Assembly (NCBI RefSeq): GCF_006345805.1
Contig: NW_021833817.1
Location: forward strand, 1-64,000
Length of the DNA stretch: 64,000 nt
Direction: 5' to 3'
Source of the DNA: Octopus sinensis
Lineage: Eukaryota
The first letter of the stretch is position 1; every line of letters begins with the position of its first letter. Under the pieces are notes generated by a model that made no database searches, was not told the origin of the DNA, and saw only the letters and a list, made by a program, of their open reading frames with translations. Made by a program: the position numbers and the translations under genes. This document shows, piece by piece, positions 1 to 64,000 of this stretch.

Positions 1-360
1 CTCATTCGACAAGACAGAGGATGTAGCCCAAAGGCGTCAACTTTATCCCCACAACGACATGGGTGAGGTCTGCAGACAGTCTGTGTTGATCGAGGAGTTT
101 TTCCAAGTCAGTTGAAGATCGACGGCAAAGAATTTTGTCCCAGTCTCGCTGAGAAAAGACATCGAAAGGGACTTCAGAGAAATTGCGTTTCCAAAGAGCA
201 AGGGCCGAATCAATATCAGAGTCCAACGATGATTCAGTAGTTTTTTCCAGAATCTTTTGGACAAGAAGATATGATCCAGAAACCGAAGAAAGAAAGGCAG
301 GAAGAGCCAAATCCATACTAGAACGGAGGCCCAGACCCCCGTGACTCACAGGAAGTTTAG
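1..360 (-). mobile_element. CRE-clade (RLE) non-LTR retrotransposon fragment, post-RT region
   Basis: Translation SHGGLGLRSSMDLALPAFLSS matches the RFGGIGIRSCADLALPCYLSS segment of the 621-aa CRE ORF at 61415-63280. Runs off the window start. Confidence 0.85.
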
Positions 361-639
361 CCTGGCACCAGGCAATAAATTTTAATTAATATTCTTTGTG
401 ATGTTTTACCACAACTTATTTAGAAGGAGAATTTATGAAGCATCTACGAAATTGTTTTTCAGATATTAAAAACAATTCTAAGGCTAAAGCTAAGTAATGA
501 TATAGTTGTCGGAGAATTGAGAGCATATCTGCTAGCTATTCATTAATTCTTTCTATTAAAGAATCTCTACCTATTATGAAAATATTTTTTCACCAAAAAA
601 CAAACGCTGCAACCACCCCATACGTATGTATACCAACTG

Positions 640-890
640 AAGCTACCTGAAATGCAGTCAGATTTACAACTTACTGCGGTATTTATGTAAGATGAGTTAT
701 TAAAATTTTGGAGTCGAATCTCACAGTGGAAATATCCAAACTTTGTCCCATAAAAAGTACATCAGTTTTCAAATCAACGTATGCGTGTAATGTTATCTTA
801 AGTAAACTTATGGAAATAAAAAATCGAAACCGATTGACTGATGAACATCTAATTCAACTTTTATGCATAGCGTGTTGAAAATTGACTTTT
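640..890 (+). mobile_element. hAT (SPIN/Charlie-like) transposase C-terminal dimerisation-domain remnant
   Basis: Degenerate frames ...STYACNVILSKLMEIKNRNRLTDEHL resemble the hAT motif seen at 25310-25648 (FGSTFVCEQLFSKMK...IADNHL). Confidence 0.6.
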
Positions 891-1121
891 AGTTTGGACA
901 AAATGATAGATGCCAAATAGAATCAGGTCCTAAAATAATTTTCATGGCAAGAGGGGATGGCAATGATGGGATGGCAATGATGAGGCGCCAGAAAGACAGG
1001 CGCGACAGACCCAGGTTGGAAGGCGTTCTGACGTGAGGCGAGCTAGAGAAACGCGTGAAAGGTGAAAGAACTGTGTACAAGAAGAGAAAGATCGGCCCCT
1101 CTTCTTTTTGTTAACCACGTT

Positions 1122-1511
1122 GCAGATGATGCGGAGAGAAACAACTGATTGGTAACTATGCCATTCCTTCAAGGGCTTTTATTTCTGTCGCTAGCACTGG
1201 TGAAATTTTGGCACGTTTGCCTCGTGGTGCGTGTAGAACAAAGGATATTACCGGTGGTATTCCTTAAGTTGTCAAACTTTTTGAAAGCGTGTCGACAGGG
1301 AGAAGATGCTGAAATTGCTAAGATTGATAGTATTGTTGATTTCATGGGCGTTCAGAAGAATAAATGCATCGTTTTTATCCGCAATGAAGACACAGGCATG
1401 GAAGAGAAACATTTCATATTGCTTACTATACACTTAGCTATCCTGCGTGGTGACAGTGTCGTAAAAAGACGGCAGCTCACAGATGGCCTAGCTGTACCTA
1501 AAAAATTCTTT
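1122..1511 (+). pseudogene. rpoC: Decayed fragment of bacterial RNA polymerase beta' subunit (rpoC), Chlamydiae-like
   Basis: Frameshift-corrected translation DDAE..QLIGNYAIPSRAFISVA-STGEILARLPRGACRTKDITGGIP*VVKLFE/ACRQGEDAEIAKIDSIVDFMGVQKNKCIVFIRNEDTGMEEKHFILLTIHLAILRGDSVVKRRQLTDGLAVP. It contains the beta' KDITGGLPRVAELFEAR motif and follows the chlamydial sequence as I recall it. One stop, two frameshifts, a deletion and no introns. Confidence 0.85.
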
Positions 1512-1519
1512 AACATTAA

Positions 1520-1797
1520 CTTGAAAAGAAGTTATATGTAATTGACAAATAGTTATTAACTAACTAAATTTCCGGCCTCGTAAATGGAAACACAGTTTCC
1601 ACGTACTATGGCCAAGGAAATCCTTTCGAAAAGCCACTTGGACTCGCGTGGGTCTCCCCGTTTATGGGAGATCATGCGGCCAAGCTTTTTTAGAAAGGAA
1701 AGAGACTTTTCGCCAATGACCCCGGAAGTCTCGACGGCGATGGGAGTGAACAGATACCGTTCAGAGAGTTCCTTGTACTTTCCAATCTTCAAAAGTT
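1520..1797 (-). mobile_element. 5'-truncated CRE-clade retrotransposon 3' end (RLE C-terminus)
   Basis: KYKELSERYLFTPIAVETSGVIG...GDPRESKWLFERISLAIVRGNCVSI, stop at 1556. Homologous to the end of the 61415 ORF. Confidence 0.9.
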
Positions 1798-1831
1798 GAA
1801 AAGTACATTGAAATAATAAAAACTCCCAAAA

Positions 1832-2020
1832 GGGAATGCGCCCAACCCGGAAGTACTGCAATACCGGGAGGACGCGTGATATGGAGGAAGCAAGCTTCGC
1901 AACACATACCGAGGCACAAAAATAAGCATTATATCTTGCCCCGTGTAAGGGCGTCCCAGATATAAAGCTGGAAAGAACAGATACTACACTTTGATCTTAG
2001 CCAAAAGGCCGAGAAGCGAC
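1832..2020 (-). ncRNA. U2: U2 spliceosomal snRNA gene
   Basis: Minus strand reads GTCGCTTCTCGGCCTTTTGGCTAAGATCAAAGTGTAGTATCTGTTCTT (canonical 5' end and branch-point pairing sequence), Sm site ATTTTTG near 1920, and 3' stem-loop CCGGTATTGCAGTACTTCCGG. About 189 nt. Confidence 0.97.
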
Positions 2021-2639
2021 ATATAGGCATAATTTTCGGAGGGTAAGAATTATTCTATCAGTTAAAAACAGGGTTGTTTATTTTTATGCATAGTAACAAA
2101 TATAATAGATTTAAATTTTATACTTATTAATTATATTTATCTTATAAAACTATAAAAAAATTTACATTACTTTTATATTTAGCTATATTCTTTTTATCAT
2201 ACTTGTTGAATCTAGTTTAATGCGATATATTATGTTACCAAGTTTTGTTATTTTTTATAGCAGCAATGCAAAATTATTAGCTAATTAAGTTTTTTTAGCG
2301 CTAGAATTAATATCTTTTCACATAGGCGTTTCAATGCCCCCCTGTTATTTGCGCGTACATATTATAATTTGAAGCAATGCAATTTTATTCAAGACGGACT
2401 ACACCCTGGATACGTTTTTGTTTAAATTTCAATTGATTACAAATCCCGTAGTGACGACAGATCTTTGGAAGGATAACAAGCTTGTAATCTACCATCTTAG
2501 AGCTTCCATGTTCTGCTATTTTTATCTCTTGCAAGCAACAGGTATTCACCTTGTGTTTCCATATCTTTTGCGAGTTGAAGTTTTTTTATAAATTAAATAA
2601 ATTTCTAAATGTGCTTATAATTTCTTGTCATTTCAAAAT

Positions 2640-3560
2640 GCCGAATTATATATTTCTGCCTAGGCTTCTTTATGTTCTACGCTCTGCTCTATGCTTCCAA
2701 TGCCAATTTGAATTGATAGTTCAAGTTTGTTCCGAAAGTATTTGCAAAATTTACTTCGCGTTGTATCCTGAAAGCAAGCAATTTTGTCGGTACGATTTAG
2801 AAGAATCAATTTACGTTCACCTGCGGATGTTGCATTACCCACGTATTTGTTCTTCCGAACTATGTGGACTTCTCTTGTTGATGTCTTTCTCTGCTTTTCT
2901 TTCGAACTTATGACGTCTATTTGGCTCCACATGGGTCTCGAAATTTAGCAGGACAGAGGACTCGAGATTCCGGTTCTCACCTCGTCTCAGAAGTACTAAG
3001 ATACCATTTTGTGTAAGTCTCTTTACAGATCTCTAGATTTTTTTTGAACCAAACGCAGTCACAATTTGAAGCCTTGCTTAATGCCTGCTTACTTTCTTTG
3101 ATTGGTTGCAAGCCTGATAACAAAAGTTTACGTGTTGGTATATGCCTACATCTATTTTTGAAAATGTGCTTTCCACGCGGATGCAAATGTGGATCGACTC
3201 TAAATGAACTGGGCAGATATGTAGACGCAGTACAGGGCATTTTCCGAGACATAAAGCACTCAACAAAATCATTAAGGACGCCTTTGATTCCGAGTACATT
3301 CCAGCTTAATTGGAATCCCCTATGCTCTTCCGTGAAAATGGAACGCATTCTCGAAGTTCAATCTCGCTAACTCGGCCTCTAATCCGAGGTTAGCAGCAAA
3401 AGCATGCGAAAAAACAGAGCTAACAAAATACCAGAACTCAGCGAAGACTTTATCTTCCAGCCGATAATCATTGAAATTTCCGTAACTCTCTCTTTCGTTA
3501 AACAGGTTGGTTCGTTGATTTTTATGTGCACGAAGAACCCTCATTAGACCCATTTAATTT
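2640..3560 (+). mobile_element. Degenerate CRE-clade retrotransposon (thumb, zinc finger, RLE)
   Basis: Frames NYIFLPRLLYVLRSALCF, RSPADVALPTYL, PRGCKCGSTLNELG and GHFPRHKALNKII are colinear with the 61415 ORF. Many stops and frameshifts. Confidence 0.8.
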
Positions 3561-3899
3561 TACTTCCGATTTTTTAGATTTAAATGATAATTTTTTGTCT
3601 AAAGTCTTAGCGTCAAATTTTTAGGATGTGATTCGAAATTTTTCTTTATAAGTATAAAAGTAACTATTTTTTATTTTCTTTGATAGTCTATTTATTTTAG
3701 ATAATTGTTTTTCTATTTTGTGACTACGCTATATATTTTCGAATTTTAAAGTTCGAGTTGTAATCTTTCCAAAAGTAATTTATATGCAAATCCTAACGGA
3801 CAATCAAAAGATATCGGCAAAAATCATATTTCACAAAAGATAAACTGGTCGGGGTCTCGAGTCTATGTGCAATAAAATTAAACAAATGCTTCTACAGTT

Positions 3900-4830
3900 T
3901 TTGAAGACATTTAACACAAAGCCAACAACTTAAGACGAGCAGAAATACGAAGGGCCATACAAAAAAGAACAACACATATGACCACAAATGTGAATTTTGT
4001 TTCTTTAAAGTACAAAATTGACAAAGCGATGGGATTGACATCTAAGGAACTGAAAGAGATTCAATTTGTATACCTGCTAGAGAAATTTGAGAAAAAACCA
4101 TTCTATACCAGTGTCTGAAAAGCACTGATGTGGACGTCGCCAGATTGACAGGATGGCTAAAAAACGAAAATAAATCCAGTCTCATACACAACATGGTCTA
4201 TAGAGCAACGACAGGACTCCTGCATCAGTTTCAGAAACTACATATTTTGTGTTACGGATAGAGTATTTCTTGGTCATTGGTCATATTGATCCGTTTGTGA
4301 CTGGCTCACCAACTCGATTGACAGAATTATGAGCGAATAGCAGGCAATTAATATCTTATCTAGTTACATCATTAATTTATATACCTTCAGACAGTCTGAG
4401 GGACAGGTTACAACTGCAGAAACGACAGGCAAATTTGAAAATAAAGTCATTGATCCAGCCATTGCACTCAACGGGGAATTGAAGACTTGAGAAAAAGTCC
4501 CTCATGGCACTGGGAGGAGCTGGCCTGATAGATCGAGTTGCGTCATAAAGCATTCTAACACGTCAAACCTAAAGACGGGCCTCTTTAAGGAAACCTTTCG
4601 ACGAGTAACAACAGTTTGGCGAAGTCACGAATGGACGACTTGAGAAGGAAGCGAACAATGCTCTTGACGTCATTGGTCAGTAGGTCCCGGGAAAACAGGG
4701 AGTCGAGTCCCTGAAATAATAAGAGGCATGTACAACGTTGGTTTTTTGGAAAAGATCGACTCCATAGCACAACCGGACAAAGATTGTTTGATGGTGGAAG
4801 TGTTTGGTATAATTTCCCTCGCATAAATGC
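3900..4830 (-). mobile_element. Degenerate non-LTR (RTE-like) RT C-terminal remnant
   Basis: Fragment RGKLYQTL...YG resembles the post-thumb region of RTE-type RTs. Heavily decayed. Confidence 0.4.
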
Positions 4831-5429
4831 CCAAAAAGTAACAAGCCCTAAAATGGCTTATAAGATAACTAGTAAACGATTACTGTTGCAACAATAGGTT
4901 GAAGTATCGCCATATGCGTTGGAAAGAGATCAAGTTCGACAGTTGCAAGTAATTGAATATTTCGATCAGTGAGTTCACAGGGAGGTAGTCTAGCCCGCAT
5001 CTTTGCTTCTTTTTAACTCCAAAAGAGCTATTCAGTTATATTATTTTAGTAAACGTCTCATTTCGGACATTGTAAGCAGTGACGATTTCCGAAATTGATT
5101 TAATTAGATTATATGGTCCACTAAAAACGAAATGATGTCCTCCTGTCAAATTGATTGTCACACGTGTAGGTCCTCTATCATTTTGTCTGTCTTACTTTTG
5201 GTCTCCTAACCCTACAAATGTTTTCCCAATTGTTTGAAAAGTCTGTGCAAATACATTAAATCAATTACGGTGGTTCATCACGATTAATCAAAAATAAATA
5301 AAAATATTAATCATAATAAAATGTATAAAGAAGGATTATCTCGAGTATCTGTAAATTAATAAATTAAATGTGGATTCATTTAAAGAAATATATTATTAGC
5401 AAGTTAGACAGTCTTGTTGTGATGGCGAT

Positions 5430-5924
5430 ATGAATAACGGCAATTTAACTATCAGAGACATCAAAGATGGAATGAAAAATCTATCCCTCTCCATCATAGT
5501 TCTAAGAATAGGTTCCAGACTTGTCTTACTGCAGAGCGAGCTGTTCCTACCAAAGAAGGGGGACAACTGCGAATAATGCAAGTGGCCGATCGTGGAGGAT
5601 CTATCAACATGTGCGTGTTTGGAGAGATAGGAAAATATATCCACCCCTTCGATATTCTCCGCATCAACCGAGGGTTGGCATATGCAGTGAGATGGCAGAT
5701 ATGTGACTCTCTACCGGAATTGCCTTACTCTCTATGTACCCAAAAGCGGCACCATTCAAAGTCTCGGACGGTTGTTATTTGAATCTATTTTCAACAGGTT
5801 TTGTATGGTGTTCACTGAGCACCCCTTTATGAGCTCTTTCAACGAAGGAAAGAGGAATCCCATCGAGAATTCTGAGAGAGCACTTAATTTGTCTAAGAGG
5901 GTATGTCAGCTGAATAGGAAATAG
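5430..5924 (+). CDS. NABP2: OB-fold ssDNA-binding protein, SOSS-B / hSSB (NABP1/2) orthologue; 4 exons
   Basis: GT-AG introns 5512-5534 (23 nt), 5674-5698 (25 nt) and 5771-5797 (27 nt). Spliced product MNNGNLTIRDIKDGMKNLSLSIIVLRIERAVPTKEGGQLRIMQVADRGGSINMCVFGEIGKYIHPFDILRINRGYVTLYRNCLTLYVPKSGTIQSLGRFCMVFTEHP... aligns end to end with hSSB1 (VKDIKPGLKNLNLIFIVLE...VADKTGSINISVW...FCMVYSE). A further intron at GTATGT 5901 could change the C-terminus. Confidence 0.92.
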
Positions 5925-6499
5925 TTTTTATTGTGTTTTATTCCAATTTGTATGAACAGACTTCTCTTTCTATGTGTAGCTCGGGACACACGCATGGGCA
6001 AATATTTCCTGGGCATGGGACACACGCATGATTGTCTCCCTCCTTCATTAGAAAAATAAAAAAGCGATGTCCCCTTTCAACATGTACAAATCTTAGAAGA
6101 TCCCATTGGAGAAAGTGTCCATAAATGCAATCTTTTATGAATTCCCCTTGGAGCAGTTGGAGTTGAGAAAAATGTTCTACAGCTTATTGCTTCTGTGGGT
6201 TTCCATTGTGTTGCTCTCGTTCACAATCTTCTCGAGGGTGCCTTTAGAATTCTTAAATTGTACTCTGGTACTAATTTATTTACATCCGAATGCTGAATGA
6301 TGCCGTATTTTTACGTTATCTAAAATACAAAATTAGATGTACTATTATTTTTATTGTTTTAAGCCATGACTGCCAATAATAAGATATTTTTACTACGATA
6401 GCAGCAACAGAAACATATGGGAATGTTGTTATTCGGCATGATAACAACTACAAACCCGACTTAATTAAATCGGAATTATCGATCTCTGTTTAAACAATC

Positions 6500-6970
6500 A
6501 AAATTTGATTTGCAATAAATTCAGTTGTTTTATTGGATCCAGAATTTTAAGCGTCGTGATCATTTTATCGTATTTTTCGATTCTTAAATCTGTTTCTGGC
6601 TTTTTATCTTCACAAGTAATCCATTCGGCATGGTTAAAACAATTTGCAATTGTTTTTTGAGTAACATTGTTCCATCTAAAATGCGAAAACAGAAATCCGT
6701 TTTTTTAAATTCAGCTTCTTATGTGAATAGACAGGATCAGTTTCATTGTAAATTTTGTCTAACATCGCCTCAAATTTAATTAAATTTGTTACAGTTTGCA
6801 TTAAATGAGAGGATGATTCCCTGATCCATTGGTTGTAGGATTGTAGTCGTTTTTGCTGGAAAGTATAGCACTTCGATTGATATTAAATTCGAATAAATTT
6901 TATGTAAAGAGCATTGATCCACAACAAACAGAATTTTGGTTTTTTTCTTTCGAAGATCACGATCCATGAA
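6500..6970 (-). mobile_element. pogo/Tigger-like DDE transposase remnant
   Basis: LFVVDQCSLH...VLYFPAKTTTILQPMDQGII is the typical pogo catalytic region. Confidence 0.8.
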
Positions 6971-7339
6971 AGATTATTAATATTTTTTGTATGGATTCTT
7001 GTTTGTTATTTTCTTTAGTTAAGTAAAATATGGATGGTTATGCTCTTGAGAATTTAAATAAATAAAATTTCCCTTCTTCCCTGTATTTCGATTTCAAATG
7101 TGGAAGGTTTTATTATGAATGGATCAATAATCCATAGTGGGATAACTACTTTGAAGAGATCTATATTTTGTGTTTTAAAATCTATGTACATATTCTTGAT
7201 AATATCTGATTTTTTGTTTTGGTTTTATAAGCTTTTTCAATTTTTTGTATTTTTGTTTCAATTTGTTTGATTTATTTTTTCAAGTGTCCGTGTTAGATAC
7301 TCTTTAATTGACAAACCTTTTTCTTGGAATAAAATTTGG

Positions 7340-7470
7340 TTTTTTAGATGAGATGTCTCTTTTCACGTGAGCTTTTACTTTTGACCATACATTTTCGATG
7401 GGGTTAAGCATTGTGCTGTACGGACAGAGACGAAGAATGTGAAAATCATTAAATTTTTCCATTCTGGAAA
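7340..7470 (-). mobile_element. IS630-Tc1 (DDE_3) transposase fragment
   Basis: Encodes PYSTMLNPIENVWSKVKAHVK. Near-identical to 24290-24420 on the + strand. Confidence 0.75.
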
Positions 7471-7870
7471 TCTCTAAGTCTTAAACATGCATATGCTTTA
7501 AGGAGGACAGTTCCATAGTTACTTGTATCACCACCGGGAGCTCTTTCTACCCCTGTGGCTGTGTCTCCCCGTCATTTTCACTATTTCCTCGTTAAATGTG
7601 AAATCGCTTATTACACTTCCCTCTCCATCTTCACTGAGTTCAAAGATTTGGATCCCTTCAGGATATTTCATGCTTTGGTGTTTCTCATCTTTTTTTGATA
7701 GTGCATTTTTAGTCCACCATACATCGCTGAAATTAACCGGGCTGCTGAACTTAAGCTCTAAGAAAAGCTATTTTGAGAAGTAAACAACACAACCTTCATC
7801 AAAATCACATGTGCAAGCAAGAACGTAAATCAATTTTAAATGGTTTCAGAAGATACGTCACCCCAACCTA

Positions 7871-9232
7871 CACCCCTCGACATTAAAATCCGGACAGTTA
7901 ATAAATCGTCATTTTTATTATCAATTTTATTAAATTAAAATTTAAAAAACTTAAGCATGCTAATATCATCTATATTTTTAAATTTTATAATATTTATCCA
8001 TAAATCTTTTTAAAATATTGAGAATAAAGCAAAAACCGATTTTTTAAGACAAAAAATTCCGGACAAATGTCAAAAAATAAAATATCAGTAAGGAATATGC
8101 TTTCCTTTCGATTTATATAACTCTAAACTACGAGTTTTCATCGAATTTATTAATTTTCGAATAAAATCAATTAAAATTTTATTCCAAATTTCTAATATTT
8201 TATCCTTTTGTTGATGTTTATTTTTTGGTCGATTTTCTGTATCATCCCTCGATAATTCATATTCAATTTTTGACCAAATATGTTCAATGGGATTCATATC
8301 GGGGGATTGTGCTGGCCGATCGAGTAAATTAATTTTGTTTGCAAAAAAGTTGCTTTCAAAGTATGACATGAGGCATTGTCTTGCTGGAATATGAAGCTGT
8401 TTAATCCCATTTCAATGGCTGATTTTTCCTGAATGTTAGCAAGAATTTTTATATATTGTCCTGAGTTTATTTTTTCATCGATGAAACATAACGAACCCAT
8501 TCCAAAATATGAAAAGCATCCCCAGACCATAATTTTGCCGCCACCACACTTAACAGTTGGGTGATAATTTGAATTTTTGAATTCATTTCCCCTTTTTCGG
8601 TATATTATTTTTCTTTTTGGTGCATAATAAACTTCAAAAGTACACTCGTCTGAAAAACATGACTGATCTCCATCCTTCATCATATATACCAACGAATATC
8701 TTCGATATTTCATATCTTTTGAGTATGTTTTTTTACTAAACAATGGTTTTTTCTTTGCTACTCTTCCAAATTTTTATTTAAATTGCGGGTAATTGTTCGC
8801 GGGGAAATTACTTTAGCAGATTTTTCACTATTGGCATCAGAAAGTTCCACTAATATTTAGATTTCGTTTGTATTGAGTAATGTTGGTCTTCCAGACCCAA
8901 TTTTTCTATAAATGGTTCTTGAGTTTATGTATTTTCGAACAACATCGAAAACGGTCGATTTCGGAACCCCGAGGATATCAGAAATTCTCCTATAAGAAAA
9001 ATTTTGTCCTTTACAAAAAGAATCCATTAATTTTTTCTAAAATATTTAAAAAAAATTAGCTCTTTTAACTATCTGAAAACACGTTTTATGCTTTTAAATA
9101 TCGTTTTATAAAACTTTTGTAAATATATTTTTTTAAATATAAAAATATAGAAAAAATACTATGCTCAAAGGTTTTTTTTCTAAATTTGATCAGACGATTT
9201 ATTAATTGTCCGGATTTTAATGTCAAGGGGTG
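7871..9232 (-). mobile_element. Full-length Tc1 element with frameshifted DD34E transposase
   Basis: TIRs CACCCCTCGACATTAAAATCCGGACAGTTAATAAATCG at both ends, TA TSD. Motifs CFSDE, TVKCGGGKIMVWGCF, FQQDNASCH and SPDMNPIEHIW, split over two frames near 8370. Confidence 0.95.
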
Positions 9233-9743
9233 TATATTAACAAACAAAATTGCATCTTTTAATGTCAATTTTTGTATGAATTGTATAAAGGAACATTTTC
9301 AGTCTTGAGCAGATCAGCTAAGTATTGTAGCTTTCTTTTCATGAAATGAGTCTTGAATGTTTTTATAATTTAAATATCCATTGATTGTATTAATCTAGTA
9401 GAATTTTTAGGAAGAAATAAAATCTTAATACAATCTAAGTTTTGAGGTATACAGTCTGCAGGACAGTGGTCTATTTGTAATAAAATTTTCTTCTTTTTAA
9501 TTATCAACTGAAGATCAACTCATCTCGTAACTAAAGGTTATGATGGGTACCCAATTTCTATAAACAATTGTATTGTTAATTATTTTAGATAACTCTTGTT
9601 GAGCTAAAATTTCTACTATATCGGGGCAAATGAACTCTGAAGGAAGTGGATAGACAATACTTTCGAATGAATTGATAATTGCTCCATTTATAAAATTTAT
9701 AGAATGGATATAAATGCTTCTGTGAAACATTAGTAAAATTACG

Positions 9744-9866
9744 GTACGATCATATTTAGTCGCAAATACCCGTTCCCATCCGAACACGGCAGTTAAGCGG
9801 TAAGCGATTACCGGCTGTTTTAGTACTTGGCTGGGTGACCGCCTGGGAACTAACAGTGTCGTACTT
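9744..9866 (+). rRNA. 5S: 5S rRNA gene, divergent, with an ~8-nt insertion at the hinge
   Basis: Terminal helix GTACGAT/GTCGTAC, loop C CCCATCCGAAC, box A AGTTAAGC, TTAGTACTTGGCTGGGTGACCGCCTGGGAA, helix V GCTGTT/AACAGT, followed by a short T run. Confidence 0.88.
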
Positions 9867-10364
9867 TAATATTTGTCTATGTTAGTGACTTTCTAATGGT
9901 AGCATGTTTGTCTATGTTGTCGAATTAACTACAAAAGACTCACAATCACCCTCCTTTAAACCGGATTTATTCCGATGCTTAAATTATCCTCAATAATTCT
10001 ATATCTCATACTAAAACGAGGCCTTTAATTAACTTAGATATCTTTAATTTCTTTCTTGTTTAAAAGTTAAATAAACATAATAAAACTATGTCATGAAAAG
10101 GCAACTCACTTTCTTTCCAAAATATCTCACTGTGTACCTCTATTCTGGCCTCTTTCACCTCCTAAAGGTCGTTCGTGACCTAACTACTGACCATAATTAA
10201 ATTATAATTAGAACGTTTTTAAATCTTTATTGAGGATAAAGGCGCTAAAGGTTAATCGCATGATCAGCTATTCCGATTGAGAATGTTCTGAAATCTAACA
10301 TTGACCCAGTACGCCATCTTTTCATTAATTATAAAAGAGCTTTTTGGGACGAATATCGCCTTGC

Positions 10365-11322
10365 GCTTGGACGGATCAAATGTTTCAATATTTTAACAAA
10401 ATCTTTGACTGCTCGGAAGGCTCGTATAACTGCAAAGAAATTGGGGCATTTTACCCTAGAATTCAATAACCGAAGTGACAGGGATTCTTTTGTGAATGAC
10501 CTGAACAATAACAAGCCATTTGGTCATGATGGCCATAAAATCTCGGAATGTTGTTTGCAACCCTCGACAGTAATTTTGAAGGGAATTCCTTTCTGGGTTT
10601 CCGAAGAAGACCTGGAGCTTTACCTAAAGGAGACTCTCCAGCCTGGCTTTTCTTTCCAACGGTTTAATAAAAATGGAAGGAATATGCCAGTTGGTAAATT
10701 GACCTTGAAGTCAAGGGCAGAAGCCACTTCACTTGTCAGAATGGGAATTGAAGTTGGTTTTCAAAAAATACGCTGTGAGTGGTTCAAAAACCCTGCTACA
10801 AGATGTTTTCGATGCCAAAAATTTGGCCACATTTCAAACTACTGCAAAGAGGTAGAAAGATGTCTTTTTTGTGGTGGAGACCATAATATGAAGTTCTGTT
10901 CAATTAAAGAAAAAACAGAGAATAAATGCATTAACTGTGGTTTAAATGGAAATTTGGCTTGTTACGGAGGCTGCCCTTCAGCTAAGGCAGGTACTGAACA
11001 ATTACGCATAAAAAGCTCAACTAGAGAGCTAAATAACAACAAATGGGTCAAAGCAGAGCCAGTCAAATCTGTATGGGAAAAATCTAAAATGTCGCATTGC
11101 TGTGAGTTCGCAACACAAACGGATGTTTATGAGGATACTATTATGTCCTCCTTTACCAAAAATTCGGAGTTTACAACTCACGTTAAGCCTCAACCATCAA
11201 CCATCGATGTTGAGCTTACCTCTATGATTAAAAAAATAATCACTATATGTTGGGAAAAAGGATTCGATATTCACAATCTGTGGCCCCTTTTCTTTGAAGG
11301 GCAAATGATTGACTATTCATGA
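10365..11322 (+). CDS. LINE ORF1 gag-like protein with three Cys/His zinc knuckles (N-truncated)
   Basis: RCFRCQKFGHISNYC, RCLFCGGDHNMKFC and KCINC...GGCP. The frame is open back to the TSD. Confidence 0.85.
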
Positions 11323-13950
11323 GTTCATATCTAACTATAATTGCGGTGAACGCACGCTCTCTAAAGAGAAGACGTGCAGAAATTGAGAACATGTTATCTA
11401 CTAATCCCGTGGACCTTTTAATTGTGAATAAAACAAAATTAAAACAACATGATGATTATTATCTGAATGGCTATTACTCCCTTGATATCAAATGGAAGTC
11501 GGGTTCGATAGCTGGAACGGGGACTTCTATATTTTACAAATCAACTTTGAGAGTGAAAAATTTGAAAATTGTTTCTGAAGAACTCTGTGAATTTGTCACA
11601 ATCGATGTTTGACTTGAAAAAACATGGATTAAAATTGGAGGGATGTATTCGAATTATCTTTCTAAATACCCATCGCTTATCAAGAATTTTTTCGCTGATA
11701 AGCACACGTCATTATCAATACTCCTTGGAGATTTGAATGCTAGATGCTCCTTCTTCGGCTGTATGGGGACTAACAGGGATGGTCTCATTCTTAAGAAACT
11801 TTCAACATCCTTTGGATTTTCAGTCTTCACATCCAAAACACCGAATCATTACTCTCCAGGAGGGTGGGACTATTTGGGCTTGGCTTTGGTATCTAGGTCT
11901 GCCCTTCACCTCTTGGAACAACCGAGTACTATCAATGACATTGGGAGTGATCATCTGCCGATCTTATATAAACTCAACGTCACCCCGTTGGAGGTTACGC
12001 CAACCTTCATACGATACAACCTTACTCCCATAAACTGGGATCACTACAGAAAAAGTTTTGCAATTTATCTGAACAAATTTGCCCCTCAACTTGAGGATAA
12101 TTCTTCAGGAGAAGATTTGGAAAAGTCGAGCAATTCTCTTATTGGCTTCATAAAGTCTTATCTAGAAATACACTCTTCTAAAATCACCTCGAACAGTAAG
12201 AAAATTCCGTTGACATGCAAAAATGTTGCAGTCCTTTAAAAAAAAACAATGCCTAAGGAACAAACTTTGTCGTTGTGTGGACTTTCACGACCGATCTGTT
12301 CTAAAAAACGAAATATTTGCCATTTCCCAGGAAATAAGAAGGTCAACAATTGCTGCTAAGAATAAAAAATGGAAAGCTGAGTGCAATAAATTACATAAAG
12401 CAAATCCAAACTTTTGGAAGGTTTTCGGAAAATTATCCACTTCAAAATCCGAGGAAGCAATACCGAAACTGTTAAATCAAGATGGATCCCCCGCTTCTCT
12501 TGAAGAAATCCCAAATATATTTGGAGACAGTCTTAAAGAAACTCAGGAGGTCAACCCGGACTTACAGTTATCTGGCCCAGCACTGTGTCATATGAAAAAA
12601 GAATTGGATGGACTCCTCACCTCGTTTCCTTTGTGCACGAAAGCTATAACTTGCAAAGACGTGGAGGACGCAATAAAATGCTCGAAGGATAATGCCCCGG
12701 GAAGAGACAAGATAACAATGCGATTGTTCAAAGAAGCACCGAGGGAACTTTATGAATATTTGAGATGTCTCTTCTCCTGTAGTCTTCATTTGGGATACGT
12801 CCCCTCCTCCTGGAAATTAACAGAGGTAAGGATGATACTAAAGCCGGGAAAACCTCGCTATTTGCCAACAAGCTATAGGCCGATAAGCCTGATTCCTACC
12901 ATCAGCCGAATCATGGAAAGGATAATGCTGTGGAGACTCTCGGAACATGTGGAGAGCAAAAATATTCTAAAAAATGTGCAGTGGGGTTTCCGCAGAAATC
13001 GCTCTTGTGGGGACTGTCATTATACGGTAAATTCGTTAATTATGAAGGCTCTGGATACCAAGGGATCTCTGACGATGGCCTGTCTTGACATTTCGAAGGC
13101 ATTCGACAGTGTATGGCATTTTGGCCTTCTGAGACATCTGGCGAGGTGTCAGATAGATAGAGAACTGTTCCTATGGTTACAGGACTTCCTCCGCGACAGA
13201 CGATCGGTGGTAAGCTTACTGAACCACGACTCGGATGAGCTAAAATTAAAAAGAGGTGTCCCCCAGGGATCAGTACTCAGTCCTCTGTTATTTAACATTG
13301 TCATGAGTAATCTACCTTCCCCAAACAATGTAAGGACGGAAATTCTAATATATGCTGATGATGTGGTCATCCTCGATGCTTCACCGAAACCTGCCTTATC
13401 TGAACAACGAATGCTGTCATATATGGAAGAGGTCGAACATTGGTGCAGAAATAACATGCTGGTTGTCGCACGTGAGAAGTCTGCTTTGTTGAGAATCACA
13501 GAAAGTAGAAATCTTAAAAATTCACCATGTCTGATTACTAACATACCACGACAACATTCAATAAAATACTTGGGATTGCAAATTGAAGAAAATGGTAAAT
13601 ACACTGAAAATGCGAAAATTCGAAAAAAGAAAGCAACAAACGCACTATTTTGCTTAAGAAAGTTAAATCTGGAACCAGATACTTTCCTTTATGTTTTTAA
13701 CACGGTGATCTTACCAGGACTTATATTTGGGAAAGAGGCATGGTACTTCTCTAGAAAGAGGAGTTCCATTATCGAGAAGTTCGAGAAAACTCGGAGACTG
13801 GCGTTAAAAATCGCCTACTCCCAAAGTCTGGAATGCCCGATTCCCCCATGGCTCGAGGCTAAAACGCCTACGGTGGGGGAAATCGTTGAAAAAGGCATCA
13901 AAAACTACAAACTCTGGTCAACAGTCACTGGGACTTACCTGCAAAGGTAA
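11319..13950 (+). pseudogene. LINE ORF2 (AP endonuclease + reverse transcriptase), disrupted
   Basis: APE motifs VNARSL, LLGDLNA and GSDHLPI. RT motifs YRPISL, DISKAFDSV, GVPQGSVLSP and YADD. In-frame TGA at 11610 and a frameshift near 12235. Confidence 0.92.
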
Positions 13951-14374
13951 TTCTATACTGAGAGGTTGGGGTCCCTCCTTTCTTTTTGTTTCGCGGAAGA
14001 AGTCGGTAAGCAAGCCTTACCGTTTCATTAATTATTACCCCACATACTATTCGTTGTTACCTAAATAAAGTTGTTGATTGATTGATTGAATATCGCCTTG
14101 CTCAAATTCTCTGAATAATTTTAACATCTACAGCTTTCGCTTGACAGCTCCAGCAGTCGATTACCTTAATGCTCTTATTTCCAATTTTAAAAAATTTATT
14201 CCTCAAGGAACAATTATGAACAATGGTTTGATGTATGAAAAGCCAAAATCCCACGAATCTGCTACTTTTCATTTAAACACCCCACCAAATCCGGTTCAGC
14301 ACACAAATACAATCATGAAATACTAAAATTTATTAAGTCACAAAAAATCTAATAAAAATGATCGACGGGATGCC

Positions 14375-14490
14375 AGGTTGCGAAATCTCTAACAAAATTC
14401 ATGGAGACTGAATTGGAAGAAAAATGAAAGGGGAGGGCCAGGTCCGCACAAAAGCGTATCCCAATCCCCCTCGAAACGTGGATTTAAACC
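14375..14490 (-). mobile_element. Small CRE-clade fragment
   Basis: AGGGCCAGGTCCGCACAA...CCCC is nearly identical to 62338-62375 of the large CRE copy. Confidence 0.7.
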
Positions 14491-14759
14491 AATAAAAAAT
14501 GTAATTAGACGTTGAGGATTAATTAACAAAATTAATTAATTCTAATCAAAAATCCCATATTTTGAGAATTTACTACATTTATTTACCTAAAAGTAATAAA
14601 GCTACAAAAATATTCTGTCAAAATCTCTAATAAATTAATATAAAATTCATGCAATCTTTTTTGTTACTCTTAATTTGCTTTTTTTAAATTTATCCAAAAT
14701 CTGAAAACGATTATCATTGAACTAAATTAATAGTTATTTAGTTTCCGTTTTCGTAATTT

Positions 14760-15020
14760 GTAGTACCCTCTAAAGGCACACGTTCAGTGCACAGATGGGC
14801 AAATCTATGTCAACGCGCAGTCTAGATTAAGAAGCTATTTCCTCAAAAGACATTGATAACCCGTGTCTGGATATATGGCTTCACCCTATCCTCTACTCTG
14901 AGCGCTTCCAAATGGTTTTTGAGAAATTTTGACACAATTTCGTCTCAGGTCATAACGACAGGGTCGATCTTCAATTTCGCCCGGTGGATCGCTCTCAGTT
15001 CATTTGCTAATTTGCTAATT
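14760..15020 (-). mobile_element. R4/Dong-like RLE retrotransposon 3' fragment
   Basis: Shares CACGTTCAGTGCAC...CAACGCGCAGTCTAGATT and TTTCGTCTCAGGTCATAACGAC with 31010-31270. Confidence 0.7.
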
Positions 15021-16197
15021 ACCATTATAAAATTAGTTGGTTTTATTTATTAACCTATAAAACGAAATTCTTAAGATTTGTGAAATTTTTTTATGCTTCA
15101 TTTTTACTTAGTTTTTTATCATGATTCTTAGTTTTGAATTTTTCCTATGTCAAAAAAACAGCTACTCTAAAAACTCTGAAGGCCAGTACTAGTCAGACAA
15201 GCGAACGAGAGGGAACACAGGGAACTTTTAACCACATAGTGCAAAAATTCTATAATTTCAAGGCTTGCATTATGAGTTTATAGTTTTTGTTTATTCACGA
15301 ATTCAACATTCAGAGACAATTTCAACATTAACAGTTCATAGATTCTAGTGGAAGAGTCTTTATAATTCTTGAACCTGCAGAAAGCAGACTTCAATGAAAA
15401 TTTGCTTGATGTTAATAAATTGAAGCGATCTTTTCCCAATGTCGTGGATAAAGGGCGTTTGAGAGATTTCTGGCGATCTCTAGGTTTTGAATGCTACGAG
15501 GGCAAAAAGGTAATGGCCCGAAAGAATTTTGTATTTATTGATTTTAAACGCCCCGTTTTGTTTGCTACGTCTGCATGAAATAAGACCGACAAAATAATGT
15601 TCGGCGATGAGAACATGTACGTGCAGATCTAGTCCGGTTGCAAAATTAAAAGAAGTTTGATTTGATAATTGTTTTTAATTCGATAAATTAAAAGATTTAA
15701 AAATAAATAATTATAATTCAATATTGCCGATCCCTTTGTTTTCAGCTATTAACTTAATTTCAGCCGGTAACATTAATAAAGACTACCAGTGTACTAAAAT
15801 TAAAATAAACTGCACATACCCATTTATTAGGAACTTTTTTTGATGACAAGACAGAAAAATCTTGAAATCATCTAATAATAATAAAACTCGCATAATAAAT
15901 AAGATTCTAATTAATGACTTTAATTAACAACAACCATATAAATACTCCAATGGCTGATTGGGCTTTCTTGATTTCTCATATAGGTTAATTAGTGCTATAA
16001 TGAATTTAATCCATATTTTTGTAAACCTTTTGTGAGTTCGCTTATAACCTGGCCCTTTTCGAGATATTTTCTAAATTCTTCACGTTTAAATTTCTAGAGT
16101 AAACAGTGAATAAACCACCACCTTAAAAGAAGACATATAACTATGGTTTGAAAATTTAAATGATGTATTTTACTTATAAATAATTGATTTGCAAACG

Positions 16198-17150
16198 AAC
16201 TTGGCTGAAGACTAAGCTATTGATAATGGATCTAGATCAGCGGTTCTCAAATGCGGCCCCTCTAAAGTAACTAACTTTTTTAATTTTTTAATAATGTTTA
16301 AATTTAATTATTCATTCTTAAGGTTAAACATATCCATAATTGGTGATTTCATTAATCAATTTGAAGCACGTTTTGGGGTACATTTATATAAATTTAATTT
16401 TTAGAATTTTAAAGAATTCCTTCCTTTAATGAAAATATTCGCAACTCCATTCAGCGTGGAAATTAAGGATGCGCATGCAAAGTTTCAATTAGAACTCATT
16501 AATTTACAACATGATATAGAACTGGCGGCATTGTTCAAAAATGCGTCCATTATTAATTTTTACGAATTAATTCCTCAAGACAAATTCAAAAATATAACAC
16601 ACAATGCATATATGAATCTACATATTTATGCGAATCAATATTTAGTAAAATGGAAAATATAAAAATATATAAAATATTTTTTGTGCGGCCCGCGAAGCTA
16701 ATCTTAATTATCGATTTGGCCCTTGAGCTAAAAAAATTGAGAACCCCTGATCTAGACAGTCGTGAGTTCGATTCCGAAGGAGGCTAGTTTTCATCCGGGG
16801 GTCAATTCTCGTTATCGTTCCCCTGCCCGTGTGGCAACGAGTACTTCTGGCACGACACAGTTGAAAAATGGGGATTTCTTACTTTCCTTCCGGTCTTAGC
16901 GTGGCGTTATGGGGTCCACCATGTCAGTTGGAACTTCCAATCGGATATGGCAACGCTCAGGAGGCACTTAATGCCTACCGAAAAAGGACTCCTAGAACTC
17001 TGACCCTGGGACATCGTCGTCTCAGGCCGTTCATGTGGGCAGGATCGAACCTTTCAGTAGGATCTCCCTCGCTTGAATCGGGGATCACGGGGATTATAAT
17101 AATTAACTGGCTTACCCGTGTTTGGTCTTTAAATAAATAAAAATAAAATT
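16198..17150 (+). mobile_element. Candidate tRNA-headed SINE, interrupted by a hAT MITE
   Basis: B box AGTTCGATTCC at 16765-16775. Weak A-box-like TGGCTGAAG near 16201, upstream of the MITE. Core CCCGTGTGGCAACGAG...CTGGCACGACA shared with a second copy at 29300-29660. A-rich tail near 17135-17150. Confidence 0.6.
16237..16749 (+). mobile_element. Non-autonomous hAT (Charlie-like) element with transposase remnant
   Basis: TIR CAGCGGTTCTCAA / TTGAGAACCCCTG, TSD ATCTAGAT/ATCTAGAC, internal ATPFSV...FQLELINLQ remnant. Confidence 0.9.
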
Positions 17151-17279
17151 TGCAAACAAACTAGGACTGATGCACCAGTGCCGAGTCCATGTCATCCCGT
17201 GTGTGAATTCGTTTCTTTTTTACGGAAACTATGACAAATTTACATGGAAATTTGATTTTTCTATTTAATACTATCCAAT

Positions 17280-17790
17280 CATATTTTCAAGTTCTATTCT
17301 GCAACTGGCCTATCTTTTTTACATGTATTACTAATATTATTAGCGATAGAGTCAACGAAAGCTATAAAGCAAAAGTTTCAGTGCAGAACTACAAGACTTT
17401 GAACGTCCACTTCATCAAAACTCTTTACGCACACCGAGGCATATTCAGCTTAGAGTTCTAGAATAAACAAAAAACAATTTTCTTTAGTTTAATAGTAATT
17501 TCCAAGTCAAAACATTTAGAAAAAATTGGTCGACTCTAAGGAGAGGGAAAGGTGTTTGAAAACACGTGATAAACAAATTTATTACACGTTTATAAGAGCT
17601 CTAACAGGATTTGTTTCGGTAGTCCTGTTTTTTGTACACGTGATCGCTCTTTACTACGCCAATAAATTAACGATCGACAATCCTGTAACTTTGTGGGTAA
17701 AAATGAAAGGACAATCTTTGGTTGGAGTTTCTGACCTTGTTTGTGTATTTTATCGACGGATTATTATTGTTGTTGATTTCTAATTTGTTT
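17280..17790 (+). other. Possible multi-pass membrane (7TM-like) gene fragment
   Basis: Hydrophobic frames SFLHVLLILLAIE..KAI and TFIRALTGFVSVVLFFVHVIAL. Exon structure unresolved and contains stops. Confidence 0.25.
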
Positions 17791-19124
17791 GAAAAAGTTG
17801 AACTTTACCTCCCCGAAACAAAACTAAAATTTAAACTCATCAGGTTTGTGTTTTTTGATATTTTGATTAATTTCGATCAACATTTTTTCGGTTTACATTT
17901 ATTTCTACATTCTGGTCAGTTCTGTGACTCAAAATATAATTTCTGGGATCCATGTTAGTCTTTCTAACTTACGTGACAGTACTGTGAGAATTACGTCGGG
18001 AAAAACATGTACAGACTCATTCTGGTTGAACTCTTGGGAATTCTGGGACATTCATTTATTCTCTGTTTATCCTGTTTGATTAAATAAAATTAAAAGTTTA
18101 GAAAGGTGTTTATTGAAAAAAATATTGAAAGGGTATACAAAATTTTGTATTTTTTAGAAAAAACAAAAAAACTTAACAACTACATAACTGATATTTTATT
18201 TTTTTAAATAACGGGGATAATTCTTAAATTAAAAGTATATAGTACATGACCTGATAAAAAACCATTAGACCACAAATAACTAGTTTTAGAGCACAAAATA
18301 AGAAAATCTGAGCCATCCAATAATCTTCGTGGTCTCAATAAAAAACGATCTCAGAGTGTAAAAAATATAAAAGAACTGTTCCCCACAAGAACGAAACTTA
18401 AATAAAGACATTTTATTTATTAAAAAAATTAATAATAAAAATATCTAATTCTTATTTTTCGAACAAGATTTTTCTTTTTTTTAAAGATTCTAAAAATAAT
18501 CGAGTAGCAATAACTCGATAAATATTTAGCGATCTCTATTTTTTCATTAATTTCTGCAACCAATTTCTTGACAATAGAATAAATCTCCTCAGTTATGTGC
18601 TCGGCCCTACGTTAGCATGAACTAGTACTTTAGTAGTTGGTCGGAAATGACATCAATAAGCTTAGATCTTGATATTTTTGAAGTAATATCGATAGATTTG
18701 AGGTAGTCACCTACGATTTCTTGGATTTGTTGTTTTAGAGCTTTATATGTCTAAATATGTAGATAATGGTCGACTGTTGGTTCTAGAGATTTTAGACAGG
18801 AGCTTCTTAATTTGTCTAGCATTTCATTAAATTTTATGTCTGAAATAATCGCTTTCGTTTCTTCCGCATGCATATCTTGATTATAAAATAAGTAATGAGT
18901 AAATTTTTTGAAGATCAAATACTTAAATAATTCTATTTTTTAATATTATGTGCACAAATGAAATGTTTTTGATTGATATTTGTATCATTGTTTCCTGACG
19001 AAAGAAATGGATTTCTAACAAAAAGTTGTATTAATATTAAGTTTACTTCCCCTATTATTTTATTTGCCTATCATCTGAAACATCATATAAATAAACAATT
19101 ATAATTCTTATCTTTTTTGAAATC

Positions 19125-19215
19125 TATACTCACAGGCGACGCCCGCGAATCGAGATGGTTTTTTGAGCGAATATTTCTTGGATAGTGCGCTCTAACTCTT
19201 TCTCGATCGCGTCAG
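19125..19215 (+). mobile_element. Tiny CRE 3'-end fragment
   Basis: TGDARESRWFFERI matches the CRE C-terminal D.RE..WLF.RIS motif. Confidence 0.65.
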
Positions 19216-19469
19216 CCTCTCGTCACTAAAGAATTATTTTTTTAGATTAAATCCATATTTGTTATTAAACTAATAAAGTTTATCATTCTTATCTTAAAAA
19301 TGAACAATGGATGTTTTTCAATAAGTTCAAAGATAGAGGATGACTCGTATAAGAGTCATATTTAATGGACTCACGTACTTATCCTTACTCTAGTATGTGG
19401 ATTGTACATGAAGAATATAATGGATACAGTAAATATAATAACAAACAGGAATAAACAACTAACAAAAAA

Positions 19470-20825
<1,356 letters not shown>

Positions 20826-20905
20826 CTAATTTATAGTTATTTTACTGATAAATTAAAAAATAGTTTGTCACAAAAGATTTTATTATGTTATTATAATGTT
20901 ATTAT

Positions 20906-21400
20906 AATGACGTTGTGAAGCGGGCGCTTAACGCCGCTGGATTTCCCTCGATGTTAGAACCGATAGGACTAGACCGTGGAGATGGAAAACGCCCTGACGG
21001 GTCGACCTTATTCCCGTTCAGGGAGGGAATGGCACTCGTGTGGGATGTTGCCTGCGTAGACTCATTTTCCTCATCATCGTTGGTTGACTCCGCTTCTCGT
21101 CCTGGATCTGCATCTGCCCTTGCCGAATCTAGGAAAACTGCAAAATATGCCTCTTTGACCGATACCTGCTGCTTCATTCCCCTGGCTTTCGAGACCAGTG
21201 GGATAATTGGACCCAAAGCCCTCCAACTCCTCTCAAAGATTGGTTTAATCATCTCGAGGAGGAGTCACGACAGTCGCGAAACGAGCTGGCTTTTTCAGCG
21301 GATATCGTTCGCGATATTACGTGGAAATTACATGTCCATCCGCTCGGCGACTCATCTAAATTAGTTAACTTCTCTATTTTACTTGTTATTTTACCTTGCT
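20906..21400 (+). mobile_element. 5'-truncated CRE-clade retrotransposon, RLE domain in frame
   Basis: NDVVKRALNAAGFPSMLEP...DGKRPDG...WDVACVD...FQRISFAILRGN, stop at 21364. Confidence 0.92.
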
Positions 21401-21829
21401 AAAAAAATCCAAAAAAAATCCTTAGGTTACGTGAAAAATAATAGTGAATATTAAAATCAGTGACAACTACATCTAAATCAAAAAATACAAACTTATAGGA
21501 AAAAACAAATCGATTTATGATAATGGACAATCGGCATATTTTAAATAAGGAATGATCCGAAATAAAATAGGGAATGAGGCATAATTAAATAGCAACAGTT
21601 TATGTTTGAATCCTTATACAGTGACTCCTCTGAAATTGGCCATTTTCGGTTCCACGTGTTTTTGTGGTCAATTCGAGAAATGGCTTTATCCAGAAAATTT
21701 TAAGTAATTAAGCATTATTAATGTTCTTAAAGTAGAATTGGATGCCCATCTGCTTTTTTTGAGTTTTAATGACATTTTCCTTATAGCGCCTTATGGATGT
21801 AATCAATTGAACTTAATGTTCGTTCTCAA

Positions 21830-22480
21830 TGTTTTTTAGGAGCTCGTTTTCAATTTTAGTTAACTTAACCACAATGTCTTCTTTGTCAATTGAATCATGG
21901 ATTTTTACTTCAGCTTCTACTTCTTCTTCATTTTTTATATTTCAATATCCTCAACGTCTTGAAATGTATCATTTTCAAAATTCAAAATTAAGAAATTCTT
22001 CGACTTCTAAGGGATCAAAAATGTCAGTTTTTTCTACTGCAATATCTTGAACTTCAACTACATGATTCTTTTTGAATGGGTTGCTTAAAATTCCGAAAAC
22101 AATTTGCAATCGTTTTTTCAGACACATCTTCCCAAGCCATTTTACGAAAATTACAGTATCTTTAGAGTTAACTTTTTGTAGGAACTGTATACTGAAATAT
22201 TTTGCTGTTCCAACAAAATCAGTCAAATACATTAACTTGTGTCGAGTAAAATGTGTTTTAAATGTGTTTATTATACCCAAATCCATAGGTTGAATAAGAC
22301 CAGTACTTATAACTCTTTGATATTTCTATGAATTTTTCGATAAGTCGACATCTACTGGATCATTAGTTCTCATTTCTCCATGTAACTTGGTCATTCGAAA
22401 ACCATGCTCTTTTTGAATTTATGAAGGTATCCATTTGAGTTTTTAAAATTATCCAGTTTTAATTCAGCTGCGAATAAATT
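21830..22480 (-). mobile_element. pogo/Tigger-like transposase remnant
   Basis: GLIQPMDLGIINTFKTHF motif. Confidence 0.75.
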
Positions 22481-22559
22481 AGCCTTATTGAAATTAAAGC
22501 TCATTAAGAAAGCAACCTTAATCATAAATTAGTACAAATTACCTTTAGACTCAATCGAA

Positions 22560-24100
22560 TTTTTTGGTTGAGGTGGCGACGTACCTCTCTTGCACAATGT
22601 CTAAAACACACACAGTACAACCGGACAGACTATCAATTCTATCCTTTAACGTTCGTGGACTATGCCAGACCTGGAAACAACAAGCACTCTGTAATGACAT
22701 GGATAAATATCGTGCGGACATCGGCTGTCTACAAGAGACCAAACAAAAATCTGGAATGGACCTAACCTATGGAAATTACCGAATGATCTTTTTACTCTCC
22801 GACTGCAGACACTATGGACAAGGTTCTGTGATTCACAAGAGGCTCGGTGTCAAACGCTGGTGGAGAATTACAGATAGGATTTCAGCAATCCAAGTACAAA
22901 TCGGCGGTAAAGGCAGGCCTAATGCAGTCGCAACGGTCATTAACGTATACGCCCCGCATAGTGCCAGAATCGTCAACGCTCCTGAAGAAATCGATGAATT
23001 CTATGAGGTACTGACCCGGACATACCTATCCTTACAATCGTCTACCCTCCTGCTCGTCGTCGGCGACTGGAACGCCAAGGCTGGCATCCGTCGAGGCACT
23101 GAAACTGTTATTGGACGGCACGGAAGAGGATATAGAAACCTCCCAGGAGCCCTATTGGCTAATTTCTGTAAAACACTCGGGCTATTCCTATGCAACACGG
23201 CCTTTGATCACCCTGCTCGGCACAAGTCTACCTGGACTGGCAGGAGACGTGGTGATGACGGGAACTATGTGCCGATCTACAACCAAATTGACTACATTGT
23301 GTGTCGCCAAAGAGACACATGGCTTCTACAAGACTCTCGTTTTTATGGGGGCTCGGTCGTTGACAGTGACCACAAGATAGTCAAAACAAATCGTCAATTC
23401 CCTCATAAATCGGACAGATACTTGACAGAAAAACTGGCTTCCTCACTATCGACTCGAAACCTCTATAAATCATCCATCGATGAATCCCTTAAAAACATGG
23501 AATTTGGACTTATGCCTTCAGCCGCTTGGAAGGTAATGTCAGCCAACATTCACTCGGCGGCAAATAAATATGTTGGAAAGCAGCCAAAAAATACGCACTC
23601 TATCGGGCTGTGTCACCCGGATGCTCTTGCCTTGTCAGTTGTGCAAAAGGAGCTTAAGCTGAGGACTGAGAACACCAAAGATATGGATACCAACTCGCAC
23701 TGAAAGGCCGGCGTGCTGCCATCCAAAAACAAATAAAGACCCCAACCTCCAATATGGCCGGGATATCCTGGCTTCCCGTCTTGGAGAACTGGAAACCCTC
23801 AAAGATAATGCACGCACGTTTATGGCTTTACGGTTGCTTAAGAGGAAGAAAAAACCGCCCCAAACTTCGACTCAAAACAGTAATGGGGTTCAAATATCTG
23901 ACCGGGAGAACAGGTGGGAGTCATTGCGAACTATTTTGAACAACGATTTAACGCTAACACCGAACAAATCTTGCCTTTCTCTGGCCCAGCACGACGACTG
24001 AAGAATACAATCTCCTTGAAGGAAGTTACAAAGGCTGTTAACAGGCTCAAGAATAACCGAGCTGCGGGATCGGACAACATTAATGCGGAGCATCATGCAT
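22560..24100 (+). mobile_element. RTE-clade LINE fragment: APE domain and start of RT
   Basis: SFNVRGL, GCLQETK, VINVYAP, VVGDWNAK, NQIDYIV and DSDH, then EVTKAVNRLKNNRAAGSDNINAE. Truncated after that. Confidence 0.9.
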
Positions 24101-24289
24101 TGAAGACGATATCACAATTACCCTTCATGGAATAAAACGAAAATTTGAGTTAATTTTTCCAAAATTATCAATATCAAGTATCGCTCGACATCTCGATCTA
24201 AGTTTGTATACATTAAAGAAATTGAGATTCGACCCTTAAAAAGCTAATTGGGAAATTAACAAAATCAAGAGAAAAAATTTGTTGAAAAA

Positions 24290-24420
24290 TATTTAAAATT
24301 TAACGATTTTCACATTCTTCATCTCGGTCCGTACAGCCCAATGCTTAACCCCATCGAAAATGTATGGTCAAAAGTAAAAGCTCACGTGAAAAAGACATCT
24401 CTTCTAAAAAACCAAATTTT
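24290..24420 (+). mobile_element. IS630-Tc1 (DDE_3) transposase fragment
   Basis: PYSPMLNPIENVWSKVKAHVK. Paralogue of 7340-7470. Confidence 0.75.
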
Positions 24421-24834
24421 ATTCCAACAAGAAGAAGGTTTGCCAATTAAAGAGTATCGAACACATACTTGAACAAATAATTGTAGATAAAATGAAAACA
24501 ATTACATCTAAAGATTATGTACAACTTTATTTCTGGAATACAGGGAAATATTGCTGACACACTAAATATAGTTAACATCAAAATTTAAACAAAGAATTTT
24601 TTGGTGTTAATCCCATTTAGATTTCTGCTAATCCCATTTAGTATGGGAAATGGTATAGTATATTCTTACATTATTGCATTTGAAAATAAAAACTCTTTTG
24701 ATCCCAAAAATCATTTATATCCTGAGGAGCTCTCCATGTTTTATGTCACGCAAGTGCTGGAATCTTTTGATACCTTGGTTCGGAGTTCTGCTTAGAAAAT
24801 TCTTAATGTACATCTCGATGATATTGGCTAATGT

Positions 24835-25075
24835 CAGGCTAAACTTTCTGTGAGTCACGGAGGTCTGGGCCTCCGTTCCAGTCTTGATTTGGCTCTTCCT
24901 GCCTTTCTTTGGCGTCTGGATCATATCTCTTTGTCCAAAAGATTCTGGAAAAAAATACCTAATCATCGTTGGACTCTGATATTAATTCGGCCCTTGCACT
25001 TTGGAAACAAAATTTCTCTGAACTCCCTTCCAATGTCATTTCTCAGGAGGATTGGGACAAAATTGTCTTTCGATC
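24835..25075 (+). mobile_element. CRE-clade fragment (same subfamily as 1-360)
   Basis: SHGGLGLRSSLDLALPAFL. The DNA is closely similar to the reverse complement of 140-360. Confidence 0.85.
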
Positions 25076-25139
25076 CTGCGAGCCGGTACTTAATAGCTAG
25101 TTTATTCCGTTTTCCACTTTTTTAAAACAAGATTAATTT

Positions 25140-25809
25140 GTGGATGTATCAATTCGAAACTTCATTAATTTCCCAAATTTAAAAGAAACAAATTCAAATG
25201 ATATATCCATTTTTAGATGTCCTTATCGATTTAAAATCCCAATTTTCATCTCGATTTTTGGACTTTAAAGCTAATTCCGACGAATTTTAAATGTTTTCTA
25301 TACCTTTCGATGCAGAAATCAGCGAATAAAATTTATCAATTGGAACTTATAGATTTGCAGTCTGATCATGTTCTTAAAACGATTTTTTATTCAAATCTTT
25401 GTAACATTGTGGAATTTTATGAGAAATATGTTCAATCGTGTAGAAAACCATTCCAAAAAATGATATCTTTATTTGGAAGTACTTTTGTTTGCGAACAGTT
25501 ATTTTCAAAAATGAAACACAGGAAAAATAATCATAAAACAAGAATTGCGGATAATCATCTTAATGATGTTTTAGCTTTATCGAAAACGACCTATGCACCT
25601 AATATCGATGAACTCTCGAACAAAAAACAACAGTATATAAAAAATTAAACAGCAAGTTCAATTAAAATAAAATTTACTCGTTGTTTGGTTTAAAAAGTTT
25701 TATTCAATTAATTAATATTAACCTTAAATAAGTAAAAAAATGATCCGGCCCGCAGACCAATAATATTTTATAATCCGGCCTGTGAAGTCGGAAATTCTGC
25801 CGACCACTG
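25140..25809 (+). mobile_element. hAT (SPIN/Charlie-like) right end with dimerisation-domain remnant
   Basis: QLELIDLQ...FGSTFVCEQLFSKMK. Terminus ...TGCCGACCACTG followed by TACTAGAA. Confidence 0.8.
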
Positions 25810-26339
25810 TACTAGAATGAACTGCCACAATAAAAATACACAATAAAATACTAAAAAAAGATCAAAATACCAAAAAACCAAAATTTAAAATACTAGAAAA
25901 AATTAAATTTAATTAAGAAATCCTATTGAATGAAGATTATTTAATTGATAAAATAAATACAAATTTACTTGCAAAATAAACTTTATAGAAAAAATTTTAC
26001 CAGTAGTCAATTTAATTAATCTTCAAACAAATAAAAAACAAAAATATTATAAAAATAAAGTATTAATTTCAAGAAAAAATAAAAATTAACAACCAATAAT
26101 AGCAATAATTAATTGGAACCAGATTAACAACCAGAAACACAACAAAAAAATAACGTGCATAAAACGTGATATGTAATTTATCCTACATATCTACCATAAA
26201 CATAATATTATCTTAATTTCGATTTCATTAAATTTCTATTTATCCTAATTATGCCAATAAATTTAAAATATTTTTAAAATTAAATGATTTACTGTAAAAT
26301 AATTGTAATTTACTAAAAGTTAACAAAAGCATCCATAAT

Positions 26340-27420
26340 TGACGTTGCGTTGCCTCTCACGATAGCAAAGGAGATCAACTAGAGAAGCCACCGGGTCTCT
26401 CGTGTGGCGTAGCTTTTTAATGTAACTAAACGTCCAAGCATCTTTAGGAAGCGAAGCGATTTCCCACTTATTCCTCCAGTTGTCTCGACCACAATCGGAC
26501 AGAACACGAATCGGTCTCGCGGCGCTTCATATTTGCTCTCCTTTGCCCTCATCGTTTTTTCCGCGGCATACAGTCTGTCCACTGCGCTCCCGGCAATGTT
26601 AGACGGGCAGAGAGTGTCGATATAAGTTGTGTTCCAGACTAGGGGTTTCCCCTCTTCAAATGGAAAAATTGTGATCCCATCAGGACGTTTTCCATCTCCT
26701 CTGTCAAGCTCGACCAGTTCAAGTACGGCGGGGTATCCTGCAGACTCCAGGGCTAGCTTGACAATTTCGTTGGTCGCCTTGTGTCTTGGGAATCGTCCTG
26801 CACTTCTTCGATAAGAGAGAGCATGGTGTCCATAACAATCGACGATGGCCCCACACCGGAATTTGTGAGTCCGGCAAATCTCCACTCCAAGTCTGATGCA
26901 GATGCTGACAGTATCGTCGTCAAGGTGGGTTCCGACACTATCAACGGGGAGTGCGTTGATCTAAGCTCCACTCGATTCGCATCTTTCAGTCACTAGACAG
27001 GCACGTCTGTGTTGATTTGATTGATTCCGAGGGCTCTCATATTTATCCTCGCAGATGGTCCTGTAACAATATTTCTTCTCAGGCATCATCTCCCTCGAAT
27101 GCTTTATGTCTGTGATTTCAGATGATTCAGTTTGGAGAATCATCCTGATCAGCAGTCGGCTGGAGTCCAAAGAGGATAGATATGCGGGCAAGCTAGATCT
27201 TTCGGAGAAGGGATTCCCAGTCCGCCCAGGTTAACAGTTAGGGTAGCTTGGTCCCACCCTTGGTCGTTGAATTTCACATTGGTGATGCGTTCAATGGTGG
27301 TTTGAAAGACACACTCAATATCGTCGAGCTGTTGCATTTTCAGGTAGTAGGGTGCACCCGAAGAACGTAATTCAGCTTCTGTGCTAACAAGGTGTTTCTT
27401 AGCAGGGAAGTATGTACGTA
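26340..27420 (-). mobile_element. Degenerate CRE-clade retrotransposon
   Basis: LTVNLGGLGIPSPKDLA, CGAIVDCYGHHALS...RHKATNEIV, DGKRPDG and WLL*LISFAIVRGN. Confidence 0.88.
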
Positions 27421-27959
27421 CAACATCTTCAGACGTCTGAATGTTGTTTTTAGCTATTAGAGTGTTACTGATTCCAGCATCATTGAAAGGGCATCTAGTT
27501 GTTCTGATTTGGTTTCTGTGGCTTTAGACATGATCTCTCTGAATGTATCAAGAATCTGGTTCCATTCAGGCTGCGAAAATCCAAAATTGATAAATTTACA
27601 CTTATTGGTGTTTAGGGTTGGGCATAGGGATTCCAATTGGGCTATCAGACTTTAGTACATCCTTCGTTTTCTTAGGCTTTCTTGCCTGACATTGGCAGCA
27701 TTGAGAGGATAAAATTAAATAAATAACATTTAGTATTGTCAGTCTGTTTGAATCCCATCTTTCCTTAGGCAGTAACGAAGCTTTTTCTGTTTTCTGTTTG
27801 AATTCACATAGTTTACTTTTTATACTTTTTTAAATAGAAAATTAAATTTTGAATAATTATTTTTTAATTTTGTTAAAAAACAAACATTATAAGTGCAAAA
27901 TTGAAAAGTCCAGATAAAATTAGTTTTTAATTAGTGCGTTTGCTTTTAGTCGATCCTTT

Positions 27960-28950
27960 TTTTCGAGCCTGAGCCAATATCTTTGAAGGTCACATTTATT
28001 GACTTTTTAGAGCAGGTCACTCGGGGAAGCTTTCTCCGTTGTTGCCTTGACGATCTTCATGTGCACATCCCAAACGTATATTCTGTTTATATGCTCTTTA
28101 ATGTTTTTTGGATGATCACAGACTTAATGTAAGCTCGTGCGGGTCCTTAGAGACGAATCGAATGTAGTGATGTATGTAGAATTTACTTATAGCACAGTCC
28201 CACGTTAGTAGAAGTGCTATTATAGTAGCCTTTGCATTGTTGATTACTCCCAGTTCACTGGAAGGCAAATGCAGATGTATACACTTCACTACTTTGTTGT
28301 GTCTTCATAAGTTTTCACTACTTAGCATTCGACCACACCTCGTCGCTAAGTGATCAACTGTCTTCGTGGCTGAATTACAGTGACTGGACAATGTTCCAGC
28401 ATTGTCTAGAAAAATAGGTTACGGTCCTGTATTGGACATCGAAGCTTCTCAGTTGTCGGGGAGTTATATTTCTATGAATAACCAATGAGCGGATTCATCA
28501 ATATTGACGTTGGGATCATTCAAATACTTGAAGAGAATTGCACGCAATAGTTTTTTCCTTATTTGCCCAGTCAAGCGGTTTTTCTGCACTTTCTTCAGCA
28601 AGTTCAAATCACGGTCCCAAGATTCTTGGATGCTTTATTTACGCTGGAGGTATTTCGCGATTGTGGCCAAGTGATTTTTCTTTACATGAGTGGCCCGCAG
28701 AATCCTATCTTTCTTTAGGCAGTAACGAGACTTTTTCTCAAAATCATGAATTGGAGAAGTATCCGTTCACTTTTATTGACAGTGGACACGAGTTGGCCTC
28801 TTGGGAGGTAAAGTCTTTCTTTGTCTGCATAAAGATATTGCACACACTTTGTCAATCTGTTCAAATTCAGTTGATTCAATATTGACGAGCTCAATGTAGT
28901 AGTTGTAGAGCGACAATTCGTGCTAATTCATGGCTTTAAGTTGTAAAAAT
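27960..28950 (-). mobile_element. Degenerate R4/Dong-like RLE retrotransposon C-terminal part
   Basis: Frames DKERLYLPRG, CNSATKTVDHLATRCGRML and RHNKVVKCIHL are homologous to 31173-31670. Confidence 0.7.
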
Positions 28951-29299
28951 CAATTTTGTCTTCGAAAGATTGTCAATCCTCTTTTTTATTCCCCAAAGAC
29001 TGTGTTTAGTACTTTGTTTTTCAATACTTCACTTCATTATCTTCTAGGACTTCAAAGTATCTGTAACCATCCCATCAAGCAATTTAGCTTCAGACCGAAG
29101 GTCAGCCAGGTTAGTTGCAGACTTTTCGACATTTTTTAGTCCGGCGGCTCCGAAGAAATTATTTACCTCGTTCTTTATATTCATCATTGTATTTTCTTTT
29201 CGTTAAAATATTTTTAGGTCATCCATGAAAAATAAGTGGTTTATTTTTTATTAACCTACAAGCTTGCATAGCAAAACCAGCACAAACAGTCATAGCTAA

Positions 29300-29660
29300 C
29301 TAATCGAATGAAGAAGGCAAGGAAAGAAGGAACTGTCTGTGCCGATTAGCATTAGCCTCCAAATCTTCAATACAGCCTTCCGGATCCAAAGAGAGGTGGG
29401 TAATATCTGGTGCGCCCAGTTTGCATTTGTCAGCCTCCTACCGTTGCTCACCGCAGATCATTTGTTTTCGAAAGGGTTTTACATAATGGAGATTTTTCAT
29501 TGGTAATGTGATCAAATGAAGGTAGGAGATTCTCTTTCTACATTTATGTCGTGCCAGATGGAGTCGTCGCCTCACGGGTGAAAACGCAAACTTGCTTCTT
29601 TCGGAATTGAACCCACGACATTCATATTCCAACATCCATAGCAATTGGGCTAAAAGGTAA
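29300..29660 (-). mobile_element. Second copy of the candidate tRNA-headed SINE
   Basis: A box TAGCCCAATTG (29642-29652), B box GGTTCAATTCC (29603-29613), core CCCGTGAGGCGACGA...CTGGCACGACA (29547-29578). Confidence 0.6.
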
Positions 29661-30989
29661 TGCTAATACTGTTCAAAAATACAAAGTAGGTGGTTTTTTG
29701 TGTATGTAATAAAACCGTGGACTTGATTATCCATCACAACTTTTGGGTACTTTTGTTAGAATTCTACTGAGGGGTCCATTGCAAGTGCAAAGATTCCATT
29801 GGTTGTTGAAAGTAATTTTCCATCAAAATATTTGCCGGAGTTGTGAATCAATTGATAGAATATAACAAACCAATCTCCATTTTGTTATTTGAATCTCCCT
29901 GGCAGTGGGTTTAAGTTGAATCTTTTTTCTAGTTTGATATTTGATTTGTTAATTGGTAGTTCTTGTTTATGATGTTTCGTAGTTGGCTCCAATACATTAC
30001 TTCGAAAATTTTTGCAAAATTTAATAAGCAATTATCCGAATAAATTAAAATTATAATTAATTAGTGCTTTTGTTTCTAGATCGGTTCAAATAAAAATTGA
30101 TTTTCTCCTCTAAAACTTGATCCAACTGTTAAATTCTGTTGCTCACACCACTGTCATTTAGTATATGCTCCTCTTCGTTTAACAAATATTCAATCAGCCA
30201 ATATTCAATATTCTGAAGCCGGTCAAGAATATTATCATTGTCTAAATTCATTATTCTTTAAATTTTCTATTTCTTGTCGAAGTCTGTCGAGAAAATTATT
30301 ATTTCTATTTTTGGAAAAATGCTCCCCGCCCGTCCCGCACTTGCGTTGGATCCAGAGTCCAACATCGGGAAAAGCTGAGAAAGATCTTGAGGATTGTTGG
30401 AATCACCTAATTAATTACCCTAATTAACTGTTGGTGATTCTTTGGTTAAATAAAAAATCCCTTTATTCATCAATTAAAACACAGTCGTCATGTTTTTTGG
30501 TGAATGTAAAACTTCTATTATACTTAATTCGGTTTCCACGGTGGAAGTGGAAAAGAAGCGTAAGTACGACCTTCTTGCAAACGAGCTTGGGTTAATCTTG
30601 GTTAATTGTTGTTAATCTCATTTAGTATTGGAAATGGTATAGAGCACTTACTCATGTTAGACAAAAAAACACGCGGTATGAATATTTGGAAAATTATTTT
30701 TTAATAATAAATTTTATTTTTTTGAATATCGAAACGTGGCGAGTAAGGGAATCTGGCGAGCAACGGAATTTCATTAGTAAAAATGGCATTTTTTCCAAAA
30801 ATGACGAGTTATAGAAATGGCAAGTAATAAAATTGGCAAGCAATAGAGAGTAAACTGTAATAAAATTTTTGGAAATTATATGTAATTTTTTTGCTTTGCG
30901 ATTCAATGTGAAATCATATGAGATTTTTAAATGAGTACCGTATTATAATTAATAGTTATTCCGTTTTCTTTATTTGTAGTGTTTTATTC

Positions 30990-31670
30990 CATCAACCTCA
31001 CCCTCTTAGGGCCCACGTTCAGTGCACGGATGGACAGATTCATGTCAACGCGCAGTCTAGATTCAGGGCCTACCTCTTCAACAGGCATCGATAACCCGTG
31101 CCTTGTCTCGGCCTGCATGCTTTCTAAGGTCTTTCGCAAGCAACACCAGTCTCTGAATGTATGCCTTCACCGTCAATGGTTTTTTAAGTATTTTGACACT
31201 ATTTCGTCCCAGGTCATGACGACGAGTACGATCTTTAACTTTGCCCGGTGGATCGCTTCCAGTTCATTTGCCAGCAAGTCGTATTTGTGGAAGTTTTCCA
31301 TTTCGACCTGCTTGAGACAATTCTGTGAAGTGATCTGCACCCCGATAAGCGTAATTGTGTTGCTCGATTTTTTGTGAACAAATATGTCGGGTTTTTTATT
31401 TGGGATAGCATTATCAGTCTGGAGGTTTGTATCGACTCGGATTTTTACAAATTCATTTTTGGTAACAGATTGGACTGAATGGGTTTTTAATTTTTTCGAC
31501 TTTTTAATTCCATATTGGTGACATATATGTAAATGCAAGCATTTGACCACTTCGTTATGGCGTCTTAGATAGGGACCATTAAGCATTCGCCCACATCTGG
31601 TAGCAAGGTGATCGACGGTCTTCTTGGATGAGTTGCAGTGGCTGCATTTATTTCCTCCGTTGTTGAAAGA
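30990..31670 (-). mobile_element. R4/Dong-like RLE retrotransposon 3' part
   Basis: CSHCNSSKKTVDHLATRC (CCHC), RHNEVV, KPDIF and KYDLLANEL. Small pieces of the same family lie at 30535-30600 (+) and 44210-44300 (+). Confidence 0.85.
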
Positions 31671-33409
31671 TTTTTAATAATAGAAAATTAATGTAAAATT
31701 TGAAGTCAAATCTTTTTTGTTCAAAAAATTTCTTCAGCATCACCTAGTAGTAAGTCGAGTTTTTTATGTGCCTCTAGCATTTATCATTTATTGACTTTGT
31801 GCGATCGATCTTTGTATAGTTAGTTTTCAGAATATTTATAGCCCCATTTATTCAAAATAGCTTGTGCTTTGAGCCTCTTGCTTTGTAGACCTTCGAGAGA
31901 GTGCATCTTGTTGACTAAATGTCAGGAAAGAACTTTATTGGCAAACATCAAACGAGATACTTTAAGAGTCCTTTCAAGAAAAGTTGACTGTATATTGGCC
32001 TCTTGCACAGACTTATTTACACCTAATTGATTTTAGTACTCCTTGTGGTGTTTAATGACCAGTCCATCTTAGGTACACACAGAATGACATGGACTTTGCA
32101 TCGGTATATCAGCCCTGGCTTGTTCGAAAGATGGTCATATTTCCACTTTTTCTCAAGTTTACTGTCTAAAAACAATCTAGCCAAACAATGCTTACCTCAC
32201 GATAACAATCATCCTGGTGATTTTAGTGTAATAAACAAAACAAAGAACTTTCATATAAATTTGACTAGTTTATAATCGACGAATGCAGTCAACTCGGTTT
32301 ATTTTAACTAATAATTAAGCATTGGAAGAAATCTATTGGAAAGGACATACTCTGGCCAGAAAGTGTATAACGGTAGGTGATTTTAATTAATTCCCACTGA
32401 CAGTCCTTTCCTCTAAGTAATTATGAGCATATTTATGTAAAGTAAAAAGAAAGATTTTTTGAGTGTCTATAATAGAGAGAGTAGCTAAAATATGTCTCAA
32501 GAATGTTAAAATGTTAATTATTTAGTACAGAGCAAACACAGAAGGTACTTCAGTCCATGAGAATTAATCAAGAATCCAAATAAAAATTGAGTCTTTTTAA
32601 TTTGAAATGTTTTTTACGGGGCAGGAAAGCTTTGTAGTAAGTTCACAAACTGATTGATGCAGCGTCAACATTCACTGCATAAGTTAAAGAAATTGTCAGA
32701 ATTCAAAAAATGTTCAGATTAAAAGCGTCTACTTTTTTAAAGGAAAGGAAAAGAAAGCCCTAATTATTTATATAAAAGAAATAATTTTGTTTAGATTTGG
32801 TTGTGTCTTTATCAGATTTTAGAAGGGTCGACATCTCATTGATTTAGTCGGAGAAGACTCAAGCAAACAGAGTGAAAAAATTAAATAAATACTTGTGATG
32901 AAGAAAAAACTTAGAAAGCGTAGTAGTATACAGAGACTGGAATTATCAAGAAAAGTTGCCATTGAAGACTGGATTAATGCTTTGGAGAGGAGAGCGGAGT
33001 TCAATATGTCAATAGAAGGGTTGTCTCTGCCTACTCAAGTTGCTTAGTCCTCTGAGTCGAGTAAGTGTCTAAAGATTTGGGACAAGTGTCGGGCTGTGGC
33101 TGAATTGATTCCGGGGAATATATCTATAGAAGAGTTGTGTCGAGTGATCCTATGTGGTATGATTAGTAGGACTTGGGTGGTCTGGGAGTCGTTAAAAATA
33201 TGATTGGCGTAGAGAATCAATTGGGCACTGAGGGTTATGATCAAGTCCGGGAGTGGTTGGATGCTATTGAGGCAATTTATCTTTTAAGTTTACTAATTAT
33301 TTTGAAAACTATTGGAATTGAATATAGGAACAAAAATCTCCAATAAATAATTGTTTTAATAAATGATAGTAATGAATTAAAAGTATAAATAACTAAAAAA
33401 TCCTCATTT

Positions 33410-34261
33410 TAAATTGGGTAAAGATTGTGTCGTCCGATCCCACACTGTTCTTATTTCTTGAGATTTTTATATTACCTTTCTCTCCGTAGTAACGAGACTA
33501 ACTGCCAATAAAACGATCGACTTTACCTATTCTTGATACTCTTTTCCATTCTCAATTCCATAACCAAAAACCACTACGACGTGTTCTGTACAATTTCCAC
33601 AATTAGGATTGTCGTGAACTCCTTAATTTAGAACATTCAGGATTACCTTTTCTATAAAGTTAAATTGATGACACTGAACCACGGATAGTTACAGTGATCG
33701 GTCCAATGTTGATTAGTGCTTTCATTAACTCGGATTCTGATGCAAATGTTTTGAATCCAGTCATTTTTACAACATTTTTTCTATATCTGCAAAACCAATT
33801 CTAAAGATTGACATGGGATTGTACACCATGGGTTCATAAGGGTACATTTCTTCGGTATTTATGCCACCATATTCATTATGTACTGAAATACACTCAATAT
33901 GGAGCCCCATGTCCATGCGGCCAATCCAATACAGTCAATTACATTTTGCACGCTGAAGCTAACAAGTTTGCCGTATTTAATAACGGATTGGCCTTCAAAA
34001 CTTTATAACTACTAATTAATTAGTGTCCAATACAGCTCCAAATATAAAACAGGATTCACATTTTCCTTAATTCTTAACATCAGTGACAACATTACGATCC
34101 ATCCAACTAAAGTTAACTGGGAAGTCATAATTATCTCCAAATTCCGGCTTGGAGCTAAATTCTTGAAATTCGCCTGAATGAGATTTTTTATGCATTTCTC
34201 CGAATTCCTGATTAGTTAGAGAGGCGATGAAATACCATTTCTCCCTTCTTTCGTATTTCAA
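33410..34261 (-). pseudogene. Papain-family (cathepsin L-like) cysteine protease relic with micro-introns
   Basis: FPVNFSW..RNVVTDVKN*GKCESC, SFSVQNVIDC, GINTEEMYPY, ALINIGPITV, EHVVVVFGYG, KNS|*. Introns of about 25 nt. Stops at conserved Gln and Trp positions. Confidence 0.85.
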
Positions 34262-34453
34262 ATTGTGTTGATCAATTAATTCGAGGTTGCTTCGAAATGT
34301 AGCCCGTCTCCGACTCTTCCGTGTGGTTGATATTTTTTGTCTACAAAAGTTTGTTTAATGAACAACTAAATCAGGGGTGCGCAAGTGCGGCCGTGAGTCG
34401 ATGAATGTGCGGCCGTGGGCACAATTAGGTCATCGAGCAACTAATCTTAAATA

Positions 34454-35092
34454 CACCCCTCGACATTAAAATCCGGACAGTTAATAAATCGTCAGTTTTA
34501 TTATCAATTTTATTAAATTAAAAACTTAAGCATGCTAATATCATCTATATTTTTTAATTTTATAATATTTATCCATAAATCTTTTTAAAATATTGAGAAT
34601 AAAGCAAAAACCGATTTTTCCAGACAAAAAATTCCGGACAAATGTCAAAAAATAAAATATCAGTCATTAATATGCTTTCCTCTCGATTTATATAACTCTA
34701 AACTACGAGTTTTCATCGAATCTATTAATTTTCGATTAAAATAAATTTGAATTTTATTCCAAATTTCTAATATTTTATATATTGTCATGAGTTTATTTTT
34801 TCATCGATGAAACATAACGAACCCATTCCAAAATATGTAAAGCATCCCGAGATCACAATTTTTCCGCCACCGCACTTAACAGTGGGTGATAATTTGAATT
34901 TTTGAATTCATTTCCCCTTTTTCTGTATATTATTTTTCTTTTTGGTGCATAATAAACTTTAAAAGTACACTCGTCTGAAAAAATGATTGATCTCCATCCT
35001 TCATCATACATACCAACGAATATTTTCGATATTTCATATCTTTTGAGTATGTTTTTTTACTTAACAATGGTTTTTTCTTTGCTACTCTTCCA
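34454..35092 (-). mobile_element. Internally deleted copy of the 7871-9232 Tc1
   Basis: Same TIR (TA|CACCCCTCGACATTAAAATCCGG) and colinear pieces with two internal deletions. It follows a hAT-like left end CAGGGGTG near 34372. Confidence 0.9.
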
Positions 35093-35757
35093 AATAAAAC
35101 ATTCATGTTTAAATTGCAAAGTGGCTTAACAATGTCGAAGATTTACACTTTTTGTGTCGTGATAAGTCAACACTTCTAAACATTGCTTAACGTGTATAAA
35201 AATTTTGTTCGCCTTAACACAAATACCTTACATTTAAATTGGCTAAACTGCTTTGGCGGATCATTAAGGAGTTTTTGTGCTTCAAATATAAGAATAACAT
35301 TCCTGATCGGGGAAACGGTACTGTTAGGTCAGCTACATGCCACTTTTTAGTGTTTAATTAAATACTAAATAATTATGGTCAAAAATTAAATTAATGAAAA
35401 TTTTTTGTCACAGTCCAGGGCTGCGAGACGCCAGGGCTGCGAGGTTTTGAAAATATTAATAATGTTTAAAAAAATTACATTTCTGAAGTTCTTTTGTTGA
35501 TCTCTTCAATAAATATCTGAAATTATTAATTTTTTCTTAATTATTTCAGAGATTGTGATTTCATGAAAACCAACATAACACCGAAATAATTGATTTAACG
35601 TAGCGTTTTTTGATTCTATTAAAAAATTCATGGAAAATGGTTAACCAAACTAATTTTTGCGACGAAATTTATTAAAAATATTAATTAAAATTTATAATAT
35701 TAAACTTATAAGACTAAACTAACCGACAGCCCTACGGGCAGATCTTTCAGCTTGCTA

Positions 35758-36299
35758 CTAGACCCTATGCGGCCTTCGGCCGCGGTATTTTTGATACCCT
35801 AACTTTCTAGAGAGGTATTTTTCCAAAACATTCTCTTGGGCTCAAAAAAATAAAAATCAAAAAATTAAGGAAATTTAAGTTATTACAACTTTTTTACCCT
35901 AACCTAACCCTACCCCTAACCTAACCCTAACTCTACCCCTAACCTAACCCTACCCCTAACCCAACCCTAACCCTACCCCTAACCTAACCCTACCCCTAAC
36001 CCACCCCTAACCTAACCCTACCCCTAACCTAACCCTACCCCTAACCTACCCCTAACCTAACCCTAACCCCTAACCTAACCCTACTCCTAACCTAACCCCT
36101 AACCTAACCCTACTCCTAACCTAACCCCTAACCTAACCCTACCCCTAACCTAACCCTAACCTAACCCTACCCCTAACCTAACCCTTAAATCAACAAGATC
36201 TATAAGCTTCCTCGATACAAAAGAATCGCAACTCTCGACCATTTTTAGCAATGTAGGCTGCGGAATTCTTGAAAGTGAAACTTTCAGCATATCGCTTGA
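35758..36299 (-). mobile_element. Helitron-like non-autonomous insert carrying the telomere-like array
   Basis: Minus-strand hairpin GCGGCC-GAA-GGCCGC (35769-35783), then CTAG|T at 35758. The 5' A|TC candidate at 36299 is uncertain. Confidence 0.6.
35897..36185. repeat. Interstitial telomere-like compound repeat, ~17-bp unit CCCTAACCTAACCCTAC
   Basis: About 290 bp of mixed CCCTAA / CCTAA / CCCTAC units. Confidence 0.95.
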
Positions 36300-37289
36300 T
36301 TTTTTTCAAGTGTTAATTCCACTAGAACCATTTTTATAATTAATATTTAAATTAAAATTATATAATAAGTTTTATTTTTTTATTATTAATAATTTTTTCC
36401 AATGAAAAGTTTTCTAAAAAAAATATTTTTTTTGCATTTTAAGCATTGACCTCGCAGCCCTGGACGGCTCGCAGCCCTGGACTGTGACATTTTTTAACGG
36501 AAAAGGTTAGATGCTAGCTTGGGTAGATGGCTGAAAGAGTTTTTAGGGTGGTAACCTCCTTTGTAAGATTAAATTAATGTTAAGTAACACAACATATTGG
36601 ATCTCTGCTGAGGCGGAAAACATTGTTATGAGAAGATTTGACAGCTTTATGTGACATGAGTTTAGAAATCCTTAATCAGCAAGTCGTTCCATCATCCTCA
36701 TCACTACTTTTGTCAAAAGAACAACTCCCGCATTAGAATGAGACAAACTCTGAGTAAAACGTTCACAAATTCTAAATTAGTTCCACGTCTAAAGTGGGTA
36801 CGTCCGATCAATTAAACTTAATTAATAAACAAGTTAAAACACCTTTCGTTATGTTCTATCTACATTTGTTTGAATTGAAAGTGAAACACGTTAATTAATG
36901 AATTATTTTCTTCTTATTATAAATTATTTAAAAATTGTTGTAATATAAAAAGCATCATATTTTTTTTATAAATTTGGATTTTTCTTGACGTTATTCGCAT
37001 TTATCATTTATTTATTTTTATTTCATAAAAAATGTAAATAATTTTTTGCCGGCATACCATATTTACCCAGATAAAATATTAGCATAACTTTGTCTTCAGT
37101 TTGTCATGTCGGGCCAGTGTTTGTTTGTAAGGAATCAAGATGAATAATTGAGATGTAAACTCAATAATAGTGATGTCGATCTTCTCAAACATAAGAAGTA
37201 TCGACTCAAAAAAGCAGAAAATTTTCCAATTAAAGAGTGGAAACTATATCTTAAAAATGTAAATGGCCTACACAAGCTTTTAATTGCTT

Positions 37290-37435
37290 CCAAGAGCTTG
37301 GAAGAGATGAAAATAATTGCATGTGAAATTTATGAAACCAATCATTATGGACATTTGGAACCCTTTGTTATATTGAGACGACAGATCATTAGCCAAGTTG
37401 TTAAAGAATCCAATATCTGCAATTTTCAGTTCTAA
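37290..37435 (+). mobile_element. Integrase HHCC zinc-binding remnant (Gypsy/Ginger-like)
   Basis: EIYETNHYG...IISQVVKESNIC resembles the H..H.G...V..C..C motif, degenerate. Confidence 0.35.
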
Positions 37436-38194
37436 TGAAACAATATGATGATTCAACAAAGATAAATTTGAATTCAACTTCCTAAAAATCAAATTAGATT
37501 CTCCGTATAATAAAAAAATAAACAGAAAGTGAATTTATAACAATATAAATTAAACATTGGAGATATAGTCTTTATTTTATAATTAGTTATAGGATTCGGA
37601 TTCAAAACAGGACAGGAGTTCAGATTTTTCAGCTCTTATTTTATAGGTTTTCTGAGAAATTGAGCTATATTATCAATAAGCGAATTTTAACGCATATACT
37701 TTCTACAAATATTAATTTTTTTGAATAAATAAAAATATCTGATTATTTCATCAGCGTGTTGTTTTAATGTTACTGTTTTCGAACGTTGATTATTATTATT
37801 AAAACCACGTTCATAGAACCAAAGAATGTAAATTAACTAAGGTCCTGTTTGGGTCACACGTTAATCCACGAACGTTGATTCACGCCAAAGTGAACAGATT
37901 ATTCGAAACGAAAAATAGTTAAATTGTTCCCATTCAATTAATAAGTTAATTCAATTTAAAGCATCTTTTTAATGATATTTTTAGAGAGAGTTTATTCTAG
38001 TTAATTCCGATTTTTTTACTGGAAAATTTTATTTAAAAAATTAAGCCGGAAACGACAGCTATTCCGATTTGTTGGAACAATTATAGACACTTCCAAGGCT
38101 CCACACAACTTTTCCTCTAACTTTTTGATTAAAAAATTCGTTAGAGGGGCAGTTTCCCCTGATATCTCCAAGCGATAGGAAATATGCGATATCA

Positions 38195-38510
38195 TTGTTC
38201 AAGATTTGGATATTTGAAAATTTTTTTCTCCAACATCTGCTACAAAACCCGGAGAAACACCCAAAGAAATAATGTTAGTTTTGGAATTGGTGTCAACACA
38301 CTTTGAATTTAAAATCAACGATTTCCCACAAAAGTAAGGAAAAATTGTCATCCCATCGGGTCTTTTCCCATCTCCACAATCTATGTCCACTGACTCTAGC
38401 ACCAGGGGGAAGCCCGCTGACTCAAGAATTTGTAAGATAACATTGTTAGCAGCGGAGTGCCGAGAAGCTCGACCATAATGATTTGTTTGATATCCATAAT
38501 GATTTAGCGC
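38195..38510 (-). mobile_element. CRE RLE fragment
   Basis: RHSAANNVILQILESAGFPLVLESVDIDCGDGKRPDGMTIFPY. Confidence 0.85.
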
Positions 38511-39384
38511 AAAGTTTTTTTATTTGAAATTAATTAATTTGTTTAAATAACTAGAAATAAATAATACTAAATTTTCGTTTCAAATCGAGGTTTTTATTTA
38601 AAAGTTGACTCCGAGGTTTGTTCTAAATAAAAATCGGACTGTATGATTTTTATAATATTCTGAAACTTTTTTTATTATTTAAAATCATTTAACAACACAT
38701 TTATTAATTTTTATAATTAAAGTATGTCGGTTTTTACCGTGGAGTTGGTGTCTAAAAAAAGTATGTCCCAAAAACTTGATATCTTTTTTTCTTAATGATA
38801 GTGTTATTGTGTCACACTTAGGCTTTGCAAATAACTTCAAAACGGACCTACGAAAAAATAAGATGTCTATTTCGCCAACATGTTTCTTGGGACCGTTTCA
38901 TGTCATGCATAATTTGCAACAAGAAAAATTAGTGGCATGGAGATTCTTATATCGACAAATTACTCTATCAAAGCCGATGTCTACCAAATTATTCGAGCTT
39001 ATCCTTGCCAGAAGCACTTAAAGAACTGTCTTTGTGTTTCAATGAGGCATGTCAAGCTATATTAATACAGTTAGGGTCTACCCTGACCGTCATCTACCGA
39101 ATATCCTAAATATCACGTAAAGTGAGGACACAAGAAAAATTGTGTTCTTATTTGCAAAAAGACAGGTTGACTATGACAAGAGGCGAAGAATTCGACTATA
39201 TCATATCGTTTGAAAGAAGCTGGCAGTCAATCACATAAATTTCTGGAATTTAAAGAATGCAAATTATTTATCAAAAGTAGGACAATTTTGTAATAAAGAA
39301 AAAAATTGATTAAAACTTATGATTTTCAGTTAGAACTATTGAATAAATTATCTTCAGAGTTAAATTATATGTAAATCGATGCAC

Positions 39385-39650
39385 TCCCATCTTTTTATTC
39401 GTATTTCTACAATAAATGATTGATCCAAGGGCGGATACGGACATCAGCACGTTCTCGAGCGAGAATGAGTACACACACGTAACGTCCAAGGTAAGTGGAT
39501 TCCTTTTGTTGAAGGGAAACACAGTAATCCCGTCCGTTCTCTCCCGTTCCCCGATCGATCCCAGTGGGTTCGAGTATGGAGGGGATTCAGACGACTTCCA
39601 AGGCTCTCCTGAGATCATTTAGAGCCAAACGATGTTGATCGAGGGATGTG
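39385..39650 (-). mobile_element. CRE RLE fragment
   Basis: PPYSNPLGSI..RTDGITVFPFNKRNPLTLDVTCV. Confidence 0.8.
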
Positions 39651-41062
39651 TGAAAATAAATAACGACCTAGAAAAAAGAGAATGTTAGGAGGTGATGATT
39701 CAAAACCAACATTCTTACAGAGTTGTTTCTTAAGAATAGTTAGATTGCTTTCACTCAACTTTTCATACAATAAATAAAATAAACAATCAAGTCACAAACG
39801 GAGACAAAGTCTGATCTAGTAATTTTTTATCCAAGAGGGATCCGAGAGAAGCCAAAGCGGTGTTCAACCTGCTAGAGCAAGTTTATTGATTTTATTTCTT
39901 GTACGCTGACCGCAAAAAACCATTTTTTCGAAATATCTCGCACTTTCACCGTGAAACTAAAAACTTTAATTAGGCTAATTATAAAAAAACAATTTAAACA
40001 CATTTTAGTAAATAAGTTATGTTTTTTATTAATAAAGAAATCCGTTATTGTTTTTTTGATTACATATTTAGGACTTTAAATTTTCCACAAACTCAGAAGG
40101 TCTCTGTCCACCGTAACCAGGAAAGTATTTTTTTGACGTCCATTGAAACGAGGGCCGTCAGGTTTGAAATAGTCCTCCATAGCGGTGTTTGGTCACGGAG
40201 GACATAGTCAAAATCTTTCGACATGTCAATACCGAAGATGGTCCTAGCTCTTTTGAATTTCTGTCGAATGATGCATCGCCATCTGTGAGTTCAAACAATA
40301 TCCGCAATGGATCTTCTCACCCTGAATCCGATTTAATTCGGCACCAGATATTCATTAACACTCGCATTTATGCGACGTAGTACAAGTAGCAATAAGAGTT
40401 TCCTCAAAGTGATCAGAAGTATAAAAGGCCGGAGATTTTGTTGGCTTTTTGTATTTTTTCGAGGGTGTCTCGATTTAGTTCAACTATAACCATTGATTAA
40501 TTCTAATCTTTTCAACTTTTCAGAACTTTTTATTGATAAGTCTTTATTTTTTATTGTCAATATTTTTTTGCAATGAAATGTTTTTACGAAAAATATTTTT
40601 TTGTATTTAAATAATTGATATGACCGATCTGACGCCCCGGCCGGTCTTGACGGTGACAATGTATTTATACTAGTTAATTAAAAGGGGTTTATGTTCGTTG
40701 TTGTAATTTTTTCCAATAAAAAATTTTTAAACTGTATTTGTTAATGTATATTACTTTGCACTTATTTTCTGTCAAGATGAAAATGGGTAGACTGACAACT
40801 TGCTGATTTTCTTCAATGTTAGAATTTCCTAAAATTGGATGTTTGAGGATGCAAACCTACAGCCAAATGTCGAATTGTGAATGTGATTTTTGAATCTATG
40901 TTGCATATTTGAAAATCCATGATTACAGATAGTTTCTTTTTAATAATTTGAACTAAATATTTAAGCCAATTTATTTGTTGGTTTCGATTATTTCCACTTC
41001 AAATATATACTTTACTGTATCTGTCTTCTACCACTCCCAATGAACAATATCTATTTTACTCA

Positions 41063-41292
41063 TTTTTGGTTTTAGACGAGCTGTAAAAAGCGCATATAAT
41101 TAATTCGCGGCTGACGACATAATCGAATAGGCATTGCCGCGAACAACGGCCAAACCTATTCTTTGTCGAAGCCATGTGGGGTCCCTCCAGTCGTTTTTTT
41201 TATATGAGCGATTTACTCCGATTTCTTTAAGGAATGAATTTCAGCCGCGAATTAATTATATGCGCTTTTTACAGCTCGTCTAAAACCAAAAA
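41063..41292. repeat. Foldback element / MITE with perfect 52-bp inverted arms
   Basis: 41063-41114 is the exact reverse complement of 41241-41292. Confidence 0.9.
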
Positions 41293-41999
41293 AAAAAATT
41301 TACTTCATTTATTAATCTGACACCATTCCTCAATTGTCGCTGATTTATCAAAATGATTTTCCAAACCATTCAGTTTAAAGTAAATAAAAAACTAAGAATG
41401 TCCTTGTTTAATCAATAAATGTGTAATTTTTTGTCATACGGTATTTATGCACTGGATTCCGTCCTCTATGCCCTCTGAAGCCCAAATCTAGTTCCAAGAG
41501 AGTATATAACTCACATGGACAATTTATATGAGTCCCGTCCATTTATTGACCAAAAACAAATATCAGGCAGGCAATGAAGGCGAATTCCCACGCAGGCCTA
41601 AATGGGGAAAACGGTGCTCATGTAATATTCCAAATCAAGTTTAGTCCGTTAATCACATGCGTCGGTCATATACCGCCGAAAATGGGGTCGACAACGGAAT
41701 TGGCAACTGTTTTGGCGCCAGCGGGAAACATTTGATAATCTCCGTATAATTTTTTGTGAATTTTTAAAAAGTCCCCCAAAACACTATTGTTTGGCATTGT
41801 AGAAAAATTTTGACCTAATTAGTTCGAGACAACCGTTTTTTATTGCCGCCCACAGAGAAAGTGGCGAAAACGAGAACCGCGCTTTCCGCTCTTCGGTAAC
41901 CAGGACGCCGAAAGTGGCAGAATATGGAAGGGTGGGCAAAGCCATTGATTTGAAGTTGGAACTTAAACTAATGGCAGATGTTAGCTTGGTTTCTTATCT

Positions 42000-42641
42000 T
42001 TATTTATTTATTAGAACCAAAAACACCGTCATAAGCATAATTAACTATTTCAGGTGATCCTAGCCTCTTTTAGAAACCTTCGCATCTTTTCTCTGTGTTC
42101 TACAACGCATTGTCTAAGAGGTCGGGGAGTAAAGGTTAGAAAGTTGTCAAAGGTGATTTTCGTCAATACGTTTTCCGTATGGGGAGTAAAGATTAGAAAG
42201 GTGTTAAAGGTGATCCCTAGTATCTTTAGAGTTTTATTTTGAGGAATTGATTTCCCTTCCATAGTCACATTTATCGACAAATTCCACAGTCTTTTGTTAG
42301 TTAGCTCAGACTTTTTTGGGCCTGCTTTCAACAGATTGGCATTGAGCCATATACCCAGGTTATATATATTATTCTATAATCTTTTTGTAGCTTCGCTGAC
42401 AAATATATCCCTCGATGCAACGATTATATCATCCGCATATGAAGAGGCATATCGTTCAACATTAGGTTGAATAATACGGGGGATAGGGGGAACCTTGTGG
42501 CACTCTATTCGGTAGTAGCCTCGATGCAGATCCTCGATTGCCCTTGTAGACTCTATCCCGACGTCCATTTAGAAAATGGGCAAGCCATAGTTTTAAGTTT
42601 GGTTCCATATTCAACAAGTAAATTTTCTGCGTAAGAATTTT
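42000..42641 (-). mobile_element. 5'-truncated LINE RT 3' fragment (I/Jockey group)
   Basis: LWLAHFLNGRR, VPQGS, SYADDII and LKILGITF, with an A-rich 3' end near 42000. Confidence 0.85.
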
Positions 42642-43885
42642 TCTATCAATGTATGATCCTGCAACTATAGATGTGACCAATTGAACGAGGCCAAGGGAAA
42701 TTGTCGCTATTGAGGCAGTCATGCGAATAACTCCGGCCATTAAAAATATTGATGTAGAATAAAAAATAACCTATTATATTGAGAAGATATTAACGCTGTT
42801 GATCCCGGAAAATTGCTGAGAGATGTGAAGAGTTAAAGCAACACCGAGTGATTTTCGCGCATTTTTATCAACCAGTAAATCCATAAATGTGGCCTAATTG
42901 AAGTCAGCGGATTTATTTTTACTTTGGAAACATTGACAAGAGTTTTTTCTTCACATATCTCAATAATTTCATCATCGACATTATCATTACATAAAAGTCT
43001 TTTTAGTGCTCAAGCAAAAAATAAAATGAATCAAACAATTTATTGCCCCATCTTTGTCGTTTTTTCCAAAAACAAGATAGTATGGAAATGGAGGACAGAA
43101 GGGTAGAATTATTACAAGTAAAATTGCAGTCGTACTACTAAAAGCTAAAAATAATTAGTGGAAATGACAAGCCTAAAAGAATTGGCAATAGATTTGTTGT
43201 TCCTAATATAGATTCGAGCCCAAGAGTTTGTGAGATCACAATCCCGACAATTATCATCACTTGATTAAAAGAGCTGAAGAAGCCTTGTTTGCATGGTGGG
43301 GATATTTCATTTATATATAAGGGAACAACAGCACTAAATATTCCTGTAAGAAATATAAGCAAATTAACAACCACAGCCAATTCCAGTAACGAATCTCCCG
43401 ATTACAAGAGCGAAGTATGAGTTCAGCATTAATGTAGCTCCTTGTGAGCTTTCTCCTAGGATTGAAATTAACGCTGCAAGTATTAAACACTTTCGTCTAA
43501 GAAGTTAATACAGATTTAACTATACTGACCGTCCAAACTTGTAAGCAATTTGGCAACCACTTAAACCTCCAATCATTCCACCAACACAAAAAGTAGATAC
43601 TGCTACAGACCAGCAAAGAATCACAGAAAATTTAGTGATTTCAAAGTGATATCGTTCTTTTAGATTAGTTTCTATAAATTTGATTATTTTCCAAGAGTTT
43701 GTTATATAGAAAATACTGCTTGTGGTTGGTTAAGAGCTCCTAGCTAGTATCCAAATTGAAATGAGCCGCCCAATACAGTAATGGCAACTGTATAAATTAA
43801 TGTATTGCTGTAAAGAGGTTTCTTAGAAAATTCATTAAAAATCAATTACATTAAGATTTTCTATTAAATTAGCAGATTCTGTCAT
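42642..43885 (-). pseudogene. GLUT/SLC2-type facilitated sugar transporter, 3'-truncated, one nonsense codon
   Basis: Eight introns of 24-33 nt. Spliced GGSFQFGY*LGALNQPQ, WSVAVSTFCVGGMIG, KFGRR, GRFVTGIGCG, VPLYINEISP, QQFSGINSVIFYST, YIDR. TAG at 43744-43746. Joined to the LINE RT after IDR. Confidence 0.9.
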
Positions 43886-44789
43886 ATTGAAAGAATTTAA
43901 AACAATCAATACAATCGACAATTGAAATTTAAATATATAAAAATAAAAACCATTAAAGAAAATAACAAAAATTAATATTTTTTGCATGGGTTGATATAAA
44001 GAAAGTTTTTTATTCGGGTAAGCATTAATTTCTTATTGAAGTCCTAGAAAAAAAAGTATTGAAGTCCTGGAAAATTCGGAACTACTTGAATATATATCTA
44101 GATGTATCATTTATTTAATTTTAAACTAAAAATTTCAGTTCAGACTCAAAAAAACAGCTGGAAATTAAACAAAGCAGGAAATTGAAAGGACATTCGATTG
44201 TGTCGATAATCTCGACCCAAAATGTCAAAATCAGAGTTGACACGTCAATCATGACTGAAACAAAAATCCAATTCAATAAACCTGACATTTTTGTGGGCAT
44301 TATTTCACAAGATCGTTTAAAGCAAATTGAAGTGGAATTTCATAAATAGGACCTTCTTCCAAACGAACTGTCGATCCTCCACGAAGTAAAAGTAAAGATT
44401 ATTACAATTGTCTTGACATAAGATAACTGACCTCTCATCCAGATAGATACAGTCAAAAATTACAAAGAATACATCTGCTTTATCTGAAGGACCAAACAGT
44501 AGGAATTTCGTGGGATGACACAAAGCACATAATAAAGAAAGCAGCAAACCTGTACCTAGATACGCGAGAAAAGGCCAGTACGGATCGGACGGTACATGCA
44601 GACTAGCAAGAGAGTTAAAAGAAATCTATAGCATTTGGGTAATTGACTGCTGCATCTGTCAAGCGAAAACTGTTGGTGTTGAAATTATTCAGAGAATTTT
44701 TAGAGCAAGGCAGTATTTGTCGCAAAAAGCTCTTTTGAAATTAATGTAAAGTAGGTCAATGTTAGATTCTCGAGGGGGCACATAATAGA

Positions 44790-45880
44790 GATATTGGCCT
44801 GTATTATCCTGGTTCGTTACTCCCCCTCCCAGGTTTTAAGATTGTAGGATTTTATATTGTTTCCATAAATTTGAAATACTATTTTCATTTACTGACTGAT
44901 TGTAGATGGCCGTTAATACCGTGATAGCTACAGGGCCTAGTTTCTTGAACAGAATCATTGGTATTCCGTCTGGACCACAGGAAATTGTATTCTTTATGTG
45001 TTGGATTACCATTGTGACTTGATCAGGTAGAAAAGGGGTTGATAAATGTCCCTTTTTTGATTTTCGCATAGAATTTCGCCATATTCAGTGTCCTTATTCT
45101 CTTAGTTGGTTCTTTGGTTAGAAATTTTATGCGTTTGAGGAAGTTTTTTTCCTTTATCAGTTTGATAATAATTTCCTTCCCTCGATTATCACTTTATTGA
45201 GGTATTGGGCTGCCCTATCAAGGAAGTTGGGTCCCGAATAGAATGTGGAAAGTTTCTTATCGACGTATTTCTTATAAGCCGACCATTTTGCATTATTGTA
45301 ATCGTAGTAAGAATCATATTTCTCTCGGGTCATTGGAGAACAGTTTATCCGTATAATGATTGGATTGTGATCACTCTGTAAGTCATAGTTTACCGTCCAA
45401 AAATAATTGGTGCTAATTTCGGGGAACACAAGGTTAAGTCTGGGGATGTGGTCGATTCTTTTTCGTTATATGGCGTCCTTGTATTTTTCTTTGGATCGTT
45501 CATAATGGACAGTCTCTTGAATTGGGAAATAATGAGGTTTCCTCTCGCATCCGCCGGTTGTTTCTGAAACCAATGAGGGTGCTTGGCATTAAAATCTCCG
45601 GAAAGCAGTAAGTTGTCCACATTATCAAGGCTAGACAGATCGACAGTAAATCCTTTGGGCATGACCCCGGTAGGGGAATATATAAGTTTCCAATAGTAAT
45701 AATTCCATTGGAGGTATGAATAGTAAGCCCCATGACTTCAGAGTTAGCATCTTGTGCCAGTTTTGTAAAGATTTCATTAGTTTTTGTGAATGCAATTCCC
45801 TTCCTGACAAGGGTCCAGAAGGAGCTCCTTCATTACTATTGGTTCTTTTTGAAAAACAAGATGTAACTTATTTATCTCAA
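44790..45880 (-). mobile_element. Degenerate LINE ORF2 N-terminal part (APE + RT start)
   Basis: IGNLYIP, LLSGDFNAKH, SPDLT, QSDHNPI and SCGPDGIP. Ends at PG*YRP. Confidence 0.85.
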
Positions 45881-45959
45881 CTTGGTGCAGTGAGTGAAGT
45901 TTGTTCATATAAATGCACAAATAAGGGTCACTAATCTAACCTTACGTACCTTACATAGT

Positions 45960-46215
45960 GAGGTTGTGATCACCCAACCAAAGAAAAACTGTGATCTTGT
46001 CGCTTAACCAAACTACACAACCTACCTTGGCTCGCCAGTTAATGCCCACCTAACCAAAACAAGACTGTGATCTATACCGCTTAACTAGACTAGGTAACCT
46101 ACCTTATCGAGTCAGTGAACTAGAAAGGGTCACCTAATCAAAGAAAATCTGCAACCTGTGACGCTTAGTTACTATAAGTTACCTACTTTAGCTAGCCAAT
46201 TAATGATCACCAAAC
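45960..46215. repeat. Degenerate ~80-bp tandem repeat (3-4 units)
   Basis: Recurring CACC.AA.CAAAGAA, CTGTGA, CGCTTAA and ACCTACCTT blocks. Confidence 0.55.
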
Positions 46216-46797
46216 CAAAGAATGAAAGTTAAGCACAACCAGAGCGTAATTGTTTTTGAAAGCAGCGTAGTTCCTCCTTTTATCTCTGACATACGTCAAG
46301 TCTACCACACATTAGTCTTAAGTGGAGAACCCCCATGTTTTAAATCCTTACAGCATCTTTCACTAAATGTGCTGAACACACCAGAATTTCAGTGTTTGTC
46401 TATTAGAGGGGAATTAAGTAAATACACATTGAGCCAACACTAAAAGACTACAAAAATGACTATTCAGTGATCGGAAGGTAAAAAGCTCACATTAAAGCTC
46501 ACATTATAAAAAGCTCACATTAAAAGATGTTGTGATATTTGTTAAAATGGCATGGGAAGATGTATCGCAACATAGCATTTCAAATAAAGAAAAAGAAGAA
46601 GAAAGGCGTTATGTGCCAGCGGCAAGGACGCAGTGTGCGCTCAGATGTCCGCAACCCACAAAAAGACTGCTATAGCCGGGTCCCTTAGAATAACACACAA
46701 TCTCCACAACAAAGAAAACAGACCCCTCTCTTCGGAGATGCCCAAATTGACTTAATTATCAATTAGTTATATATGGGCTACCCACAGTATTCTACAA

Positions 46798-47163
46798 CAG
46801 TGGTTCTCAACCTTTTTTTACTCGTCGCCCTTTTTGAACTTTTATCGCCCCAAAATTATCGTCGTGATTATTAATATAAAAAATCTTTATAAAATTTTAA
46901 TTAATAGGTATTTTTTGGAAAAAATTAAAAGAGACAAAAAGTTACGTCAATTAATTTAATTGACTAAATCCTCTTTCGATTAAATAAGAAGGAAAACATA
47001 ATAACACCGGGGTTATTTCATTCCAAAGACTAGGATAATTTTCTATATCTAAAAATTAGGAAAATTTAATAGAATATATTTAAAATTTTATTCCAATTCG
47101 AACGCCCCAAATTAAAAATTCATCGCCCCATTTGGGCGATATCCCCCACGTTGAGAACCACTG
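46798..47163. mobile_element. hAT MITE (366 bp)
   Basis: TIR CAGTGGTTCTCAAC / GTTGAGAACCACTG, TSD TTCTACAA/TTCTACAC. Confidence 0.93.
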
Positions 47164-50100
47164 TTCTACACCATAACAAAACACTTGAATCAAATTTCGA
47201 TTTCTTTTTGAATATTTTGACTGTAGTTATCACAGACCGGGTCAACTAACCACAAAACAATTCTGAGCGTCCATCCTTTTATCATTTCACACGAACCATA
47301 TCAACCTGATTACATAGAAATAATTTACCAATTTTTATTGACTAGTTTTGTAATTTGTTGCCAAGATCACATTAAAAGCATCGCTTCCCAATACTTTCAA
47401 ATTTTAGTTCCATCGTGCGTTTGACAGCATTGGAATGACGGCAGATTATTGGCAAACTTTTTAAAATTTATTACAAGGATCAAAGTGAAATAACATCAAT
47501 TATTTTTTAAGTATCTAGTAGAGGTCTATTCACAAGATTTAGAGATTCTAGCCTTGAAGTGACTTTCTCAAAGGTCTTTTGTGGAATAATTAATTCAGTC
47601 TTTCTGGGAGGAGTGAGAACTAATATCAAGGAACGTATTCTCATTGATCCATTATTAACTTCTTCACAAAAATGTCGATTACAAACATATTTTTTATATT
47701 TGATGAAATTTTTGTTAATTTATCTAATTGAACATATGCTAATGTATTTAAATAAAGTGCGGGAAAATTAACCATTGCTTTGTGGGAAATTAAAACTGAA
47801 TGTTGGGAATATATATTTTAAACATAAACAGATAGGTCAACAAATCACTAAGCTGGAGAAACATTGTTTTAAATGCAATCAAAAAGGGCATTTTGTTGTA
47901 CTTTTGTAGTAGTGATTCGCACACAAACAGATTCGGCAAAATCGGTGACTACAAAATTTGCAAATGATCATTCTGCTTCGGACATCTACGAAAGATTCAT
48001 GGCAACAGAGAGGGCATTGAATATACTCGTTCGGGAGACATACTTTTTGAGATGGCTTCCAGTTTTCCTAGAAACTGGTAGATATTGTAGTACCTTGTTT
48101 TCATCATTTGTTGCCATTTCATTCACACTCAACTAGTCAATTTACCAACTATTTTCCCTCCAAATTAAATTAGTTTATTTAAATTATTTTAAATATTGCA
48201 TATACACAAACAAATATTTATTAAACAAAATATTATAAATTCGAATATGCCGTCTCCGCATATCATGCTCTACTAAATTCTCGCTGATATTCACACAAAT
48301 ATTGTAGTGTATTAATCTCTCGGGAATCCTTCAAACCTCGCCCGTTTGAACATATATTAGAATAAAGCATAAAAACAAAATAAAATATTATGAGCCCTAT
48401 TCTCGTCTTCCGAAATCACCGTCATGGAATATGTATGCCCACGCTGGCGACCAGATCGACCTTCATTGTTGACAGCGTGACCTACATAGTTCGACATTCA
48501 ATTAATAACGAAAATAATTTATTATAAAAAGGGTTTAGCGTCATTTTAATTAAAAATGGTATCTTCTCAAAGATGTATCAGTATAGTCTCAATCCTTATG
48601 TTACGTGAAAAATGACAGTGAATACCAAAATCTTGTAAATGTTCTACTCCAAAACCCGTACAAACTAAATCTAAATCCGAAAAATACAAACTTGTAAAAA
48701 AGCGAATCAATTAGAATAAAATCGGCATAGTTCAATTTTTTTAATTTTTGATCTAATATTCATAAAAATTTTCATTAATTCATTTAGAGGCTATTTTCGT
48801 GCAGGATGAAATGCAAAAGTACCATTATGGATTATTTTTTTGTGAATTATATCTATTTTAGAGTTTAATTAATTTTTTATTTTGTTGAAAATCAAAATGA
48901 ATTTAATTATACATATATTTAAAAAAATTAATGAATTTCAAATGGTCCATAAATAGTACACTCTTGACAAATTCAACATTTGTTGTGCTTTAAAATTACC
49001 TAATAAAGTTTTATTTAATATACAAAAATATTTTTATTATTAGTTTATGTTTTTTTATTATTTTAAAGTAATTATTTAATTAAATAATTATCTTATTATC
49101 AAAATAATTAACATGAACTTTCGTGGTGTTGATCTCTCTTCAGATATTAAAAATCGTATTATTTCCTACATCGCAAAATATTCCTTCTAATCCAATTAAA
49201 TAAAAAAACAAAGATTGATCATTAATGTAACAGGACAACAAGGTATGGCAACATCGTGATCACACGTGCCATAATTTATTAGGTTTTCTATTAATAATTG
49301 GGTAACTAAAAATTAAAATAATTTATTAATGAAAAAAACATTATTTTAATTAAAACACAATTCTACCTAGTAGCCTATAAACAGTATAAATATCAGAGCG
49401 CATATCTCAATGATGCTCCAAATAGCTGAAATAAGGATACAAAGAAGTGCAATCTTAAAAGGACAATACAAACGGCTACACAACCAAAATTGGAAAGCCT
49501 GACAATAGTCTTTTTTGTTTGTTTTTCATATTTTTTTTGATAGAATACAGTGGGGCAATTAAGTCATTGAACGCCAAGTTTTATAATAATTATTTTTGAT
49601 AGCTTTTATAACATTTAAAAGTCATTTATGTTGAGGTTCTCTGTTTCTAATCCTGTATTCAAAACTTTTCTTTTTTCAGTCCTACCGATGCTTTCCTTTT
49701 TAAAAGCATCACGTAACTCATCCTTACTGAGTGAGTGTGACTTATCATTTAAGAACTCTGATAATGATACTGTTTCAGGTAGATCCGTGACACCTATTTA
49801 GACTCGGAGACACAATTGACATCTTCGATAATGGTGGAGAACTAGAAACTATATTCCTGCATTCACTATACTGTTTTTATTATTTGATTCTGGAAGAAGG
49901 CCCATGAGATTCGATTTCTTCATATCAGTAAGAACTATTATTAGAGAAATAAATTGAAACAAAACCGGAACAACCGGTCAGGTATAAAATAAAAACAAAT
50001 ACACTAGACTACAAAATTTAACGAAAATAAAATTTGAGTCTCCGTAAAATAAATTTAACTAAAAAAATTATCTAAAAGATGTCTGTCTAGTTCTAAAAGA

Positions 50101-51149
50101 TGTTTACCCAAATATTGCAGTCAAAGTAGGGTCATTGAAATGAACAGACCTTTATTACAATTACTAGTTGTCCTAATCGAGACCCACATGGTACTGTAGA
50201 CAGTAGAGATGCATCAAGTAGGGTACAACTGCATAACAAGAAATTGAATCATATTATGACCAAAGAACAGGAATCAATAACCAGTGATGATGAGTGGAGT
50301 GTTCAGTCGTGCATGTTGCCGGGTTCCCTGACTTGTCACCATTTGTCCAATATGCATGGGAGGGTAATATAACTTAAACTAGCCCGAAAGCACTTATTCG
50401 GATCATAATAAACATAACCCTGATGCTTTGTACATTTATGCTTTCCACTCCCACCTAAAATTCGACGTAGACAAACTTGTCTAAGGATAAAGAACATTGC
50501 TTTTGGCAGAACTGTGTACAAACGGAATCCGAACCTTAATAAGATTAAAAATAAATTTATAATTTTATCCCCTATTGAATAATTGTATTTACTACAATGC
50601 ACTCCCATTTTTCTATTAATCCTTGTGTAGTAATGATCATCACCACAGATCGGATGCATTTCAAAATGTTCCTTTTAACGATTCTAAAGATTAGTTAAAT
50701 TATGCCAACTTCTGCGCATTTGACCATCAGCAACAGATTTGTTCCTAGAATTGCTCGATATCGTTTAAATGAGATCTCATTTGAAAATGAGTCCATTGTT
50801 ATAGTATAGGAATAAACTGATATTCGAAAATCGAGACCAATTTATTTTCATTAGGATACTGGATGATCTTGTAGTCGTTTTATTAAAGGGCTCAACTATT
50901 CCCTACAACATATTTTTATTTCTTAAAATAATTTTTGATCTAAGATTGTTAAATCTGCTGTGGATTTTTGAATTTTAAAATTTTACAGAGAATCCGGATG
51001 TCGGTATTTTTAATTTTATCACATTGTTCGATTGTAGAATCTGGAAGGGACTATTAAGATAAAAAGAAACTCGTGATTTTTTAAACCTCGAACCCTGACT
51101 TATCAGTCGCCTAGCAAAAGCAAAACTAAGTTAATTATAATCATAAAAC

Positions 51150-51340
51150 CGACTATAGACGTCAATAACAGATAGATTCCATTTTTATCCTCCGTTAACA
51201 CTTCAAACCTTTTCACACCAATGAGGTCAATTTGAAATCGCTCATTTGGAGGAAAAGCGAAAAGATGAGTTTTATCTACGGTCGAAACCATAAATAAAAC
51301 AGACTTCACTTTAGTGAAAATGAAAACTTGCAGACATTGC
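51150..51340 (-). mobile_element. Retroviral-type integrase core remnant (Gypsy/Ginger-like)
   Basis: RFQIDLIG...DKNGIYLLLTSI matches the first catalytic-Asp region of rve integrases. Confidence 0.55.
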
Positions 51341-51746
51341 ACTAAGAAATGACTTTTCTTATTATCGTAATTTTTATGATAAAGTAATGTCGGCTAAAGA
51401 GAAATTTAATTTTGACGCCTCAGTGTGGTATAAAGTGCTACAACTTCGGTAGAGTATGAACTTTCAGTATTGTTTTAAAAAAAATTAAAGAAAGATCTGT
51501 TTTTGCAAGAAGTAGTGAGGTTAAATTAATTTGTCAAAAAGACAGGTAATTGATGTAAACACCTGTTTTTAGACAACTATGGTTCAAAAGCAACAAAATT
51601 TAGTTTTTCCGTTATTGGTTAAAAATGAAATTTTATGTAAACATGGACATATGTAAACATGTGTCTAATTTCATTGTATTGTTAAGTAAAGTGTTTCTAA
51701 CATCTATTTTTGTGATTTTATGAATTCTCAAGCTTTTAGTTATGAA

Positions 51747-53582
51747 TAGGGCAACCAATTGCAATTTTTTGCAATTAAATATAATTTAATTAAAATTCGA
51801 TAAATAATAAAGTAATGAATAGACATTAATTTTAATTATATTTTTATTCGATTTAAATTTGCAATTTTTTGCAATTTTTTGTAGTCATTTTACAATTTTT
51901 TGCAATTTTTTAAATTAAAAAAAAATTTTTTTATTAAAAAATAATAATTATAAGTAAAAGATTATTAAAACGTGTTTTTAGTTGTTTGTTGTAATGGGTA
52001 AAAGGACAGTGTCACAGAAAATTTCATTTTATGCAAAGAAATTCCCCGAGTTTGTTATTGACAGTGAAGGGAATTTATTTTGCTCCAATTGCTCAACTGT
52101 TGTACGGTGTGACACAAAATTTTTTGTTGATGCGCACCGTTCTTCAAAAAAACATTAAAAGCACACAGTATTTCTTTGAATTTAAATTTATAGAATGGAC
52201 AAATTCATCTCAGAGTTCACAAACATTTCTTTCGGCGATAACGGATACTCGAAAGGATTGGGGGATCAAAGTAACACAAGCGTTTTTGGAGGCAAACATA
52301 CCAATTTATAAAATCAGACATCCTTCCCTCATACGGCTTTTTGAGCAGGAAACATATCCTTGCCATCTGAATCATCTTGCAGGTTAAATGTTAAAGAAAT
52401 ATCAAAATATAAAATTAATACCATTCAGACTCATTTACTGTTGTTTTTTTAAGTTATTCAATAGTGGGGAATGTGTTTTTTTTTGTTTGTGATGAAGCCC
52501 AAATCAATGGAACTCGTTTTTTAATTACTTTGATTGGAAAATCTCCACTCCAAAAAATCTTCATTAGTATCGTGTACCAATCTATATTATCCGCCTACTA
52601 CTTCAACAATTTGTTGAGGTGGACAAAGTAATAAAGAAATTTTCTATTGAACGTGAAAATTTTATATTATTCGTTACAGATGGGGCGAGATATATGACCA
52701 GTGGTATATATAAATAAATTTAATTTTAGCTGGGGCATCAATGAAATTGATATACCAAAATCTTTTCCACGTGACTTGCGTGTCACATTTATTGCACAAC
52801 TGTGCTCTAAAGATTAAGGCATCTTCGCAGATGTTGATGAATTGATTTCGTCTATAAAGGCTGCCACAGTCAAAAACAAAAGACGTTTGGAGATGTTTTC
52901 ACGAATCGGAAATCCACCCGAAGTTGTGGTTACAAGATGGGGAAGCTGGCTAAAAGCAGCAAAATTACTCCCAGAATCTTCCAGAAATTATTAAAATCGT
53001 ATCTGAATTTGAAGGAGATGGAGTTTTAATACAAAATGTTTTAGTTTTTAATTATTTTAGGCAAAAAAATCAGTGAATAATCCTACGTTGTTTCCAAGCT
53101 TAACCCAAATCAGTTCAAATTATTTGGGATTAATTGAAATGATTTCAAATACTGAATTGCTTGATTACTCCATTGCAACAGCTTATGGTGATCTAAACAC
53201 CCTAGACTTTACATCAGATCCATGCGACATAAAATCCTATATATCAAAAAAGCTTGAGAAATCAGGAATACTAAGTATTCTTGAATTCTCAAATAAGAAT
53301 CTATCGCCAGAAGTTTATTCACATCTCAGAAAATGTAGCGCAAGTTCAGCATCTATCGAAAGGGCAATATCTCTTTTGACGAAAATTCTTAGTAAAGAGA
53401 GGAACTTTAAACCTGAAAATGTTCAGGAATATTTGATTTCCTATTACAATAAATAATTTCGTTAATTTTTTGCATAATGTAATGTTTACAATTAAAAAAA
53501 ATTATTTTTGCAATTTTTTACAATTTTTAAAATTCATTTTTGCAATTTTTTTATTAAAAAGTGCAATTTTTTGGTTGCCCTA
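51747..53582 (+). mobile_element. hAT element (CGGBP1-like transposase family), full-length, frameshifted, two micro-introns
   Basis: TIR TAGGGCAACCAA / TTGGTTGCCCTA, TSD TTATGAA(T), subterminal TGCAATTTTT repeats. Motifs FLEANIPIYKIRHP, VTDGARYM, FHVTCVSHLLHNC, TRWGSWL and SASIERAISL. Introns 52704-52729 and 53038-53060. Confidence 0.92.
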
Positions 53583-54908
53583 TTATGAATCATTATATGT
53601 GATTTTTCATGCGGTTCTTTAAGGGCACTTCAAAAAGGTGAAAAAGACACAGGCACTGACCTCTGATCTAGATTGCGAAAAATTTTTGATTTTTACTCCA
53701 GTTAACGGGATTCTTAAAGGATCTTTCTCTTTGCCAGGGACCTCTTCTTCTCTCTTTGCATTCAAAGAAAAGAACAGTTTCATTCGGCGATTATTATCGG
53801 GAATTACTTCTAAAGACTTGCAGCCAATGCTTCTGCATATTTCGGTGTCTTTTTTGGCATAAACCGGAGTCGTACTGTATTCAGTTGTTGATCATCACGA
53901 TCATATCCGCAGAGCATTGCAGTTTTTGCTGTGTCCAGTGTACACCTGACGTTTCATAAAACGCCTGTTACAGTTTAACAGTCACTTGGGCCGTACCAAT
54001 AACCGCAGCAGGTCTCCAAGGTTAGCAGCTTCTGGTCAATAGATAAACGCTGGTAAGGAAAGTCAGCAAACTAGATCTATACCTTTTGTAAAAGGATTGG
54101 CTCTATGGGTTGAGTCTTTACTGCTGTTTTTTTGATTGCCGCGTAAGTGGTAGTTGAGCATTGAGTGGTAGGACAGTGAACAACCAAAATAGAACTGGCA
54201 CGGAGAAGGGGAATCTGACTGTGTAATAACACCAAAGCAGTGCGATAGCCGTAAACGGTTTTGACTTTGATTTTAGTCACGACCAACTCTCCGTCAAAAT
54301 TTCGTATTTATGCTATTTTTCAACATGAACTTGTTTCAAGCAATCACGGAGAGTAATACGAGTAATTTTATTTCTTATTCATACAGCAAAAATATCCAAT
54401 TGTTACATTGAAAATTTTGTTCGTAATTGTTCAGAATTGACGCGCATTTCAACATTTTCTGTAAATAAAATTTACTGAACGGTGACTTCCTAAAGAAATA
54501 CAAGTGCCTTCTGACATATTCTCTGTTGAGGATTTTCCAAATTACGCGTTGCCAAATGACTTATAATTTAATGCCTCTCAATCACTGGTTTCACAATGCT
54601 CCCTTGTTAAAAACAAGTTTGTACTCAGTTCTGGCAAAAATATTTTCTCAGGAGATTTAGAATAATTCTCCCCAATGTAAGATTGTAAAAATCAGAAGAC
54701 CTGAAAATATATTTGGCCATTATGTACCAATTTAAAGATAACCAGTCCATGTCAAAATGAAATTAAAATTGTTGTCTTATTAAGAAATTTCTAGTATTCA
54801 ATGCCTTCGCCTTAAAAAAATTATTTTTTACTTATTTTTGGTAAATTAAAAAAATGTTGTGTTGTAAAAGAAAATAACAATAACATTTAAGTAGTCTTGG
54901 TAACCACA

Positions 54909-55700
54909 ATGAAAAAAGCCGAATTTCGAGTTGACGTGTCATCAGTTGTAAGCTCTACAGAAGACCTATCAACTTCGAGCAGACAGACGTGGAAAGGGGA
55001 ATCCATGAAAGTATCAATAGAAACTCTAAATTGTCAAAAAAATAAACATTTAACCCAATAGAACATCACGCAATGATACAAAAAAAGACATTTACTCGCT
55101 GGCTTAACAGTCGTTTAATACTTGTAAGCATTTTCGGTTGATTAACGTTTCCTAGGCGAGAATGCCTGACCGAGTAACCGACATTTACAAAGATTTGGCA
55201 GACGGGAGAATCCTCATCAAACTAATCCAAGCTTTATCAGGAGAAGTTCTCGTAAGTCGTCAACTAATGTCGGCAGCCAGTCGAGGACCACCCAAATATG
55301 TTGAAGATTCATAGCCAGATTAACCTAAGCAACGCAATCCAATTTCTACAAGACTACACTGTAAGACAAGTCTGATAATTGGGTGTTAGATTATTTTAGG
55401 TCTTCTTTGGATCATTATACTACGCTTCCAGGTGATCCCAGTCTTGAATAGTCCTCGCTGATATGCTGTCTGTCCAATATTCTGGGACGTGTGCTCTAAA
55501 AACCGATTTCACCAGACTTGGGAGGAGGACTATGAGAGGAAGGTTAAAGGATCTGACCAACTCGATGAGAAGATATGTCCTCAATAACTTTATGGACGGA
55601 GCAAGACAGGTCTTTGAGTGTACTTATTCCAGGACTCACTTGACTATTTTATGGGCAAATTAGTAGTCAGTGACGCATTTGTTGCCAATAGACTGGAGCG
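54909..55700 (+). pseudogene. Beta-spectrin/actinin-family gene relic (CH1 domain plus a spectrin-repeat remnant)
   Basis: IQKKTFTRWLNSRL|...[21 protein letters not shown]|...NLSNAIQFLQ|IILGLLWIIILRFQ|. Introns 29, 32, 25, 29 and ~20 nt. Internal deletions, stops and frameshifts. Confidence 0.85.
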
Positions 55701-55994
55701 GGACAGTATGTGGAGTAGATTGATAGTGGTGCTTGATTAGTGGTCTTATTGTAGATTATGATCACGCTACTATCACTGCCTACATTGCTTACTCTGTCTT
55801 GCTTTCTGTTTGGATATCCGGGGGTTAATAAATGTGGTGTTGTCGCGGGAATTGTCACGACTATATCACTATATTTCAACAAGAATACACTCATCGACTA
55901 TCCATATAATCTTAATAATAAAATGGTATGGTGTGTGTCTGTCTGTCTGTCTGTGTGTCTGTCTGTCTGTGTGTGCACACCAACTTCAAATTGG

Positions 55995-56700
55995 CACTAC
56001 GATGTCCTCGACTTACATGATGAGGTCCTTAAAACCTTCCCCCCAAAAAAATTAAAAAAAAATTTTCTGCATTTTGGTTAAAATGAACAACTACAATGTC
56101 CTCGACTTACATGATGAAGTCCTTAAAACCTTCCCCCCAAAAAAAATTAAAAAAAAATTTTCTGCATTTTGGTTAAAATGAACAACTACGATGTCCTCGA
56201 CTTACATGATGAAGTCCTTAAAACCTTCCCCCCAAAAAAAATTAAAAAAAAATTTTCTGCATTTTGGTTAAAATGAACAACTACAATGTCCTCGACTTAC
56301 ATGATGAAGTCCTTAAAACCTTCCCCCCAAAAAAAATTAAAAAAAAATTTTCCGCATTTTGGTTAAAATGAACAACTACATGTCCTCGACTTACATGATG
56401 AAGTCCTTAAAACCTTCCCCCCAAAAAAATTAAAAAAAAATTTTCTGCATTTTGGTTAAAATGAACAACTACAATGTCCTCAACTTACATGATGAAGTCC
56501 TTAAAACCTTCCCCTCCAAAAAAAATTAAAAAAAAATTTTCTGCATTTTGGTTAAAATGAACAACTACAATGTCCTCGACTTACATGATGAAGTCCTTAA
56601 AACCTTCCCCCCAAAAAATCAAAAAATTATTTTCTGCATTTTGATTAAAATGAACAACGCGAATGTCCTCGACATTCATGATGAGGTCCATTAAAACCTT
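55995..56700. repeat. Tandem array of ~94-bp units (~7.5 copies) inside the Helitron
   Basis: Unit AACTAC.ATGTCCTCGACTTACATGATGAAGTCCTTAAAACCTTCCCCCCAAAA...TTTTCTGCATTTTGGTTAAAATGAAC. Nearly identical except at homopolymers. The last unit is diverged. Confidence 0.97.
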
Positions 56701-56915
56701 CAAGGCAAAAATCTCACGTATTAAGAATATCCTTGATGAAAACGACAGCGAGAATATTAACAATGATGAACTCCCAATTATTCGCGATAAAAAAATTCAA
56801 TTCATCCTATGTTTTTCTCTTTAAAATTAAATGCATATATCATTATCGACCATGAATCAAAATTAAAGCTATTATCATATTTGACTTTGACAGAATGTGC
56901 AATCACAGATTGCAC

Positions 56916-57116
56916 GACTTTGAATAGAGTGTGCAATTAACAGATTTTGAAAAACCACTTTGATAGTTGAAACCACATTAGCACAATCATTAACACAATT
57001 TACCACCAATTGACGCACGACCTTGAATAGAGTGTGCAATTAACAGATTTTGAAAAACACTTTGATAGTTGAAACCACATTAGCACAACCATTAACACAA
57101 TTTACCACCAATTGAC
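56916..57116. repeat. Direct duplication of an ~100-bp unit inside the Helitron
   Basis: GCACGAC.TTGAATAGAGTGTGCAATT...CCACCAATTGAC occurs twice. Confidence 0.9.
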
Positions 57117-57937
57117 AAGCGCAATCAGAAGAATTTGCGTAAAAATATTAACTATTTACTTGAGTTTTTCGTAAAGATAGAATTTATTTTCGGTATGCCT
57201 CTTTTCCTAAACTTTTTATTATTCAAAAATAATTTTTTAAATAGATAACCGAAGGAGGAAAAACGAAGCTGAAGAAAAAACGGTCAGCTTAATAAGGTAA
57301 TTAATTAAATCTTTTTTGTGTGTCGCTTTTTTGTGTGTCGCTTTCTTGCCTGCCGCATCTCTGCCCTGCGCATTTCCGCCTGCCGCATCTCCCCCTGCCC
57401 CATTTCCGCCAGTAAAAATAAAAAAGAAAAAAAAAGGAAATTACAAAGGAAAAATGAAAAAATTAAATATAAAAAAAAATAAACCACAAAAAATGAAAAA
57501 AAAGTTTGCAATGACAATAAACAAGGCCCAGGGACAGTCATTAAAGGTAGTTGGGTTATTTTTAGAGTGAGTGCTTTTCACATGGACAGCTGTATGTGGG
57601 ATGCTCGAGGGTAGGCAGAAGAGAAAATTTATTCATATATGCCAAGGAAGGACGGACGACAAACATCGTTTATCAACAGGCGATAGAATAGGGTTACATC
57701 AAACCAGGTAGTTTTATACATCTACATAAACTTATAGTTGTTTGATGAAACAGGCCCTCCGCAGGAGCTAGGTCGCGGTGAGCGAAGCGAGCTGCCGAGC
57801 TAGTAAATCATATTAATATTTTAATTTTGTGGTGCTAACTAAGTATTTGCTGTTCTAGAATAACTGTTTTCATTTACTTTAAGTATATTTGAGTACGTAA
57901 ACTGACGAAGACACTTTTAGTAGTGACAATGATATCT

Positions 57938-59335
57938 TTATTTTGTAATTGAAAGATGTTTGTTAATATATTTGGCAATATAATCTCCACTAATACGGTA
58001 GTTGACAGATAACAACACATCATTTATTAGGTTGTTTATTTCAGATTTCCTCCCGCTACGTATTCGATTGACCTATTTTATAACAAGAAAAGGGATACCT
58101 CAGTAGCTGATTTATTGCCTAGTATATCACTGACGACATTCTTCAACATATCTTTAGCAAAAGATTCATCCAATGCTCTCCAGTTGTTGAGATTTATTAG
58201 TCTATCGACAAACATCGTCGCCTCGGCTGGAGAACTTCCATCGAACGATTCCGCCTCCCGGATGGCCTAGACTAAATCAGTTTAATAAAACCATAATAAA
58301 GACATGTCTTGTAATACTTCCATTATAAAAAAGCACAGACAAGGCTCCTACAAACAATGAGCGTTTCTTTCTAAAAAAAATTACAAAAATATGAACATGT
58401 CGTCAATGTCATGTGGAATGACATATTCCGTGGTGGAATGGAATAGCAATCGGTATAAAAATTGTCCAGGAATTTTGAATTTTTTACAAATATCAGTGAA
58501 GAATAAAAGCGAATCGGGATGTCTCTAAGACCATAAAAAAGTCAAGTACAGTCAGTTCAATCGACTGAAGAAGAGAGAGCCGACAAGATTCAATCAGATA
58601 CTGCCGTGATTCTCGATTTGTCAACCCCAACTGCCTTTGAATGGACGATACCTCACTTTCCTCTATTACTAGAGGCGGGAGATTCGTTTCCGGCATGAAT
58701 CGATAGTCAAAGTGATCGTCCTTTAATCTGAGTGGAACAGTACATCTGTAGTCAACAAACTCAAAAAACCGGGTGACATGGTCGCATGATCTCGTCTCAC
58801 TGATCCAGATTTTCCCAGCTTCCAGGAGTTTACTTTGTCTCATATTTTCATATTCTACATTTGGAGAAGTATTTAGTTACTTATTGCCCGAGATATCGAC
58901 AAGAGACTGTTTAGATTCTTCACTTTCACTCTTTTCCCAATTGGTTCATTCTTGTCCACTGATATGTTTACATCGACACGTATTTCCCTCTCTAAAAATA
59001 GTCGGACAAGCTCCACCCTCCAATCTGGCTCGACTAATTCCCAGAGACTTGATTACACTCATCAGTTCAATCCGCAGACCTGTTCGGATGACGAGAAGAC
59101 GGGGTAAGTGACAATCTCAAGTAAACCAACTCCTTTGGAATGTTAAAGTAGAATACAACATCTGTTTAGGTCTAAAAGTCTGACTGAGGAGTCGTTTGAC
59201 AGAATAGACTTGGCAGTGTCCTGTTCAAGAATGATACTTTTGATAGTGGCATATAAAGGAGTTATAGTTCCGGTTAGAGTTTTGGGGAAGTATTCAAGTC
59301 GGCCCTCCTCTGTCAGAGGAGTCCGCTTTTGGCAG
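57938..59335 (-). pseudogene. GATB: Glu-tRNA(Gln) amidotransferase subunit B (GATB/PET112), 5'-truncated, with micro-introns
   Basis: ILEQDTAKS, LDLNRC|xVGLLEIVTYP, RVDVNISV...VKNLNS, ETRS, DYRFMPETNLPPL and a Yqey-like tail ending in TAA at 57938. About eight introns of 24-27 nt. An inferred 7-nt deletion near 59070. No N-terminal third upstream. Confidence 0.88.
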
Positions 59336-60089
59336 ACTGCGTCCTTGCCTTGAATTCTGCTTGTTGACCGAATCTATGAAATTGTCTAAATACAATTGTT
59401 TCTGCGAACGCTTTTGCTTTCAGGCAAATGCCGTAAAAACGTTCTGTGATTTTAGTTCCAAGACTCTTGCTTATTTTAATAAACTTTGTGCGCCTATCCT
59501 TCGAGAGATCATAAAAAATTCAAATTCCTTATTCAGAGGATCTTGCTGTTTTACGTGGGAATTGTCCCACAATTCTGCGAGCCAGTTCTGGTTAGTGTCT
59601 CTTTTTTCCTTTTTGTTAGTTTTTTATAATTGATTACAATCAATGGTTAAAATAATATGATTTATTCAAGGTTAAATTAAGATTTTTTAAGATAAAATTT
59701 AAACGGTAAAAGCTCTAAAAACTGAGACTAAAAGTTAATTTTGGTTTTGTCCAGTTGATTAGACTAAGTTTCTCAATTATTTTATACAATCAAAATTTTA
59801 ATAAACTGATTGTACATTCGAAATCTCAGACGTTAGGCCCGTCCCTTACATAAAACATTTTGCAATGATCTTACTTTCATTCTCCAACGGATTCTCATGT
59901 TCATAAAATAACCTTACTTTTCTTTTTGAAGTTTTTTACAACTAAATTTCACATAATTACCAAGTAAAGTCAGTCAGAGTTCCTAAAGATAAGTGCCTGA
60001 TCTGAAATAATCCACGGCCGTCAAAAACAGAAAAAAATAACTAGTTTCTAACAAAAGTTACATCAAAAAATAAATCATTTATTTACAAT

Positions 60090-60347
60090 ACATGTAGTGT
60101 TTTTCTTTATGTAGGCCCAGGGCTTTGAAGAGGCCATTCAAGTGTTTTATTATTTTTTCGCGTATCCATTCGCAAACAATCGTGGCTGTATGCTTTAAAT
60201 CGTTGTCTTGCATTAGGATGAAATTGTCTAATCCGATTCCCGAAGCAGATTGAAATAGACAAAAGTTGTTTATAATAAGCAGGATTAATTTTCTCACCGA
60301 TAAAGACGATTCTACCGACGCCTTTGGACGAAATACAGCCTCATAAC
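60090..60347 (-). mobile_element. Tc1 transposase remnant, 3' half (5' half at 63397-63500)
   Basis: Joining across the hAT TSD gives TVKLGGGS..ML*GCISSKGVGRIVFI...LMQDNDLKH. Confidence 0.8.
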
Positions 60348-61328
60348 TAGGGCAATTTTTTTTTTAATCTAAAAACTTCGATTTTTTAACCTAAAAATTT
60401 TAACTTTTTAACCTAAAAATAACCAAATTTTAACCTATAAAACAAAAATTTTAACCTAACAAATTTTAACTTAAGAATCATTTATTATACAAACATATAA
60501 CATAATTCTCTATATTTTCAATATTAAAATTTCTGTTATCCCTCATAAAGTTTTTAATTTGAGAGAAGCATCGTTCTATGGAAGAGGATGAAGGCTGACA
60601 CTTTAAAAGCATACAATATTCTTCAGGAGAAATTGATGAATTTGTCATTCTTATAATTTGACATAAATCATTTTTTTGTAATCGTTCATTCAAATTTTTT
60701 CAATTATATCTGATTCGTCGTCAAATTTTAAATTCTTTAGCTCATTGTAAGCTAACTCTATTGAGGAGTGAGAACTTTCAAATTTGCACAATAATTCTGC
60801 TATTATTAAACTAGTTTTACCTGGAATTGTCGAATAATTTCTAACAATAGAACTTAAGCTTTTTACTAGAGATTCATCTCTTAGGCTATTTTTTGCAGCC
60901 TGAACAATGATCCCATCATCAGGAATTGTTTTGAAAATGTTTATCACATGTATTAAATTTTTTGCATAATAAAATGCAGCAGTTAGCCAAGTACCCCATC
61001 TAGTTAAAACTACATGAGGTGGAATTCCAATTTCATTAAATAGTCGTTTTCTCTTGTTATTTTTTGTTATTGCCGCTTGAATTGATGCAATAAGAGAATC
61101 AATTTCAGGATAAATAGTCCTGATTTTCATTGAACAATTATGCATCAGATGAGCAACACAAGTTACGTGAAATAACCTTGGATATAAAAGCTTAAAAACT
61201 TTTCCAGCTATAATTATATGTTAAATTAAAACCTGCTAGCATATATTTAGCGGAATCTGTTATTAGGAGAAGGAAATTTTGTCTTTCAATTAAAACGCAT
61301 TTAATCGTATCGTCAACAATTTGAATAA

Positions 61329-63300
61329 TTTTTTTTTTTTTTTTTTAAACAGACAGACACAACAAAGAATTTAAAGCAATTGGGTGGCTAAGGGAATTGT
61401 CGAGAGCCTGAGGGTCAGCTCAACGATGCCGCGCTGCGTATTGAGTGGCAGTTTCCGCGGAGCACAGCAACCGAGATTCGCTGGAACAGCCAGCTCGTCT
61501 CCCTCCGGTCGTTTGTTTTTGTGGAGATTTTTCTACCAATGGCGGTGAGGAGTTGAGTCGCAGCCTTTCCGACGATTCCAGAGGTTTCGAAGGCGAGGGG
61601 GGCAAACTCAAAAGCGTCCGAAATACACCGGTATTTCGTCCTCTTTGTCTCTTCAGCCAGCGCACTGGCGGAACCCGGGTTTGCGACAGTCCTGGGAAGC
61701 AATGTCGCCGAAAAAGAGTCGACACACGTGGCATCCCAAACCAGGGACTTGCCTTCCCTAAAAGGAAAGGTCGTCATCCCGTCGGGACGCTTGCCGTCGC
61801 TCCGGGAAAGGCCGACTGGCTCTAGGGTGGAAGGGAAACCAGCCGACTCTAGAGCCCTCCTCACAACGTCATTCAGATGAGTGTGACGGGGAATTCTCCC
61901 GGCACTCTTCTTACACGACAAGGCGTGCAAGCCGTTTGACGAAATTGAGGACCCGCACCGGCAAGGGTGGGGCTGGCAGATGTCCAAACCCAATCGTAAG
62001 CTGATCCCAATCCGCAAGGATTCGTCGTCCAGTAGTAACCCCGTACTAGGAGTGGGGAGAGCTTTGAGCCAGTCACCCGTGTGCGGCTGACAGGCGCAGT
62101 TAAGGGTGGCCAGCTGGAGTTGGTCCGACTTGGAGCGAAGTTTTCGTAATGTGTTCGAGCAGAGAATTTCGTCCCAGCCCCTTTGAACTGAAGGGATCGT
62201 GGGAAAATCAAGGTCGAGTGAGCACCACGTACGGCATGCAGATGAGAATTCCGAGAGCTCATTAAGTTCGAGAGAGGGAAGTAGAACTGAGCAAACGGAA
62301 TTCCTGGAAGCCGACATGGATGAGAGATAGCAGGGTAGGGCCAGGTCCGCACAAGAGCGGATCCCGATCCCCCCGAAGCGAGTTGGTAAACTGGCACGGG
62401 TAAAACCGCCACCAGTGAACCTCAAATTGAGGTGGAATGTTAGCGATTGGTGGACAAGATTATCGATTCTGGATAATGAGTCTGTGGCAGCGAAACACGG
62501 GGAGGAACGGAGAATATAGGTCAGTCTGGGGACGAAAAGAAAGTTCTTCAACAAGAAAAACGCAAGATGCGAGCCAAGCCCACGGATCCGATCAGTGAGT
62601 AGTTTAATTTCGTCCCATTTAGACGATAAGGCATTTTCTATGCCTTCAGCGGAAATTGGAGAGCCCAAGATAACTAGATCGCTGGTGGGCGTTAGCCTTA
62701 ACCCAACGATCAGGCTGCTGAGAGAGGAGAATGTGTTGCGGAGAGCGGCGGGGGCAAGAGAAATGTTTACGAGTTCGCATTTTTCGCCGTTAAGAGATAG
62801 TCCGATCTTGGAGAAACCGGAAGTGATTCTCTTAACGTCTTCCATAACGACCTCTGTAGGTCCACCGATCGTCACGTCGTCCAGGTACCAGAAGTTAACA
62901 GTGGAAGAAAGGTTCCGTGCAATGTGGTCAACGGAGAGGGCAAACAGCAATGGGCCCAGTGGGTCACCCTGCTGAATGCCGCATTCTGACATGATGATCT
63001 GATCATGGATCAGAAGGCAGCTTGGGGCAGAGTATGCCAGCTTTACAATTGGGAAGAGAACGGGGCAACGTGCCGAGACCACTTCGAGCAGATGGTCCCG
63101 GCGGACGCAGTTGAATGCGTTGCTGACGTCCAGCTTCACGATGAACTTGCAGTCTTCTGGCTTTGACTGGACAAGTTGGCGAGTGCCGTGCGCGAGAATT
63201 TCGCAGCCACCTTGGACGCCGACACCGTACTGGAAAGGGAGAAACTCCAGACTCAGGGGGGGAACCACCCTGCGGGACATTATCTTGGCCGAGAGTCTCC
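61329..63300 (-). mobile_element. CRE-clade RLE non-LTR retrotransposon, 5'-truncated at the RT N-terminus, poly(A)-tailed
   Basis: Uninterrupted 621-aa ORF, ~70-nt 3' UTR, 18-nt poly(A) (T run 61329-61346). No clear TSD. Confidence 0.95.
61415..63280 (-). CDS. CRE RT + CCHC zinc finger + restriction-like endonuclease
   Basis: PFQYGVG, KLDVSNAFN, GIQQGDPLGP, WYLDD, CRCG...HALSC, RHTHLND, KRPDG, WDATCVD and FQRISVAVLRGN. Confidence 0.95.
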   Translation of the reverse strand: MSRRVVPPLSLEFLPFQYGVGVQGGCEILAHGTRQLVQSKPEDCKFIVKLDVSNAFNCVRRDHLLEVVSARCPVLFPIVKLAYSAPSCLLIHDQIIMSECGIQQGDPLGPLLFALSVDHIARNLSSTVNFWYLDDVTIGGPTEVVMEDVKRITSGFSKIGLSLNGEKCELVNISLAPAALRNTFSSLSSLIVGLRLTPTSDLVILGSPISAEGIENALSSKWDEIKLLTDRIRGLGSHLAFFLLKNFLFVPRLTYILRSSPCFAATDSLSRIDNLVHQSLTFHLNLRFTGGGFTRASLPTRFGGIGIRSCADLALPCYLSSMSASRNSVCSVLLPSLELNELSEFSSACRTWCSLDLDFPTIPSVQRGWDEILCSNTLRKLRSKSDQLQLATLNCACQPHTGDWLKALPTPSTGLLLDDESLRIGISLRLGLDICQPHPCRCGSSISSNGLHALSCKKSAGRIPRHTHLNDVVRRALESAGFPSTLEPVGLSRSDGKRPDGMTTFPFREGKSLVWDATCVDSFSATLLPRTVANPGSASALAEETKRTKYRCISDAFEFAPLAFETSGIVGKAATQLLTAIGRKISTKTNDRRETSWLFQRISVAVLRGNCHSIRSAASLS

Positions 63301-63530
63301 TAAGTAACTATTTCATTTAAAAAATACTTTATTTTTACTTTTAAGCCAAAATACACATTTTCATATATTTTAACTTTTTTAACTTAAATTGCCCTACTCA
63401 TAACATTATGACCCACCACCGAGTTTCACAGTAGGGAGAATTTTATTTGAATTATAACGTTCTCCATATAAATGTCGTCACTCTGATATAAGTTAAATTT
63501 GCACTCATCGGGAATTTAAAAATTGTGTAG

Positions 63531-63870
63531 GCTTAATGTTCTCAAGAATCTATTTTCTGTTCGAAAAGCGCTGTTAGAAGTTTATCCACAGCTCATTGAG
63601 ATTGTTAAGTACTTCCAAGAAAAGCCTTAGATTAGTTCAGACCCTATTGATTTCATAGGATATCGTTTTGGTTCGATTTCTATTTTTCCTGTCTTTAAAA
63701 AATCATCAAGGAGGATAGAACCAGCCGTCATGGCTTATGGAAAAGCAGGAATACACTTTCTTTTTAAACCAAACCTCACAGTTACAAAATTTCCAAAAGG
63801 GCCAGTTGCTACTATGGCTTCAGCTCTTTTTGAGCCGATAGGTCTTATTTATGCGCCCAAACTGACTTGA
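63531..63870 (+). pseudogene. Unassigned ~110-codon frame with one TAG; possible alpha/beta-hydrolase relic
   Basis: IDFIGYRFGS resembles a G-x-S-x-G elbow with S changed to R. In-frame TAG at 63628. Preceded by a TGTAG acceptor-like site. Confidence 0.3.
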
Positions 63871-64000
63871 AAATGGTATAATACAGTAAATATTCTGTTA
63901 GTTGTCAATGTTGAGGATTTTACAAATTTGGCCAATAAGAGAATAAAAAATTTGTTCAAGTTTTTTTAACAAATTAATCAAGAATATTTATGGCTGTTTT

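What the first reader, a model, noticed from the sequence alone, without database searches (positions are those of the whole stretch)
1122..1511. Fossil chlamydial-type rpoC DNA integrated in an animal-like nuclear genome
Seen in sequence: a gapped frame with the beta' signature ARLPRG..TKDITGG, followed by IAKID.IVDF.GVQKNK...TGMEE.H...T.HL...RGDSV....LTDGL.VP. Established knowledge, from memory: this continuation is characteristic of Chlamydiae RpoC (IAKIDGVVDFKGIQKNK..TGMEEEHLIPLTKHLIVQRGDSV.KGQQLTDGLVVP) rather than generic bacteria, plastids or eukaryotic Pol I-III. The piece is intronless and decayed (stop, two frameshifts, deletion). It sits between eukaryotic repeats, a CRE 3' end and the U2 gene, so it looks integrated and old rather than contaminating. 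Inference: a chlamydial endosymbiont or pathogen once reached this host's germ line and left nuclear DNA inserts.
Basis: partly seen in the sequence, partly recalled or inferred. Interest (0 to 1): 0.85.

Follow-up and report, generated by a model that had tools for sequence, protein, structure and literature searches.

The report
Decayed chlamydial rpoC fragment in octopus DNA
About 400 bases of a bacterial RNA polymerase gene (rpoC) of chlamydial type lie broken and mutated between octopus repeats, so it is most likely a dead relic of chlamydial DNA once captured by the octopus germ line, though one short fragment in one assembly does not prove this.

Summary
Window 1115-1519 (+) is a fragment of bacterial rpoC (RNA polymerase beta', about 135 of roughly 1,400 codons). 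A DNA profile of Chlamydiota rpoC hits only this site in the 64 kb (E 3e-70).

The lineage call also holds. The best matches, at 51-62% amino-acid identity, are Chlamydiota. Other PVC phyla reach 46% or less, and solved beta' structures score far lower. The fragment groups with Chlamydiota in 200 of 200 bootstrap trees, but the family is unresolved.

It is a pseudogene. It carries a TAA stop inside the LPRV motif, +2 and +1 frameshifts and a 15-nt deletion. At nucleotide sites invariant in 23 chlamydial sequences, 12% have changed, mostly GC to AT.

The host is an octopus: window repeats are 94-97% identical to Octopus sinensis DNA. A 5'-truncated octopus retrotransposon tail ends 12-14 bp from the fragment, a U2 gene lies 310 bp away, and another retrotransposon lies on the left.

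The best reading is an old nuclear insert of chlamydial DNA with no function. The age estimate (10^7 to 10^8 years) is an inference.

Not tested: read support for the junctions, presence in other octopods, and other inserts elsewhere in the genome. This is a new member of a known kind, bacterial DNA inserted into an animal nucleus. Interest is moderate.

The parts
1115..1519 (+). Pseudogenised fragment of chlamydial-type rpoC (RNA polymerase beta'). It covers about 135 codons, matching roughly residues 1085-1220 of solved beta' chains.
   Evidence: nhmmer with a DNA profile of 21 Chlamydiota rpoC pieces aligns to 1122-1509 (envelope 1115-1519) with E 3.4e-70, the only hit in the window. Protein profile hits, PDB hits and a frameshift-aware alignment agree.
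1135..1136 (+). +2 insertion that shifts the reading frame
1189..1190 (+). Site of a 15-nt (5-codon) deletion relative to all chlamydial sequences (FISV-----ASTGEILARLP)
1265..1267 (+). In-frame TAA stop replacing the Arg codon of the GGLPRV motif (DITGG is invariant in all 11 sequences of the alignment; LPRV varies in one)
1286..1286 (+). +1 insertion that shifts the frame from frame 2 to frame 3
1532..1791 (-). Host flank: a 5'-truncated 3' tail of an octopus non-LTR retrotransposon that encodes a restriction-like endonuclease. Its 3' end lies 12-14 bp from the rpoC piece. It is not part of the bacterial fragment.
   Evidence: 93% identical over 260 bp to a copy in Octopus sinensis VCDQ01000492.1, where the element continues further 5'. 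Homologous C-termini occur at 61421-61636, 21134-21358, 26328-26543 and 41121-41237. The full C-terminal ORF has RT, CCHC and RLE motifs.
1831..2020 (-). Host flank: full-length U2 snRNA gene
   Evidence: Rfam RF00004, 154 bits, model positions 1-192
2..377 (-). Host flank on the left: the middle part of another retrotransposon of the same kind. It runs off the window start. Positions 131-377 are repeated at 24822-25064.
   Evidence: read directly from the translation
1795..1821 (+). Possible, unproven further remnant of the same rpoC insert on the far side of the retrotransposon tail. VEKYIEIIK resembles NDKHIEIIV, which lies 25 residues downstream in RpoC.
   Evidence: Empirical p = 0.014 against random 39-mers of the window, but the test was chosen after the match was seen. 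It is not significant by profile HMM (E 2.9) or by free local alignment (8 of 100 shuffles).

Best explanation
A short piece of genomic DNA from a member of the phylum Chlamydiota, about 400 bp from the 3' third of rpoC, was inserted into the nuclear genome of an octopus lineage. It has since evolved as junk.

It does nothing now. It covers under a tenth of the gene, has a stop codon and frameshifts, and has no bacterial neighbours.

The likeliest route is the one accepted for mitochondrial and Wolbachia DNA in nuclei: fragments from lysed intracellular bacteria are ligated into a chromosome break by end-joining repair in a germ-line cell. This step is inferred, not shown.

Later, a 5'-truncated copy of an octopus non-LTR retrotransposon landed at its right edge, possibly removing or splitting part of the insert.

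Shown: identity as rpoC, chlamydial affinity, the lesions, neutral-type decay, and host sequence on both sides in this assembly.

Inferred: germ-line entry, the repair mechanism, the order of events, and an age of the order of 10^7 to 10^8 years.
For: **Identity.** PDB phmmer matches only bacterial beta'. NCBIfam rpoC_TIGR gives E 1e-13, against 0.0024 for cyanobacterial/plastid rpoC2. The DNA profile gives E 3.4e-70.

**Lineage.**
- An exhaustive phmmer search of 1.84 billion representatives ranks chlamydia-like fragments first, at 125 and 116 bits and 59-62% identity. The next group scores about 97 bits or less at 45%.
- P0006, one of these, lies on a contig that its record labels uncultured Chlamydiales.
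- In the GTDB species scan, 23 loci have 51-62% identity. Apart from two with no taxon label and three labelled Verrucomicrobia, their record titles name Chlamydiota lineages (Simkaniaceae, Parachlamydiales, Rhabdochlamydia and others). Auribacterota, Verrucomicrobiota, Kiritimatiellia and Lentisphaerae reach 46% or less.
- In the neighbour-joining tree, the window plus these 23 sequences are monophyletic in 200 of 200 bootstraps.

**Decay in the host.**
- A stop, two frameshifts and a 15-nt deletion are present.
- 13 of 45 amino-acid columns invariant in 23 chlamydial sequences are changed.
- 15 of 124 invariant nucleotide sites are changed, which gives a Jukes-Cantor distance (d) of 0.13 with a 95% interval of 0.07-0.22.
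- GC-to-AT changes outnumber AT-to-GC changes 10 to 3. The fragment's GC content is 0.41, between the donors (median 0.49) and the host window (0.35).

**Host context.**
- Window repeats are 94-97% identical to Octopus sinensis DNA.
- A retrotransposon tail 93% identical to an O. sinensis copy ends 12-14 bp from the fragment.
- U2 lies 310 bp away, and another retrotransposon lies at 2-377.

**Isolation.** No other rpoB, rpoC or neighbouring-gene similarity is found in the 64 kb.
Against: - Everything rests on one assembly. I could not examine reads, coverage or a second assembly, because four small window ORFs within 2 kb of the fragment are not on record in the contig index.
- No orthologous copy in another octopod could be checked, so inheritance and age are untested.
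- Only one fragment was seen.
- The tree outgroups are PVC phyla only. Exclusion of other phyla rests on score gaps.
- The papers searched say nothing about chlamydiae in the octopus germ line or about such transfers.
Confidence: 0.8

Rival explanations
1. Assembly artefact or contamination: reads from a chlamydia living in the sequenced tissue were joined by mistake into an octopus contig.
For: Chlamydiae are intracellular and could be co-sequenced with host tissue. Error-prone long-read assemblies do break rpoC into many false ORFs, as in the metagenome contigs L001 and L002.
Against: - The piece is only about 400 bp with host sequence on both sides, so two false joins would be needed within 400 bp.
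- The damage is not of the sequencing-error type. A TAA replaces an Arg codon, a clean 15-nt deletion is present, and there are 15 substitutions at sites invariant in 23 chlamydial sequences, biased toward AT.
- rpoC is a single-copy essential gene, so a living bacterium cannot carry it in this state (established knowledge).
- No other bacterial sequence adjoins it.
Confidence: 0.06
2. The fragment belongs to, or was carried by, a mobile element (for example captured or transduced by a retrotransposon). It would then exist in many copies in octopus genomes, so this site is not where bacterial DNA first entered.
For: A retrotransposon 3' end lies within 12-14 bp of the fragment's right edge, and the window is packed with transposable elements.
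Against: - The O. sinensis copy of that retrotransposon tail loses similarity at the element's end and has unrelated sequence where the window has rpoC.
- The fragment is single-copy in the 64 kb.
- It lies antisense and 3' of the element, which is not the layout produced by template switching at the 5' end of a cDNA (inference from the known mechanism of target-primed reverse transcription).
- No protein like it was called in any eukaryotic assembly in the protein collection.
Confidence: 0.1
3. The fragment has been co-opted and is still functional, as an exon, a small protein (ORF 1149-1541) or a regulatory RNA.
For: An uninterrupted 130-codon ORF runs through the second half of the fragment.
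Against: - The first 40 codons of that ORF are out of frame with rpoC.
- Invariant residues are lost at about the rate expected without selection. Changes at first and second codon positions do not differ significantly (9/47 against 6/77, Fisher p = 0.09).
- No gene with this product is on record.
- Pfam finds no family.
Confidence: 0.03

Closest known systems
Nuclear Wolbachia DNA inserts ('nuwts') in insects and filarial nematodes (from established knowledge, e.g. Dunning Hotopp et al. 2007)
   Same: DNA of an obligate intracellular bacterium is found inside an animal chromosome. It is mostly non-functional, fragmentary and decaying, and is flanked by host repeats. The presumed route is through the germ line and end-joining repair.
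   Different: The donor phylum is Chlamydiota, not Alphaproteobacteria, and the host is a cephalopod mollusc. Only one piece of about 400 bp has been seen so far, and no living symbiont is known that would explain it. Nuwts are often recent and nearly identical to the resident Wolbachia. This piece is old, at 62% amino-acid and about 71% nucleotide identity to the nearest sampled relative.
NUMTs and NUPTs (organelle DNA fragments in nuclear genomes)
   Same: These are short, promoterless, non-functional fragments of bacterial-type DNA captured at chromosome breaks. They drift toward host base composition and accumulate stops and indels.
   Different: The source is not an organelle. rpoC is absent from animal mitochondria, and the plastid/cyanobacterial rpoC2 model fits poorly (E 0.0024 against 1e-13).
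Chlamydia-derived genes in plants and algae (Archaeplastida) and in some anaerobic protists
   Same: The donor phylum is chlamydial and the recipient is a eukaryotic nucleus.
   Different: Those are intact, expressed, selected genes acquired over a billion years ago. This is a dead fragment of an informational gene in an animal, with no sign of use.
Utopia and Keno, non-LTR retrotransposons that target U2 snRNA genes (PMC4640811)
   Same: An element encoding a restriction-like endonuclease lies next to a U2 gene.
   Different: Utopia inserts inside U2 at nucleotide 38/39 and is followed by U2 nucleotides 39 onward. Here the U2 is intact, the truncated element lies about 40 bp downstream of it, and it is followed by the rpoC piece. 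This concerns the neighbour, not the finding itself.

Membership tests
Bacterial RNA polymerase beta' subunit gene (rpoC) | Significant sequence similarity to beta', collinear with its C-terminal third | tested here: met
   PDB phmmer matches only beta' chains, residues about 1085-1220, E 4e-11. TIGR02386 gives E 1e-13. The profile HMM gives E 8e-15 and 3e-28.
Bacterial RNA polymerase beta' subunit gene (rpoC) | Conserved motif K-T-K-D-I-T-G-G-L-P-R-V | tested here: met
   The window reads RTKDITGGIP*V at 1235-1270. The motif is recognisable but carries L-to-I and R-to-stop changes.
Bacterial RNA polymerase beta' subunit gene (rpoC) | Complete, uninterrupted coding sequence (about 1,400 codons) next to rpoB | tested here: not met
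   Only about 135 codons are present, with one stop, two frameshifts and one deletion. No rpoB or further rpoC is found in the 64 kb. It is a gene fragment, not a gene.
Chlamydiota origin | Closest relatives among all bacteria are Chlamydiota, with a clear gap to other phyla | tested here: met
   Loci L003-L026 at 51-62% identity are almost all Chlamydiota by record title; three are labelled Verrucomicrobia and two carry no taxon. Other PVC phyla reach 46% or less. The exhaustive search gives 125 bits for the top hit, which resembles a fragment on a contig labelled Chlamydiales, against 97 bits or less for the next group. Solved beta' structures from other phyla give 46 bits or less.
Chlamydiota origin | Falls inside or beside the Chlamydiota clade in a tree | tested here: met
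   The neighbour-joining tree on about 135 columns gives 200 of 200 bootstraps for the window plus 23 chlamydial sequences. The window sits on a long branch and the family is unresolved, with sister groups varying among replicates. Caveats: the outgroups are PVC phyla only and no likelihood method was used.
Bacterial DNA integrated in an animal nuclear genome (lateral transfer, nuwt-like) | Bacterial segment flanked on both sides by host sequence on one contig | tested here: met
   An octopus retrotransposon tail lies at 1532-1791, U2 at 1831-2020, a retrotransposon at 2-377, and repeats 94-97% identical to O. sinensis lie throughout the window.
Bacterial DNA integrated in an animal nuclear genome (lateral transfer, nuwt-like) | Signs of evolution inside the host: loss of constraint and a shift toward host base composition | tested here: met
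   12% of sites invariant in the chlamydial sequences are changed, GC-to-AT outnumbers AT-to-GC 10 to 3, and fragment GC is 0.41 against a donor median of 0.49 and a host value of 0.35. CpG content was not informative.
Bacterial DNA integrated in an animal nuclear genome (lateral transfer, nuwt-like) | Junctions confirmed by spanning reads or PCR, with coverage equal to the flanks | not testable with these tools
   No reads were available, and no second assembly was reachable.
Bacterial DNA integrated in an animal nuclear genome (lateral transfer, nuwt-like) | Inherited: present at the same site in other individuals or related species | not testable with these tools
   No searchable collection of cephalopod genomes was on hand. 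Only one 21-kb piece of O. sinensis, from an unrelated locus, could be fetched.
Utopia (U2-targeting non-LTR retrotransposon), as a label for the neighbouring element | Insertion inside U2 at nucleotide 38/39, with U2 nucleotides 39 onward as the 3' flank | tested here: not met
   The U2 is intact (model positions 1-192). The element lies downstream of it, and its 3' flank is the rpoC piece.

The most novel reading that the evidence does not exclude
The fragment is one surviving trace of an ancient, germ-line-associated chlamydial infection or symbiosis in the octopod lineage. Under this reading, octopod genomes hold further decayed chlamydial pieces from the same donor, shared at orthologous sites across species. 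They would form a datable fossil record of a chlamydia-cephalopod association that nobody has described.
Probability: 0.25. Interest if true: 0.7.

Novelty: new member of a known kind. Interest (0 to 1): 0.45.

Why it matters
Transfers of bacterial DNA into animal chromosomes are well documented mainly for Wolbachia in arthropods and nematodes. A chlamydial piece in a cephalopod would extend both the donor range and the host range.

Chlamydiae are obligate intracellular bacteria. A germ-line insert would therefore imply that a chlamydia once lived in or next to octopus germ cells. That would be a record of a past host-microbe association that cannot be recovered any other way.

If the piece is shared among octopod species, it also gives a minimum date for that association.

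On the practical side, it shows that short, decayed bacterial pieces pass contamination screens. Such pieces should not be removed from assemblies as contaminants.

On its own, one non-functional 400-bp fragment changes little. Its value depends on confirmation and on finding more.

Tried and rejected
1. **Leftward extension of the rpoC piece to 1016.** A frameshift-aware pairwise alignment extended that far, and an anchored shuffle test gave p of about 0.02-0.045. Neither the DNA profile nor the protein profile supports it, and a free local search was no better than shuffles. I do not count it. The GC-rich stretch 944-1115 remains unidentified.
2. **Rightward extension past 1517.** There is none.
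3. **Other bacterial pieces in the window.** Six-frame pieces of two 12-kb chlamydial rpoB-rpoC loci hit nothing else. A general screen of all window ORFs against bacterial families was prepared but not run, because it would have needed more library searches than the cap allows.
4. **Short broken homologues as possible eukaryotic inserts.** The hits P0004, P0006 and similar turned out to lie on frameshift-ridden long-read metagenome contigs with whole rpoB-rpoC operons, so they are bacterial.
5. **Naming the best hits through cluster look-up.** This gave no taxonomy.
6. **Finding the locus in another assembly.** Exact look-up of four nearby ORFs found nothing on record. A 25-mer of the decayed piece was absent from the metagenome contigs.
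7. **Identifying the retrotransposon tail by protein search.** The search gave no candidates and Pfam found nothing. It was identified instead by comparison within the window and with O. sinensis DNA.
8. **Utopia-type U2 targeting as an explanation of the layout.** This was rejected.
9. **CpG depletion as a mark of residence in an animal genome.** It was uninformative, because the window itself is not depleted.
10. **Literature on octopus-chlamydia transfers.** Nothing was found.

Full report
**1. What is in the sequence**

Window 1100-1560 was read and translated in three frames.
- Frame 2 gives GEKQLIGNYAIPSRAFISVASTGEILARLPRGACRTKDITGGIP*VVKLFE.
- After a one-base shift, frame 3 gives ACRQGEDAEIAKIDSIVDFMGVQKNKCIVFIRNEDTGMEEKHFILLTIHLAILRGDSVVKRRQLTDGLAVPKKFFNI.

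**2. Is it more than chance, and what gene is it?**

- A phmmer search of the stitched peptide against all solved structures returned only bacterial RNA polymerase beta' chains. The matches align collinearly to residues about 1085-1220, with a best E-value of 4e-11.
- NCBIfam gives rpoC (TIGR02386) at E 1e-13. The cyanobacterial/plastid rpoC2 model reaches only 0.0024.
- Pfam's fragmented Rpb1 domain models do not reach threshold on this short piece.
- A DNA profile built from 21 Chlamydiota rpoC segments hits the window once, at 1122-1509 (envelope 1115-1519), with E 3.4e-70.
- A protein profile hits the two frame pieces at E 8e-15 and 3e-28, in collinear profile positions 123-169 and 171-253.

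The observation and its coordinates are confirmed.

**3. Extent and lesions**

The firm limits are 1115-1519, about 135 of roughly 1,400 codons. Relative to every chlamydial sequence the piece carries:
- a +2 insertion at about 1135-1136
- a 15-nt deletion after 1189
- a TAA at 1265-1267 in place of the arginine of GGLPRV
- a +1 insertion at about 1286
- possibly a 1-nt loss in the A-run at 1500-1505

A pairwise alignment suggested a leftward extension to 1016 (anchored shuffle p about 0.02-0.045). Neither profile supports it, so I leave it out. There is no rightward extension.

Six-frame pieces of two 12-kb chlamydial rpoB-rpoC loci match nothing else in the 64 kb.

**4. Lineage**

- The word-indexed protein search found 13 relatives at 55-63% identity. 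Several looked broken themselves. Two that I looked up lie on long-read metagenome contigs carrying whole but frameshift-ridden rpoB-rpoC operons. One of these is recorded as an uncultured Chlamydiales genome (L025). They are bacteria with assembly errors, not eukaryotic inserts.
- An exhaustive phmmer search of 1.84 billion representatives ranks such chlamydia-like fragments first, at 125, 116 and 106 bits. The next group scores about 97 bits or less at 45% identity or lower.
- A scan of one genome per GTDB species returned 80 loci. The 23 with 51-62% identity (L003-L024 and L026) mostly name Chlamydiota lineages in their titles: Simkaniaceae, Parachlamydiales, Parachlamydiaceae, Rhabdochlamydia, Chlamydiia. 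Two carry no taxon and three are labelled Verrucomicrobia.
- Identity then drops to 46% or less for Auribacterota, Verrucomicrobiota, Kiritimatiellia and Lentisphaerae.
- In a neighbour-joining tree with Kimura distances, the window sequence plus these 23 form a clade in 200 of 200 bootstraps. The three 'Verrucomicrobia' sequences fall inside it. The window sits on a long branch and its sister group is unstable, so no family can be named.

**5. Is it a fossil?**

I used sites where all 23 chlamydial sequences carry the same nucleotide. All of these are first or second codon positions.
- The window differs at 15 of 124 such sites: 9 of 47 first positions and 6 of 77 second positions. The two rates are not significantly different (Fisher p = 0.09).
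- 13 of 45 invariant amino-acid columns are changed.
- GC-to-AT changes outnumber AT-to-GC changes 10 to 3.
- The fragment's GC content is 0.41. The homologous chlamydial pieces have a median of 0.49, and the window as a whole has 0.35.

A living bacterium could not carry its only rpoC in this state, and the changes are substitutions of the kind expected from unconstrained drift in an AT-rich host.

The Jukes-Cantor distance at these sites is 0.13 (95% interval 0.07-0.22). With assumed neutral rates of 1 to 5e-9 per site per year, this gives roughly 15 to 220 million years. That is an inference, because the cephalopod rate is not known to me and cannot be derived from these tools.

**6. Host and context**

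- A LINE reverse-transcriptase ORF in the window has a 91%-identical partial match named as an Octopus sinensis protein.
- The 21 kb around that gene in the O. sinensis assembly shares many repeats with the window at 94-97% nucleotide identity. The window therefore comes from an Octopus genome, or one very close to it.
- To the right, 1532-1791 (-) is 93% identical to an O. sinensis repeat copy. That copy continues further 5', whereas the window copy is truncated.
- Its reading frame is the C-terminus of a family found at least four more times in the window. A fuller copy at 61415-63280 (-) shows reverse transcriptase, a CCHC motif and restriction-like endonuclease motifs.
- The element's 3' end lies 12-14 bp from the last rpoC-like codon.
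- A full-length U2 snRNA gene lies at 1831-2020 (-). The layout is not that of U2-targeting Utopia elements, which insert at U2 nucleotide 38/39.
- To the left, 2-377 (-) is the middle part of another element of the same kind, partly repeated at 24822-25064.
- The stretch 944-1115 is GC-rich (0.52-0.58) and unidentified.

**7. Best explanation**

This is a nuclear insert of chlamydial DNA, now a dead fragment. The likely mechanism is capture of a stray bacterial DNA fragment during end-joining repair of a chromosome break in a germ-line cell, by analogy with NUMTs and Wolbachia inserts. That is inference from established knowledge.

The retrotransposon tail still has an open frame over 81 codons and is 93% identical to a paralogue. 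It probably arrived later, at or in the right edge of the insert.

The 39 bp between that tail and U2 read KVEKYIEIIK. This resembles NDKHIEIIV, which lies 25 residues further along RpoC, on the same strand and in the right order. Against random 39-mers of the window the match has p = 0.014. I noticed it before testing it, and it is not significant by profile. I therefore record it only as a possible far side of an insert split by the retrotransposon.

**8. Rivals**

- *Chimeric assembly or contamination.* This is unlikely, because two false joins within 400 bp would be needed and the damage is not of the sequencing-error type. Only reads can exclude it.
- *Carriage by a mobile element.* This is not supported. 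The O. sinensis copy of the neighbouring element does not continue into rpoC-like sequence, and the piece is single-copy in the window. A genome-wide search is still needed.
- *Co-option.* There is no support. The 130-codon ORF 1149-1541 is out of frame with rpoC for its first third, and no such product is on record.

**9. Known or new?**

Three full-text searches found no paper linking octopus or cephalopods with chlamydial gene transfer. The phenomenon is of a known kind, bacterial DNA in an animal nucleus. The donor-host pair appears not to have been described.

**10. Verdict**

Integration is strongly suggested by decay and context, but it has not been verified at the read or population level. 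The wider story, a germ-line chlamydial symbiont and multiple inserts, is untested. Interest is moderate.

Noticed in passing
window 1792-1830 (+): The 39 bp between the retrotransposon tail and U2 read KVEKYIEIIK, resembling RpoC NDKHIEIIV 25 residues beyond the break, collinear and on the same strand. Empirical p = 0.014 against random window 39-mers, but the test was post hoc and the profile HMM gives E 2.9. It may be the far side of an insert split by the retrotransposon.
   Followed up: partly
window 944-1115: A GC-rich stretch (0.52-0.58 against a window mean of 0.35) lies directly left of the rpoC piece and includes a short duplicated GGATGGCAATGATG motif. No match was found to rpoC, to NCBIfam families or to other parts of the window. 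Its origin is unknown.
   Followed up: partly
window 1831-2020 (-) and 1532-1791 (-): A full-length U2 snRNA is followed about 40 bp downstream, on the same strand, by a 5'-truncated retrotransposon tail. This could be a U2-retrotransposon chimeric retrocopy made by template switching, or simply a U2 gene with a nearby insertion. It is not the Utopia-type layout.
   Followed up: partly
window 61415-63280 (-); also 21134-21358 (+), 26328-26543 (-), 41121-41237 (-), 2-377 (-): There are several copies of a non-LTR retrotransposon family encoding a restriction-like endonuclease. One ORF of 621 codons has reverse transcriptase, CCHC and endonuclease motifs and looks intact over its 3' half.
   Followed up: partly
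window 54055-54294 (+): A 240-bp piece matching eukaryotic 28S rRNA (model positions 1906-2346) lies inside a dispersed repeat. The same repeat occurs in O. sinensis L083 6712-6936 at 94.7% identity. It may be rRNA sequence carried along by an rDNA-targeting element.
   Followed up: no
window 9742-9867 (+): A full-length 5S rRNA gene (77 bits) stands alone in an AT-rich region.
   Followed up: no
window 55996-56701: A 95-bp satellite has 7.5 copies at 95% match. The same satellite is present in O. sinensis L083 18996-20356.
   Followed up: no
window 35897-36185: An interstitial telomere-like array consists of degenerate CCCTAA/CCTAA units.
   Followed up: no
window 10405-13950 (+): A LINE is apparently nearly intact, with a zinc-knuckle ORF1 (10405-11322), an AP-endonuclease (11643-12239) and a reverse transcriptase (12223-13950). 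It is 95-97% identical to copies in O. sinensis.
   Followed up: partly
loci L003, L006, L024 (GenBank JAFEGU010000104.1, JAFEGI010000015.1, JAGWKU010000019.1): Three metagenome-assembled genomes labelled Verrucomicrobia or Verrucomicrobiota carry rpoC that falls inside the Chlamydiota clade, next to Rhabdochlamydia for two of them. Their taxonomic labels look wrong or outdated.
   Followed up: partly
loci L001, L002 (ENA contigs of 2.03 Mb and 294 kb): In these long-read metagenome assemblies of chlamydiae, rpoB and rpoC are split into many short false ORFs by frameshift errors. Such fragments populate protein databases and can be mistaken for pseudogenes or inserts.
   Followed up: yes
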